A stretch of DNA of 53,480 nt, taken from an uncultured Acidimicrobiales bacterium (GTDB lineage: Bacteria > Actinomycetota > Acidimicrobiia > Acidimicrobiales > SHLQ01). Position 1 is the first letter of the stretch. Every line of letters begins with the position of its first letter. Location: the NCBI GenBank assembly GCA_964570495.1, contig CAZMYN010000001.1, positions 1 to 53,480 of the forward strand, written 5' to 3'. The translations under genes were made by a program, and so were the position numbers. The notes below the pieces were generated by a model. The model saw nothing but the letters and a program-made list of their open reading frames with translations. It had not been told where the DNA came from and did not search any database. Positions 1-53,480 of the stretch are shown here, one piece after another.

Positions 1-2
1 CT

Positions 3-116
3 TGCAGCATTTTCAACTGGGGAAACAAGTTCAACATCACGATGAACATGGACTCCGCTGACGAATCCGAGTACGAAACGGACATGGAGTACCGGAGAGA
101 GGAAATTACAGCATGA
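3..116 (+). CDS. 3'-terminal fragment of an upstream CDS running off the window edge (product unknown)
   Basis: Frame 3 is open from the window edge to TGA at 114-116 (...NMDSADESEYETDMEYRREEITA*). Its stop overlaps the thioredoxin ATG in an ATGA junction (113-116), typical of translational coupling. Too short to name. Confidence 0.3.
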   Translation, partial: CSIFNWGNKFNITMNMDSADESEYETDMEYRREEITA

Positions 117-439
117 GCATGCTCCTAGATGAGGTTGATTCCGCAGCGCTGAACAGCACTATTGATGCTGAAGAGCGCGGCGTGATCATCGACTTTTGGG
201 GTACATGGTGTCAGCCGTGCCGGACCCTCCGGCCGCATCTCGAACGACTCGCCGATGAACATTCGGACAAGTGGCGAATCGTTGCGGTGCACGCGGAGGA
301 GAATGAAGACCTCGTCGAGAAGTACGGCATTGTGTCGACTCCGACGTTCGTTTTCGTTCGAGGGGGTGAGGAGGTTCACCGAATTACCGGTGCAACACCT
401 CCAAGCGCCATCGAAGCGGCATTGGAAGAGTTGAATTAG
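113..439 (+). CDS. thioredoxin-family protein (active site WCQPC)
   Basis: 108-aa ORF with 'IIDFWGTWCQPCRTLRPHL', i.e. a WCxPC redox motif, and thioredoxin-like length and layout (...VSTPTFVFVRGGEEV...). The motif is WCQPC rather than canonical WCGPC. Confidence 0.9.
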   Translation: MSMLLDEVDSAALNSTIDAEERGVIIDFWGTWCQPCRTLRPHLERLADEHSDKWRIVAVHAEENEDLVEKYGIVSTPTFVFVRGGEEVHRITGATPPSAIEAALEELN

Positions 440-445
440 CAGCTG

Positions 446-494
446 GCGCCCAGGTGACCGTCGGGCCTTTACTGGCTGGTGATCACCTGGGCGC
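446..494. repeat. 12-bp perfect inverted repeat between thioredoxin and DsbA-like genes
   Basis: GCGCCCAGGTGA (446-457) and TCACCTGGGCGC (483-494) are exact reverse complements, separated by 25 nt. The 3' arm is followed by a weakly T-rich TGTTGTT. The repeat covers the GTG at 479 that opens the ORF-track version of the next gene. Confidence 0.6.
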
Positions 495-517
495 TGTTGT
501 TCAACCTCACGTTTGAC

Positions 518-1159
518 ATGCAGAACCCTTCCACGGAACTTATCTACGTCGCCGATCCAATGTGTTCGTGGTGTTATGGCTTTGGACCCCAGCTAGCGAC
601 CGTTCAAGAAGCGACCGGTCTTCCCGTCCGGCTCGTGATGGGCGGGTTATACGTCGGAGACCGAGCCCAGCCCGCAACACCAGGACTCCGCCAGTACCTC
701 GAAGAGACCTGGGATCGCGTCGAGTCGCGTACAGGCCAGCCCTTTCGCTTCGATCATGCGGAGCCGCTGGTTCAGGGCGACTGGATGTACGACACTGCGC
801 CGAGTGCTCAGGCCGTAATCCACGTACGCGACAAAACCCCCGATCGTGCGCTCGCCTATCTCGGCGCCGTGCAACGTGCCTTCTATTTCGACGGCCGCGA
901 TGTCACCAAGTGGGAGGTTCTCGAGTCGATTGGGCAAGAGCTTGGCTTGGGGAGCATTGCGTCGATCGACAGCTTGCTGAACCCAGGCTCGCTAGAGAAA
1001 GACATGGCCGAATCACTGGCATTGGGCGCAAACGGCTATCCCAAGGTAATCCTGGGTACTAGCTATCCCGATGGACGTGTCGATCACATTCCTGTTGCCA
1101 CGGGCTTCACACGTGCATCAGACGTTCAACGCAAGATCCAGGTGCTTCTCACGCCCTAG
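518..1159 (+). CDS. DsbA-family thiol-disulfide oxidoreductase-like protein
   Basis: 'LIYVADPMCSWCYGFGP' gives a CxxC in a DsbA-like N-terminal context, with typical length. The ORF opens at GTG 479. I prefer ATG 518 because 479-494 lies inside the inverted repeat and the first 13 residues add nothing recognisable. Confidence 0.75.
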   Translation: MQNPSTELIYVADPMCSWCYGFGPQLATVQEATGLPVRLVMGGLYVGDRAQPATPGLRQYLEETWDRVESRTGQPFRFDHAEPLVQGDWMYDTAPSAQAVIHVRDKTPDRALAYLGAVQRAFYFDGRDVTKWEVLESIGQELGLGSIASIDSLLNPGSLEKDMAESLALGANGYPKVILGTSYPDGRVDHIPVATGFTRASDVQRKIQVLLTP

Positions 1160-2034
1160 TCGACACCCCGTGTCGAGTTGCCGAAGAACGCGAGGCCGTT
1201 GCAGGTGAGATCGTGCTCGCCGTACTGGTCGACGAGGTGTGGCGGAGGGGTGATCTTCAACATGTAGGTCGGTTCGTGGTCGAGGTGCGCGAACGGGCTG
1301 CGGGCAAACGCGTCTTGAACCATCGTTGCCGACATCTGGTTCTGTTCGGGTGAGTTGAAGACGTAGTGGGCAACCACCCGTGCATCGGCTTCGTCGATTC
1401 CCTTGACCGTGGTCAGGTGTTCGAAGACTTCGTCTTCGTTCGATTCGAGCTGGCACCAGTTCGGGAGCAGGTCCGGCATTTTTGCGAAACCGTAGTGAGT
1501 GCCCGAAGGACCCTTCACCGCTACGTGATGGCCGCGAGCCGAGTAGTACAGCGGTCCACCATCGAGGTAGAGAACTCCGCCGGGCTCGAGCACGCGATCG
1601 CATTCGAGGAGGAAGTCGTCCATGTCGCTGATGTGTTCGAGCACGGCGCGGCCGTACACCATCGAGAAGCTGTCGTCGGCGAAGTTGAGCGCCCCGATGT
1701 CGTTCTGCTTCACGGTGATTGGGTAATCACCCACCCGCGACTCCATGCCCTTCACGATGAGGTTCGACGCCACGATCGGAAGGCCGCTGACACCGTGCAG
1801 GACCTTGGCGCTCGCTAGCTGACCGTCGGAGCCGATTTCAAGAATTGGCTTGTTGCTCGACGCGACGGTCGGGATGTCGACCTTTGCGAGCAGCCGGTTG
1901 AACGTGCCGCGCAAAACCGGGATGCGCTTCTCGTTCCACTTCGTCGTTCCCATGAGGGCGCGTTCGAGCTCGGCCTCAACCGTCGCCATCTGATCGTCTG
2001 TCACCTCAGGCACGAACGAAACACTATCGAGCAA
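1156..2034 (-). CDS. class I SAM-dependent methyltransferase
   Basis: 292-aa ORF with 'SMVYGRAVLEHISDMDDFLLECDRVLEPGGVLYLDG', matching post-motif I-III of Methyltransf_11-type enzymes. Its stop shares the palindromic CTAG (1156-1159) with the convergent DsbA-like gene. Confidence 0.7.
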   Translation of the reverse strand: MLDSVSFVPEVTDDQMATVEAELERALMGTTKWNEKRIPVLRGTFNRLLAKVDIPTVASSNKPILEIGSDGQLASAKVLHGVSGLPIVASNLIVKGMESRVGDYPITVKQNDIGALNFADDSFSMVYGRAVLEHISDMDDFLLECDRVLEPGGVLYLDGGPLYYSARGHHVAVKGPSGTHYGFAKMPDLLPNWCQLESNEDEVFEHLTTVKGIDEADARVVAHYVFNSPEQNQMSATMVQDAFARSPFAHLDHEPTYMLKITPPPHLVDQYGEHDLTCNGLAFFGNSTRGVD

Positions 2035-2055
2035 GCTCGCCTTCGAAGCGGCTTC

Positions 2056-4614
2056 TCAGCAGATGAACGAAGGATCGTCGAGGTTGTCGATACCTGCGTA
2101 CACGCTGCTGTCGAGCAGGCCGTCGCCGAACATCAGGAACGTTGGCGAGTACGGGTCGCCAGTCACGCGAGCATGCCAGCACCCGTTGATTGCGTTCTGC
2201 GGCGGCACGGTTTCAAGATCTGCGCCCAACGCATCAGCAAAGACCGTGCCCGAAAGGCCCTCGACCCCAGGGACGCGGCTAAGTCCAAATTCGAACGTAG
2301 CGGCCAAGCGCCCGACAACGCTGAGTCGCTGCGGGATGACGTGAAGTGTGACGGTTCCGTAGGGCTCAACGACAATCTCGTGGGTTCCAGCCGGGAGAAC
2401 GTCGCCGATTCGACCGGTAGCAAAACTCGAGTCGGACGTCAGCACACGATCGCCGTCGGGCCAACGAACCGTGGCCGTCTCAAACCCCAGGTTCCAAAAA
2501 TCGAGGTCGTGCTCTTCGCCGACGATGACGCAGAAGGGCTGGGCCATGTCGTCGAAGGTGGTGATCGCCGACCTGTCGCCGTAGGCCGTGTCGCAACGTT
2601 GCGGGTCGGCTTCTTCGAGGAGTTCGGTTAGTCCAAGCTCTTCGGCTTCGATGGCAACCAGTGCGGCTTCTCGCTCGATGTCGTCGCGCAGACGTTGCTC
2701 GCCGGACGGATTTTCAACGACCTCTTGCGACAAATTCCAAATCGAATCGAGCCACTGCACGTGCCACGAGTAGCAGGCGGTGTTGATAATTGGCTGCCCT
2801 TCCCAGCTGTACCCAAACTCATCTTGGGTGACCGTGTTCCCGCCACGTTCGCTGCATTGCCCAAACAGCTCCCATGCCTGGTCGAATTCCTCTTCGCTTA
2901 CACCGGCACTAAGCGCTGCGCTCTGCTCAGGTGAGCGCGGGAGGGGGTCCGTGAAGGTCGCCGAACCCGTTGTTCTCGCGTCGATCTCGCGGTTGACCGT
3001 GTCTTGGCAGAGCTGCACTCGATCCTCCGGCGCCCCGAACTCGGTCTCAACGACGAGCCGTCCGTCAGCGTCGACGGCGACGTCCAGCCGTGGGGCCTCC
3101 GGCATTCTCTCCACCGCGTCGAGGCAGAGCTCAAAGCTGCCAATCGGATCGACGATCGCAAAGTCCTCGAGGGTGGCTGAATTGTTGGTCGAGGAATCAT
3201 TGGACGTGTCGGCAACCCACACCGAAGAACTCGAAAAGCTCGGGCCCTGCGACGCCGTCGCCGCGGTGCCCACGAAAAAGGCCCGACCACCGAGGACGAA
3301 CATGTCTTCGAACTCCGCTGGGGGCAGCTCGCCGAAACCGATCACCGTTCCCCGCTCGTAGAGATTCCAAAGGTCGATGCCGCGCTCGTCGCCCTCGTGC
3401 CACTCGATCGCAGCCAAAACGCCTGCGTCATGAGCAAACAGGAACGGCTCGGTCTCAAAGGAGCGCACGAAGGAGTCGGGCCTCGGGTACGGCGTCCATC
3501 GGGTTCCGTCTACCGAGTGCCACAGCCCCGCCCTTTGGGTAGCCGTCTCGCCCTCCTCGATGGCGTCGACGCTATTCTCGAGACCCGATACAACAAAGCC
3601 GTCGGAGCCAGCAACAAGATCGAACGCCGACGCTGTTTCGCCTGGCAGTTCGATGTCTCGAACCGACACCACCTCTCCGTCGTGCAGGATTGCTTGGGAA
3701 CCGCTTTCCAGCGCGTGTTGCTCAAGCAATGTCGTCCAGGTTTCTCCATCTGTCGTAGTCAGTCCCGTTCTGAAATTGTCGCTCGCCCGAGTTTCCTCGT
3801 GCAGCACCGCCAAGACGGTGTTTCCATCCACCGACGCCGATTGAACCCACGATTCTTCAAACTCGGAGCGTGGTAGCTCAAGGCGTTGCCAGTCATTTCC
3901 ATTCGTTGACCGGTACGCGAGTGGGCGTACGACAAACCCACGGGCGCTCTCGTCGCTCGTGCTCGAAACTCCAAACGCCCAAATCGCGCCGTCGTCGGTC
4001 GTGACGACATGTTCAAAGATGGCGATGTCTGGTTCGTCTTCGATAGGCCGCGGCACGGGGCCGAATCCGAGATCGACCGGCGTCCACGTTTCGCCATCGT
4101 CCGATCGCCAAATCGCCGCGTTCGCGGACACATCAACAGCTTGTTCACCGGCGGTCAGAAACTCCCCGCCGACTGCCCACGCCTCGCCGCCTGACGCAAC
4201 GACTGCTTCGACCTGGACGATGGCACCAGGATGCAGCGGCGTGAACGCGTCGGTCACCTCTCGCCACTCCGCCGTCGACAATCCCTCTGGCAGTGTGGGG
4301 AGGCTCGCGACTGGAGATGCAGAGTCATCGGTGCTGTCGGCTGCGACCACGCCCTGTTCGTCGGTCCGCAGGTTCGCAAACAGCAAACCACCGAGTAGGA
4401 CAGCCACGATGCTCGCGGCGACGAGAGCCAGCGTTCGATTCCCCGACCGCTCCGCCGCGGGAATATCAAACTCGGGTATCGCTACAGCTGAAGCGTCGTC
4501 AGAGAGCATCTCGGGCGCGAGTGGTGCGTCGTGACCACCTCGGGCGGTGAGTTCATCGAGCGTCACCGGGTCTGCGATCGAGTCGATGTGGTTTCGAAGG
4601 CGTTCCTCAAGCAT
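2056..4614 (-). CDS. membrane-anchored protein co-transcribed with the ECF sigma factor (putative anti-sigma/sensor) with a BNR/Asp-box repeat ectodomain
   Basis: 852 aa. Its start overlaps the sigma gene stop by 8 nt. A short cytoplasmic N-terminus is followed by one TM helix (TLALVAASIVAVLLGGLLFANL). Four Asp-box-like motifs are present (RSDDGETWTP, STNGNDWQRL, TTDGETWTTL, HSVDGTRWTP), followed by a Cys-containing C-terminal half. Confidence 0.6.
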   Translation of the reverse strand: MLEERLRNHIDSIADPVTLDELTARGGHDAPLAPEMLSDDASAVAIPEFDIPAAERSGNRTLALVAASIVAVLLGGLLFANLRTDEQGVVAADSTDDSASPVASLPTLPEGLSTAEWREVTDAFTPLHPGAIVQVEAVVASGGEAWAVGGEFLTAGEQAVDVSANAAIWRSDDGETWTPVDLGFGPVPRPIEDEPDIAIFEHVVTTDDGAIWAFGVSSTSDESARGFVVRPLAYRSTNGNDWQRLELPRSEFEESWVQSASVDGNTVLAVLHEETRASDNFRTGLTTTDGETWTTLLEQHALESGSQAILHDGEVVSVRDIELPGETASAFDLVAGSDGFVVSGLENSVDAIEEGETATQRAGLWHSVDGTRWTPYPRPDSFVRSFETEPFLFAHDAGVLAAIEWHEGDERGIDLWNLYERGTVIGFGELPPAEFEDMFVLGGRAFFVGTAATASQGPSFSSSSVWVADTSNDSSTNNSATLEDFAIVDPIGSFELCLDAVERMPEAPRLDVAVDADGRLVVETEFGAPEDRVQLCQDTVNREIDARTTGSATFTDPLPRSPEQSAALSAGVSEEEFDQAWELFGQCSERGGNTVTQDEFGYSWEGQPIINTACYSWHVQWLDSIWNLSQEVVENPSGEQRLRDDIEREAALVAIEAEELGLTELLEEADPQRCDTAYGDRSAITTFDDMAQPFCVIVGEEHDLDFWNLGFETATVRWPDGDRVLTSDSSFATGRIGDVLPAGTHEIVVEPYGTVTLHVIPQRLSVVGRLAATFEFGLSRVPGVEGLSGTVFADALGADLETVPPQNAINGCWHARVTGDPYSPTFLMFGDGLLDSSVYAGIDNLDDPSFIC

Positions 4615-5086
4615 TGTCTGTGACCTCCAGGTCCTTTCGCAGGCGACTCATCGCGCGTTCGACGTGGTTCTGAATTGATGAGCGGGCGCATCCCAATAAC
4701 TCGGCGGCCTCGCGATGTGTCATGCCAAAGCCCGCTACCAAAACAACGGCTTGGCGCTGACGGGGGCTCAGCTGTGAGAGCGCGTGGGCGAGTTCGTGGT
4801 CGGCGTAACGGTCCTCCTCGGTCATCGTGGATTCGGTCACGGCGAAGTCAGATCCTCGGGTGCTGGTACGGGAACGTTGACGGGTGGCCCACCGTTCGCC
4901 GGTCCGGTACACGTACCCCGACCGGTTCTCCATCTCGGCTACGCGTTCCCATGAGCGCCATGCCACGGCGAATCCCTCGGCGGTCGCGTCCCGCCCGAGT
5001 TCAGCACCGAAACGGCTTACCAGCGCGCGACGAACCAGTGGCTCAGCTTCACCAAAGAAGATCTCGAACGCTTCGGCTTGACCCAT
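4607..5086 (-). CDS. ECF-type RNA polymerase sigma-70 family factor
   Basis: 159 aa. The region-4 HTH is 'LSPRQRQAVVLVAGFGMTHREAAELLGCARSSIQNHVERAMSRLRKDL'. A region-2-like N-terminus is present (FEIFFGEAEPLVRRALVSRFG...). Confidence 0.85.
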   Translation of the reverse strand: MGQAEAFEIFFGEAEPLVRRALVSRFGAELGRDATAEGFAVAWRSWERVAEMENRSGYVYRTGERWATRQRSRTSTRGSDFAVTESTMTEEDRYADHELAHALSQLSPRQRQAVVLVAGFGMTHREAAELLGCARSSIQNHVERAMSRLRKDLEVTDNA

Positions 5087-5259
5087 CTACAAACGCCTTC
5101 CCATGTCCACCTAAGGCACGGGACCACCAGTTTGCACCACATAGTCCTCGATGCAAGCGCTTGAGAGGCGCCGCAGAAGTTACGTGCCGTAGATACCGGA
5201 CAACGCTGCGTCCGGTACATTCAAAGATCGAGAACGCACTCTGCGGGCTCGGTTGATTT

Positions 5260-5331
5260 GCCCCCGTAGTTCAACGGATAGAGCACGAGTTTCCTAAACT
5301 TGGAATGGGGGTTCGATTCCCTCCGGGGGCG
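5260..5331 (+). tRNA. tRNA-Arg (anticodon CCT)
   Basis: Hand-folded cloverleaf. Acceptor GCCCCCG/CGGGGGC; D arm GTTC-AACGGATA-GAGC; anticodon arm CGAGT-TTCCTAA-ACTTG (anticodon CCT); variable GAAT; T arm GGGGG-TTCGATT-CCCTC; discriminator G. No encoded CCA. Confidence 0.9.
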
Positions 5332-5387
5332 CTAGCGGGGTGAACTCCCCGGAGACGCATACACCAGGCTGCAATAGCGTTGGACCC

Positions 5388-6575
5388 ATGCGTGTCTGGA
5401 GGTGGATTCTGAGGCTGATTGCAGCCGCTGTGCTCCTGAGCGCCGTATTCGCCATCAGTTTCATCATCGCTGTCACGATGCGCCCGCAACCGCAGGTCGG
5501 CACTCTGGCTCCGATTGCGGCGCCGACTGTCGAGACAACCGCACCGGTGACTCGCCCGGCGCTGGAGCCGGAATTGTCCGAGCAGTCACAGTCGGTTCCA
5601 ACGACCGCTCCCCCAATCGCCTTCGTCGAGGGAGCTGTCGAACTCGTCGACACCATTTCTGCGCCTCCACCGCCTGTCACCACCGAAGCCCGGCCAGCCG
5701 TCGAGCTCAACCTCGACCCCGTCTTCGCGTCGATCGAGTCCCGTCTGTCGACCGAAGTCGACATTGCAATCCGACTGCCCGCACAGCTCGACGGTGCCGA
5801 GGCCTGGTCGGCGACCATCGACTCGATCGACGCCAACCGTTACGTCGTCCACGTTGAAGATGAACCCGATTGCAACGCTGCGTCGGCCTGTCGCACCCTC
5901 ACCTTTACCGGAAGCAGAAGCACCGCTGCAGAGCCATCGCTACCGGCGGGAACGACCATCCCCCTCCCAAACGGCGAGCGCGGCGTGTTCGTCGACTCGT
6001 CGTGCGGAGCCGACTGTAACAACGGCTTCATCGTCTGGGTTGAGGACGATGTGCGGTATTCGGTCGGAAGTCGAGTGGCCTCGGGGCCAGCGGTGCTCGA
6101 CCTTGCGTGGCGTTCAATCGACACCGCCCTACCCACCCCGTCGGGTCCGCAGATCTGCGGGCCTGGCGCACCCAAGCACAACGGCCAAGTAGCACGGACG
6201 ATCACCACCGAAGTGGACGACCAGCGGTCAATGCACTGGATTGCCGTCTGCTCGGGGCTCGGCTTCGACATCGAAATCGTCGAAGCTCCCGGCGACCTGC
6301 GCTGGACCGACGTCGACGGCGACGACATCTACGACGCGGTCATCACCCACGCCGATGGCAGCTCCACCATCTTTGCGATCGACGGGAACCGCCCGCTCGG
6401 AGTGATCGATACCAGTGGAGGTCGACTACAGGTCGGCGACCTCAAGTGTGTGAATTCGACTCGCCGTCAACCAATCGACGCAGCGACGAACGAGCGGCTC
6501 GAATACATCAACTCGACATCGGTCAGGCGCGTCGCCGACCCAACGCTTAGCGAGTCTGACGTCGGCGATTGCTAA
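5388..6575 (+). CDS. hypothetical N-terminally membrane-anchored/secreted protein
   Basis: The ORF opens at GTG 5340, only 9 nt after the tRNA. ATG 5388 gives 'MRVWRWILRLIAAAVLLSAVFAISFIIAV' as a signal-anchor. A Pro/Thr-rich linker and Cys-containing domains follow, with an acidic 'WTDVDGDDIYDAVITHADG' Ca-binding-like segment near the C-terminus. No family assigned. Confidence 0.6.
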   Translation: MRVWRWILRLIAAAVLLSAVFAISFIIAVTMRPQPQVGTLAPIAAPTVETTAPVTRPALEPELSEQSQSVPTTAPPIAFVEGAVELVDTISAPPPPVTTEARPAVELNLDPVFASIESRLSTEVDIAIRLPAQLDGAEAWSATIDSIDANRYVVHVEDEPDCNAASACRTLTFTGSRSTAAEPSLPAGTTIPLPNGERGVFVDSSCGADCNNGFIVWVEDDVRYSVGSRVASGPAVLDLAWRSIDTALPTPSGPQICGPGAPKHNGQVARTITTEVDDQRSMHWIAVCSGLGFDIEIVEAPGDLRWTDVDGDDIYDAVITHADGSSTIFAIDGNRPLGVIDTSGGRLQVGDLKCVNSTRRQPIDAATNERLEYINSTSVRRVADPTLSESDVGDC

Positions 6576-7659
6576 CGATTGGGGCCAGCGCACTCGTGCG
6601 AACCTTGCCGACCGGCGCACGCGGATGATTGACCACCACTCGCTGTTCAACTCGAAACCCTTCGAGGTGCAAGTACTCAAGCATTGCTTGGGCACCACCA
6701 GCCAACGCGTCCATCAACAGGTGCGTGTCGACCTCGAGGCGTTCAGGGAGGTCGACCTCTTTGGGCGGAAGCACCACCTCAATCCGCACGTCACGGCCAC
6801 CAGCAATAACAGGGGTTCCCCGTCCCTCGATCACTGCACGCAACGCCTCGGTCGACCTGAAGAAACGATCTGACGAACGGCTCACAACATCGGACACGTA
6901 CTCGCCGTGCATCCGTTTCACCAGGCGCGGGACAGTTGCCCGTTCGAGCCGATTCAGTGGCTCGGGCTTCCCATCGTTGAAGCCACGACTGCGAATGACG
7001 AGCACGTGGGTCGCGTCGAACCCGATTGCCGATGACCACGGCACAGCATCGAACATTCCTCCGTCGACGTACTCCTTGTCGTCGACAAAGCGAGAGGGGC
7101 CGGCCATGACGGGCAGACAGGCGGTTGCGGCCAGCACTCGGCGAGCGTGCGCCTCGTTCTCCCCGACCCGAAAGATACGGCGCGGATTGTCGGCATCGAC
7201 CGGGGTCACCGTTGCCCACACCGGGATGTCACTGTTGATCAGGTCGTCCCAGTTGAACCCGTGGCGATCGAGCGCCTCATTGATCAAGTAGTCGAGGTCG
7301 AGGACTGATCCTTCTCGCATCAGCCGCTTCGGGTTCAGGAACCGTTCGCTGTTGAGCACCGTGTAGTAGAGCACCGAGCCCGATGTCCCCTGAGAGGTCG
7401 CGAAGAACGCTCCAGCGATGGCTCCTGCCGACGTGCCGACAACAACATCGACGCTGTTCCGGAGGCCGAGCTGTTCGAGTGCGAGGAGCATGCCCGAGGA
7501 AACCGCGCCTCGCATACCGCCACCCTCGACGGCAACAACGAGTCGATAGTCGTCGTCGCGGTAGCCGGGAACGGAACTGCGGTCGAGGCGTTCGAGCAGA
7601 ACGTCGCGCACCGACGGCAGGGTAGATGAGGTCGCGTCCGCCACGGCAACCTCGCTCAT
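6547..7659 (-). CDS. patatin-like phospholipase
   Basis: Oxyanion 'GGGMRG', nucleophile elbow 'GTSAG' (GxSxG) and catalytic-Asp motif 'VDGGMFD' are all present. The ORF opens at 7692. ATG 7659 follows a GAGG Shine-Dalgarno at good spacing and lies 1 nt after the DedA stop, so I prefer it. Confidence 0.85.
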   Translation of the reverse strand: MSEVAVADATSSTLPSVRDVLLERLDRSSVPGYRDDDYRLVVAVEGGGMRGAVSSGMLLALEQLGLRNSVDVVVGTSAGAIAGAFFATSQGTSGSVLYYTVLNSERFLNPKRLMREGSVLDLDYLINEALDRHGFNWDDLINSDIPVWATVTPVDADNPRRIFRVGENEAHARRVLAATACLPVMAGPSRFVDDKEYVDGGMFDAVPWSSAIGFDATHVLVIRSRGFNDGKPEPLNRLERATVPRLVKRMHGEYVSDVVSRSSDRFFRSTEALRAVIEGRGTPVIAGGRDVRIEVVLPPKEVDLPERLEVDTHLLMDALAGGAQAMLEYLHLEGFRVEQRVVVNHPRAPVGKVRTSALAPIVSNRRRQTR

Positions 7660-7660
7660 C

Positions 7661-8380
7661 TCAGACCTCGAGGAGCGGGGACTCCACCTCATCGCCTCCG
7701 CGAATGCGGTCGATCACCCAACGCCCGACCTCGATGAGAAGCGTGACACCGAGTGCGAATCCGAATGCCAGCCACAGCGCCGAGCTCGGATCGTCGATGG
7801 AGCTCGCAAAGAAGAAGCCGAGGAGCCCGGCATAACTTGCCCACAGAGTTGTGGCGAGCAGATCCCAACGAGTGAACCAGGACCAGAACGGCTGGCCGGT
7901 CAGCCCGCACGAGAAGGTCATGGCGGTTCGACCACCGGGGATGAAGCGGGCGGTGATCAACAACAGACCGCCGCGCTTTCTGATCTGCTCGCCTGTCGCG
8001 AAGAGCCGCTTCTCGCCCTTTTCTCCGCGGAAGAAGAGACGCTTCAGGGTTTTGTCGCTTCGTTGGCCGATCCAGTAGCCGAGCGAGTCTCCCGCATATG
8101 CGCCGAGCGAACCCGAGATGATGACCAAGATGATCGCGAGCACTCGAAAGTCGCCCAGAAGCTCGCCTCCGCCTGCTGCTACTCCGGCCGCGATCACACT
8201 GAACTCTGACGGGACAATCGGAATGACCGAGTCGAGAAGCGCGATCACGAACAGCAGCAGCAAGAACCACGGGTTCTGCGACAGGTCCAAGATCAGCTCT
8301 TCCACCGTGTGGAAGAAATCAACTGCCCAATCAATGAGACCGCTCACGCTACTGAGAGTATCGAAATGAACCTGGGTCAT
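7661..8380 (-). CDS. DedA-family integral membrane protein
   Basis: From ATG 8380 ('MTQVHFDTLS...'): 'LLLLFVIALLDSVIPIVPSEFSVIAAG', '...RGGLLLITARFIPGGRTAMTFSCGLTG' and several TM helices, the DedA/SNARE-associated pattern. The ORF-track 474-aa version (to 9085) is an artefactual upstream extension antisense to the ABC ATPase. Confidence 0.8.
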   Translation of the reverse strand: MTQVHFDTLSSVSGLIDWAVDFFHTVEELILDLSQNPWFLLLLFVIALLDSVIPIVPSEFSVIAAGVAAGGGELLGDFRVLAIILVIISGSLGAYAGDSLGYWIGQRSDKTLKRLFFRGEKGEKRLFATGEQIRKRGGLLLITARFIPGGRTAMTFSCGLTGQPFWSWFTRWDLLATTLWASYAGLLGFFFASSIDDPSSALWLAFGFALGVTLLIEVGRWVIDRIRGGDEVESPLLEV

Positions 8381-8455
8381 ACAGATCCTCTGTGGGACGA
8401 ATTTTCTCGTCGTTGCGCACGACCGCGCACCCAATAGCGACAAAGATGGTCTGAA

Positions 8456-9211
8456 ATGGCAGGAGACAGTCCAATGGAAACCAATATGGCCGCCGCCGGA
8501 ACCGTCGATGCCGTCAAGATCTACGGCGAAGGCGACACCGAGGTCCGAGCCCTCGACGGGGTCACCGTTACCTTTCGCCAAGGTCAGTTCACCGCAATCA
8601 TGGGACCGTCGGGTTCGGGCAAATCGACCCTGATGCATTGCCTCGCCGGACTCGACCGCGTAACCAGCGGGCACGTGATGGTCGGCGAGACGAACCTGGG
8701 CGAGCTCAGTGAGAAAGAGCTGACCCTGTTGCGACGCAACAAGATCGGCTTCGTCTTTCAGGCATTCAACCTGATCCCGACCCTGACCGCGATCGAGAAC
8801 ATCACGCTTCCGCTCGACCTCGGAAAGTCCAAGCCCGATCAGGCTCTCCTCGACGACGTTGTCGAGGCGGTAGGTCTCGCCGATCGACTGTCGCACAAAC
8901 CCAACGAGCTCTCCGGCGGCCAGCAACAGCGTGTTGCGGTGGCTCGGGCGTTGGCATCGGCACCCGACGTCATCTTCGCCGACGAGCCGACCGGCAACCT
9001 CGACAGCCAGACCGGCTCGGAGATCCTTGCCTTCATGCGCCGTGCGGTCGATTCGTTCGGACAAACCATCGTGATGGTGACCCACGATCCAAGCGCCGCG
9101 GCCTACAGCGATCGAGTTCTATTCCTCGCCGACGGCAAGATCGTCAGTGAACTCCTCGACCCGACAACCGACACCATCCTTGAGTCTTTGCGCGCAGCCA
9201 CGGTTACCTAA
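8456..9211 (+). CDS. ABC transporter ATP-binding protein (MacB/LolD-like)
   Basis: Walker A 'GPSGSGKST', signature 'LSGGQQQRVAVARAL' and Walker B 'VIFADEPTGNLD'. The start could instead be one of the nearby in-frame ATGs at 8474 or 8486. Confidence 0.9.
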   Translation: MAGDSPMETNMAAAGTVDAVKIYGEGDTEVRALDGVTVTFRQGQFTAIMGPSGSGKSTLMHCLAGLDRVTSGHVMVGETNLGELSEKELTLLRRNKIGFVFQAFNLIPTLTAIENITLPLDLGKSKPDQALLDDVVEAVGLADRLSHKPNELSGGQQQRVAVARALASAPDVIFADEPTGNLDSQTGSEILAFMRRAVDSFGQTIVMVTHDPSAAAYSDRVLFLADGKIVSELLDPTTDTILESLRAATVT

Positions 9212-9214
9212 GCA

Positions 9215-11812
9215 ATGTTCAAGCTCGCACTCAAGAACCTGGCTCAAAACAAGGTCCGCCTTGGCCTGACCATGTTTGCGATCGTGCTCGGCGTTGGATT
9301 CGTCGTCTCGTCGTTCGTGCTGCGCGATGGGCTAAAGGAAGTCTTCAACGAGCTGTCAGAACAGGTCGTGGCAGGCGTCGACATCGGGGTCAGCGCGTTC
9401 GACACAGATCGCGATCCAGTAACCCAAGGCGACCTCGATGCAATCTCGGACCTCGACGGAATTCGACTCGCTGTGCTGGGCATGGACGGCGAGGGTTACG
9501 AGAACCGGCTCCAGCCCGTCAAGCCCGACGGCGAGACAATCAGTCTCCAAGGCCCGCCCCAGCTCGTATTTTCTTGGATCGAAGATCCCGGTATCAGCGC
9601 GACGACCGTGTTGGACGGCCGCGCACCGCTGAACGAGGACGAGTGGGTCATCGACACTGCCAGCCTCGAAGAACACGGCTTTGTGGTGGGCGATACCTAC
9701 ACCTTCGTCACCCCGTCAGGCCAACAACAATCTGAACTCGTCGGCACCTACACCTTCGATGGCTTTGTCGAAGGCCCGACCTTCATATCAATGCAAGCCG
9801 ACACGATTCGCGAGTGGATGCAGTTTGGTGAACGATTCGACTTCATCGCTATCTCCGCGGACGGATCCGTTCCGATCCCCGATCTGCAAGCCGAAGTCGA
9901 CGCGCGACTGAACAACGGCCAAGCTCGACTTCTCGTTCAAGACCAAGCAGGTCTGATCGCCGACGCGCAGGCGGGGTTCAACGAAGCCCTCGACATCATC
10001 GGCGGAATCCTGCTCGGCTTCGCGTTCGTCTCGCTGTTCGTCTCGATCTTCATCATCGCGAACACCTTCGCCATCACCACCAGCCAGCGAACCCGTGAAC
10101 TCGGCCTACTGCGTGCCATCGGCGCGACCCCTCGACAGATCCTGCGATCGGTCGTGTCCGAGTCGTTCATAATCGGCATCATCGCATCGATCCTCGGAAT
10201 CGGTGCCGGAATCGTCATCGCGTTCGCGCTTCGGGCCATCCTGAATTCGATCGGGTTGTCCATCCCAAGCTTCGGTGTCGTCCTTCAACCACAGACGATC
10301 CTCTATGCCTTCCTCGTGGGAACTCTCGTGTCGGTGATCTCGGCGATCGTGCCGGCCATCGGGGCCTCACGCACGTCACCAATCGCTGCTATCACCGGAC
10401 ACTCCACGACCCGCGAACGTTCGGTTGGACGCTTCGTCATCGGCTCGATCATCACGGCGCTCGGAATCGCCCTCATGGCACTGGGCCTGTTCGGCGGCGC
10501 TGACTCGGTCATCGGAGTCCTCGCTCCGCTCGGTGCTGGCGCCATGTTGCTCTTCATTGGCATCACACTGCTTAGCCCCCTCGTCGCTGGACCACTCAGC
10601 CGACTGATCGGCGCTCCAATCGCAGGAATCTTCGGAACACCGGGCCGACTGGCGCAACAGAACTCTGCTCGGAACCCACGCCGCACTGCCACAACCGCCG
10701 CGGCCTTGATGATTGGTCTGTCTCTCGTCTCGATGGCGTCTGTCCTCGGCGAATCGTTCAAGGCCCAGTTCGATGACCTGCTCAACACGTCCGTTCAAGC
10801 CGATTTCATCGTGAGTAGTGATCAAACCGACATTCCCGATGAAGTCGGAGTCCAAATCGCCGGCGATCCGGCCTTCGGAAATGTGAGTGCGGTCAGGTAC
10901 TGGGGTGTCGCTCTACAAAACGAGGCGCTGGAAGCCGACCCCGTGGCCCTCCCAGCCGACGCCACGGACGTACTGGAAGGCGCGAACTTCTTCACCGACG
11001 TCGGGGCATTCGACTACTCCCAGGTTGACGGTCTCTTCAACTTCGACGTCATCGAGGGGTCGCTAGAAGACATCACGAACGAGACGGTCGGTATTCGCGA
11101 CACCGTGTCCGAAGATCTGGGCATCGGGCTCGGCGACGTCGTTCAACTGATTCTCCTCGACGGATCCGTAGCCGACCTCGAGGTCGTGTCGATACACGAA
11201 GAGGAGCAGGTATCGGGATCCCTGTTGATCTCGTTCGATCGATTCGACCAAGTCTCACCTCAACGGACGAACGACTTTGTGGCTGCGACCGTGGCCGACG
11301 GCGTGTCGGTTGAAGACGCCGAAGAATCGTTTGCCGCCCTCGGTACCGAGTATCCGAACCTCAACTTCCAGTCGTCGGCTGAGTTCCGTCAATCCTTTGC
11401 CGACCAGATCAACTTCATCTTGAACCTGCTGACCGTGTTGCTCGGCTTGACCATCTTCATTGCGATTCTCGGAATCGCCAACACCCTCGCACTGTCGGTA
11501 TTCGAACGAACCCGCGAGATCGGACTCCTGCGAGCCGTCGGAATGTCACGACGCCAAAACCGCCGGATGATCCGCTGGGAAGCCGTCATCATTGCAGCGG
11601 TGGGGGCAGTCCTCGGTACCGCACTCGGTGTGGCGCTCGGAGTTCTCATGGTCCAGGCCATCCCCGATGAGATCATCAGCTCGTTCGCTCTGCCATGGAC
11701 GCGCATCATCATCATGGCTGTCGTTGCATCGTTGATGGGCCTTCTCGCAGCCCTGTTCCCCGCCTGGCGAGCATCGAGAATGAACGTCCTCGACGCAATC
11801 TCACACGCGTAA
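9215..11812 (+). CDS. ABC transporter permease, FtsX/MacB-type (duplicated FtsX domain)
   Basis: 865 aa, starting 3 nt after the ATPase gene. Two FtsX-type modules are marked by 'RTRELGLLRAIGATPRQI' and 'RTREIGLLRAVGMSRRQ'. Large extracytoplasmic domains follow TM1 and TM5-equivalents. Confidence 0.9.
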   Translation: MFKLALKNLAQNKVRLGLTMFAIVLGVGFVVSSFVLRDGLKEVFNELSEQVVAGVDIGVSAFDTDRDPVTQGDLDAISDLDGIRLAVLGMDGEGYENRLQPVKPDGETISLQGPPQLVFSWIEDPGISATTVLDGRAPLNEDEWVIDTASLEEHGFVVGDTYTFVTPSGQQQSELVGTYTFDGFVEGPTFISMQADTIREWMQFGERFDFIAISADGSVPIPDLQAEVDARLNNGQARLLVQDQAGLIADAQAGFNEALDIIGGILLGFAFVSLFVSIFIIANTFAITTSQRTRELGLLRAIGATPRQILRSVVSESFIIGIIASILGIGAGIVIAFALRAILNSIGLSIPSFGVVLQPQTILYAFLVGTLVSVISAIVPAIGASRTSPIAAITGHSTTRERSVGRFVIGSIITALGIALMALGLFGGADSVIGVLAPLGAGAMLLFIGITLLSPLVAGPLSRLIGAPIAGIFGTPGRLAQQNSARNPRRTATTAAALMIGLSLVSMASVLGESFKAQFDDLLNTSVQADFIVSSDQTDIPDEVGVQIAGDPAFGNVSAVRYWGVALQNEALEADPVALPADATDVLEGANFFTDVGAFDYSQVDGLFNFDVIEGSLEDITNETVGIRDTVSEDLGIGLGDVVQLILLDGSVADLEVVSIHEEEQVSGSLLISFDRFDQVSPQRTNDFVAATVADGVSVEDAEESFAALGTEYPNLNFQSSAEFRQSFADQINFILNLLTVLLGLTIFIAILGIANTLALSVFERTREIGLLRAVGMSRRQNRRMIRWEAVIIAAVGAVLGTALGVALGVLMVQAIPDEIISSFALPWTRIIIMAVVASLMGLLAALFPAWRASRMNVLDAISHA

Positions 11813-11911
11813 CCGCCAAGTCGCTCCGCTCCTATTGTGGCGGCACGCTTAGTGAGCCCTATTCCCCTTCGGGGAGCGTTCAGGCGGCACGCAGCCTTTG
11901 CGCCGGAGGCG
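11813..11911. repeat. intergenic repeat element, family 1, single-unit copy (inverted relative to 48770-48909)
   Basis: The core CCCCTTCGGGGAGCGTTCAGGCGGCACGCAGCC (11864-11896) is the reverse complement of the unit repeated at 48781-48858, with one mismatch. The flanking CGCCGGAGGCG (11901-11911) matches CGCCTCCGGCG at 48771-48781. A terminal hairpin CCGCCA...TGGCGG (11813-11843) corresponds to GGTGGCA...TGCCACC at 48878-48909. Confidence 0.8.
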
Positions 11912-11946
11912 GACGTAGCAGGGCGGCTCGTGTGATGTTTTGGGAA

Positions 11947-11987
11947 AGTGGCCTGGCACCAAAGCACCCTTTTGGTGCCAGGCCACT
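11947..11987. repeat. 17-bp perfect-stem hairpin built from two family-2 palindrome half-copies (possible terminator)
   Basis: AGTGGCCTGGCACCAAA (11947-11963), a 7-nt loop, then TTTGGTGCCAGGCCACT (11971-11987) as its exact reverse complement. It is followed by ATTTTCGATT. Confidence 0.75.
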
Positions 11988-12081
11988 ATTTTCGATTCGC
12001 GGTCGAATAGTGAGCGAAAACGATCACTTCTGCACGGGTGTGCCCGCTATTCCACAGGCCTTTTGCAGTCTGATTAGGCGA

Positions 12082-12100
12082 TTTGGTGCCTGGCACCAAA
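12082..12100. repeat. 19-bp perfect palindrome TTTGGTGCCTGGCACCAAA (family 2), 52 nt upstream of the HTH-zincin gene
   Basis: Self-complementary around the central T. The same GGTGCCWGGCACC core recurs at 31108-31339. Confidence 0.8.
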
Positions 12101-12152
12101 AGGGTGTTTTGGGCGTGGAGGCGCGAGGGGTTGGCGCGTCGGGAAGGGCCAA

Positions 12153-13469
12153 ATGGCTCAGCCAATCTGGGCCGGAAGAACCGACAATGGCCTCGTGAGC
12201 CTTTCTTCGGTATCGGTAGTACCAGCCAACCGCCTCGGACAGCTGCTTAGCGAGGCACGTCTACGCACGGGTGGCGACCTCGAGGAACTCGCCTCTCGAA
12301 GCGACTTTACGGTCGGCGAGCTCAGCGACTTGGAAGCAGGCCATCGCCTCCTCAGCGACGATCTTGTCTCTGAAGTCACCAACCTCTACGAGGTGGACTG
12401 CGGCATCATCGTTCCCCAACGCGCCGAGCTCACCATCGACATGACGGACCGCACGATGTCGGCGGCGGGGCGCGCCGTGCGCCTCGACTCCCAGGCCCAC
12501 GATCACGTTCTCGATCGCTACCTCTCCCTCGTCTATCTCCTTCGCAATTCTCAACCGGGTCGCGAAGTTCCACTGCGCGACGAAGACCTCGCAATTCTCG
12601 CCGCGTCGCTCGCAGAGCGCGAAGAACTCATTGCCGACCAACTACGTCGTGCAATGGCCGACGACACCGACTCGGTTCGCGGGCTTGTTGCATGGTTCAA
12701 GAACCGACTGTGGGTTCCACGCGCAGGCGCCCTCATCGGCGCTGTCTCGGTCGGAACGCTCGTCATGATTTCGAGCGACACGGCTCTTTCACCAAATTTC
12801 CCGACCGAACCAGAGCCGGATCCAGATCCCGACGGCGCAGGTAACGGCGATGGAGTGACACGACCGAATGCCGTTGCGGGGCTCATCCTTCCGCGAAACA
12901 CCACACCCGCTACTGGCCAAGCACCGATCACCGACAGTGCGACCCCACCGGTTTCATCCGTTGACGCACCTGACCTCAACAGGCCCACACCCACAACCGC
13001 TGTTGGCGAACGTCCAGCCACCCGCCAAGCAGAGATCGGTGCGCAAGCCGAAGGACTTCTCCCCTTCGACTGGCAAGCAGTGTTGCCCGACTGGCGGATC
13101 GTCTACAGCGGCCCAAACGAAGGGTTCCGCGGCCTCACCTACCCGTACGAGCAATCGATCGAAATGTTCGTTCGAGACGACGACACACCCGAATCGCTTG
13201 CCGCAATTCTGGCCCACGAGCTCGGGCACGCAATCGATGTGACCTACTTGGACGACGGCCACCGCGATATGTGGCGTGAATCTCGCCAGCTCGGCGATGT
13301 CCAATGGTGGCCCGACGCGTATGCGAGCGACTTTCAGGTCGGTGCCGGCGACTTTGCCGAGGGGTTTGCCTATTGGGCCCTCAAGGACCCCAGCTCGTCG
13401 CAAATCGCGGGCGACCCGACCAACGAGCAGTTGGCGACACTCGAAGCGATCCTCGGCGATATCTTCTGA
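12153..13469 (+). CDS. membrane-spanning protein with N-terminal XRE-type HTH and C-terminal HExxH zincin-like domain
   Basis: The HTH-like segment is 'LGQLLSEARLRTGGDLEELASRSDFTVGELSDLEAGHR'. There is one TM helix (AGALIGAVSVGTLVMI), a Pro/Asp-rich linker, and 'LAAILAHELGHAIDVTY' (HExxH) in the C-terminal domain. Confidence 0.65.
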   Translation: MAQPIWAGRTDNGLVSLSSVSVVPANRLGQLLSEARLRTGGDLEELASRSDFTVGELSDLEAGHRLLSDDLVSEVTNLYEVDCGIIVPQRAELTIDMTDRTMSAAGRAVRLDSQAHDHVLDRYLSLVYLLRNSQPGREVPLRDEDLAILAASLAEREELIADQLRRAMADDTDSVRGLVAWFKNRLWVPRAGALIGAVSVGTLVMISSDTALSPNFPTEPEPDPDPDGAGNGDGVTRPNAVAGLILPRNTTPATGQAPITDSATPPVSSVDAPDLNRPTPTTAVGERPATRQAEIGAQAEGLLPFDWQAVLPDWRIVYSGPNEGFRGLTYPYEQSIEMFVRDDDTPESLAAILAHELGHAIDVTYLDDGHRDMWRESRQLGDVQWWPDAYASDFQVGAGDFAEGFAYWALKDPSSSQIAGDPTNEQLATLEAILGDIF

Positions 13470-13568
13470 AATATCAACGATTTCGAGCTATTCGGCCACC
13501 TTCTGCAAGGCACTGAACTCGCAGAACGTTCACTAATTGTGTCGGCTGTCACATCAAATGCCGCGACT

Positions 13569-13597
13569 TTGTTACCGAGTGGTACGTCTCTATATAT
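13569..13597 (+). promoter_or_regulatory. candidate sigma-70-type promoter
   Basis: TTGTTA (13569-13574), a 16-17 nt spacer, then TATATAT (13591-13597), in a locally AT-rich patch of an otherwise GC-rich 430-bp intergenic region. The predicted start is about 13603, just before the first hairpin. Confidence 0.3.
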
Positions 13598-13599
13598 GT

Positions 13600-13755
13600 C
13601 TGACACCGGGCCGGTACCCGCCACCAGCCCGGTGTTGGATCAAATCGCTGAGACACCTCTCCACAGGTGCCTCGACGCAGGGTCCGCCAACCCCCCAGGC
13701 CGGCCCAAAATCTCGGCCCCGGTGAGGTATCCCGCCACCAAACCGGGGCCGGGGC
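13600..13755 (+). ncRNA. candidate small RNA or structured 5' leader with two hairpins presenting identical C-rich loops (6C-like)
   Basis: Hairpin 1: CACCGGGC (13604-13611) / GCCCGGTG (13627-13634), loop cggtaCCCGCCACCA. Hairpin 2: GGCCCCGGT (13715-13723) / ACCGGGGCC (13742-13750), loop gaggtatCCCGCCACCAa. A CCCCCC run lies between them (13691-13696). No obvious U-tract terminator. Confidence 0.3.
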
Positions 13756-13901
13756 AATCATTCCTCGGCGCTTCCGGCCGACTTCCAGGGAAAGCGGACA
13801 GTTGCTTTGGCGCTTCCGGCCAACCTTCGGGATTTCAGTTTCGTGTCACTGGCAAGCGGGCTGGCACCTCGAAGATTTGAAGGGAAGGGTAGTTTTTTCG
13901 A

Positions 13902-14672
13902 ATGAGCAAAGCTGTGGTTTCACTCATCACCATCGCGGGCGTGTTCCTGCTCGTCCTCATCGTGCTCGCCGCGCTCTTGTCGTTCGGCTGGCTCGACATT
14001 CGCTGGCCCTGGGAGGACATTGTCGAACAAGAGTCGGCGGTAGCGGTCGACGTCGAAGAGGGTCCCGCCCGAATTCTGGCCATCGAGCCAATCTCTCTTG
14101 ATTGTCGTGCCCGGATCGAGGCCGAAGTGCCAATCGTCGGCACTCAACGCACCACGATCGCTGGTGCGACCGTGAGCACCGACACCATCCGCATGCGGGC
14201 CGTTGGCGACGTTGATACTTGCGTCAATTCCGACGGAGTCGATATCAACGAACGAACCGACGGAACCATCGGCGTGATCATCGATGCTGGCGCAATCGAA
14301 TTCGTCCGACCGCGCGTCGATGCCGTTGCCACCATGGACTCGGTCTCCACCGACCGCGGCGTGATCAACCAATTCGTCGACATCTTCCCGTGGACAAACG
14401 AAGACGACGAACTGACCCCCGCAGCATTCGCCTTCGCGCAAACAGTCATCGGCGGCAGCTCGTGCATGCAAGCTGCCTATGACCAGACCACGAGCACCCT
14501 CGAAGACGCCTACCGAGACCAAATGGTTGCCCAAGGCGCAAACGCGAATGACATCGAAATCATCATTCGTGGAGTCCCCGACTTTGTTCAGAACGACCCG
14601 GACATTCCCCAACTCGGTGAGTTCGAGTTCGGTGCTGACGGCTCAGCGTCATGCGTTGTTGCTAGGCCCTAG
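13902..14672 (+). CDS. hypothetical membrane-anchored protein
   Basis: 256 aa, preceded by GAAGGGAAGGG. The N-terminal TM is 'VVSLITIAGVFLLVLIVLAALLSFGWL', followed by an acidic extracytoplasmic domain with 2-3 Cys. No family recognised. Confidence 0.6.
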   Translation: MSKAVVSLITIAGVFLLVLIVLAALLSFGWLDIRWPWEDIVEQESAVAVDVEEGPARILAIEPISLDCRARIEAEVPIVGTQRTTIAGATVSTDTIRMRAVGDVDTCVNSDGVDINERTDGTIGVIIDAGAIEFVRPRVDAVATMDSVSTDRGVINQFVDIFPWTNEDDELTPAAFAFAQTVIGGSSCMQAAYDQTTSTLEDAYRDQMVAQGANANDIEIIIRGVPDFVQNDPDIPQLGEFEFGADGSASCVVARP

Positions 14673-14718
14673 AGAACTTTCGTACGAAAAGCTCAGTAGG
14701 CGCCGATAATCTTTCTTC

Positions 14719-15891
14719 GTGCTCCACATATTCGACACTTCACAGTCGATGGTCGTTCCCTTTGAGCCTGGCCCGATCGTTCGGATGTATATCTGCGGGA
14801 TAACGCCCTATGACTCGACCCATCTCGGACACGCCAGCACCTATCTGACCTACGACCTGCTCATTCGGCGACTCGAAGACCTCGGCCACGAGGTACAGAT
14901 GGTTCGCAACGTCACCGATGTCGACGATTCGATCCTGCCAAAGGCACGCGAACTCGGAATCGACTTCCTCGAACTTGCCGCCACCGAGATGGCTCGCTTT
15001 CACGGTGACATGGAAGCGCTCAACACGCGGCCACCCATCGCTGAGCCGCGCGCGACCGAGTCCATCGAACCAATCGTCGACCTCATCGAGCGCCTGCGAG
15101 ACGAGGGGCACACCTACACCAAGGAAGGCATTACCTGGTTCGACGTATCGACCACACCCGAATTTGGTCGGCTCTCCGGATACGCCGAAGACACCATGTT
15201 GACACTCGCCGAGGAGCGAGGCGGCACTCCCGACGATGTTCGACAACGCAACCCGCTCGACTTCATCTTGTGGCAGCCCTCCGCCGACGACGAACCGTCT
15301 TGGGAGTCTCCGTTTGGTACGGGTCGACCGGGCTGGCACATCGAATGCAGCGCCATGAGCTGGGCGCAATTCGGCGAGACTCTCGACATCCACGGCGGAG
15401 GGACCGATCTGATCTTCCCCCACCACGAATGCGAATCGGTGCAATCCGAACGCGGCTACGGAGCGCCGCTCGCTCGGCACTGGATGCACTCGGGGATGGT
15501 TGCGTACCAGGGAACGAAAATGTCGAAATCGCTGGGCAACCTCGTGTTCGTGAGCGATTTGGTTGCCTCCCACAGCCCGCAAGCGGTTCGTCTGGCGCTC
15601 ATGGGTCACCACTATCGCGACGACTGGGAATGGTTCGATGGCGACATCGACGACGGCCAGGAACGGTTCGATCGAATTGTCGCAGCCATCGCCCACGGTG
15701 CCGGACCCGACCCTGAACCCACGTTGGCGGCGGTTCGTGCAGCGCTCGATGACGACCTCGACGCGCCCACGGCACGCGATGCCCTCGACGCCCTCGCCAG
15801 ATCCATCCTCGACGGCGACGATGACAGCCACGCCGACGCTGGTGAAGGCCTCCAACGGGCCAGCGAACTCGTTGGACTCCTGTTCACATGA
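14719..15891 (+). CDS. mshC: cysteine:1D-myo-inosityl 2-amino-2-deoxy-alpha-D-glucopyranoside ligase (mycothiol ligase MshC)
   Basis: 390 aa with a CysRS-like catalytic core but no C-terminal anticodon-binding domain. Motifs: 'MYICGITPYDSTHLGHASTYLTYD' (HIGH), 'AEERGGTPDD', '[22 protein letters not shown]', 'GGGTDLIFPHHE' and 'KMSKSLGN'. This pattern matches MshC as I recall it from mycobacteria. Confidence 0.8.
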   Translation: MLHIFDTSQSMVVPFEPGPIVRMYICGITPYDSTHLGHASTYLTYDLLIRRLEDLGHEVQMVRNVTDVDDSILPKARELGIDFLELAATEMARFHGDMEALNTRPPIAEPRATESIEPIVDLIERLRDEGHTYTKEGITWFDVSTTPEFGRLSGYAEDTMLTLAEERGGTPDDVRQRNPLDFILWQPSADDEPSWESPFGTGRPGWHIECSAMSWAQFGETLDIHGGGTDLIFPHHECESVQSERGYGAPLARHWMHSGMVAYQGTKMSKSLGNLVFVSDLVASHSPQAVRLALMGHHYRDDWEWFDGDIDDGQERFDRIVAAIAHGAGPDPEPTLAAVRAALDDDLDAPTARDALDALARSILDGDDDSHADAGEGLQRASELVGLLFT

Positions 15892-17279
15892 AGATCTTCG
15901 ACACGCTCCAAGACCAACTCGTCGAGTTCGAAACGCGCGTACCTAACGAGGTGTCGCTCTACGCGTGCGGGCCCACCGTCTACAGCCATCCACACCTTGG
16001 ACATGCCCGTCAGTCGATGACCTACGACATCATTCGGCGCTACTTCGAGTGGACCGGCATGACGGTTCGCCATGTCGCGAACATCACCGACATCGATGAC
16101 AACATCATCAACCGCGCCCTGGACGAAGGCTCCACCGAACCGGAGGTGGCTCGGTACTGGGAAGGCGTCTACCTCGATGCAATGGACTCGCTCAACATTC
16201 TGAGGCCGCACGATCAGCCGCATGCAACGGAGTACGTGGCCGAGATGATCGACATGATCTCGGTGCTCGTCGAGAACGGCTCGGCCTACACCACCGACTC
16301 GGGGGTCTATCTGCGGGTCCGTTCTGTCGAGACGTACGGGGCGCTCGTACATCGAACCCCCGACGAACTCGCCGAAGGCGCACGAGCGCGCGTCGAGGTC
16401 GACGAGAAGAAAGAAGACCCCCTCGACTTTGCACTGTGGAAGGCAGCCAAGCCGGGCGAACCCACATGGGATTCGCCATGGGGTCCTGGACGCCCGGGCT
16501 GGCACATCGAGTGCGCAGCGATGAGCCTCGGCCTTCTCGGCGACGGCTTCGACATCCATGGAGGCGGCAGCGACCTCGTCTTTCCCCACCACACGAACGA
16601 ACGTGCAGAGGCGATCGCCGCCGGCCGTGACTTCGCTCGCTACTGGATCCATAACGCGATGCTGAACATCGGCGGCGAGAAGATGTCGAAGTCGCTCAAC
16701 AACTTCAAGACCATCCAGAACCTTCTCGACGAAGACCCCTTGAACGCGAGGGCCCTCCGGTTGCTGTTGCTCCGCACCCACTATCGCAAGACCCTCGAGA
16801 TCAATCCCGAGGTCATGGCCGACGCCCGCGAGGGCATCAAACGAATCGACGCCATGGCCCGCAAGGCTTCCGCGAACGGAGTCGACGTGACGAGCACCGA
16901 TCGCGACGCCGCCGCGATCGCTCGATTCCGAGAAGCTATGGACCGAGATTTCGGAACCCCCGACGCACTGGCCGTTGTCTTCGACATGGTTCGCCAGGCA
17001 AACAGTGCGCTCGACGGTGATGACGGCGCCGGTCAGGCCACCGCATTCGCACTCACCGCGCTCGAATTGGCCAACGTGTTGGGCCTGGCGGTCGCTATCG
17101 GCAGCGACGACCCAGCAGCTGGGGCCGGCGATGCCGAGATCGAGGCACTGGTGGCTGCGCGAACCGAAGCCAAGGCCAACAAGGACTTCGCCGAAGCCGA
17201 TCGCATCCGTGACGAGCTAGCAGCCCAAGGCATCACGATCGAAGACACCGCCAATGGCCCCCTCTGGTACACGAACTAG
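15888..17279 (+). CDS. cysS: cysteine--tRNA ligase
   Basis: 463 aa. Motifs: '[24 protein letters not shown]' (HIGH), '[35 protein letters not shown]', 'KMSKSLNN', plus a full C-terminal helical/anticodon-binding extension. The ATG overlaps the mshC stop (ATGA). Confidence 0.95.
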
Positions 17280-17331
17280 AAAATCTGTGGTCGCTGAGCC
17301 GCGTATACGCGGCTGACAGACCACAGATTTT
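17280..17331. terminator. bidirectional intrinsic terminator between convergent cysS and the beta-propeller gene
   Basis: AAAATCTGTGGTC (17280-17292) pairs with GACCACAGATTTT (17319-17331). A nested inner stem is AGCCGCG-TATA-CGCGGCT. A/T runs on both sides give a U-tract in either orientation. Confidence 0.85.
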
Positions 17332-17334
17332 GAA

Positions 17335-18993
17335 TTAGCGGATGCCGTAGACGCCGCCGCTGCGGGTGCCGACGACGATCGTGCCTTCCCACACGGCGGG
17401 GGTCGACTCGATGCATGCCTCGTCGAGGCGCAGCGCCCAAAGCTCGGGCGGCTCGACCGTAATGTCGCTGACGTCGTATCCGCGCAGCGTGCCGAAACAG
17501 TCGCCCATGATCAAGACATCATCGACGACCACCGGTGATTGCCACAGGTGGAAACCGAGTCCTTCGATGTTCCACAGGTCTTCGCCCGTTCGCCGGTCGA
17601 CAGCCCGGAACTGACCGCCCTGGCTTCCGAAGATGACCGCTCCGTTGTAGAGCGCTGGCGTGCCCCAAATGCCGGTGTCGAGGCCCTGGTTCTCCTGAAT
17701 CGACCAGACGAGTGCGTCCTCGCCTTCCTTCGATGGGTCGAGCTTGATCAGCTGGCCGAGATCGCGTGAACGCTGATTGCCGCGCTCGAACTCGGCAGCG
17801 ACGTACAACATGCCCTCCTCGTCGATGACGAGCGTTGCGTCCACGTCGTCGCCGACCCAGTAGCGGAAGTTGCGCACCGGCGGCTCGCCGTTGCGGATCG
17901 GGGCGAGGTCCCACCCCTGGACAAGCCCACCGGAGTTTGCGAAGTACATCGTGTCGCCGCTGACGGCGACCGAGTTCTCGATCGACACGTTGTCGCCAAC
18001 GGCGTTGATCAATTCGGAGTCCCAACCTGGAGCGCTAAAGAACAGCTCCGGGTCGACCGTGACGAAACCTTCGTCGCTCCAGTCACGGTTGAGCTTGATG
18101 ATGTGAATCCGACTGTTCTCGCCGCCGACGATGAGCCAGTCGTCGAGAACAAGACCTGCGCCGTCCCAGTCGTTGTTCCACTTGCGATCGGGGATCGATT
18201 CCGAATCGAGTCCCCACAGTTCGACCGGTTCACCCTGGTCGAACGAGATCACCCGATAGATGTTGTCGCGAGAGCCGGTGTAGACGAGCGGAAACCCATC
18301 GGGATCGACGGTCACCGAGCCCTTGATGATGTCGTCTGTCTGGAACTTTGGCAGCAGCGGCTGACCGGAGTCGGCATCGAGAAAGTGCACGGCTCCGTCG
18401 AGCGCACCGAAGATGCTCCAGAGGCGTCCGTCGAGACGGAACAAGCTCGGCTGACCAGTCCAGCCTGTCCCGCACCATCCGCGCGTCACTCCACCGACCG
18501 TCGAGCTCCGACACAGACCTCCGGACTCGGGAAAGCGCCACTGCACGGCAGGATTTTCGGGAACTGGGCCTCGCCCGTAGTAGGTCCGTGTCGGCGAACC
18601 ACGGAACGTCAACAGTCCGTCGAAGCCCTGCGGTGGAGCGATGCTCACCATCCGCGGGTCAACGAATACCGAGGTGTCGAAGTCGATCTCGGGTTCGGGC
18701 ACCTTCTCCGACGGTGCGGCGAACGGCCCAACGAGTCCTTCTTCAAACTCGATCTCGCCCTGCTCGCCGGGGATCAAGAAATCGATCGTGTTGGCCCGAA
18801 TGTCGTTGGCAACAGGTAGCGCAAAGAAGCCAATCGCAACGACTCCCAACGCACCGAGCACCAGCCCGACCCGAACACGGTCGACGCGTCGGCTCTTGCG
18901 GCGACGGCGGGTCGGCCCGGCTGCTGTCGCAGCATCGGGCAGCTTGACACCACTCGACAAGTTGTTCTCGTTTCGCCGTCCTCGAGACATCAC
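17335..18993 (-). CDS. membrane-anchored PQQ-like/BamB-like beta-propeller repeat protein
   Basis: 552 aa. A basic N-terminus is followed by a TM (VGLVLGALGVVAIGFFALPV). Repeated ~40-50 aa units rich in G/W/D follow (e.g. 'GGLVQGWDL', 'ALVWSIQEN', 'GEDLWNIEG', 'GGVYGIR'), typical of PQQ-like propellers. Family call from pattern only. Confidence 0.6.
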   Translation of the reverse strand: MMSRGRRNENNLSSGVKLPDAATAAGPTRRRRKSRRVDRVRVGLVLGALGVVAIGFFALPVANDIRANTIDFLIPGEQGEIEFEEGLVGPFAAPSEKVPEPEIDFDTSVFVDPRMVSIAPPQGFDGLLTFRGSPTRTYYGRGPVPENPAVQWRFPESGGLCRSSTVGGVTRGWCGTGWTGQPSLFRLDGRLWSIFGALDGAVHFLDADSGQPLLPKFQTDDIIKGSVTVDPDGFPLVYTGSRDNIYRVISFDQGEPVELWGLDSESIPDRKWNNDWDGAGLVLDDWLIVGGENSRIHIIKLNRDWSDEGFVTVDPELFFSAPGWDSELINAVGDNVSIENSVAVSGDTMYFANSGGLVQGWDLAPIRNGEPPVRNFRYWVGDDVDATLVIDEEGMLYVAAEFERGNQRSRDLGQLIKLDPSKEGEDALVWSIQENQGLDTGIWGTPALYNGAVIFGSQGGQFRAVDRRTGEDLWNIEGLGFHLWQSPVVVDDVLIMGDCFGTLRGYDVSDITVEPPELWALRLDEACIESTPAVWEGTIVVGTRSGGVYGIR

Positions 18994-18999
18994 CGATAC

Positions 19000-19656
19000 T
19001 TACGATACAGCGACGTGTGAGCCCGTATTCATTGGTGGAAACGGAAGTTCGACGTCGTAGCTCGTGACATTCGGATTTGAGCTGCGACGGCTGGCGATAT
19101 CGCGCACCGAGGCCACCGGTGCCGAATCCGGACGATCCGAGGTGTCTTCGGAGGCTGCGGTCGAATCCCGTTCGGCCTCTAGGGCGCGAGCCGAGTCGAG
19201 CTCGCGGTCGGGGCCATGAAATGCGCGGTGCAGAAGCGACCCTGCGGACGGATCCATCGGCTCATTACTTGCTGGCCGTGATGGGGAATCATCTCGAGAG
19301 CTGAGTGCCGAATCCGGTGTAGTCGGTGCCGTCGGTGCGCCGACGAGAAACCACGGAGTCTCGCGCGGATGACGGCGCTGCGGCACCCGCTTCTCGCTCA
19401 GCTCGTTGATCAGGGTTTCGCCCGCCGGTGTTGGAGCCGAGAGCAGCTGTTCCATCGGGCCAACGTCAGGGGTCGGGGCAAGGGGAACCCAGGTCCATCC
19501 GGTGGGTGCGGAAAAACGATCCGCGTGCGGCTCACAGAGCGCGATCGTCGACGTCGTTGGGCGATGCTGTTCGAGTACGCGACGGCCAGCTCCATCAACG
19601 TCGAACCAGCGCACCGCCACGCCTGAACAGGTGGGTTTCGCGCAAAGCCGTGACAT
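19000..19656 (-). CDS. DUF3499-like actinobacterial protein with a long disordered C-terminus
   Basis: The N-terminus 'MSRLCAKPTCSGVAVRWFDVDGAGRRV...IALCEPHADRFSAPTGWTWV' matches the C..C...LC..H...P.GW pattern I associate with DUF3499. The rest is low-complexity and Pro/Ser/Arg-rich. Confidence 0.6.
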   Translation of the reverse strand: MSRLCAKPTCSGVAVRWFDVDGAGRRVLEQHRPTTSTIALCEPHADRFSAPTGWTWVPLAPTPDVGPMEQLLSAPTPAGETLINELSEKRVPQRRHPRETPWFLVGAPTAPTTPDSALSSRDDSPSRPASNEPMDPSAGSLLHRAFHGPDRELDSARALEAERDSTAASEDTSDRPDSAPVASVRDIASRRSSNPNVTSYDVELPFPPMNTGSHVAVS

Positions 19657-19765
19657 GTGGTGAGTTTAGCCACCTCGCCGTCCAAAGTACATCAGTGTCA
19701 TTTAACGGAACGTCAGCCGCCGACTACGCTGCGGAGAATCTCCGACAACGGACTCGACGAACGGA

Positions 19766-20212
19766 ATGGCTGCGGTGCGAGACTCCTCAATTCAACAGGG
19801 CCCCACGAACCGGTCCGGCAGTGCGCGTCGTCCCCGGCGACGACGCATCGAACCGGACGAACAAGACACGTTCGATCACATCTCTAACGCGCTGCTCGGC
19901 AGGGTGCGCCTGATTCGAACAAATCTTCTTCCCCCAGCCGCCGATGGAATGACGCTCGGCCGATTTGTTCTGTTGCGCGGCGACCAGATCGAACGCCGAA
20001 GTTCAACACTGCTGGCCCACGAACTGGTGCACGTTCGCCAGTTCGCCGAAATGGGCGCGCCGAGATTTCTGTTCGCTTACGTCTCGGCGTACTTGCGCAA
20101 CCTGCGACGTACCCGCAACCACCGGCAGGCATATCTGGACATACCGCTAGAGCAAGAAGCTCGTGCGCTCGCCGAAAAGTGGCAGTCCAACCGCGCTTCC
20201 TCAAAGTCTTAG
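19766..20212 (+). CDS. small HExxH zincin-like protein (DUF4157-like motif)
   Basis: 'GMTLGRFVLLRGDQIERRSSTLLAHELVHVRQFAEMG' carries an HExxHxxQ signature. Divergent from the DUF3499 gene. Start uncertain; ATG 19949 is an alternative. Confidence 0.55.
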   Translation: MAAVRDSSIQQGPTNRSGSARRPRRRRIEPDEQDTFDHISNALLGRVRLIRTNLLPPAADGMTLGRFVLLRGDQIERRSSTLLAHELVHVRQFAEMGAPRFLFAYVSAYLRNLRRTRNHRQAYLDIPLEQEARALAEKWQSNRASSKS

Positions 20213-20264
20213 CTCTGGGCCGTATAACTTATTTGCGATCTCATTTGGCCGATGGATCTGGGCA

Positions 20265-21491
20265 ATGTCTACGTCTTCGAGCGACTGCTACCTCTGTGGT
20301 GCCCACAATGAACCTGACGCGTCCTACTGCGAACGGTGCAACGGGCAGCTCCTTTCGCTGCCCAGCGAAGAGCCCAGCAACGCAGAACTCAGCACGACCG
20401 AAACCCTCCCAGAAGAAGAGGCCTCCAACGAGGTAGTTGACAAGCCGCGCCGCAAGGTCCGCCGGACCCGTAAGGGCAACATTCAGGATCAACGCCTCTC
20501 CGATGCTCTTGGGTTGGACACAAGCATCGAGATCGACGATGAATCAGACGAGGCCGATGAAGATGATTCGCTCGTAGACACGGTCGTAACGAGCATCCCG
20601 CGAGCAACACCGTCGGCCGAAATCCCCCTCATCGGAACACGCGCTGGAGCGGTCAGTCAGTCCTCGATGAACGACCGCGAGCTCGGCAAGGTTGCGTACG
20701 CCTTTCTCGGTGCCCTCGCACTCGCGACCGTGTGGTTTGGCTACAACACCTTGATCCGCGAAGAACCTGAACCCGACAGCATTGCCTTCACCGGTACGAC
20801 CACCACCTCGTCAACATCGACGTCCACCACCGAAAAGCCACGTCGTATTTGGCAGCTCAACGAAGTAGACGGCCAATACAGTCCGGTCTTCGTCCGGGTC
20901 GATCTCTACGACTGCACAGTCGAGCTCGAAGCCGCAGAGATTCTCGAGCCGTTCACGAGGGTCGTCGGTGTATCGGTCAGTACTCACAATGTGCTGGTCG
21001 ACAACGCCGAAACGGGCGGCCAAGCGACCGCTGCGGTGATCCGAAGCCGGACGGGCGCAAGCCGAGTAGCCATTCTTCAACGGACCGCCGACGGCGCGTT
21101 GATCGCTACCTCGCCACGCGCAACGTCACGAAATCTTGCAGCCGGAGATCAGCTTTCGAACACCGACACGGACAGCGAGTTCTATGTCGGCTACGACCTC
21201 GAGAGCAACGTGGTAACGACAACCCAAACCCGCCAGAGCGCTAGCTCGCAACTGATCGTTACTCAAACCGGCAAAGCCCACACGATTCTTATCGGTGAGA
21301 GCGAATTCGATTTCGACAGCGTGGCCGAGGTTGACACCAGGCTTGAGATCGACCCGGAGATCGAGATACCAGCTACCCCAAACGTCTGTCAGAGCGTCGC
21401 TGGACTGCGACCTGTGGGCGCGACGAACAGCCTCGAAACTCTGACGAGCGTCCCGGAACCCGAACCTGTCGAAACAGGAGATACGGAATAA
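20265..21491 (+). CDS. zinc-ribbon membrane protein with extracytoplasmic domain
   Basis: From ATG 20265: 'MSTSSSDCYLCGAHNEPDASYCERCNG' (CxxC-x10-CxxC ribbon). An acidic linker, one TM (VAYAFLGALALATVWFGY), a Thr/Ser-rich spacer and a ~230-aa outer domain follow. The ORF-track start at 20163 would overlap the previous gene. Confidence 0.6.
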   Translation: MSTSSSDCYLCGAHNEPDASYCERCNGQLLSLPSEEPSNAELSTTETLPEEEASNEVVDKPRRKVRRTRKGNIQDQRLSDALGLDTSIEIDDESDEADEDDSLVDTVVTSIPRATPSAEIPLIGTRAGAVSQSSMNDRELGKVAYAFLGALALATVWFGYNTLIREEPEPDSIAFTGTTTTSSTSTSTTEKPRRIWQLNEVDGQYSPVFVRVDLYDCTVELEAAEILEPFTRVVGVSVSTHNVLVDNAETGGQATAAVIRSRTGASRVAILQRTADGALIATSPRATSRNLAAGDQLSNTDTDSEFYVGYDLESNVVTTTQTRQSASSQLIVTQTGKAHTILIGESEFDFDSVAEVDTRLEIDPEIEIPATPNVCQSVAGLRPVGATNSLETLTSVPEPEPVETGDTE

Positions 21492-21493
21492 TC

Positions 21494-22276
21494 ATGCGAC
21501 CACTAGCAGCCCTTACGAGCGTGATGACTACCGCTGCGTTCCATGCATCAGCATCGGGCGAAATCCTTGACGTCAACGCACCCTTTGTTCAACTGATGCG
21601 CTGCGTACCCGGTGACGATTGGCGAATGTACGTCGACGACTCGGATCGCACGCTGCTCGACGCGTTCTGGATTGCTCTGTTCAACCAGACCGACGAGGTC
21701 CACCAGCCAGTCAAGTTCAGCGTCAAGGGCGGCGAGGGCCTCTACGAGGTGCGAGCGCAGGCTGTCTCCGATGACGATGGACGCTTTTCGAGCGCCGTTG
21801 GAGTTCTCATGGTTGAGGCCTCTTCGGGTTCGACGTCTCGGTGGCAAGTCGATCCCAGCACCGGCCTCCCCGAGCACAACGCCGTTCTTGAGCGTTTCGA
21901 ACAACTCACCGAGGCAGACACGGCATTTGTTGCTGCGGTCGTGATGTTGGACGACGCTGACGCTGCCGACATCGTGCGTCGCAAGGAAGCTGCCCGTCAG
22001 CTGCTCGCTGTCATCCGACCCAACGACATGCTCGCAAGCCAGGACGACGGCCGCTTTCTTCTATGCGCACCCGGGATTGGCACCGCGGAGGCTGCACAAG
22101 CACTAGCGAGCCGCTTGATCGAGAGCCTCGAGAAGTCGTCGACCTCCGTGCGAGTTGGGCTTGCTCTGGCGAACGAGTCGCTCGGCGCCGCGACCTTGGT
22201 TCGAGAAGCCGAAGCAGGCGCGTACGCGAGCAGTCACGGCCACTATGGTTTCGCTCCCAACGAGGAAGCTGCCTAG
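21494..22276 (+). CDS. PAS-like domain plus degenerate GGDEF domain protein (RxxD I-site retained)
   Basis: 'DPSTGLPEHNAVLERFEQL' is a GGDEF-domain entry motif. 'RPNDMLASQDDGRFLLCAPG' aligns to RxxD-x5-GGDEF, with GGDEF replaced by DDGRF (22016-22057). Starts 3 nt after the zinc-ribbon gene. Confidence 0.65.
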   Translation: MRPLAALTSVMTTAAFHASASGEILDVNAPFVQLMRCVPGDDWRMYVDDSDRTLLDAFWIALFNQTDEVHQPVKFSVKGGEGLYEVRAQAVSDDDGRFSSAVGVLMVEASSGSTSRWQVDPSTGLPEHNAVLERFEQLTEADTAFVAAVVMLDDADAADIVRRKEAARQLLAVIRPNDMLASQDDGRFLLCAPGIGTAEAAQALASRLIESLEKSSTSVRVGLALANESLGAATLVREAEAGAYASSHGHYGFAPNEEAA

Positions 22277-22831
22277 TTACGACTCGGTAATCGTTACCGA
22301 GTTGATGACAACATCCTCATTTGGCCGATCCCCGCGGTCGGTTGGAACGTTCTGCATTGTTTCAAGCACGTCGAGACCTTCGGTGATCTGACCGAATAGC
22401 GAGTACTGAGGTGGCAGGCCGACCCCGCTGCGTCCGCTGACCAAGAAGAACTGGCTGCCATTCGTGTCGGGACCCGCGTTGGCCATAGCTACCGAACCAA
22501 TCTGGTAGGTGCCCGGAGCAGGAAGCTCATCTTCGAACCGGTAGCCAGGACCGCCTCTACCGCTACCGGTCGGGTCACCACCCTGACACATGAAGTCCGG
22601 GATGATTCGGTGAAAGATGATCCCCTCGTAGTAGCGGTAGCGAGCCAGAACGACGAAGTTGTTCACCGTGCGCGGAGCCGCAGCTGCATCGAGCGCGATG
22701 GTGATGGACCCGAGCGACGTGTCGAGCACGGCCGTGTAGGTCTTGCTCGGATCGATACACATTTCGGGTGGTCCACTGAACTCGACCTGGCGCTGCGCCG
22801 ATCCGTCGGTTGGAGGACAAGGGGTGCTCAT
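22277..22831 (-). CDS. peptidyl-prolyl cis-trans isomerase, cyclophilin type
   Basis: 'FHRIIPDFMCQGGDPTGSGRGGPGYRFEDE', 'GSVAMANAGPDTNGSQFFLV'. ATG 22831 gives a 184-aa protein of normal cyclophilin size. The ORF-track start at 23038 adds 69 unlikely residues. Confidence 0.9.
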   Translation of the reverse strand: MSTPCPPTDGSAQRQVEFSGPPEMCIDPSKTYTAVLDTSLGSITIALDAAAAPRTVNNFVVLARYRYYEGIIFHRIIPDFMCQGGDPTGSGRGGPGYRFEDELPAPGTYQIGSVAMANAGPDTNGSQFFLVSGRSGVGLPPQYSLFGQITEGLDVLETMQNVPTDRGDRPNEDVVINSVTITES

Positions 22832-23009
22832 GTGCGTTTCCTTCGTGTTACCGATAGGCCCGGGGATGGGCTCTCTGTCGAACGGTAGTCCAGGAAGTAG
22901 TGAACAATCGCGGATGTCGCGCGCTAAGTGGGCGATGTCGACCTGGGTGTCGACAAGAAACGCCAAGCATCCACCATCGGGCCTTGCGGAGAGTCCTAAT
23001 GTCACGGAC

Positions 23010-23195
23010 ATGTCAGAGGACCCCTCGCAGACGGGCACTTCCCATCAACGTTGCACCTCGACGCTGCGGGGAATTCCCACCGTGTTGTCGTGCAACAACT
23101 GTGAAGTGACCTGGCGTGACCTTCCCGGCGAGCCGTGCTGGTTTTGCGGCGAGAGTGGTCACGTGGCAAATCCCGAGCGCCTCGTTCTCGACTAG
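23010..23195 (+). CDS. possible small four-cysteine (zinc-ribbon-like) protein
   Basis: 61 codons from ATG 23010: '...LSCNNCEVTWRDLPGEPCWFCGESGH...' (CxxC-x12-CxxC). It fills the otherwise empty gap between the PPIase and the permease. No homology check is possible here. Confidence 0.35.
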   Translation: MSEDPSQTGTSHQRCTSTLRGIPTVLSCNNCEVTWRDLPGEPCWFCGESGHVANPERLVLD

Positions 23196-23240
23196 ACGTC
23201 TCTCGCGTTTGCGAACGCGGGTGCGAGATAGCCTGACGGT

Positions 23241-26200
23241 GTGCTGCTTCGTCTGATCAGCAAGAACTTGCTGCAGCGTCCGCTGAGGTATCTGCTCACC
23301 GGATTCGCCATCGTCTTTTCGGTTGCGGCGGTCAGCGCGGTCTTCATCTTCACCGATGGGCTTCGGTCGACCTTTAACGACCTTGCGACGAACATCGAGT
23401 CGGGGTACGACATTGCGGTCCAGCCACAAATCGAGTTTGGCGATGGAGCACTCGCGCCCAGCGTGCCGGTCGACCAGCGTGATCTCGTCGCTGCACAACC
23501 CGGGGTCTTGGCTGTCCAGCCGCGGGTCGTCGGCATCGGGGTCGTGGCGATCGACGCGATCGACGAGCCCACCTTTGCTCCCGCAGGACCCAATCTCGGC
23601 GTGCTGTGGGGAGATGAGCTGCCGGAGACTCGCTACTTTTTGCGCGAGGGACAACGGCCGTCCGGCCCGAACGAGTTCGCTCTTGACATCGACGCGTTCG
23701 CGCAAGGCGAGTACGTCATTGGAGACTCGTACACCGTTCAGGTGCCGACCGAAACCGAAGCAGGACGCCAGTTCACCTTGGTCGGCACGTTCACCTTCGC
23801 CGACCCCGAGCGGAACGCTCTCGTCGGAGCCAGGCTTGTTGCCTTTGATGAACCGACAGCGCTTGAGTTGATCAACGACGGCGAGGGATTCAGCGATCTG
23901 ACCATCGCCCTTGAACCCGGCGCCGACCAGGCAACGGTCATTGCTCAACTCGCCGAGGTCATCAATCCCGGTCTGGAGATCAAGACTCAACAAGAACTTC
24001 TCGAAGCAACCCAGGGAACGTTTGGCGAAGTGCTGGACATCTTTCGGACAGTCCTACTCGTCTTTGCCGTGATCATTCTGTTCGTCAGTTCCTTCCTGAT
24101 CTACAACGTCTTCACCATCACGTTGGGACAGCGAATTCGCGAGCTCGGTCTGCTGCGCGCCGTCGGTGCGCTCGGAAGCCAGATCACACGCCTGATGATC
24201 GGTGAGGCGCTGATGCTCGGCGTTGCCTCGACGATCGTTGGTATCCCCGCGGGTCTGGGCCTTGCCTGGCTGCTGCGGGTCGCGCTTAGCCTGCTCGGCT
24301 TCCCCAACAACACCGGCCTACCTCTCACGGGGTGGACAATCGTGTGGGCCGCGTTCACCGGCATCGTGATCACCGTCCTCGCCGCGATTTGGCCTTCGAT
24401 CCAGGCTCGTCGCGTGCCACCCATTGCGGCGTTGCGCGACGGAGCCAACATCAATGAGCTCGAATCGATCCAGAACCGGCCGGTCGGTGCACTCTTGACT
24501 CTGGGCGGCGCGGCGCTTCTTCCGTTGGGGCTCAGTCTCTCGGGTTGGGAACCACGCCTCTTGCTGCCGCTCGGGTCCGCGTTGTTGGTCTACGTCGGGA
24601 TGCTCTTGTTTCAGCGGTCGCTTGCCCGCCTCGTGATCTTTCCGCTGGGCGTCGTGATGCTCGTGATCACACTGGCAACGAACGACGCGTCGCTGGGCGA
24701 GACGTTTGGACTAATGGGAGCTGGCGCTCTCGTCGCCCTCATGGGAGCGAACCTGCTCAACCCGCTGATCGCGCGACAAGTAACCGGGGTGCTCGGGCAC
24801 GCACCAACCGCTGTCGTGGTCGGCCTGATCGGCTTTGGATTCGTTATTGGAGCTGTCGCCTCGATCGGCTTTGCCATCGCCGTTGGGATCAACGGAGTTC
24901 CGAGCGCACTGATCGATGCGGCTGGGCGAGACATACCACCAGCCGCACTCATCATCCCAGCGGTGATTGCTGGGATGGTCCTGCTACTTCTGGGCTATGC
25001 CGTCATACGGACCGCCTTCGGCGGAGGAGGCCTGACCGGTCAGCTCGGCCGACTAAACGCCGCCCGCAACCCACAACGCACCGCAACGACCGCTGCCGCA
25101 CTCATGATCGGCCTCACCCTCGTCACTGCCGTGACGGTCATTGGGGATTCGATCAAGAGTTCGGTGAGCACCGCACTCTCTTCATCGATCACCGCCGACT
25201 TCTTCGTCCGCAACCCGACCGCCGGGCCGACCCCTATCCCGTTTTCGAACTCTGCGGCCGCGCGACTCAATTCACTCGATGAGGTCGACTCGGTGGTTTC
25301 GTTTCGAGTCGCGTTCCCCGCAGCGTGGGTAACCAGCGAGAGCGGGACCCTCAACGCTGAAGACTTCGTCGAGTTTCTTCCCCTGGTACTCGAGCTACTC
25401 GACGATGACGAAGTCTCGCCCGAACGGTTCCTCGAGTTGCGCGCAGAACTCGGAACCGACATCGAGATCAACGACGCTGCGGCGGTCAACTTTGCCGAGT
25501 TGAACGAGCACGTCGACCCCGACTGGGTCGAGCGAGACGACACGCTCGCGGCCTTGCCCAACGCGATCTACATCGTGGATGAGTTTGCCGAGGAACAGGA
25601 GCTTTCGGTCGGTGACACCTTCTCCGCGTTGTTCATTGATTTACAGAGCGAGGATCTTGTCGTCGCCGGTATCTACGAAAACGGATTTGTTCTCGGAAAC
25701 CGCGTCATCACACTCGAGTTGTGGGAGCGGCATTTCTCGAGCGACAGCGATCAGTTCTTGACGATTCGTACCGCCTCTGGTGTCACGCCCGACGCTGCCC
25801 GTGCGGCGATCACCGCCGAGTTGGACGATGACTTTCCAACCCTCGATGTCCAGGACAAAGACGAGTTCGCCGAAGCTCAGGAGCTTCAGATCAATCAAAC
25901 GTTGGCGACGGTCAACGTGCTGCTCGGTCTGTCAGCACTCATTGCAGCGCTCGGCATCTTGTTGGCGCTCGCGCTATCGGTGTTCGAACGGACCCGTGAG
26001 ATCGGGCTCTTCCGAGCAGTCGGGGCAACGACTCGCCAGACCCGCTGGATGATTCGTTGGGAGGGGGTCATCATCGCGTCGTTCGGCGGCGTCATGGGTG
26101 TTGTCCTCGGGCTCGCACTCGGCATCTTGGCTACGGCGAAGATGCCCGAGATTCTGGTCACGGAAACATCGATCCCGGTCCTGACCCTGATTTCCTACGT

Positions 26201-26294
26201 ACTCGTATCCGCGATCGTCGGGCTCGCGGCGGCAGCTTTCCCTGCGTGGCTCGCGGGCAGAATGGACGTGCTCGAAGCAATCGGCAGCGAGTAG
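23241..26294 (+). CDS. ABC transporter permease, FtsX/MacB-type (duplicated), with no adjacent ATPase gene
   Basis: 1017 aa with a GTG start. The N-terminus 'LISKNLLQRPLRYLLTGFAIVFSVA' is typical of MacB-type permeases. Two FtsX modules are marked by 'RIRELGLLRAVGALGSQI' and 'RTREIGLFRAVGATTRQ'. Extra TM helices lie in the middle. Confidence 0.85.
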   Translation: MLLRLISKNLLQRPLRYLLTGFAIVFSVAAVSAVFIFTDGLRSTFNDLATNIESGYDIAVQPQIEFGDGALAPSVPVDQRDLVAAQPGVLAVQPRVVGIGVVAIDAIDEPTFAPAGPNLGVLWGDELPETRYFLREGQRPSGPNEFALDIDAFAQGEYVIGDSYTVQVPTETEAGRQFTLVGTFTFADPERNALVGARLVAFDEPTALELINDGEGFSDLTIALEPGADQATVIAQLAEVINPGLEIKTQQELLEATQGTFGEVLDIFRTVLLVFAVIILFVSSFLIYNVFTITLGQRIRELGLLRAVGALGSQITRLMIGEALMLGVASTIVGIPAGLGLAWLLRVALSLLGFPNNTGLPLTGWTIVWAAFTGIVITVLAAIWPSIQARRVPPIAALRDGANINELESIQNRPVGALLTLGGAALLPLGLSLSGWEPRLLLPLGSALLVYVGMLLFQRSLARLVIFPLGVVMLVITLATNDASLGETFGLMGAGALVALMGANLLNPLIARQVTGVLGHAPTAVVVGLIGFGFVIGAVASIGFAIAVGINGVPSALIDAAGRDIPPAALIIPAVIAGMVLLLLGYAVIRTAFGGGGLTGQLGRLNAARNPQRTATTAAALMIGLTLVTAVTVIGDSIKSSVSTALSSSITADFFVRNPTAGPTPIPFSNSAAARLNSLDEVDSVVSFRVAFPAAWVTSESGTLNAEDFVEFLPLVLELLDDDEVSPERFLELRAELGTDIEINDAAAVNFAELNEHVDPDWVERDDTLAALPNAIYIVDEFAEEQELSVGDTFSALFIDLQSEDLVVAGIYENGFVLGNRVITLELWERHFSSDSDQFLTIRTASGVTPDAARAAITAELDDDFPTLDVQDKDEFAEAQELQINQTLATVNVLLGLSALIAALGILLALALSVFERTREIGLFRAVGATTRQTRWMIRWEGVIIASFGGVMGVVLGLALGILATAKMPEILVTETSIPVLTLISYVLVSAIVGLAAAAFPAWLAGRMDVLEAIGSE

Positions 26295-26302
26295 GCGTCG
26301 AC

Positions 26303-26497
26303 TCAGACCTGGGTCTCACTCTGATCCTGCGGGTCACGAACCATTGCGAAGACGAAAACAGCAACCCCGAGCAGCCACGTGACCGCGCTCCCGAGGGCTG
26401 TCAGGTCTCCGCTTTCAATCGCATCCACCAAGAAGAACAGACCGCTAAGTGTGAACAGAGACCAGCCAGCCAGGGCGCTTCGATGAGACAACATCAT
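26303..26497 (-). CDS. small two-TM membrane protein
   Basis: 'MMLSHRSALAGWSLFTLSGLFFLVDAIESGDLTALGSAVTWLLGVAVFVFAMV...' has two hydrophobic helices. It lies directly downstream of the PKD-repeat gene on the same strand. The ORF could start at TTG 26530, 8 nt after that gene's stop. Confidence 0.45.
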   Translation of the reverse strand: MMLSHRSALAGWSLFTLSGLFFLVDAIESGDLTALGSAVTWLLGVAVFVFAMVRDPQDQSETQV

Positions 26498-26538
26498 CGA
26501 ATCATCGCAGCCGGTCAAGACCGCGACCAACCCACCAA

Positions 26539-29500
26539 CTACTCCTCGTCTGGCGCGTCTTGCTCGGGTGGCGGCTCTTCTTCAGGTGGTGGCTCTTCTT
26601 CTGGTGGTTCCACTTCTTCGCCGAACGCGGGAACAACAATGTCCTCGCGATAGACGTCGTTACCGTTGGCATCGGTCACGAGAACTACCGCTCGGAACTC
26701 CCCACCTTCCTCGTACCGGACAAGCGGCCCGGCGGGGTCGTCGATGATGACCTCGTGTCTTCCCGCAAAGCGCCACTCATATTCGGCATCGGGTCTCGCT
26801 GTCGACGTGTTGGTGAACCGGACGTCGCCGGGTCGTACGACTCTCCAGGTGAAGGCTGCTTCGGTCACGAACCCCGTCGCGTCGAAGGAAATCGGGTCGG
26901 TGTCGAGCCCGAATAGATTCGAGGCGACAACCCTGCCCGAATACTCGCCGTTTGTTGGGACACGGAAGACCGGCGTCGGGGTGTTGCCGCCCGATACCAA
27001 CTCGCCACCCTCGACGGACCATTCCCAACTCGTCGGGTCACGACTGAATGTCGCCTCAAGTTGGACGAGGCCACCGTCGAGCGAAGTCGCGGCGACACTA
27101 CTCACCCGAGGTGCAAGACCGTCCGCAACTCGGGGACCGCTGATGGTCACCCTGTCTGTTTCACCGGTGGCGCTCGTAACCAACAGTGTTACGTCATAGC
27201 GACCGGCGCTCGGGAACGTAAGCACGGTCGTGGCCTGGTTTCGAGTCGAGTTAGCAATCGCGTCGGCGGCAGTCCACCTAAAGCTGACAGCGCGCGCTGA
27301 CGTCGCACCTGAGCATTCGAGCGTCGGGCCATTCGCCTCGCAGACAATGCGGGCGATCGGCGGGCGAGCCAAGACGACTTCCTGAGTAGTGGGTGACGAC
27401 GTACCAACCTCGTTTGCCACCACCAAGGTCACGTCGAAGGAACCCGCCGCAAACGTGTGCGTTGGGCTTCGTTCGTTGGACGTGTTGCCGTCGCCAAAGT
27501 CCCACATCCACTGTTGTGGGTCGTCCCATGAGGTGTCGGTGAACTCTATGGTCGTACCGTCAACCGACTCCCACCGGAAGTTGGCGCTCGGCGCTGGCTT
27601 GACGACGACCTGGCGTTCCGCGCTCGATGATCCACCCTCGTTCATGGCGTTCAACCGCACGGTGTATGTCCCGGGCGTGGCCCACTGATGCGAAGGGTTT
27701 GGATTGTTCGAAACTTCACCGTCACCGAAGTCCCAGGCCCACACCGTCGGCGAATTCGTCGAGGTGCTCTCGAAGGAGACTGGCGTATTGGGAGCAACCA
27801 CTGTCGCGCTGGTAGTAAAGCTCGCCACGGGTGCATCGACCGGCTGAATTACCCGAATCGTCACGCCGGTCCGGTTGGTGCCGGCGTCGTTGGTTGCCCG
27901 GAGCGTGACCCGGTAGTTGCCCGGTGCCGACCAACTCTTGGTAGTCGTGTCGCCGTTCGCGAACGTTTCGTCGTCGAAGTCCCAGGTAAGGCGTGTCGGC
28001 TCGTTCAGCGACAGGTTGGTGAACGTCACAACCTCGCCAACCTCGACTTCTGTCGCCGACTGAGTGAACTGCGAAACCGGTGGATCCACACGCTGTGCAA
28101 CCCTCACATCCACGATGGCGCTGTCGCTGCCCTCGGAGTTCTCGACGGTGAGACGGACTCGATAGGTACCAGGGTTCTCCCAGGCGTGTTGGACCGACGC
28201 ACCGGACAAGGTCGTGCCGTCGTCGAGATCCCAGGTGAAGCGTGTTGGCTCGTTGAGCGATGTGCTCCCGAGTGTCACGAACTGTCCGTTGACAATGTTT
28301 CTTTGCAGCGGCGCAATCGCTGCTATGGGTGGGTCGACTGCGGTGAGAACGGTGATCTCGGTCGAGTTCGACGAGGACCCCGCAGCATTCGACACGGTGA
28401 GCGTGACGGTATAGACGCCAGCTTCAGCAAACGTGTGGGAGGTGGTTTCTCCAACGCCCGACTCGCCATCACCGAAGTTCCATTCGAGGACGTCGACGTC
28501 GCCGGTGCTCCGATTCGCAAAGGACACTCGCTCGCCCTCCTCGACAATCCCTCGATCGAACGTGAAGTCGGCTGCTGGCGGGAGGAGCACCTCGGCGGGC
28601 ACGACCGATACCTCGACTCCGGTGGAAGATTGATCGCCCTGCGCGTTGGTGACGATGAGCGAGACAATGTAGGTGCCTGGTGTGGTCCAGCTTTTCTCGA
28701 CATTCGGTTCCTGAGCGCCCGTGCCGTCGCCGAAGTCCCATGTCCACGAGATGGGAGCGCCCTCGCTCGAGTCGTTGAATCGCACGATTTCGTCGACGGT
28801 CGCTGAGGCTGAAGACAAACTGAAGTTCGCAGCCAGGTTCGGCGCTGCTTCCTCAACCTCTCCCGCCACTTCAGTTTCTGGTTCGGGTTCGGGTTCGGAC
28901 TCCGGTTCTGGTTCTGGTTCGGGTTCGGGTTCGAGAAGTCGATCGGCTGCGATCCCTACGGCTTGGGGCTCGTCGAACTCGATGGGTTCGACAATTCCGA
29001 ACAAGTCGCTGATCTCTTGACCAGTGCGCGTGCCCGTGTCTGCTTGCGGTGCATCGGAGCCGCTCGCGAGCACCTCTTCGCCGGTGTCACCAAGGATGCG
29101 CAAGCCACCACCGGAGACCGGGCCGCCCGTAATCGCGCTGCCATCGCCCGGCTCGGCAATCTCCGACGCCCCAGCGACGATGACGTCGCTCTTTGAGACC
29201 GGTCTAATCGACTCTGCGTCGACAATCGCCGCGAACGGCCCTTGGGGTTCGTTCGCCCAGACGGTGCTGCCGACAACTTCAAGTTCGAAAGGTTGTCCTC
29301 CCGACGCAAAAGGGTAGGTGGTGAGCACCTCTTCGGCTTCGAGGTCGACCACAGTAATTCGACCCGTCGACCAGTTCGGAAGATAGGCCATGCCGTCAAC
29401 TGCCAGCGGTGCCCCAAACTCCTCGCCGGCTACACCTACCTCGAGCTCGACCTCGAAATCGGTGCACCCTGCGCCGGGGGTACTGAGGGACATTCTCGAG

Positions 29501-30342
29501 CCAGTCGGGTTGAACGCCAGGATTACCGGCTCATCGCGCGGCCCGCTACCTCCGACGACGGCACCAGCGGCGGCGCTCGTCATGCAGGACGGAAGGCCGA
29601 GGGAGCCATCGACCTGAACCTCCGCGACCGACAAGCGACTGGGATCAACGAGATAGGTGCCTGAACCCGCTCGCACGAGCGACCGGTCGCTCGACCCACT
29701 GACCGGGTCCGCGATCTCGACGAGGGTGTCGAGGCCCTGGGGCCCAAGGAGGAGGATCTCGTCTGCGGCCGCCGATAGCGCGAGCAATTCTCCGGTCTCG
29801 GCTTGGGCTGTTGAAAGGAGTGGATCGGGAAGCGCGATTGGGGTGAGCGCTTGCGACTGGGGGTCGAGGCTGATCAGTTCATCTGGAGAAAGCAGCACGA
29901 CGTTTCCGGAAGGTTCGCGCGCTCCAAAAATCGTGCGTTCGATCTCCTCTTCGAACTCACCAAACCCATCTTCCTCACCGTCATCTCGTACGTCCTCGAT
30001 CACCACGTTGTCCTCGACCGAGAGCATCGTTCCGCTGACGAGCGAGACCGAATGGGTGTCGTTGTTCACCACCGCAGCACCAGCGCCGTGGCGAACAGCG
30101 ATGAACGGCTCGCCCGGTTGTGCCACTTCGATGCGCGCCGTGACTTCCCCGGTCGTTGCATTTACTTGCAGCAATTCACCCTCAAGGCCATGCTCAACCC
30201 ATGCAAACGGATCCCCGAGATCGACTCCCGCACTGTCCTGATCACCGGGACGGAAAACAATAAAAACCCCGAGCGCGACAAGGAGAAAGGCCGAAAGCGC
30301 TATGAGCGCGCGGCGTCTCGATCGTCCCGTCACAAACTCCAC
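26539..30342 (-). CDS. large membrane-anchored surface protein with multiple PKD-like domains
   Basis: 1267 aa. The N-terminal anchor is RRRALIALSAFLLVALGVFIVF. A ~450-aa globular region and an (EP)n linker (EPEPEPEPEPESEPEPEPE) follow. At least 6 repeats carry the PKD hallmark (WTWDFGDGTG, WNFGDGESG, TWDLDDGTT, TWDFDDETF, WAWDFGDGEV, WMWDFGDGNT). The tail is acidic and Pro/Glu-rich. Confidence 0.85.
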   Translation of the reverse strand: MEFVTGRSRRRALIALSAFLLVALGVFIVFRPGDQDSAGVDLGDPFAWVEHGLEGELLQVNATTGEVTARIEVAQPGEPFIAVRHGAGAAVVNNDTHSVSLVSGTMLSVEDNVVIEDVRDDGEEDGFGEFEEEIERTIFGAREPSGNVVLLSPDELISLDPQSQALTPIALPDPLLSTAQAETGELLALSAAADEILLLGPQGLDTLVEIADPVSGSSDRSLVRAGSGTYLVDPSRLSVAEVQVDGSLGLPSCMTSAAAGAVVGGSGPRDEPVILAFNPTGSRMSLSTPGAGCTDFEVELEVGVAGEEFGAPLAVDGMAYLPNWSTGRITVVDLEAEEVLTTYPFASGGQPFELEVVGSTVWANEPQGPFAAIVDAESIRPVSKSDVIVAGASEIAEPGDGSAITGGPVSGGGLRILGDTGEEVLASGSDAPQADTGTRTGQEISDLFGIVEPIEFDEPQAVGIAADRLLEPEPEPEPEPESEPEPEPETEVAGEVEEAAPNLAANFSLSSASATVDEIVRFNDSSEGAPISWTWDFGDGTGAQEPNVEKSWTTPGTYIVSLIVTNAQGDQSSTGVEVSVVPAEVLLPPAADFTFDRGIVEEGERVSFANRSTGDVDVLEWNFGDGESGVGETTSHTFAEAGVYTVTLTVSNAAGSSSNSTEITVLTAVDPPIAAIAPLQRNIVNGQFVTLGSTSLNEPTRFTWDLDDGTTLSGASVQHAWENPGTYRVRLTVENSEGSDSAIVDVRVAQRVDPPVSQFTQSATEVEVGEVVTFTNLSLNEPTRLTWDFDDETFANGDTTTKSWSAPGNYRVTLRATNDAGTNRTGVTIRVIQPVDAPVASFTTSATVVAPNTPVSFESTSTNSPTVWAWDFGDGEVSNNPNPSHQWATPGTYTVRLNAMNEGGSSSAERQVVVKPAPSANFRWESVDGTTIEFTDTSWDDPQQWMWDFGDGNTSNERSPTHTFAAGSFDVTLVVANEVGTSSPTTQEVVLARPPIARIVCEANGPTLECSGATSARAVSFRWTAADAIANSTRNQATTVLTFPSAGRYDVTLLVTSATGETDRVTISGPRVADGLAPRVSSVAATSLDGGLVQLEATFSRDPTSWEWSVEGGELVSGGNTPTPVFRVPTNGEYSGRVVASNLFGLDTDPISFDATGFVTEAAFTWRVVRPGDVRFTNTSTARPDAEYEWRFAGRHEVIIDDPAGPLVRYEEGGEFRAVVLVTDANGNDVYREDIVVPAFGEEVEPPEEEPPPEEEPPPEQDAPDEE

Positions 30343-30492
30343 TGCCTCCAGTGCAACAGAACGTGAGTAATAGTTGCAACACAGCCACTTTTGGTGAGCT
30401 CTTTAGCCATGTTCCTCGTCTCGACAATCGGACGACCGACCCATGGCCACCGTAGACGCGAGTTCGCTCACTTTGCGCTCGGGGGCCACCTA

Positions 30493-31056
30493 CTATTCGC
30501 CACCGTCCGAGGCCTCGGCGTTCGCCAAACGCTCGAGCAGTTCATCGCGAACACTGCGGCCTGGTTCACGAGCCTTCGCACCCGCGATACGCCAGCCATG
30601 ACGGCTCGAGTAGAGCAGCGGGTCTTCACCGAGTCGTCCCTCGCCAAATGCCGTCACTCGGGTGAGGAACAGATCGTGGTCGAGGGTCGTGTCGAGCTGC
30701 TCGATCACCTCGCACTTCAGCCACGAGATGCAGTTGGCAACAACGGGAAGGCCGTCGATCTCGGTGAGGTACTCGGGCGCGATGTAGTTGAACTTTCGAC
30801 CGGGATAGGAGAAGTACTGACCAACATCGACCTGGTCACCTGCGAGATTCGACACGGTGAACCATCCCGACTCTTTGATCAGTGCGTGAGTGTCGTGCTT
30901 TGGCGAGATCGACGCGAGCATGATCGGCTCCTCGAACGACACCTGCATCACCCAATGCGAGCAATAGCCACGGGTGAGACCATCGTGCGTCGTCGCGACG
31001 ACCTGCACACCCTTCATCATCTGTCCCAAACTGCGCTTCAGATCACGATCCATCAC
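30493..31056 (-). CDS. flavin reductase-like (FMN-binding split-barrel) domain protein
   Basis: 187 aa. 'VQVVATTHDGLTRGYCSHWVMQVSFEEPIMLASISPKHDTHALIKESGWFTVSNLAGDQ' resembles the Flavin_Reduct domain pattern. Motif-level call only. Confidence 0.6.
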   Translation of the reverse strand: MMDRDLKRSLGQMMKGVQVVATTHDGLTRGYCSHWVMQVSFEEPIMLASISPKHDTHALIKESGWFTVSNLAGDQVDVGQYFSYPGRKFNYIAPEYLTEIDGLPVVANCISWLKCEVIEQLDTTLDHDLFLTRVTAFGEGRLGEDPLLYSSRHGWRIAGAKAREPGRSVRDELLERLANAEASDGGE

Positions 31057-31107
31057 AAAAACCTACCGCCCTCACGGGCAGCCACTTCAGCGCTTCGCAC
31101 AGCCTTC

Positions 31108-31339
31108 GGTGCCTGACACCTACTGACCCGTTAGGTACCTGGCACCAAAATCAGAATATTGAGGGGTTTTCGCGGTCCGGAGCGAAGCTGGGCCCTGATT
31201 TTTCAGGACTTAGGAGCCCAAAAGTGGCCTGGCACCGATTTTGGCTTTGTGGCGGGTAGCGCGGCGGGTTTTGCGTCCGCAACGCGAAGAATCGAAAAAC
31301 GGTGCCAGGCACCAAACGTCGGTGTAGGTGCCAGGCACC
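31108..31339. repeat. cluster of five family-2 palindromes (GGTGCCWGGCACC core)
   Basis: GGTGCCTGACACC 31108-31120 (degenerate); GGTACCTGGCACCAAAA 31134-31150; GTGGCCTGGCACC 31224-31236; GGTGCCAGGCACCAAA 31301-31316; GGTGCCAGGCACC 31327-31339. The last touches the lhr stop codon. The 31282-31313 stretch (CGCGAAGAATCGAAAAACGGTGCCAGGCACC) also parallels the reverse complement of 11971-11999. Confidence 0.8.
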
Positions 31340-34300
31340 TAGCGGGGGCGGCCGGATGGGTCGATGAAGGACAGGCCCTTGTATGCCTTGATGAATCCGT
31401 GGGTCAGTAGAACATCGGCGAGTGGTGAATCCGACGAGGGACCGCCATCGATCTTCGCGATCTCAAGAGTACGCACGATGCCCGAAGCCAGGAGCTCCTT
31501 AAGCGGCTCGACCCACAGGTCGTTCGAGTGAGCGATGGGGAAGCTGACGATCGACCTGGCCTTGCGCTCAACAAAGATTGCGGGCTCACCGCCGACGATG
31601 ATCACATGCGCGCCAGCGACCCGGGCTGGGCGACCCGCACTCTCGGGCCAGCGGAGCGAGGCGCCAAAGGGCTGAGCTGGATCGGTCGCCGCAAGGAGTA
31701 CGACTTCGGGTTCATCAAAGTCGTGAGATGCTCCGGCGACTGACCGGAGTCGATCGACCGCGCCTGGCTGGGCGAACTGGGCTGCCCCGAGGCCTTCAAC
31801 GAAATAGCCGCGGCGCACATCGCCGCGCTCTTCGAGTGCTTTCAGTACCGGGTAGACCCCAGCGAAGCCGCCGGTGATCCCTTCGCCGAGCGCGGCTTCA
31901 CGGGTGAGGACTCCGTAGCGCTCGACCAACTGCAAGGCCTGCGCGGTGGCCCTCTGAGTGCTGGAGGGTTCTGGGCTGAGCAGTGGGGCTACGAGCGACC
32001 AACGTCCTGCGGCTTGGGCGGGTCCGTTGGCTCGTACTTGTCCTAGCCGTGGGCGTCTCCGGGAACTGCGAGAGCGTTGAGAGGACTTCGCGCCGACGAA
32101 CGCACGCACCGGCGCCAGCGAATCGTTCGTGACTTCGCCCGCCCACACCAGGTCCCAGAGCGCAGCCAGAATTGCTTTGTCGGTGTACCCGACTTCGTGC
32201 GCGTTCGCGGCGGCCACAAGATCGAACCAGAACGACGCTCCACTCGCCGACAGATGCGAGCGCAGCAGGTCGTGCAATGGCTCGTCGGGAGGTTCGGTCG
32301 GCGGTGCGACGAGCAAGCCGACCTGATCACGAAACGCCAGGCGTAGCCGTCCGTCTTTTGAGCCAATGGCGCCAGCGCCGACCCACACCACTTCGCCGGA
32401 CGTGCAGAGCGCGTCGAGGTCGCTCGGCTGATAGTTCGCCATTCGTGCAGGTAGTACCGAGCGTTCGAGAACCGATGCCGGGATCGCCGCTCCTTGCAAG
32501 ACGCCAATGACGTCGGCCAATCCGTCGGACCCGCGTCGTGGAACTCCGACGCCTTGCCATGAAGGCAGGAAGCGGGCGAGTGCGGTTGCTTCGACGGGTG
32601 CGACCTCGGCGCGCAGCGCCGCGAGCGACCGGCGACGCAACTGGCGCAGAACTCCGTCATCGACCCACTCGCGAGTCGATCCGTCAGGTCGAAACTCACC
32701 ACGCACCAATCGACCGTTCGACGCAAGCCGATCGAGCACCGTGCCCGCCCGTTCGACAGCAATGCCGTAGCGGCCAGCGAACTGCTCGGTCACGAACGGC
32801 CCGTGCGTTCGGGCAAATCGGATAGCGATGTCCCCCACAGGGTCCTCGACGCTGTCGGTATAGGCAGCGGGCAGCCCCATCGGGACCGAAACGCCGATCG
32901 CGTCACGTAGTCGTCCGGCATCTTCGGCAGCTGCGAATCGGCGGTCACCCGCAATGCCGACTTCGACAACCCGTAGATCCGATGTCAGTTGTTCGAGCAC
33001 GGCAGCGACGTCGACGTCGTCTGTCACTCGGGCCTCCAGCTCGTGTCGGTCGAGCGGACCGAGCACCCGCAAGAGGTCGTGCAACTCGTCGCCGTCGCGC
33101 GCCTGACGACCCTCGACGAGCCGCTGGAGTTCGAGTTCGAGATCGGCGAGAACCCCAGGGTCGAGCAGTTCCCGGAGTTCCTCGGCACCGAGCAGATCCC
33201 GAAGCAGATCCCGATCGAGTGACAGGGCCGCGGCGCGCCGTTCAGCGAGGGGCGCGTCACCCTCGTACATGTACACCGCAATCCAACCAAAGAGCAGCGA
33301 CTGCGCAAACGGCGACGCTCGATTCGTTTCGACCGGAACCATGCGAATCGAGCGGTCGCTCAGGCCCTGAAGCACCTGGCGCAATGCGGGCACGTCGAAG
33401 ACATCGTTGAGGCACTCGCGGGTCGTTTCGAGCAGGATCGGAAAACTCGGATACTTGGCCGCGACCTTCAACAAATCGGCCGAGCGTTGACGTTGCTGCC
33501 ACAGCGGCGTTCGCTGACCGGGGCGCCGCCGCGGCAACAGCAGCGATCGGCCAGCACACTCACGGAAACGGCTCGCAAACAGAGCGCTCGACGGAAGCTC
33601 GGCGACAACCGCCTCCTCAATCTCATCGGGCCCAATCGTTAGATCGTCGAGCGACAGCTCGTCGGTCGACTCTGGTAGTCGCACCACAATGCCGTCGTCG
33701 GACCACATCATCTCGACGTCCATACCCCAGAGCTGAGACAGCTTGGCTCGCAACGCAATGCCCCACGGGGCATGAACCTGCGCGCCAAACGACGAGAGAA
33801 TGCACACCCGCCAGTCACCGATTTCATCGCGGAAACGTTCGACCACGATCGTGCGGTCGTCGGGAACAACCCCGGCCGCCTCGCGCTGATCGGCGATGTA
33901 GTGCAGGACGTTTCCCGCGGCGAGCTCGTCCAACCCGTGTTGCTCGACGAGCTTCTTGTTCGCCGCGGCGTCGCCGAGGTCTTGGACCTCGCGAATGAAC
34001 GCGCCGATGGCCTGTCCAAGCTCGATTGGACGACCCGGCCCATCACCGTGCCAAAAAGGCATCTTTCCGGGCTCACCGGGTGCGGGCGTAACCACAACCC
34101 GGTCAAAGGTGATGTCCTGTATTCGCCACGTCGACGCACCGAGCAAGAAGGTCTCGCCGGGGCGAGATTCATACACCATCTCTTCGTCGAGCTCGCCGAC
34201 GCGGGTCCCGTCGGGCAGGAATACCCCGTAGAGACCCCGATCGGGAATGGTGCCCGCGTTCGTCACGGCCAGCCGTTGAGCGCCCTTGCGCCCTCGCACC

Positions 34301-35874
34301 GAATTGGCGACACGGTCCCACACAATCCGCGGACGCAACTCTTTGAACTCTTCAGAGGGATAGCGCCCGCTCAGCAGATCGAGCACGTTCTCAAAAACAT
34401 CGTCGGACAGATCGGCGAAGTTTGCCGCGCCACGAACCGTCGCCATCATCTCGTCGAGATCCCAGTCGTCGAGCGCGGTCATCGCGACGATCTGTTGGGC
34501 GAGCACATCGAGCGGGTTTCGGGGGTAGCGAGTGCGCTCGATCTCGCCGCGCTGCATCCGATCGACCACCACCGCAGTTTCAAGCAGGTCGGAACGATGC
34601 TTCGGGAACACCTTGCCGATCGAGGTCGCTCCCACCTGGTGGCCAGCCCGCCCAACCCGCTGTAGGCCGCGACTCACCGCGCCCGGCGACTCGACCTGAA
34701 TCACCAAGTCGACCGCACCCATGTCAATACCGAGCTCCAGCGAACTCGTCGCCACGATCGCCCGGATCTTGCCCTGTTTGAGTTGATCCTCAATATCGAG
34801 CCGCTTCACCTTCGACAGCGAGCCATGGTGAGCAGCGATTCGGGCAGGTCCCTCGTCGCTGGCGTGAAAAACATCCCCGCGCTCCCAGAGTTCGTTGAGG
34901 CGTCCGGCGAGGCGCTCGGCGAGGCGGCGCGAGTTCACGAACACGATCGTCGACTTGTGCTGCTGGATCTGCTCGAGAATTCGCGTATCCACCGACGGCC
35001 AAATGCTTGATCGCTGCGGACCGGACTCCGACCCCGGTTCGGGCTCGGTCACCTGGCCAAGATCGGCCATGTCCTCAACGGGCACAATCACTTCAATGTC
35101 TATGTTGGCGGGTGCGCCCGCGTCGACGATCTCGACTGGTCTCCACGACGACCGGCCATCTTCGGCGATGTTGCGACCACCCAGAAAATGCGAGATCTCC
35201 TCGAGCGGCCGCTGAGTCGCCGACAATCCAATTCGCTGCACCGGCCGACCAACGAGATGTTCGAGTCGCTCCAACGTGACCGCAAGATGTGCGCCACGCT
35301 TGGTCGCGGCAACCGAGTGAATCTCGTCGATGATCACCGAGTCGACGTTGCGCAATGTCTCACGCGCTGCCGACGTGAGCATCAGATACAGCGACTCGGG
35401 AGTGGTGATCAGTAGGTCGGGCGGATTCCGGACCAGCTTTCTGCGCTCGTCGGCAGGCGTATCGCCCGTGCGCATCGCGACGGTCGGGATGTTCAGCTCT
35501 TCACCAATGCGTTCGGCTGCCAGCCCAATTCCACGCAACGGCGAGCGGAGGTTCTTCTCGACGTCCACCGCCAAGGCCCGCAATGGCGAGATATAGAGCA
35601 GTCGAGTCTTGGCCTTGGGGTCAGGCGGGGTCGACGTAAGAAGTCGGTCGATCCCCCACAAGAACGCCGCCAAGGTCTTTCCCGAACCTGTTGGAGACAA
35701 GATCAGCGTGCTCTTACCGGAAGCAATCTTCGGCCAGCCCAGGGCCTGCGGGGGCGTCGGTTCAACGAAAGAGGTCTCGAACCACGCGCGTACCGCCTCT
35801 GAAAAGGGCTCAAGTGCGAGATGGGACACACCGAAACCATAAGAGAGGACGATGCGCCCAACACCACCGCGCAC
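31339..35874 (-). CDS. lhr: Lhr-family ATP-dependent DNA helicase
   Basis: 1511 aa, the size of a large helicase-related protein. Motif I 'LSPTGSGKTLAAFLW', motif II 'IIDEIHSV', and 'GRAGH' in motif VI. A long C-terminal extension is typical of Lhr. Confidence 0.9.
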   Translation of the reverse strand: MRGGVGRIVLSYGFGVSHLALEPFSEAVRAWFETSFVEPTPPQALGWPKIASGKSTLILSPTGSGKTLAAFLWGIDRLLTSTPPDPKAKTRLLYISPLRALAVDVEKNLRSPLRGIGLAAERIGEELNIPTVAMRTGDTPADERRKLVRNPPDLLITTPESLYLMLTSAARETLRNVDSVIIDEIHSVAATKRGAHLAVTLERLEHLVGRPVQRIGLSATQRPLEEISHFLGGRNIAEDGRSSWRPVEIVDAGAPANIDIEVIVPVEDMADLGQVTEPEPGSESGPQRSSIWPSVDTRILEQIQQHKSTIVFVNSRRLAERLAGRLNELWERGDVFHASDEGPARIAAHHGSLSKVKRLDIEDQLKQGKIRAIVATSSLELGIDMGAVDLVIQVESPGAVSRGLQRVGRAGHQVGATSIGKVFPKHRSDLLETAVVVDRMQRGEIERTRYPRNPLDVLAQQIVAMTALDDWDLDEMMATVRGAANFADLSDDVFENVLDLLSGRYPSEEFKELRPRIVWDRVANSVRGRKGAQRLAVTNAGTIPDRGLYGVFLPDGTRVGELDEEMVYESRPGETFLLGASTWRIQDITFDRVVVTPAPGEPGKMPFWHGDGPGRPIELGQAIGAFIREVQDLGDAAANKKLVEQHGLDELAAGNVLHYIADQREAAGVVPDDRTIVVERFRDEIGDWRVCILSSFGAQVHAPWGIALRAKLSQLWGMDVEMMWSDDGIVVRLPESTDELSLDDLTIGPDEIEEAVVAELPSSALFASRFRECAGRSLLLPRRRPGQRTPLWQQRQRSADLLKVAAKYPSFPILLETTRECLNDVFDVPALRQVLQGLSDRSIRMVPVETNRASPFAQSLLFGWIAVYMYEGDAPLAERRAAALSLDRDLLRDLLGAEELRELLDPGVLADLELELQRLVEGRQARDGDELHDLLRVLGPLDRHELEARVTDDVDVAAVLEQLTSDLRVVEVGIAGDRRFAAAEDAGRLRDAIGVSVPMGLPAAYTDSVEDPVGDIAIRFARTHGPFVTEQFAGRYGIAVERAGTVLDRLASNGRLVRGEFRPDGSTREWVDDGVLRQLRRRSLAALRAEVAPVEATALARFLPSWQGVGVPRRGSDGLADVIGVLQGAAIPASVLERSVLPARMANYQPSDLDALCTSGEVVWVGAGAIGSKDGRLRLAFRDQVGLLVAPPTEPPDEPLHDLLRSHLSASGASFWFDLVAAANAHEVGYTDKAILAALWDLVWAGEVTNDSLAPVRAFVGAKSSQRSRSSRRRPRLGQVRANGPAQAAGRWSLVAPLLSPEPSSTQRATAQALQLVERYGVLTREAALGEGITGGFAGVYPVLKALEERGDVRRGYFVEGLGAAQFAQPGAVDRLRSVAGASHDFDEPEVVLLAATDPAQPFGASLRWPESAGRPARVAGAHVIIVGGEPAIFVERKARSIVSFPIAHSNDLWVEPLKELLASGIVRTLEIAKIDGGPSSDSPLADVLLTHGFIKAYKGLSFIDPSGRPR

Positions 35875-35990
35875 ACCAATCCAGAACAGCAGGGTTCCAA
35901 GCCCTTGGTTTCAGGTGTCAAACGTCCCTAGCGTCAAACAGGGTCCATTCGACCTACACAGTTTTGGGTGTTTCCGGCCGTTAGGGAACC

Positions 35991-38210
35991 GTGGCCTTCC
36001 TATCGAAACTCCAAAGCCGATACGCACGCACCGACAGCGAGCGCGGCGCAATTCTCGTTTTGACCGCTCTGGTGATGATGCTGTTGCTCTTCATCGCGGC
36101 GTTCTCCACCGATCTCGGTGCCTGGTATCGCCAGGGCCAAGAGCAACAACGCGCAGCCGACGTTGGTGCGCTGAACGGTGTGCAGGCCTACGACTCGGCG
36201 GTCAAGGCCTATTTCGCAGAACTGGAGGCCTTGGCTCCAGCTGGCGTTGAGATCAACAGCTGGGACGACCTGACCCTTGCACAGCAACTCGAGGCCGAAG
36301 AGCGTGGCCTTCGGGCAGCCGCAAGCACGATCATCGGACTACTAGAAACCAGCGGCTTGTCGTTCTCCGACCCGGGGTCCGGCGTTCTCGCCGCTGACCC
36401 GACCGACGAGAGCCTGACCTCGACCTGGACGATCGTTGCCGACGACGGCACACAGGTCATCATTACACGCTCGTTTGTCTCGGCGGGCGTTGACTCGATG
36501 GGAGATCCAATCACTGGACGAGCGATCGACGTGCAGGTTGTCGCACCCGGCGAGCAGTACTTCTCGAATGTCCTGCGAGATGCCCCGGAGATCGAGCGTT
36601 CTGCTCAATCGGTGCTCTCAAACTGTGGCGCCGTCTGCGAACGAACCCTGACGATCAACCCACCCTTCGCTGGATTCTCTGCCGCGAGTAGCGGTGACGG
36701 CTACGCTCCCCTCCCATTTGACGCCGATCCAAGCCAACCTGGTTTCGAAGAGATCTGGGCTACGAATCACCACACGAACGGAAGCAACAACTTCCACTTC
36801 CTCTGCTTCGACTCCGATGCTGGCGCTCCATGTACCGGAGGCAACGAAAAGACCCGCATCCGGCACAGCAATGGCAACCGTCCAGTCGAGTATGTCCACG
36901 ACGGTAAGATCTACTACGCGGCCCAAGAGGTCGGCGACGCGAACGGCGGCATTGGTTGTTTCGATATGGCAGCTCGCGCCTACTGTGCAACCGACTTCGT
37001 CGAGCTCTTCCCTGGAGGATCGATCTCGAACGCTGGCTGGACTCGGGGCTCTGCGTACCTTGGCTTGCACGGCCCATGGGAATGGAACGGCAACCTCTAC
37101 ATCGTCAACCAAGCTGGTGTCATGGGATGCGCGGTGCGTGCCACTATGCAACCCTGTGGAACGACCACATTCGACACGCTCGGAACTAGCCGAAAAGATC
37201 TTAACGGAAACAACGTTCTTCCTGCGGCAACAAACGGCCAGCATTGGGTATCGCACGGCGAGCAGCTCGGTAGCGAGGTCTACCTGACACACAACGGACC
37301 AGGTGGCGTGCTGTTTCAGTGCGTCGACCTCAACACCCGCAACAGCTGCTGGGGCGGAACCACCCGGTGGCAACCGGTACTCGACCCAGAACAAGGTGGC
37401 GTCGGTGGCGACAACAACCTTACCTTCCTGCGCTACAACACTGCGCAGGTCCCAACACAGATCTGCAATGTGCAGATCGAGTCCGGCAACAACAGGTGCT
37501 ACAACGTGAGCAACGGCAATGGCGGCACCTCAATCACCGGAATGCAGGCTTTCTTCCAGACGAACATTGGTCAGCATGGATCATGGGGTGGCGACGCCTT
37601 CAACTGGCAAGACCGACGCACGTTCTTCGCTGGAGGCAGCTCTCGACGAATCGTGTGTTGGAGCTGGGAGACCGGAACCAACGGCGCACCGTGCCCAGGC
37701 CAAGCCGTCGTACAGACCAACAACGCCTTCACCGGCGCAGGCGACGCGAGGACCTACGGCTTTGCACAGGTAACTGTCAACTGCCTCGTAGCTCTCGGTC
37801 ACGACAACGTCTTCTATTCATTCAACCCCGTCGGTTTGAACGCATGTGTTGACGCCGACGTCGTTACCGACATCGAGCCATGCGAATGCGCCGATGGCGG
37901 AAACCGATGGGGCCAAGTGAGGTTGCCTGCCGAGCTGTTGAACCAGGTCGAGGAGCTGTACGCAACGCTCTCGATCACCGACCCGAACGTAGTCCCGGGA
38001 ACGACGGCCTTTCTGCCCGAGCTGGACCGAGTGCCGCTTCATCTCAACGGCGGAGTTATCAACCTCTCGAACGTTCCAGATTCGGTGGACAGGCTGTTCC
38101 TCAACCTTGAGGTAACCGCAGCGATCGATTTGTCCACCGGCTTGCCAGAGTGGACCGAGCCGATCGACGCTGACCTTCAGATCTCGGTTCAGCCAACGCT
38201 CACGAACTAG
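35991..38210 (+). CDS. TadE/TadG-like N-terminal segment fused to a Cys-pair repeat (putative beta-propeller) ectodomain
   Basis: The N-terminus 'SERGAILVLTALVMMLLLFIAAFSTDLGAWYRQGQEQQRAADVGALNG' matches the TadG-type N-terminal (Tad_N) pattern. It is followed by seven spaced Cys pairs: C-x8-C four times, then C-x10-C, C-x11-C and C-x20-C. Confidence 0.6.
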   Translation: MAFLSKLQSRYARTDSERGAILVLTALVMMLLLFIAAFSTDLGAWYRQGQEQQRAADVGALNGVQAYDSAVKAYFAELEALAPAGVEINSWDDLTLAQQLEAEERGLRAAASTIIGLLETSGLSFSDPGSGVLAADPTDESLTSTWTIVADDGTQVIITRSFVSAGVDSMGDPITGRAIDVQVVAPGEQYFSNVLRDAPEIERSAQSVLSNCGAVCERTLTINPPFAGFSAASSGDGYAPLPFDADPSQPGFEEIWATNHHTNGSNNFHFLCFDSDAGAPCTGGNEKTRIRHSNGNRPVEYVHDGKIYYAAQEVGDANGGIGCFDMAARAYCATDFVELFPGGSISNAGWTRGSAYLGLHGPWEWNGNLYIVNQAGVMGCAVRATMQPCGTTTFDTLGTSRKDLNGNNVLPAATNGQHWVSHGEQLGSEVYLTHNGPGGVLFQCVDLNTRNSCWGGTTRWQPVLDPEQGGVGGDNNLTFLRYNTAQVPTQICNVQIESGNNRCYNVSNGNGGTSITGMQAFFQTNIGQHGSWGGDAFNWQDRRTFFAGGSSRRIVCWSWETGTNGAPCPGQAVVQTNNAFTGAGDARTYGFAQVTVNCLVALGHDNVFYSFNPVGLNACVDADVVTDIEPCECADGGNRWGQVRLPAELLNQVEELYATLSITDPNVVPGTTAFLPELDRVPLHLNGGVINLSNVPDSVDRLFLNLEVTAAIDLSTGLPEWTEPIDADLQISVQPTLTN

Positions 38211-38219
38211 CTCTCGTAG

Positions 38220-40292
38220 CTATCGCAACACAGCGGGTAGAGGTTCTGCATGCAGGATCCCTACCCGCTTTGTCGCGCGCGTGAGCGCAACGTAGAGCGC
38301 CCGCATGCCCTGTCGTTCTTCGTCGACGATGAGTGACGGCTCGACGACGAGAGCGGCATCGACTTCGAGGCCCTTCACGAGCTGAACGGGCACGACGGTT
38401 ATCTGTTGGTCGAGTCCCGAGCGGGTTGCACCACCGAACTCGATCGACGCGCTCGTGAGCGCCGTGGTGACCTGTTCGTGGATTGACCGTGGAACGATGA
38501 TGGCGAGGTTGCCGTTGCCGACGTCGGAAAGTTCGTCGGCGATAACACCGGGGAGTGCATTGGCGATGTTGGACACCTCGGTCACACGAGGCGCCGCCCC
38601 CTCGTTGCGGATTGCAACCGGTGGCTGTAGCCCGGGGGCGGCCTCGGTGAGCACTTTGGCCGCCAACGCCATCGCCGGAGCCGGAATTCGATATCCGGTA
38701 GTCAACTCGCGACGCTTCGCCTCGTGCTTGGAGCGCGGAAGCTCGGCAATGAGGTCGTCCCAGTTGTCTCGCGCCCATGACCCGGTGGCCTGAGCAATGT
38801 CGCCAACGACGGTCATCGAACCGTTGAGTGAACGCCGTGAGATCATCCGCAGCGCCATGGGTGAGAGGTCTTGGGCTTCGTCGATCACGATGTGTCCGTA
38901 GGTCCGAACAGCGTCGGTGCCCTTGCTACCTGGGCGCCCGCCCAGGTGCGCCCTCGCTTCATCGAGTAGCGGCGCGTCGGAGAACGCCCAGATGATGTCG
39001 TCGACGTGAACCGCTGAGTCGTGTCGCAGGGCGTCGAGCTCGGACGTCGTGAACAACCCATTGGCCGCCGCGGCGAGCAGGTTCGGGCTCCGGAACAGAT
39101 CGTGGAGGAGTTCGGCTGGGGTCAGCACCGGCCACATCCACTCGAGCGTTTCGCGGATCGGCATTGTCCAGCGCACCCTGTCGCGCAATACCTCTGGCTC
39201 GACCGGCTCTCGTCCAGAGGCGGCGAGGGTCGCAAAGACTTCGGTCTCGATGAACTTGCGAGCAGCGTTGTGGCTTCGATACCGGCGCCGCGCATCTTTC
39301 AGGATCATCTCGCTCTGGAAGACGGTCAGCCGCAGATTCTGCAACCCGTACCCCAAGACGAGATCGCTGCGAAGTTTGCGTTCGCGCTGTCGCACGGCCC
39401 GTGCAACGAGATCGACCATGCGCAGATCGCCCTTGATCAGCGCTGCCTCTTCGGAATCCAACCGGTCGCTACGCACCTTCGGGACAACAAGATCGGACAA
39501 CACGGCAAGGCGAACACCCGCTTCGCCGAGCGACGGCAAGACCTGTTCGATGTAGGCGAGGAAGAGGCGGTTCGGACCAATGACAAGCACGCCTTGGTCT
39601 TGGAGCGGGAATCGATGCGAGTACAGCAGGTAAGCCGCGCGATGAAGCGCGACGACGGTCTTGCCGGTACCGGGGCCACCTTGGACAACAACAATGCCCG
39701 GCAGCGGTGCTCGGATGATCTCGTCCTGTTCGCTCTGGATCGTGGCGACGATGTCGCCGAGACGACCGGTCCGAGCGGTTTCGAGAGCGGTGATCAGCGC
39801 GCCGTGACCTTGGAACTTGTCGGACTCGAGTCGCTCGCCGAGCGAATCGAGATCGCCGAACAATTCGTCGTCGATGTCGAGCAGCGTCCGGCTGCGGGTT
39901 GCAAAGTGTCTGCGCCGATCCAAGCCCATGGGGTCGGCGCCGGTCGCCCGGTAGAACGGCTCGGACGCCGGGGCACGCCAATCGACCACGACGGGGTCCT
40001 GTGCCCGGTTCCACACGCCAATGCGTCCTATGTAGAGCGAATCACCGAACTCGGTGTCGTCGTAGTCGATCCGTCCAAAGACCAACGACGCGTCGCCAAT
40101 ATCGAGCTGTTGCAATCGATCGACGATGTTGTCGGTGAACGCCTCGCGCTCAAATCGCGCCTGATTCGTACCACCGGAATTAACCTCGAGCGTGTCGGCC
40201 AACTTCTTTGCCAGCTCGCGCGCGTCGTCAAGACATGCATGCGCATGTTCGAGGTACTTCTGCTCGGCCTCCAACTCTGGGTGAATCACCAA
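38220..40292 (-). CDS. helD: HelD/HelR-family UvrD-like ATPase (RNA polymerase-associated recycling factor)
   Basis: 690 aa. The N-terminal region is 'ELEAEQKYLEHAH...NQARFEREAF...LVFGRIDY...LYIGRIGVWNRAQDPVVVDWRAPASEPFYRAT'. Walker A is 'VVQGGPGTGKTVVALHRAAYLLY'. A C-terminal UvrD-like domain ends with 'ALYVALTRATKRVGILH'. Confidence 0.8.
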   Translation of the reverse strand: MVIHPELEAEQKYLEHAHACLDDARELAKKLADTLEVNSGGTNQARFEREAFTDNIVDRLQQLDIGDASLVFGRIDYDDTEFGDSLYIGRIGVWNRAQDPVVVDWRAPASEPFYRATGADPMGLDRRRHFATRSRTLLDIDDELFGDLDSLGERLESDKFQGHGALITALETARTGRLGDIVATIQSEQDEIIRAPLPGIVVVQGGPGTGKTVVALHRAAYLLYSHRFPLQDQGVLVIGPNRLFLAYIEQVLPSLGEAGVRLAVLSDLVVPKVRSDRLDSEEAALIKGDLRMVDLVARAVRQRERKLRSDLVLGYGLQNLRLTVFQSEMILKDARRRYRSHNAARKFIETEVFATLAASGREPVEPEVLRDRVRWTMPIRETLEWMWPVLTPAELLHDLFRSPNLLAAAANGLFTTSELDALRHDSAVHVDDIIWAFSDAPLLDEARAHLGGRPGSKGTDAVRTYGHIVIDEAQDLSPMALRMISRRSLNGSMTVVGDIAQATGSWARDNWDDLIAELPRSKHEAKRRELTTGYRIPAPAMALAAKVLTEAAPGLQPPVAIRNEGAAPRVTEVSNIANALPGVIADELSDVGNGNLAIIVPRSIHEQVTTALTSASIEFGGATRSGLDQQITVVPVQLVKGLEVDAALVVEPSLIVDEERQGMRALYVALTRATKRVGILHAEPLPAVLR

Positions 40293-40359
40293 ACCTCCGA
40301 ATCACGGGGGGCATCAATCGTATCGGCGGGCACCGCACATGGCGCCCTAGCCTGGTGGT

Positions 40360-41391
40360 GTGACTTCACTCCCCGACTCGAACTTTTTGGCCGCGTGCAG
40401 AAGCGAACCTCACGAGGTCACGCCCGTGTGGTTCATGCGCCAGGCCGGTCGCTCGCTCCCCGAGTACCGCGCTATCCGCGGCGAAGGAAGCATCAACGAC
40501 GCGATCGCCAATCCCGACCTCGCCACCGAGATCACCCTCCAACCCATTCGTCGCTACGGCGTCGATGCCGCCATCCTCTTCTCCGACATCGTCACCCCCG
40601 CCCATGCCATCGGGTTTGGTCTCGACGTCGTGCCCGGAGTCGGCCCCGTCGTCGAGAAGCCCTTTGCCTCGCGCGACGACCTCCAACGCCTTCGCCCCCT
40701 CGACGCCGAAGCCGACACGCCGTACGTACTCGAGACAATCGACAATGTCGTCGCCGAACTCGACATCCCCTTGATTGGTTTTGCTGGTGCGCCGTTCACG
40801 GTTGCGAGTTATCTGATCGAAGGCCGCCCGTCACGGACCTACCAGAACACCAAAACCATGATGAAGAGCGACCCGGAACTGTGGTTCGCTCTCATGGATC
40901 GCCTTGCCGACCTTGCCATTGCGTCGCTCGAATCCCAGGTGGCCCACGGGGCTGAAGCTATCCAACTCTTCGACAGTTGGGCCGGGGCGCTGTCGGCACG
41001 CGACTACGAAAAGTACGTGCTGCCCGCCAGCACGAAGGTCCTCGAAACAATCGGCAAGACCGGGGTCCCGCGCATCCACTTCGGTGTCGGGACCGGAGAG
41101 CTGCTCTCCCTCATGGCCAGCGCAGGGGCTGACGTGGTGGGCGTCGACTTCCGTCTTTCCCTGGCCGAAGCCCGCGAGCGAGTACCCGCCGACAAGGCCT
41201 TGCAAGGAAACCTTGACCCCGCGATTCTTGGCGCTCCGTGGGACGTCGTCGCTGGCGAGGTCGACGCCGTGCTCGAAAGCAACGGCGGCCATCCCGGACA
41301 CATCTTCAACCTCGGCCACGGCGTGACCCCCGATTCACCACCCGAGATTCTGGAAAAGGTCGTCGAGCGAGTCCACGCGTACCGTGGCTGA
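40360..41391 (+). CDS. hemE: uroporphyrinogen decarboxylase
   Basis: 343 aa with 'TPVWFMRQAGRSLPEYR', 'AAILFSDI' and 'IQLFDSWAG', the canonical HemE motifs. Confidence 0.95.
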   Translation: MTSLPDSNFLAACRSEPHEVTPVWFMRQAGRSLPEYRAIRGEGSINDAIANPDLATEITLQPIRRYGVDAAILFSDIVTPAHAIGFGLDVVPGVGPVVEKPFASRDDLQRLRPLDAEADTPYVLETIDNVVAELDIPLIGFAGAPFTVASYLIEGRPSRTYQNTKTMMKSDPELWFALMDRLADLAIASLESQVAHGAEAIQLFDSWAGALSARDYEKYVLPASTKVLETIGKTGVPRIHFGVGTGELLSLMASAGADVVGVDFRLSLAEARERVPADKALQGNLDPAILGAPWDVVAGEVDAVLESNGGHPGHIFNLGHGVTPDSPPEILEKVVERVHAYRG

Positions 41392-42754
41392 TTCTCCGAG
41401 GTCCATCGCTGTCATCGGCGGAGGCATCACCGGAATCAGCGCTGCATTGAGCGCTATGAAGGCTGGCGCTGAGGTCCACCTGTTCGAACGCGACACAACG
41501 CTCGGCGGCAAGATCGGCGAAGTCTCCGTCGACGGGCGGCCTCTTCCGAGCGGTCCCGACGCGTTCTTGGCACGCCGACCCGAAATGATCGACCTGGCAC
41601 GTTCGCTCGATCTAGAAGACGACTTGATCACACCGGCCGCAGCATCGGCCCGCATCTACCGAGACGGCTCGCTCCATCTACTCCCCCCGAACGTGCTCGG
41701 CATTCCAGCGACCCGAGACCTCGAAGATTGCACGCTGCTGTCCCCAAAAGGAGCTGAAATAGCGCTCGCCGATCTCGATGCCCCCGACGATCGGCCCGAC
41801 GGCGACGAATCGGTCGGTGCGCTGGTTCGCCGGCGACTCGGAGATGAGGTCCATGAGTATCTCGTCGACCCATTGCTTGGCGGCATCAACGCGGGCGACT
41901 CCGACCGCCTCAGCATGCGTGACGGAATCGCACAGATCGGCACCCTTCGCGGAAAACACCCCAGCTTGTTGACCGCCGCAATCCAAACGCTCGCAGAGGC
42001 TCCAGCGAACCCGGGGCCGGTCTTCTACGGCATTGCCGGTGGGCTCAATCGCCTGGTCGACCGAGCAGCAAAGGAGCTTCACACCGGCGGGGCCGGCATC
42101 CACCTCGGCGAACCTGCAACCCTCGAGAAGCGCACGGACGGCTGGGTCGTCAACACTGGAAACAGCGTCGAAGTCGACCAGGTGATCGTGACGACGCCAG
42201 CGTTCGCCGCCGCGCCGCTCATTGCACCGTTTGCGCCAAAGGCCGCCGCCGTCTTGAACGAGATCGACTACTCATCGGTTGCGCTGGCGGTGCTGATCCT
42301 GCCGCCCGCAACTATCGATCTCGATCCTGGCGTCAGCGGAGTTCTTGTACCGAGGCTCTGCGGACTCCACGTCACTGCGGTCTCCTTCGCCTCAAACAAA
42401 TGGCCTGCGCTCGCGCCCGACGGTTCGCAGATTCTTCGGGTTTCTGTGGGCCGCCGCACCGACACGAGATGGACGAAGCTGTCGAACGCCGACTTGCTCA
42501 GCATCATCCACGACGACCTGAGGGTCATCTTGTCGTGCGAGTTGCCCAAGCCAAACGGCGTGGTCACCCGTTGGGAACGCGCCATGCCCCAATACGACGT
42601 CGGCCACCGAGACACGATTGCCAGGCTGGATCAATCGTTGATCGATCTACCGTTCCTCACACTGACGGGCGCATGGCGAAACGGGTTGGGTCTACCCGCC
42701 TGCGTTGGCTCTGGGGCTAGTGCTGCCGGCCAGATTCAGGCGTCGACGAGCTAG
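41384..42754 (+). CDS. hemY: HemY-type protoporphyrinogen/coproporphyrinogen III oxidase (FAD-dependent)
   Basis: 456 aa. The N-terminal dinucleotide fold is 'IAVIGGGITGISAALSA...EVHLFERDTTLGGK'. Overlaps hemE by 8 nt. In Actinobacteria this enzyme is expected to act as coproporphyrinogen oxidase (CgoX). Confidence 0.85.
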   Translation: MADSPRSIAVIGGGITGISAALSAMKAGAEVHLFERDTTLGGKIGEVSVDGRPLPSGPDAFLARRPEMIDLARSLDLEDDLITPAAASARIYRDGSLHLLPPNVLGIPATRDLEDCTLLSPKGAEIALADLDAPDDRPDGDESVGALVRRRLGDEVHEYLVDPLLGGINAGDSDRLSMRDGIAQIGTLRGKHPSLLTAAIQTLAEAPANPGPVFYGIAGGLNRLVDRAAKELHTGGAGIHLGEPATLEKRTDGWVVNTGNSVEVDQVIVTTPAFAAAPLIAPFAPKAAAVLNEIDYSSVALAVLILPPATIDLDPGVSGVLVPRLCGLHVTAVSFASNKWPALAPDGSQILRVSVGRRTDTRWTKLSNADLLSIIHDDLRVILSCELPKPNGVVTRWERAMPQYDVGHRDTIARLDQSLIDLPFLTLTGAWRNGLGLPACVGSGASAAGQIQASTS

Positions 42755-42851
42755 CGAATTCGCTCGTTGTGCGAACATTGCGTTTCGTTGCAACACATTG
42801 GACCTAGAGATGTGCTTCACTGGCCGCTCGGCGGCAGTCAAAAGGTGACAC

Positions 42852-43514
42852 ATGAATATCGAGTCAGTCCCTCGAGAGTCAGAGACGCTCGACAGGTCCG
42901 AGCAAGAAACAAGCGAGGTCGTGCCCGAAACCGAGGCGAGTTCAGCGGGACCTGCGCTGGATTGGTTTGAGGCAAAGTCGAACTCGGGTTTCGAACGCCC
43001 AACCGAACTTCCCGACGGGGATGCCCACCTTCACGTCGAACGAACCTTTGTGTTCGCCGACCTCTCCGGCTTCACTCAATACACCCGTGAGAATGGCCCG
43101 CACGAAGCCGTAAAGCTGCTCGGTGAGTTTCGGCGAATCGCGCGAAACGTGGCAGCCAAGCGCGGCGTGCGGGTCGCGAAATGGCTTGGCGATGGCGTGA
43201 TGATCGTCGGCGTTGAACCAACGGCGGCCATTGCGTTCGGCGCGCACCTGATCCACCACTTCAGCCCGACTGAACTCAACGTGCGAGTCGGCCTTGCAAG
43301 CGGCATTGCGCTGCTCTTCGAGGGCGACGATTACATTGGCGAACCGGTGAACCTCGCCGCCAAGCTGTGCGCTGCAGCCCAACCCGATGAAATCCTCGGA
43401 ACGTGCGAACTTGAGGATCTACCGGACTGGGTGGTCGCTCAGGACGCGGTGAGCGTGTCGATCAAAGACATTGGCCTTATCGGCGACATCCATCGCCTCG
43501 TGCCGCACATCTAG
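42852..43514 (+). CDS. class III adenylate/guanylate cyclase domain protein
   Basis: 'RTFVFADLSGFTQYT' and 'KWLGDGVMIVG' carry the two metal-binding Asp contexts. 'VRVGLASGIALLFEGDDYIGEPVNLAAKL' is also present. An acidic N-terminal extension precedes the domain. Confidence 0.85.
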   Translation: MNIESVPRESETLDRSEQETSEVVPETEASSAGPALDWFEAKSNSGFERPTELPDGDAHLHVERTFVFADLSGFTQYTRENGPHEAVKLLGEFRRIARNVAAKRGVRVAKWLGDGVMIVGVEPTAAIAFGAHLIHHFSPTELNVRVGLASGIALLFEGDDYIGEPVNLAAKLCAAAQPDEILGTCELEDLPDWVVAQDAVSVSIKDIGLIGDIHRLVPHI

Positions 43515-43539
43515 CTTCTCGGCGAGAATCGCAGAGAGA

Positions 43540-43842
43540 TCAGTGGCTACAGCTGGGCCCGTGTTCGTGATTGATGTCGACGTCGATCTTCTTGCGAACG
43601 CCTCGGCGAACGTCGAGTTGAACCGAGCTTGCATACCCCATGAGGTTCGGGGCTACGTGAATCTTGACTCCCTCGCGATGCATGACGCGGTACGGGGAGA
43701 GGTTCTTGCCTTTGAGATGCATGTCGACCGACACGTCAAATTTGGTGCGTCCTCAACCAATCGGTGGGACGAAGTCGATTGCGGCTACGCCGCCCCGCTT
43801 CTTTATGAGCGATATGGCGTCAGGTGTAAGGAAGAGTTCCAT
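43540..43842 (-). CDS. ~100-codon HesB/IscA-like small protein interrupted by one in-frame TGA (candidate selenocysteine codon; alternatively a pseudogene or two fragments)
   Basis: ATG 43842 gives MELFLTPDAISLIKKRGGVAAIDFVPPIG, then TGA (43755-43753), then GRTKFDVSVDMHLKGKNLSPYRVMHREGVKIHVAPNLMGYASSVQLDVRRGVRKKIDVDINHEHGPSCSH*, all in one frame. The ORF track lists only the distal 64 codons. Confidence 0.45.
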
Positions 43843-43883
43843 TGGTTCAGTAACCCAGGTTAGTTGAGGGAGATTCCGTACAA

Positions 43884-45335
43884 CTACTCGCCGCCGTCAG
43901 GAGTTGTATCTTCCACCACATCGGGAACCGTTGTCGTGGTAGTCGTCGGCGGCGTAGTCGTGGTTGTCGTTGTTGTGGTCGTTGTACTCGTCGTCGTAGT
44001 CGTGTCCGCTGGAATCGTCGAGGCTGTTGGATCAGCGGTCTCCTCGAAGGCATCAACTGACCCCTCGTCCTGCTCGCCATCGACGGCGTCCTCGTCGGTG
44101 AACGCCAACGGGCCATCAAGCTCGTCCTCGGCGTCCTCGTCCTCGTCCTCCAACGGCAGAACGGGGAATTGACTGACATCGTAGGCATCGGGGTCAACCA
44201 CTGGCGCTGGCAAGCACGATCCCCCTTCCAACTCGACCGACTCGAAGCTGGTTGAGAGCGCTCCGCGAGCTCCCGGCGGAACGATCAACGAACCTGTTCC
44301 GTCTCGGTTCGCGTCAGCTCTACCGTCAGCATCCAAACTCGCGAAGTACCACGTCCGCGTTTGGTCCGTGGCCAACGTCAGGGTCGCCGTATCACCCGGC
44401 GCCACGTAAAGAGTTCCGCCTGACTGGGAGGTCCACCGCTCGGCGCTTCCGACTTCGCGGCCATAGGGGACCTCTTGACCAAGCACTACTGCCAAACCAA
44501 GACTTGCTGATGGATTGGCGAACCGGACTTGGGCAGCGTTGCACCCAACGAGAGAAACAGACACCGCTCGAAGCGGCGCCCCGTAGGTCACCGAACGGTC
44601 AGGCCCGGTGCGAAGAGAAATCTGATCCTGATTCTGCGCACGGTTCGAGCGAATCACTTGGAACGAACTCTCTTCGATCCAGCCGATTCGGGTCTGAGTT
44701 AGAGGGTCGATCACATCGAGGAACTGTTGACCTGTCGATGCAAGAGCCATTCCCCCGCCGTGCATTGCTATCTCTTGGGACTCGAGCGTTGCCACGACAT
44801 CTGAACCGCCCGGAGTTCGCACAATAGAAGTCGGATCTGCGGATCGACGAACAGCTCGAAGCTCACCGCTTGCGTCGGGGTCTGCACTTTCGACGAACAA
44901 CGTCGTCGGCGAGAGATCCTGTGCACGAAGCCAGCCGTAGTTCTCCTCCGACGATGCATCACGGACACGAACCCACAAATCATCACCGCTGTTTCTTGCT
45001 GAGGTTGCCTGAATAAGAGTTCCTGCCGGCAGCAGGTTTAGCTGAGCACCGCCACCGGCCGCTTCGAAGGTTCGCTGCGTTCCGCTGATTTGAAAGAGTC
45101 GTCCAACGTCTCGGCCAGAAGCAAACGCGAGTGATGACGGCGTGGGCGGCGCGATCGTCGTTGACGTGGTGGCGATGGTGGCCTCGGGGACGGTGCTTGC
45201 GACCTCAGGGACGGTGACGGTCACCAACGGTGCCTCCGTGCTCGGCGGCGCAACCTGTTCAGCCTCGCCACTACCCGAGCACGCCGCTGCAACAAGGCCA
45301 ATCAGTGCTACTTGCGCTATTCGTTCAAACTTCAT
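43884..45335 (-). CDS. probable lipoprotein with SH3-like segments and a poly-Thr C-terminal tail
   Basis: The signal 'MKFERIAQVALIGLVAAACSG' is lipobox-like (AAAC). Internal segments resemble bacterial SH3 ('GTLIQATSARNSGDDLWVRVRD...YGWLRAQDL'). The C-terminus is an acidic stretch followed by 'TTTTSTTTTTTTTTTTPPTTTTTTV'. Confidence 0.6.
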   Translation of the reverse strand: MKFERIAQVALIGLVAAACSGSGEAEQVAPPSTEAPLVTVTVPEVASTVPEATIATTSTTIAPPTPSSLAFASGRDVGRLFQISGTQRTFEAAGGGAQLNLLPAGTLIQATSARNSGDDLWVRVRDASSEENYGWLRAQDLSPTTLFVESADPDASGELRAVRRSADPTSIVRTPGGSDVVATLESQEIAMHGGGMALASTGQQFLDVIDPLTQTRIGWIEESSFQVIRSNRAQNQDQISLRTGPDRSVTYGAPLRAVSVSLVGCNAAQVRFANPSASLGLAVVLGQEVPYGREVGSAERWTSQSGGTLYVAPGDTATLTLATDQTRTWYFASLDADGRADANRDGTGSLIVPPGARGALSTSFESVELEGGSCLPAPVVDPDAYDVSQFPVLPLEDEDEDAEDELDGPLAFTDEDAVDGEQDEGSVDAFEETADPTASTIPADTTTTTSTTTTTTTTTTTPPTTTTTTVPDVVEDTTPDGGE

Positions 45336-45440
45336 GACGATCCTTCACCACAGGCGATAATCCGCATTGGGTTTCCATCGGCACATTGCCCTGCATCTCT
45401 GAGGTGTCCGAATGGCAATTATCCAGCCAGACTGTGGGCC

Positions 45441-46919
45441 ATGACGACCGCCCGAACCCTGCTCGTCGGCGGCATCGCAGGCTTTCTCATTGCCTTTTCG
45501 CTGCCTCCATGGGGTTGGTGGCCCCTGGCATTCGTGGGCTTTGCGCTCTTCGACTACGTATCAACAGCGGAAAATCGCCGTACCCGCTTTCTCAGCGGAT
45601 GGGCCGCGGGCATGGTTTGGCTGGCCATGGGCGAACTCTGGCTCTTCGACCTCACCGCTCCGGGCTACTTCTTTGTATTCATCGTCTTTGGCGCTGGTTA
45701 CGGCGTGATCGCGGCTATTGCGGGCACTGGCAACTGGCGGTTGCTGGCCCTGCCGGCGCTGTTTGTTCTGTTCGAGTGGTTTCGCTGGTCCTGGCCGTTC
45801 GGTGGCGTTCCGCTCGCCATCGTTCCCATGACACAGGTCAATTCACCGCTGGCGAACGTGCTGCCGCTCGGCGGTGGGCTGCTTCTCACCGCTGTCACGG
45901 TCGCCACCGGCTCGACCCTGCGCCTGCTCGCCGAACGCCGTTTCGATATGGCTGGCGTAACGTTCGGTGCGGTCACTGTTGCGGTTCTTGCTGGGCTTGT
46001 GGTTCCGGCGGGTTCGGTTATCGACACGATAGATGTGGCCGTTGTGCAAGGCGGAGGCCCACAGCGCACTCGGGCCGACGCGTGTGAGAACCAGGCAGTC
46101 TTTGACCGCCATCGCGACGCGACCGCGACGATCGATCGTCAAGTCGACCTCGTGATGTGGCCGGAGAACGTCGTCAATCCCATTGCCGATGGCACGCCGT
46201 TGGGTCGCTGCGACGACCTGTTCTTCATGTCCGAAGCAATCGAGGACACCGCCGCCATCGCTCGCGAGCAGAACGCTGTTCTGATCCCGGGCTGGTTTCA
46301 CTCGGCTGCACCGGAGTTTCCGAACAACACAGTGAACTACTCGACCGCCATCAATGCCCAGGGCGAAGAGGTCAGTCGCTACGACAAGGTGCGGATCGTG
46401 CCGTTTGGCGAATTCGTTCCGCTTCGAGGGTTTATCGAACTCTTTTCGAGCGACGTACCGAACCGTGATGTGCTCGTCGGCGAGGGTCCAGCCGTTCTCG
46501 AATCGCCTGCGGCGACGATTGGGGTCAGCATCTCGTGGGAGATCTTCTTCGAGAGCCGTGGCCGCGCCGCAATTCGCGATGGCGGCGAGATTCTCACCAA
46601 CCCGACCAACGGTTCGAGTTTCTGGTTGACGATCTTGCAGAGCCAGCAGATTGCGTCGTCACAGCTTCGAGCTCGCGAGACCGGACGCTGGGTTCTTCAG
46701 GCTGCGCCTACCGGGTTTTCGGCGGTGATCGATCCGGGTGGGAACGTCCTTGAACGTACCGACATCTCCGAACAGCGTGTGCTCTTCGAGACGGTCGAGC
46801 GTCGCTCGGGGCTCACGCTCGCGACTCGCTTTGGGCACGCGCCGTGGCTGATCCTCGCGCTCGCCGCAACCGCCCTCGCGCTCGTCCGTTCTCGCGGCGC
46901 TGCTACAACTCGACCATGA
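45441..46919 (+). CDS. lnt: apolipoprotein N-acyltransferase homologue (Ser at the canonical catalytic Cys position)
   Basis: A multi-TM N-terminal half is followed by a CN-hydrolase domain. 'VMWPENVV' (Glu) and 'YDKVRIVPFGEFVP' (Lys) are present. 'IGVSISWEIFFE' aligns to E. coli '..AAICYEIILGE'. Start chosen at ATG 45441 ('MTTARTLLVGGIAGFLIAFSLPPWGWWPL'); the ORF opens at 45312. Confidence 0.8.
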   Translation: MTTARTLLVGGIAGFLIAFSLPPWGWWPLAFVGFALFDYVSTAENRRTRFLSGWAAGMVWLAMGELWLFDLTAPGYFFVFIVFGAGYGVIAAIAGTGNWRLLALPALFVLFEWFRWSWPFGGVPLAIVPMTQVNSPLANVLPLGGGLLLTAVTVATGSTLRLLAERRFDMAGVTFGAVTVAVLAGLVVPAGSVIDTIDVAVVQGGGPQRTRADACENQAVFDRHRDATATIDRQVDLVMWPENVVNPIADGTPLGRCDDLFFMSEAIEDTAAIAREQNAVLIPGWFHSAAPEFPNNTVNYSTAINAQGEEVSRYDKVRIVPFGEFVPLRGFIELFSSDVPNRDVLVGEGPAVLESPAATIGVSISWEIFFESRGRAAIRDGGEILTNPTNGSSFWLTILQSQQIASSQLRARETGRWVLQAAPTGFSAVIDPGGNVLERTDISEQRVLFETVERRSGLTLATRFGHAPWLILALAATALALVRSRGAATTRP

Positions 46920-47340
46920 CAGTGGCGGGTCCGTCGTTGATGAGCCCGACCCGCATGTACGTACGAAACCGGCCGGTAGCAACGGTTGCGCCCAACTCGG
47001 TGAGCTCGGCTACGAGCTGATCGAAGAGTGGTTCGGCTTGTTCGGGTCGTGCGGCGTCAATCCACGATGGTCGACGGCCTTTGCTGGTGTCTCCGTACAA
47101 GGTGAATTGACTGACGAGCAATAGCGCCTGGGTTGTGTCGGCGATCGATAGGTTCATAACACCGTCATCGTCATCCATGAGGCGCAGATTCCAGAGCTTG
47201 CTGGCCAGTTTCGGAATTGATGCCGCATCGTCCTCGGTGCAGAATCCGACAAGGCAACACAGGCCCTGACCAATGCGGCCCACCTCTACTCCTTGCGAAG
47301 TGACCCACGCTTCCTCGCATCGTTGTACCAAGACTCGCAT
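46903..47340 (-). CDS. dtd: D-aminoacyl-tRNA deacylase
   Basis: From ATG 47340: 'MRVLVQRCEEAWV...GLCCLVGF...LLVSQFTLYGDTSKGRRPSW...VATGRFRTYMRVGLINDGPATVMVEL', with the canonical SQFTL and NDGP motifs. The 3' end overlaps the lnt 3' end by 17 nt (convergent). Confidence 0.9.
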   Translation of the reverse strand: MRVLVQRCEEAWVTSQGVEVGRIGQGLCCLVGFCTEDDAASIPKLASKLWNLRLMDDDDGVMNLSIADTTQALLLVSQFTLYGDTSKGRRPSWIDAARPEQAEPLFDQLVAELTELGATVATGRFRTYMRVGLINDGPATVMVEL

Positions 47341-47459
47341 AGAAGATTGTTTTATCGCACCGTGTCCACCACACCACCACTCCCCCTCGACGCTTCTCAC
47401 GGTGGCGCGAGCGCACCCATGAGCCAGCAAAGTTACCGAACGGTAAGCTGGGAGTCGCT

Positions 47460-48746
47460 ATGACTGCCGATACCCCGACTCAGAACCCTAATTCTCTGCG
47501 AATCGCGTATCTGTCGTACCGCGGCAAAGCGCACGTCGGCGGGCAAGGCGTCTATACGCGCCATCTGACCAAAGCGCTGGTCGATCTTGGCCACAGCGTC
47601 GAGGTTCTTGGCGGCCCGCCCTACCCCCCGCTCGACGAGCGGGTTCCGTTGACGAAGCTGCCGAGCCTCGAGACCTTCAACGACCAATTCCCCATGCGCA
47701 AGCCTCGGATGTTCGAGCTGAAGGATCGCTGGGATTGGATCGAGAACACGTCGTTCAACCTCGGCAACTTTCCCGAACCGATGGCCTTCTCATGGCGTGC
47801 CTGGGACAACCTTCGTGGACGTCACCACGACTTCGATCTCATCCACGACAACCAAACCCTTGGTTGGGGCCTGCTCGGTTTGCAGAAATTGATGCCGGTT
47901 CTGGCCACGATCCATCACCCGATCACCGTCGATCGTCGTCTCGAAATCGAGCACGCGCGAACCCTCATGGAGCAGATCGGCAAGCGCCGCTGGTACGCGT
48001 TTACGCGCATGCAGACCCAGGTGGCTAAGCGCATGGATCGGGTCATGACGGTCTCGGAAAACTCAAAGATCGACATCGCAGCCGATCATCAGGTCGATGC
48101 GGACAAGATCCACGTCGTTCCCGTTGGCGTCGACCCCGAGTTGTTTCGCCCCATGCCCAACGTTGCACGGGTGCCGGGGCGGATCATCACGACGGCGAGC
48201 GCAGACGTAGCCATGAAGGGCTTGGTCTACCTGCTTGAGGCAGCGGCCAAGGTCCGCGCTGAGCGCCATATCGAGCTGGTCATCATCGGTAAGCCCAAGG
48301 AGGGTTCCACGACCGAAGCAACGCTGCGAGACCTTGGTCTCCACGATGTGGTGACGTTCGTGAGTGGAGTCCCCGACGAGCGAATCGTCGAGCTGTACTC
48401 CGAGGCCGAACTCGCCTGCGTCCCGTCGCTCTACGAAGGTTTCTCGCTGCCTGCCATCGAAGCCATGTCGTGTCAGACCCCGCTGATCGCAACAACTGGC
48501 GGCGCCCTCCCCGAGGTCACCGGCACGCACAACGAGACCTGCTTCCAAGTGCCGCCCGGCGACTCTGAGGCACTCGCGGCGATGATCCGCACGGCGCTCG
48601 ATGATGAAGAGTTGCGGGCTCGGGTCGCGGCAGCTGGCCGCCAGCGAGTTATCGATCAATGGAGTTGGCGACACACCGCGGAAAAGACGATCGATCAATA
48701 CCGGGCCCTGCTCGACGAGACCAAGGCCAAATATGCAAACCGTTAA
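47460..48746 (+). CDS. GT4-family (GT-B) glycosyltransferase
   Basis: 428 aa. 'RIAYLSYRGKAHVGGQGVYTRHLTKAL' is the N-terminal GT-B pattern. 'PSLYEGFSLPAIEAMSCQTPLIATTGGALPEV' contains the E-x7-E motif. Confidence 0.85.
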   Translation: MTADTPTQNPNSLRIAYLSYRGKAHVGGQGVYTRHLTKALVDLGHSVEVLGGPPYPPLDERVPLTKLPSLETFNDQFPMRKPRMFELKDRWDWIENTSFNLGNFPEPMAFSWRAWDNLRGRHHDFDLIHDNQTLGWGLLGLQKLMPVLATIHHPITVDRRLEIEHARTLMEQIGKRRWYAFTRMQTQVAKRMDRVMTVSENSKIDIAADHQVDADKIHVVPVGVDPELFRPMPNVARVPGRIITTASADVAMKGLVYLLEAAAKVRAERHIELVIIGKPKEGSTTEATLRDLGLHDVVTFVSGVPDERIVELYSEAELACVPSLYEGFSLPAIEAMSCQTPLIATTGGALPEVTGTHNETCFQVPPGDSEALAAMIRTALDDEELRARVAAAGRQRVIDQWSWRHTAEKTIDQYRALLDETKAKYANR

Positions 48747-48769
48747 CAGCGTCGACGAAAGAGTCTCAT

Positions 48770-48909
48770 GCGCCTCCGGCGGCCAGGCTGCGTGCCGCTT
48801 GAACGCTCCCCGAAGGGAAGGCAAGGCTGCGTGCCGCTTGAACGCTCCCCGAAGGGGAAGACAGGTCAGCCGACGAAGGTGGCAAAATCGCGGCGGAGCC
48901 GCTGCCACC
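48770..48909. repeat. intergenic repeat element, family 1, with the 39-nt core tandemly duplicated
   Basis: GCGCCTCCGGCG (48770-48781) is followed by two 39-nt units, GGCMAGGCTGCGTGCCGCTTGAACGCTCCCCGAAGGGRAA, at 48781-48819 and 48820-48858. A hairpin GGTGGCA (48878-48884) / TGCCACC (48903-48909) closes the element. The GAAGGAG Shine-Dalgarno of the next gene follows immediately. Confidence 0.8.
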
Positions 48910-48922
48910 GAAGGAGTCTGAC

Positions 48923-49678
48923 GTGCTCACGGTCGAATACGACACGCTTGAGCTGCATGCGGGCGATCGGCTGCTCGACATTGGCTGCGGTTTTGGTCGA
49001 CACAGCTACGAGGCGTTGCGCCGTGGCGCCGACGTTGTGAGCAGCGACTTCTCGCTACCCGAACTGACCGAGGTCGACAAGACCGTCGCCGCGATGGACG
49101 AGTATGGCGAGTTGCCGAGCGGGGTGTCGTCGACGTCGGTGAACGGTGACGTCACCCGATTGCCATTTCCTGACAACGCGTTCGACCGGATCATCGCATC
49201 GGAGATTCTTGAGCACATCGACGACGATGTCGGCGCGCTGGTCGAACTCGTCCGCGTGCTTCGTCCTGGCGGAACATTCGCCGCGACGATCCCGGCCGCG
49301 CTACCCGAGAAGATCTGCTGGAAGATCACCGACGAGTACCACGCCCCCAAGGTCGAGGGTGGCCACGTCCGCATCTACGCAAACGGCGAACTGGCCGAAC
49401 GGATGGAGCAAGCCGGACTAGAGGTGTTCCACAAACATCGAGCACACGCCCTGCACACCCCGTACTGGTGGCTACGTTGTGCCGTTGGACCTCAGGCCGA
49501 TGTCAATTCCAACCCGCTCACGAAGGCCTACAACTCACTACTCGAGTGGGACATTATGACCCAACCCACGATCACCAAAGTCGCCGACCGACTCCTGAAC
49601 CCGGTGCTCGGCAAGAGCCTCGTCATCTACGCCCGTAAACCGGTCAACATCGGCGCTCGACCGTTGGTTAGCGCATGA
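48923..49678 (+). CDS. class I SAM-dependent methyltransferase
   Basis: 251 aa with a GTG start after GAAGGAG. 'RLLDIGCGFGRHS' (motif I), 'FDRIIASEILEHI' and 'LRPGGTFAATIP'. Confidence 0.85.
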   Translation: MLTVEYDTLELHAGDRLLDIGCGFGRHSYEALRRGADVVSSDFSLPELTEVDKTVAAMDEYGELPSGVSSTSVNGDVTRLPFPDNAFDRIIASEILEHIDDDVGALVELVRVLRPGGTFAATIPAALPEKICWKITDEYHAPKVEGGHVRIYANGELAERMEQAGLEVFHKHRAHALHTPYWWLRCAVGPQADVNSNPLTKAYNSLLEWDIMTQPTITKVADRLLNPVLGKSLVIYARKPVNIGARPLVSA

Positions 49679-50700
49679 CTGAATCGGCACAGACCACGGG
49701 CCTGCTCAGCGACGAGCAGATCGCCATCACCGCAGATTCGCTCGCGCAGTGGCAGCTTCGGTCCGGGATGATCCCGTGGGTTCCCGGCGGCCACGCGGAT
49801 CCGTGGAATCACGTCGAGGCGGCTATGGCATTGGCCTGCGCTGGCCGAATCGACGAGGCGGAACGGGCCTATGACTGGCTGATTGGTCTGCAACACGACG
49901 ATGGAGCGTGGCACCAGTACTACCTCGCCGACGGTGTCGAACAAGACAAGTTCGATGCGAACGTCATTGCCTACATCGCCACCGGCGCGTGGCACCACTG
50001 GCTGACGACCAACGACGTCGGCTTTGCCGAGACGATCTACCCCGTCGTCGAAAAGGCGATCGACTGGGTCTTCGCCCTCCAGCAACCGCGCGGCGAAATC
50101 CTGTGGGCGCGCCACCCCGATGGCATCCCCTGGTCCTTTGCATTACTGACCGGCTCGTCGTCGATGTTTCATTCGACTCGCTGCGCTCTCGCGCTCAGCC
50201 GCGTTGTCGGCGTTGACCGCACCGACTGGATCGAGCGGATCGAGCGTCTCGGCCGGGTCGTGCGCGACCAGCCCGAGGGTGCGTTCGCCCCGAAAAACCG
50301 TTGGGCGATGGACTGGTACTACCCGGTTCTGAGCGGCGCTATCGGTGGCCAGGATGGTATCGATCGGTTGGCATCACGTTTCGACACCTTCGTGATGGAA
50401 AGCCTGGGAGTCCGATGCGTAGGCGACCGGCCCTGGGTGACCACTGCCGAGACGTGCGAGTGCGCGCTCGCGCACCTCGCCGTAGGCGATCGCGAAACAG
50501 CCCAAGCATTGTTCGACACGACGTGGCGGATGCGCGCTGACGACGGACGCTATTGGACCGGCGAGGTACACCCCGAGGAAGTCCACTTTCCGGGTGGCGA
50601 GCAATCGACGTACTCCTCGGCAGCGGTGCTACTCGCCAACGACGCTCTTGCCGGGCGCACAGCGGCCTCGCAGCTGTTCACCAACCACGCTCCTCTCTAG
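49675..50700 (+). CDS. prenyltransferase/squalene-oxidase-repeat (terpenoid-cyclase alpha/alpha-toroid fold) protein
   Basis: 341 aa, start overlapping the methyltransferase stop (ATGA). QW-like repeat segments are present: 'DPWNHVEAAMALACAGRIDEAERAYDWLIGLQHDDGAWHQYY' and 'AIDWVFALQQPRGEILW'. Fold-level call only. Confidence 0.6.
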   Translation: MTESAQTTGLLSDEQIAITADSLAQWQLRSGMIPWVPGGHADPWNHVEAAMALACAGRIDEAERAYDWLIGLQHDDGAWHQYYLADGVEQDKFDANVIAYIATGAWHHWLTTNDVGFAETIYPVVEKAIDWVFALQQPRGEILWARHPDGIPWSFALLTGSSSMFHSTRCALALSRVVGVDRTDWIERIERLGRVVRDQPEGAFAPKNRWAMDWYYPVLSGAIGGQDGIDRLASRFDTFVMESLGVRCVGDRPWVTTAETCECALAHLAVGDRETAQALFDTTWRMRADDGRYWTGEVHPEEVHFPGGEQSTYSSAAVLLANDALAGRTAASQLFTNHAPL

Positions 50701-50727
50701 CCAGCCCTCTCTACTACCAGTTTTTGA

Positions 50728-51342
50728 CTAGGGAGCGTGTAGCGCTCGCAGCGATCCGGTTGCGGCGAACTCGTCAAAGCCGTCGTCGAGGGCGCGCAAG
50801 TAGATCTCATATGGCGGTCGGCCACCGTCGGCAGGGTCCGGAAACACGTCGTGGATCAGCAGCGTTCCGCCCGACATCAGTTTGGCAGTCCAGCCCTCGT
50901 AGTCGAGGTGTGCGGGCTCGGTGCCATGCCCTCCGTCGATGAACAGCAACGCGAGCGGAGTCGACCACGAGGCCGCAACCGCTGGCGAATCGCCAACCAC
51001 CGCAACCACGTTCGCTTCGAGCCCCGCGTCATGGATCGTGCGTCGAAAGGTGGGCAGCGTGTCCATCAACGAAAGTTCGGGGTCGACGAGGTCGGGCTCG
51101 TGCCATTCCCAGCCAGCCTGGTTCTCCTCGGAACCACGGTGATGGTCGAGCGCGAAGAGCAACCGGCCAGAGTCGCGGGCTGCGGCTCCGAGGTAGATTG
51201 CCGACTTGCCGCAGTAGCTACCTACCTCGAGAAATGGTCCGTCAACGGTACAGCTCGCGCCGTGCTCAAAGAGTGCGAGTCCTTCTTGTTTTGGCATGAA
51301 GCCGCGGGCGGCTTCGGCGTGTGCCAGATCGTCAGGCCGCAT
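50728..51342 (-). CDS. class I SAM-dependent methyltransferase (O-methyltransferase-like)
   Basis: 204 aa with 'FLEVGSYCGKSAIYLG' (motif I region), 'LLFIDGGH' and 'GGTLLIHD'. Overlaps the upstream GtrA-like gene by 11 nt. Confidence 0.75.
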   Translation of the reverse strand: MRPDDLAHAEAARGFMPKQEGLALFEHGASCTVDGPFLEVGSYCGKSAIYLGAAARDSGRLLFALDHHRGSEENQAGWEWHEPDLVDPELSLMDTLPTFRRTIHDAGLEANVVAVVGDSPAVAASWSTPLALLFIDGGHGTEPAHLDYEGWTAKLMSGGTLLIHDVFPDPADGGRPPYEIYLRALDDGFDEFAATGSLRALHAP

Positions 51343-51802
51343 CGCTCAGCGGCTCGACGGCGTCGTGCTCTTTGTCGGGCCAGAGGAACTTCTCGAGGAA
51401 GGCGAACTTCACCAGCCACAGAGCAGCGAAGGCCGCGATCTGGGTGAGAAGGAGCACGGGGATGCGGTCGGTGAGCAAGCCCACGATTCCAACAGCAGCT
51501 GTCGACAAGGCCAAGCCAATGAAGTTCATTACCCAAAATGGTGTGACTTCGCGGGACACGCTGTGGTTGCCGACCCCGCGACTCCAGACGAATCGGCGAT
51601 TGAGGTAGTACGCGAACGGCGTACTGGCAAAGACCGAGAGAACGTTCGCGTAGACCGGTGGAAAATTGAAGAGGTAGAGCCCTACCGAGAGAGCGGTGAC
51701 GCCGACAATTGTTGTAACAATGGTCACCCCGCCGTAGCGCATTAAGCGCTTGCCATAGTCATTCCACAGTCGTGCCAGGTTAAACCGGCCGGGCTGATTC
51801 AT
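51332..51802 (-). CDS. GtrA-family membrane protein
   Basis: From ATG 51802: 'LMRYGGVTIVTTIVGVTALSVGLYLF...VFASTPFAYYLNRRFVW...' with four TM helices and ~156 aa, the typical GtrA layout. The ORF-track start at 52027 adds an implausible basic extension. Confidence 0.75.
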   Translation of the reverse strand: MNQPGRFNLARLWNDYGKRLMRYGGVTIVTTIVGVTALSVGLYLFNFPPVYANVLSVFASTPFAYYLNRRFVWSRGVGNHSVSREVTPFWVMNFIGLALSTAAVGIVGLLTDRIPVLLLTQIAAFAALWLVKFAFLEKFLWPDKEHDAVEPLSDAA

Positions 51803-52140
51803 TCGTATAAGGCTAGGCGAATTCGCCCATAAACGGGTGAGACCAGGCAAACTGTCTAGGTGGACCTCCCCCAGCTCTGGCCCGCACACTCGCCGCGAGT
51901 GCTCTCGTTCTCGCCAGTTGTGCATCATCCCCTGCTTCGACGACGCCCGCGGAGGCGTCTTCAACAGAAGCGCCGTCTTCAACCGCAGCGCCGTCCTCAA
52001 CCGCAGCGCCTCAAGCAACGACCACAACAGAAGTTGCCGAGACGACGACTAGCGCGGCGACCGCCACAACGACGGAGCCACCCACGCAGGATGAAGGCGC
52101 GGCCCCAACGGCCTTCAACGGCCGGGCAATCCCGCAATCG

Positions 52141-52920
52141 GTGTCCAACGCAACAGAGGCAGCAGAGCTGTTCATCGAAGTGGAACGGGCCTTGCGCATC
52201 GATGGGCAAAGTGACGAGACCTACGCCGATCTCGGACACACCGAACAGGTCCTGATCCGTTCGATCATGCGAAACCCCGACTGGATCGACCCATTCTTGG
52301 CTGACCTGCCCGACGATCTCCGGCCCTTTGCTGAACTCCACATCGAAGCACGCAGCGAGCTCAGCGCGCTGCACGCAGGCTGGACCCCGACGGACAACAT
52401 TCCCGCGTGGACGATCATCGACCCAGCACCTATGGACGAACTCGTCGCCTTCTATCAAAGCGCTTCAGCACAGACCGGAATCGACTGGCAGATCCTTGCG
52501 GGCATCAACCTCGTCGAGACCGGGATGGGCCGTATCGACGGGCTCAGCTCGGCCGGGGCACAAGGCCCGATGCAATTCCTCCCGACCACGTGGGAAGAGG
52601 TGAGCCAGGGAGGCGACGTCACCGACCCTGAAGACGCCATCCATGGAGCGGCTCGCTACCTCGTCCGCCGAGGCGGCCTCGACGATATTGCGGCCGGGCT
52701 CTGGGGCTACAACAACTCCGACAACTACGGTCGTGCGGTTCTGGCATACGCCGAGATGCTCCGACTCGACGAAGACGCGTTGCGCGGCTTCTACAACTGG
52801 GAGATCTACATCGGCAGCGCCGAGGGGACCCTTTGGCTACCGGTTGGCTACAGCTCGACCGAGGTCGGATCAGCGCAGGCGTACCTCAGCGAGAACCCCT
52901 GGGCAAAGACGCTGTCCTAG
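52141..52920 (+). CDS. lytic transglycosylase (SLT-like) domain protein; coding signal continues upstream to ~51877 (see findings)
   Basis: 'WQILAGINLVETGMG' (catalytic Glu context), 'GAQGPMQFLPTTW' and 'AIHGAARYL'. The coordinates given are the minimal ORF from the first canonical start (GTG 52141). The same frame is open from 51841 and encodes a lipoprotein signal plus a Thr/Ser/Pro/Ala linker. Confidence 0.8.
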   Translation: MSNATEAAELFIEVERALRIDGQSDETYADLGHTEQVLIRSIMRNPDWIDPFLADLPDDLRPFAELHIEARSELSALHAGWTPTDNIPAWTIIDPAPMDELVAFYQSASAQTGIDWQILAGINLVETGMGRIDGLSSAGAQGPMQFLPTTWEEVSQGGDVTDPEDAIHGAARYLVRRGGLDDIAAGLWGYNNSDNYGRAVLAYAEMLRLDEDALRGFYNWEIYIGSAEGTLWLPVGYSSTEVGSAQAYLSENPWAKTLS

Positions 52921-52959
52921 CCGCTGACTAATTTTGGCTTTCGCTGCCGCTGACTGCGG

Positions 52960-53480
52960 CTATCCGTTGGTCAGGACGACATCGACGCTGTCGATGGCCC
53001 ACGACTCGTCGTCGATACCACCGCTGAGATCGCCGATCAAGTTCAACGTCAAGGTGTCGTTCGCCGGCTCGCCATGAGGCCCACAGATTGTCTGGGTGAT
53101 CTTGTCGGAATCGCCGCCATCGAAGCCGTAGTCGAGGTTGTGATTGGCCGCATCGGAAGTGAACTGCCCATTGTTGGTTCCGTCACCACCGATGTCGACG
53201 TACACGAAGTCTTCATGGGCATGACCCGGCGGCTCCCAGCCACCAGTAACAACGAGGGTGATCGTCACACAGACGCTCGTGTGAGGCTCCGTAGTGGTGA
53301 TCATCAGGCTTACGACTCCGTTGTTGAACGGACCGAGGAAGTCCTCGTTCGTGAAGGGGGCATTTGTCGGACTCGTGATCGAACTACTCGACCAGCCATC
53401 GGTGATGCCACCGGTGAAGTCGTTCGTGTAGACCTGGCCAACGTTCGTTGGGATCGCGATCGAGGGGCTGATCGCCGCAC
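52960..53480 (-). CDS. hypothetical secreted/surface protein, 5'-truncated by the window edge
   Basis: The minus-strand frame is open from the window end to the stop at 52960 (...TNDFTGGITDGWSSSSITSPTNAPFTNEDFLGPFNNGVVSLMITTTEPHTSVCVTITLVVTGGW...). The ATG at 53304 is internal. No family recognised. Confidence 0.5.
   Translation of the reverse strand, partial: AAISPSIAIPTNVGQVYTNDFTGGITDGWSSSSITSPTNAPFTNEDFLGPFNNGVVSLMITTTEPHTSVCVTITLVVTGGWEPPGHAHEDFVYVDIGGDGTNNGQFTSDAANHNLDYGFDGGDSDKITQTICGPHGEPANDTLTLNLIGDLSGGIDDESWAIDSVDVVLTNG

What the first reader, a model, noticed from the sequence alone, without database searches (positions are those of the whole stretch)
43540..43842. In-frame TGA in a ~100-codon HesB/IscA-like ORF: candidate selenoprotein
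**Seen in sequence**
- On the minus strand, ATG 43842 opens 29 sense codons (MELFLTPDAISLIKKRGGVAAIDFVPPIG).
- A single TGA follows at 43755-43753.
- Another 70 sense codons follow in the same frame (GRTKFDVSVDMHLKGKNLSPYRVMHREGVKIHVAPNLMGYASSVQLDVRRGVRKKIDVDINHEHGPSCSH*).
- The ATG lies 41 nt after the upstream lipoprotein gene's stop.
- Eleven nt after the UGA the mRNA can form a small hairpin, AUUUGAC-GUGUCG-GUCGA(C)AU (43741-43721). It has a G/U-containing apical loop and a G-U pair that exists only on this strand. Its position is compatible with a bacterial SECIS, but the stem is weak.

**Inference**
- The joined product has the layout of small HesB/IscA-like proteins: an N-terminal 'x-L-T-x-x-A-x-x-x-I-K-x-x-G-G' strand-helix, then a G-C-x-G metal/redox loop, then 'GVK(I/V)xV'.
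- The TGA sits where the conserved Cys of that loop would be (IG-U-G).
- From memory, there is a ~100-aa family annotated as a 'CC/Se motif (seleno)protein' with this appearance. I cannot verify that here.
- Selenocysteine use is uncommon in Actinobacteria, which makes either outcome informative.
Basis: partly seen in the sequence, partly recalled or inferred. Interest (0 to 1): 0.7.

Follow-up and report, generated by a model that had tools for sequence, protein, structure and literature searches.

The report
Unannotated selenoprotein gene, HesB/IscA fold
This small gene, which gene finders cut in two at an in-frame TGA, is almost certainly one 100-residue selenocysteine-containing protein with the fold of iron-sulfur carrier proteins; it belongs to a large, mostly unannotated branch of an already catalogued selenoprotein family.

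Summary
In detail: on the minus strand, ATG 43842 is followed by 29 codons, TGA 43755-43753, 70 codons, and the stop at 43542-43540. The TGA is not an error or a pseudogene lesion. It is identical in three independent assemblies and conserved at codon 30 in 23 distinct sequences, from Acidimicrobiales to Chloroflexi. Both halves are under equal purifying selection (pN/pS about 0.25). Codons 31-36, which no start codon can reach except through the TGA, change only synonymously. Full-length Cys-type homologues carry Cys at exactly this column.

A SECIS-type hairpin follows the UGA: a 6-bp stem capped by a GGUC loop, 23 nt downstream, the same loop as in E. coli fdhF. It is frozen at wobble positions and has one covarying pair.

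The protein is a divergent relative of NCBIfam NF041239, 'CC/Se motif family (seleno)protein': 25 bits against a cutoff of 40, which two orthologues reach. It has an IscA/HesB fold (hhalign 86%; Foldseek to IscA and SufA). Sec30 aligns with IscA Cys35, and Cys98 is also invariant.

Sec machinery could not be checked. As a by-product, some relatives also replace Cys98 with Sec.

The parts
43540..43842 (-). Complete selenoprotein coding sequence: 100 codons plus stop. Sec is at codon 30. Gene callers split it into 29-aa and 60/64-aa pieces.
   Evidence: the callers' 29 aa + 60 aa split. Full-length orthologues. pN/pS is 0.26 for codons 2-29 and 0.25 for codons 45-90. Full-length Cys-type homologues.
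43753..43755 (-). UGA codon 30, read as selenocysteine (context PPIG-U-GRTK).
   Evidence: TGA is at this codon in 23 distinct sequences. It aligns with an invariant Cys in P0112, P0139, P0140 and P0151. C30A costs about 5 bits on NF041239. TGA is otherwise an ordinary stop in the window, ending 11 of 31 long open stretches.
43712..43756 (-). Bacterial SECIS element. The lower stem, 43756-43751 paired with 43717-43712, includes the UGA. An internal loop separates it from the upper stem-loop.
   Evidence: RNAalifold consensus. 99.6% of cells are paired in 20 sequences, against 27-65% for slid controls. Free energy from the UGA is -9.4 kcal/mol. The Gly29 GGT and Leu43 CTC codons are fixed in 16/16 close orthologues.
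43720..43735 (-). SECIS upper hairpin CGUGUC-GGUC-GACAUG. The apical loop GGUC is at 43729-43726, 23 nt after the UGA. The hairpin is translated as (D)VSVD(M).
   Evidence: Codons V37, S38, V39 and D40 each use one codon in 16/16 sequences, while all 20 other conserved codons of 4-fold or higher degeneracy vary. The closing pair is CG:16, GC:2, AU:1, UG:1. E. coli fdhF has the same GGUC loop at +22. The hairpin meets the bSECIS consensus criteria (criteria from PMC13188914).
43549..43551 (-). Cys98 codon, the second invariant Cys/Sec position and the likely partner of Sec30.
   Evidence: Invariant in alignments A4, A8 and A11. Replaced by TGA-x-H-stop in three distant lineages.
43543..43569 (-). 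C-terminal His-rich tail H92-E-H94-G-P-S-C98-S-H100, a candidate metal-binding or redox tail. By position it corresponds to the C-x-C tail of IscA.
   Evidence: Nearly invariant within the Acidimicrobiales clade. Variable in distant subfamilies. The correspondence with IscA C99/C101 is an inference; the hhalign alignment stops at residue 90.

Best explanation
This is one gene encoding a 100-residue selenoprotein.

Translation. When the ribosome reaches UGA30, SelB carrying Sec-tRNA(Sec) is recruited by the hairpin 23 nt downstream (a 6-bp stem with a GGUC loop), and selenocysteine is inserted. The hairpin is then unwound and translated as V-S-V-D. That dual role is why both its nucleotides and this peptide are frozen across the family. 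(The UGA, the hairpin and its conservation are shown. SelB dependence is inferred from the match to the published SECIS consensus and to the fdhF loop.)

Product. The protein has the A-type carrier (HesB/IscA) fold, with Sec30 in the loop that holds IscA Cys35 and an invariant Cys98 in a flexible His-rich C-terminal tail. (The fold and the Sec30-Cys35 alignment are shown for the family. Proximity of residues 30 and 98 is inferred.) I propose that Sec30 and Cys98, often together with His100, His94 and His92, form the active site. That site is either a chalcogen/His ligand set that binds and hands over a metal ion or Fe-S cluster, as A-type carriers do, or a selenenylsulfide redox pair. I lean slightly toward the metal or cluster carrier.

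Placement. The gene is monocistronic, sits at a fixed chromosomal locus in Acidimicrobiales, and belongs to a large, almost entirely Sec-using branch related to NCBIfam NF041239.
For: Real, conserved TGA: identical in 3 independent assemblies, and at codon 30 in 23 distinct sequences, from 87% down to about 45% identity, including Chloroflexi.

Translated through:
- pN/pS is 0.26 upstream and 0.25 downstream of the TGA.
- Codons 31-34 (G, R, T, K) vary only synonymously, and no start codon lies before V37.
- Cys-type homologues are single polypeptides with Cys at this column.
- An AF2 model of one of them integrates the N-terminal strand and helix into the fold.

SECIS:
- The consensus fold has 99.6% of cells paired, against 27-65% when slid. 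The closing pair shows CG/GC/AU/UG.
- All 5 single-codon sites among 25 degenerate conserved codons lie inside the element (5/8 inside against 0/17 outside, Fisher p about 0.001 by my arithmetic).
- It has the same GGUC loop as E. coli fdhF, at +27 against +22.
- It satisfies the loop, stem, G[G/U], spacing and energy criteria.
- Cys-type homologues relax the VSVDT peptide to VSVVT, IALDT, VVADL and VSVST.

Family: NF041239 is the only hit for all members. L014 scores 41.9, L015 40.0 and P0151 40.1 bits against a cutoff of 40; the window scores 25.1. C30A costs 5 bits.

Fold: hhalign against E. coli IscA/SufA/ErpA gives 86.4% probability, P=4.7e-6, over 86 columns. The best Foldseek matches are IscA 1x0g (E=2e-5, TM 0.61), SufA 2d2a and IscA 1r94/1s98.

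Both key residues interchange Sec and Cys across the family. TGA is a normal stop elsewhere in the window. Sec decoding is documented in the class Acidimicrobiia (bioRxiv 10.64898/2026.04.03.716425) and in other Actinobacteria (PMC5029168).
Against: - No tRNA-Sec, selA, selB or selD was found. Only 433 kb of related DNA could be examined, and none of it is expected to hold them. Sec-decoding capacity of this organism is therefore unproven.
- No Rfam SECIS model matches. Bacterial SECIS elements are poorly represented in Rfam.
- Most stem pairs never vary, so support for the structure rests on frozen wobble positions plus a single covarying pair.
- The single-sequence fold is not more stable than shuffles (z = -0.1).
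- The window protein is below the NF041239 cutoff and has no Pfam hit.
- The structure model is of a 32%-identical Cys-type relative, not of this protein.
- Function (metal or cluster carrier against redox) is inference only. Gene context gives no help: hemE, PPO, a cyclase-like gene, a lipoprotein and Lnt, with the gene's orientation flipping between genomes.
Confidence: 0.86

Rival explanations
1. The UGA is read through or recoded, but not as selenocysteine. Examples are near-cognate Trp/Cys/Arg insertion, or a tRNA that decodes UGA as Cys. The hairpin would then act only as a pause or read-through stimulator.
For: Sec machinery was not demonstrated for this genome. Translation through the UGA is shown, but the inserted residue is not.
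Against: The hairpin matches the SelB-type SECIS consensus and carries the fdhF GGUC loop at a comparable distance. The site aligns with Cys in homologues and with a Cys/Sec column of a curated selenoprotein family. TGA is used as an ordinary stop in the same window. The same family uses a second UGA with its own G-U-loop hairpin at the other conserved Cys.
Confidence: 0.07
2. The TGA is a true stop. The locus would then be a pseudogene, or two separate small genes: a 29-aa peptide and a 60-64-aa protein starting at GTG 43734 or ATG 43722, as gene callers annotate it.
For: Every public gene call splits it this way. A GTG and an ATG lie just downstream of the TGA.
Against: The frame and the exact spacing are preserved in 23 sequences. 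Codons 31-36, between the TGA and the first possible start, are conserved as amino acids with synonymous changes. Both halves show the same pN/pS. Cys-type homologues fuse the two halves with Cys at the junction. In the structural model, the N-terminal 29 residues form the first strand and helix of the IscA fold.
Confidence: 0.02
3. A rival on function only. The protein is a selenol/thiol oxidoreductase that cycles a Sec30-Cys98 selenenylsulfide, not a metal or Fe-S carrier. The IscA fold would be just the scaffold.
For: Only positions 30 and 98 are invariant across the whole family, and both interchange Cys and Sec. This is typical of redox pairs. The His residues of the tail are lost in some subfamilies, such as L014, L015 and L026. 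Most bacterial selenoproteins are redox proteins (PMC13188914).
Against: The closest structural relatives, IscA and SufA, use the equivalent Cys residues as cluster ligands (1x0g is IscA with [2Fe-2S]). The H-x-H-G-P-x-C-x-H tail of most members looks like a metal site. No thioredoxin-fold partner or reductase is linked in the neighbourhood.
Confidence: 0.4

Closest known systems
NCBIfam NF041239 'CC/Se motif family (seleno)protein' (Moor_selen_rel; the hypothetical selenoprotein first predicted in Moorella thermoacetica; PMC13188914 Table 1)
   Same: It is the only significant family hit, for every member tested, aligned end to end (profile positions 1-85/89 of 91). The size is the same, about 90-100 aa. 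The profile favours Cys/Sec at the column of Sec30. Two orthologues (L014, L015) and one Cys-type relative (P0151) reach the curated cutoff.
   Different: The window protein scores 25.1 bits against the cutoff of 40. The core profile also favours Cys at columns 27 and 31 (+2.2 and +4.1 bits in a Cys scan), in line with the listed 'CxxU'/'CC' motif. This clade has Pro27 and Gly31, so a lone Sec flanked by Gly. The table lists one Sec per protein, whereas some relatives found here appear to have two.
A-type Fe-S carrier proteins IscA/SufA/ErpA (Pfam PF01521 Fe-S_biosyn; PDB 1x0g, 2d2a, 1r94, 1s98)
   Same: The fold is the same: hhalign 86% over 86 columns, and the best Foldseek matches have TM about 0.6. 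Sec30 aligns with the first ligand Cys (IscA Cys35). The GVK(I/V)xV strand aligns. A Cys-bearing flexible C-terminal tail is present in both.
   Different: There is no Pfam hit for the window protein, and the best relative scores 18.7 bits against the 26.3 gathering score. The tail is H-x-H-G-P-x-C-x-H, not C-G-C-G-x-S-F. Sec replaces Cys at the first ligand. The gene is not next to isc/suf genes.
HesB-like selenoprotein (TIGR01911, motif UxGP; PMC13188914 Table 1, PMC1794560)
   Same: Both are small selenoproteins related to the HesB domain. From my own knowledge of the TIGR01911 description, not checked here, its Sec aligns with the conserved Cys of that domain, as Sec30 does with IscA Cys35 here.
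   Different: TIGR01911 gives no hit to any of 15 members even at E<=10. The local motif is U-G-R-T, not UxGP. It is a separate family.
E. coli fdhF SECIS (SelB-binding hairpin)
   Same: The apical GGUC loop is the same. Both have a short upper stem and a lower stem that starts at the UGA. Both lie inside the coding sequence directly downstream of the UGA (read from NC_000913.3).
   Different: The loop is at +27..+30 here and at +22..+25 in fdhF. The upper stem here is a perfect 6 bp without the bulged U of fdhF (the role of that bulge is from my own knowledge). One relative, L025, has the loop 3 nt closer.
'UXX-star' selenoproteins (NF041114, NF041211; Haft & Tolstoy 2025, listed in PMC13188914)
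   Same: This applies to the double-Sec relatives only. Their second Sec sits three residues from the C-terminus (U-x-H-stop), so its SECIS has to lie past the stop codon.
   Different: These are unrelated protein families. The window gene itself has Cys, not Sec, at this position.

Membership tests
Bacterial selenoprotein gene (Sec-UGA plus bSECIS) | The in-frame UGA is conserved among orthologues, with coding constraint on both sides. | tested here: met
   TGA is at codon 30 in 23 distinct sequences. pN/pS is 0.26 upstream and 0.25 downstream. Only synonymous changes occur in codons 31-34.
Bacterial selenoprotein gene (Sec-UGA plus bSECIS) | Homologues carry Cys aligned to the UGA (Sec/Cys pair). 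| tested here: met
   P0112, P0139, P0140 and P0151 have Cys at the aligned column.
Bacterial selenoprotein gene (Sec-UGA plus bSECIS) | A bSECIS meets the consensus: 3-9 nt apical loop, 4-16 bp upper stem, G in the first two loop positions followed by G/U, 16-37 nt from the UGA, MFE <= -7.5 kcal/mol (PMC13188914 Fig. 2). | tested here: met
   Loop GGUC (4 nt), 6-bp stem, spacing 23 nt. Free energy is -9.4 kcal/mol for the element from the UGA. It is conserved, with one covarying pair.
Bacterial selenoprotein gene (Sec-UGA plus bSECIS) | The genome encodes tRNA-Sec (selC), SelA, SelB and SelD. | not testable with these tools
At class level, Actinomarina (Acidimicrobiia) has all four.
Bacterial selenoprotein gene (Sec-UGA plus bSECIS) | Selenium is demonstrated in the protein (75Se labelling or mass spectrometry). 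| not testable with these tools
   Requires an experiment.
NCBIfam NF041239 CC/Se motif family (seleno)protein | HMM score at or above the curated cutoff (40 bits). | tested here: not met
   The window protein scores 25.1 bits. Orthologues L014 (41.9) and L015 (40.0) and Cys-type P0151 (40.1) do reach it. I therefore treat the window gene as a divergent relative or sister clade, not a member by the curated rule.
NCBIfam NF041239 CC/Se motif family (seleno)protein | Full-length match, with Cys/Sec at the family's conserved column. | tested here: met
   Residues 1-85 match profile positions 1-85 of 91. C30A lowers the score by 5.0 bits in the window protein and 5.3 bits in L014.
NCBIfam NF041239 CC/Se motif family (seleno)protein | A Cys-rich local motif ('CC/Se'; listed as CxxU in PMC13188914). 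| tested here: not met
   The profile rewards Cys at columns 27 (+2.2 bits) and 31 (+4.1 bits). This clade has Pro27 and Gly31, so its motif is PPIG-U-G. No core-family sequence could be retrieved to see which column is Sec there.
A-type Fe-S carrier / HesB domain (Pfam PF01521) | Pfam gathering score (26.3 bits). | tested here: not met
   No hit for the window protein or its 15 orthologues, even at E<=10. Relatives score 18.7 bits (P0151) and 14.1 bits (L037).
A-type Fe-S carrier / HesB domain (Pfam PF01521) | IscA/HesB three-dimensional fold. | tested here: met
   hhalign of the family profile against E. coli IscA/SufA/ErpA gives 86.4% probability, P=4.7e-6. The AF2 model of relative P0151 (pLDDT 86.9) has as best PDB matches 1x0g, 2d2a, 1r94, 1s98, 2apn, 1nwb and 2k4z. 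The model is of a homologue, not of the window protein.
A-type Fe-S carrier / HesB domain (Pfam PF01521) | Three ligand cysteines (IscA C35, C99, C101). | tested here: inconclusive
   Sec30 aligns with C35. Cys98 and His100 sit in an equivalent C-terminal tail, but the alignment ends at residue 90. The third Cys is absent.
HesB-like selenoprotein TIGR01911 | HMM match and UxGP motif. | tested here: not met
   TIGR01911 gives no hit for 15 members at E<=10. The motif here is U-G-R-T.

The most novel reading that the evidence does not exclude
The window gene represents a large branch of the IscA/HesB-fold superfamily that is not in the curated catalogue. The branch has about 95 clusters at 50% identity and spans Acidimicrobiales, Chloroflexi and Planctomycetes. 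It is almost obligately Sec-using, so much so that its SECIS hairpin is fossilised as the peptide motif VSVDT.

In roughly a quarter of the retrieved clusters the partner Cys98 also appears to be replaced by Sec. That Sec would be read from a UGA two codons before the stop, through a second SECIS in the 3' UTR. The result would be a Se/Se (or, in the window gene, Se/S) ligand or redox pair on an Fe-S-carrier scaffold, and would point to a selenium-ligated metal or cluster carrier.
Probability: 0.45. Interest if true: 0.65.

Novelty: new member of a known kind. Interest (0 to 1): 0.5.

Why it matters
Annotation. Every public gene call found for this gene and its retrieved relatives (249 family sequences) is truncated, apart from four full-length Cys-type homologues. 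The curated model that should rescue them (NF041239, cutoff 40) misses most, including this one. Selenoproteomes of Acidimicrobiales, Chloroflexi and other environmental lineages are therefore undercounted.

Biology. The work links a catalogued selenoprotein family of unknown function to the A-type Fe-S carrier fold, and it identifies the two residues that matter, Sec30 and Cys/Sec98. That turns 'hypothetical selenoprotein' into a testable hypothesis: selenium as a ligand or redox centre on an IscA-like scaffold.

Practical marker. The frozen GUGUC-GGUC-GACAC hairpin is a clean, easily searchable SECIS signature for these lineages. The gene itself is a simple indicator that an Acidimicrobiales genome decodes Sec.

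Tried and rejected
- Rfam, at gathering and permissive thresholds: no SECIS family matches. This is uninformative, because bacterial SECIS elements are poorly represented in Rfam.
- Single-sequence folding is not more stable than shuffles (z = -0.1). Only comparative evidence supports the element.
- PDB sequence searches with two family profiles found nothing.
  - I worked around this with the post-TGA segment and with database fragments.
  - The AF2 model of the 70-residue fragment alone was useless (pLDDT 52), so I did not use it.
- The first hhalign, with the shallow clade-only profile, gave only 6.5% probability. It was superseded by the diverse profile (86%).
- L014's 'second TGA' after Cys (GEAC-TGA-NH-TGA) was rejected as a Sec codon. 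Its sister L015 ends AAC-TAA, and no SECIS-like hairpin follows. The window's own terminal TGA has none either.
- A scan of the window for other open-frame TGAs followed by a GGUC hairpin found only two 4-bp hits, both out of frame with the long ORFs that span them. I treated them as noise.
- tblastn with E. coli SelA, SelB and SelD, and tRNA scans, found nothing in the 433 kb held.
- Gene neighbourhood gave no functional lead. Synteny is conserved, but the neighbours are unrelated (hemE, PPO, a cyclase-like gene, a lipoprotein, Lnt), and in distant lineages the neighbours are entirely different.
- No named core NF041239 sequence could be retrieved, so which column is Sec in the Moorella-type proteins remains unknown.
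Full report
OBSERVATION. On the minus strand, ATG 43842 opens 29 sense codons. TGA occupies 43755-43753. Seventy more sense codons follow in frame, up to TGA 43542-43540. The ATG lies 41 nt downstream of the stop of a 483-aa ORF whose N-terminus...LVAAAC, looks like a lipoprotein signal. The same 303 nt, TGA included, are identical in three assemblies from different samples (ERZ23488248, ERZ27295652, ERZ27295769). A sequencing or assembly error is therefore very unlikely. In those assemblies the gene callers produced a 29-aa and a 60-aa gene.

IS THE TGA TRANSLATED? A scan of one genome per species returned 16 loci, nearly all from Acidimicrobiales MAGs.
- All 15 that cover the site have TGA at codon 30, in the context IDF(V/I)PPIG-TGA-GRTK.
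- More distant relatives, down to about 45% identity, also have TGA at codon 30. They include a Chloroflexi MAG and two unnamed metagenomic lineages. That makes 23 distinct sequences in all.
- Mean pN/pS is 0.26 for codons 2-29 and 0.25 for codons 45-90. Both halves therefore evolve as protein under the same constraint.
- Codons 31-34 (G, R, T, K) use 3, 3, 4 and 2 different codons while the amino acid never changes. The first possible restart codon is the GTG of Val37. This stretch can be translated only by reading through the TGA.
- TGA is not reassigned genome-wide. It ends 11 of the 31 long open stretches in the window.

SEC/CYS PAIRS. Two word-indexed searches of 5.8 billion proteins returned only fragments of 70 aa or less. 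An exhaustive profile search of 1.84 billion cluster representatives, using the post-TGA segment, found 99 clusters.
- About 90 of them start with M/V-SVDT, meaning they restart at the GTG immediately after the TGA.
- Four are full-length 100-102 aa proteins (P0112, P0139, P0140, P0151). Each has Cys at the column of the TGA (PPLA-C-GG, RPVG-C-GK, RGVG-C-GK, QPVG-C-GK) and a Cys at the column of Cys98.
This is the classical signature of a selenoprotein family.

SECIS. Downstream of the TGA, the stretch GAC GUG UCG GUC GAC is invariant in the 16 close sequences, apart from one synonymous GAC-to-GAT change in L001.
- Of 25 codons that encode a conserved amino acid with four-fold or higher degeneracy, exactly five use a single codon in all 16 sequences: Gly29, Val37, Ser38, Val39 and Leu43. 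All five lie between 43756 and 43712. The other 20 all vary. That is 5 of 8 inside the element against 0 of 17 outside, p about 0.001 by my arithmetic.
- RNAalifold places these codons in a two-helix element. The upper stem is CGUGUC/GACAUG, capped by GGUC (43735-43720). The lower stem is UUGAGG/UCUCAA and contains the UGA (43756-43751 with 43717-43712). Wobble positions in the internal loop between the stems vary freely.
- On 20 sequences, 99.6% of cells form standard pairs, against 27-65% when the 3' partners are slid. The closing pair of the upper stem occurs as C-G (16), G-C (2), A-U (1) and U-G (1).
- The remaining pairs never vary, so they say nothing either way. The single sequence is not more stable than shuffles.
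- The element meets every criterion of the published bacterial SECIS consensus (PMC13188914): a 4-nt loop beginning G-G, a 6-bp stem, 23 nt between UGA and loop, and -9.4 kcal/mol.
- E. coli fdhF, read here from NC_000913.3, has the same GGUC loop at +22..+25, compared with +27..+30 in the window.
- In L025 the loop is one codon closer and one lower-stem pair is broken. The upper hairpin is therefore the core of the element.
- A natural control exists. The Cys-type homologues need no SECIS, and they relax the encoded peptide VSVDT to VSVVT, IALDT, VVADL and VSVST.
- Rfam has no matching model.

WHAT THE PROTEIN IS. The only significant NCBIfam match is NF041239, 'CC/Se motif family (seleno)protein'.
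- The window protein scores 25.1 bits (E=1.4e-5) over profile positions 1-85 of 91, below the curated cutoff of 40.
- All 15 orthologues match it. The most divergent two reach the cutoff (41.9 and 40.0 bits), as does Cys-type P0151 (40.1).
- Replacing residue 30 by Ala costs 5 bits.
- A Cys scan shows that the profile also rewards Cys at columns 27 (+2.2 bits) and 31 (+4.1 bits). That agrees with the Cys-rich motif the family is named for, listed as CxxU with one Sec in PMC13188914 Table 1. This clade has Pro27 and Gly31, so its motif is a lone Sec between glycines.
By the curated rule the window gene is thus a divergent relative, not a member, although it clearly belongs to the same superfamily.

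FOLD. Pfam gives nothing for the clade. Relatives give repeated sub-threshold, full-length hits to the A-type carrier superfamily: PF01521 at E=0.002 and 0.055, plus SufA, NfuA and TIGR00049.
- A profile of 14 diverse full-length members compared with E. coli IscA/SufA/ErpA gives 86% probability (P=4.7e-6) over 86 columns. Sec30 aligns with IscA Cys35, and GVKIHV with GVKVVV. The shallow clade-only profile had given 6.5%.
- An AlphaFold model of P0151, which is 32% identical to the window protein and alignable end to end, has pLDDT 86.9 and pTM 0.79.
- Its best PDB matches are [2Fe-2S]-IscA 1x0g (E=2e-5, TM 0.61), SufA 2d2a, IscA 1r94 and 1s98, HI1723, AQ_1857 and DsrR.
The 'HesB/IscA-like' reading is therefore supported at fold level. 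The separate HesB-like selenoprotein family TIGR01911 (motif UxGP) does not match.

MECHANISM. Shown: a conserved UGA with a SECIS-consensus hairpin; translation through it; an IscA-type fold; two positions, 30 and 98, that are invariant across the family and that both interchange Sec and Cys. Inferred:
- SelB-dependent Sec insertion.
- Spatial proximity of residue 30 and the C-terminal tail, as in IscA, where C35, C99 and C101 bind the cluster.
- An active site made of Sec30, Cys98 and, in most members, His92, His94 and His100.
I lean toward a metal or Fe-S binding and transfer role (about 0.45) over a selenenylsulfide redox role (about 0.4). Nothing here discriminates firmly between them. 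The neighbourhood does not help. In Acidimicrobiales the gene always lies between a cyclase-like 220-aa gene (or PPO, in L014 and L015, which lack that gene) and a lipoprotein/Lnt, next to hemE and PPO. Its orientation flips between genomes, and distant lineages have unrelated neighbours.

WHAT COULD NOT BE DONE. The key independent test, presence of tRNA-Sec, selA, selB and selD in the same genome, is out of reach. None is in the window or in the 433 kb of related DNA held, and the genome collection could not be scanned again. The literature shows that Sec decoding exists in the class: all 84 complete Actinomarina genomes have it (bioRxiv 10.64898/2026.04.03.716425). It also exists in other Actinobacteria (PMC5029168).

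BY-PRODUCT. Of 249 family sequences retrieved, 241 restart just after the TGA. At the C-terminus, 141 retain a Cys, and 66 end ...H.H..x exactly at the Cys98 column. DNA from three independent lineages of that type shows TGA at that column, followed in frame by two codons and a true stop:
- ...HAPT-TGA-S-H-TGA
- ...HGPT-TGA-A-H-TAG
- ...HQPT-TGA-Q-H-TAG
In each case a 7-9 bp hairpin follows. The stem sequences are unrelated, but the loop is GUU or AGUU, 19-20 nt from the UGA, at -12 to -17 kcal/mol. By contrast, the window's terminal TGA and L014's TGA after Cys have no such hairpin. These look like double-Sec proteins whose second SECIS lies in the 3' UTR. The catalogue entry for NF041239 lists one Sec.

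VERDICT. The finding is right, and it is well supported short of experiment and of the machinery check. It is a new, unannotated and divergent member of a known kind: a catalogued selenoprotein family of unknown function. The added value is the fold assignment, the definition of the SECIS, and the family-wide picture.

Noticed in passing
L033 9376-9640 (Chloroflexi MAG JADFKB010000029.1); L035 10001-10260; L037 4001-4250: Distant relatives have a second in-frame TGA exactly at the Cys98 column, followed by x-His-stop and a strong hairpin with a GUU/AGUU loop 19-20 nt downstream. They appear to be double-Sec proteins with a 3'-UTR SECIS. 66 of 249 retrieved family fragments end at this column.
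   Followed up: partly
window 43515-43883, compared with L001-L015, L022 and L023: The small gene keeps its chromosomal slot between the 220-aa gene (or PPO, in L014 and L015, which lack that gene) and p483/Lnt, but it occurs in both orientations. The window, L002, L003, L014 and L015 are inverted relative to the others. This implies one or more in-place inversions of a segment of about 350-450 bp. No convincing flanking inverted repeats were seen.
   Followed up: partly
L004 (JBLIMK010000082.1, 'Verrucomicrobiales') and L008 (CAXMRH010000173.1, 'Chthoniobacterales'): These two contigs carry part or all of the Acidimicrobiales gene order (hemE-PPO-220aa-Sec gene-p483-Lnt; L008, 2.6 kb, holds only Sec gene-p483-Lnt), with Sec-gene products 77-82% identical to the window's. 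They are probably mis-binned contigs in non-actinobacterial MAGs.
   Followed up: no
window 14719-15891 and 15888-17279 (+ strand): Two adjacent genes both hit the class-I Cys-tRNA synthetase catalytic domain (tRNA-synt_1e): a 380-390 aa protein and a 463-aa CysS with DALR_2/CysS_C. The shorter one may be a mycothiol-type Cys ligase (MshC-like). That is my guess only.
   Followed up: no
P0210 (69-aa fragment on a 2.3-Mb ENA contig): It carries a precomputed Pfam hit, PF28096.1, that is absent from the Pfam copy searchable here. A recent Pfam family may already cover the post-TGA fragment of this family. I could not identify it.
   Followed up: partly
L033 9577-9660: The putative second-SECIS hairpin sequence GCAGCCGCCCGTTGGGCG occurs twice, about 57 nt apart, downstream of the gene. 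The reason is unknown. It could be a duplicated element or a small repeat family.
   Followed up: no
L025 2980-3039: This relative has one codon fewer between the UGA and the hairpin (GGUC at +24, not +27), and a CTG that breaks one lower-stem pair. The upper hairpin is therefore the constrained core, and the UGA-to-loop spacing tolerates a 3-nt change.
   Followed up: yes
window 42852-43514 (+ strand): The convergent 220-aa neighbour has only a weak class-III cyclase-type domain (Pfam Guanylate_cyc, weak; NCBIfam LipJ cyclase region at 39.8 bits against a cutoff of 800). It is conserved next to the Sec gene in most Acidimicrobiales loci but absent in L014 and L015.
   Followed up: partly
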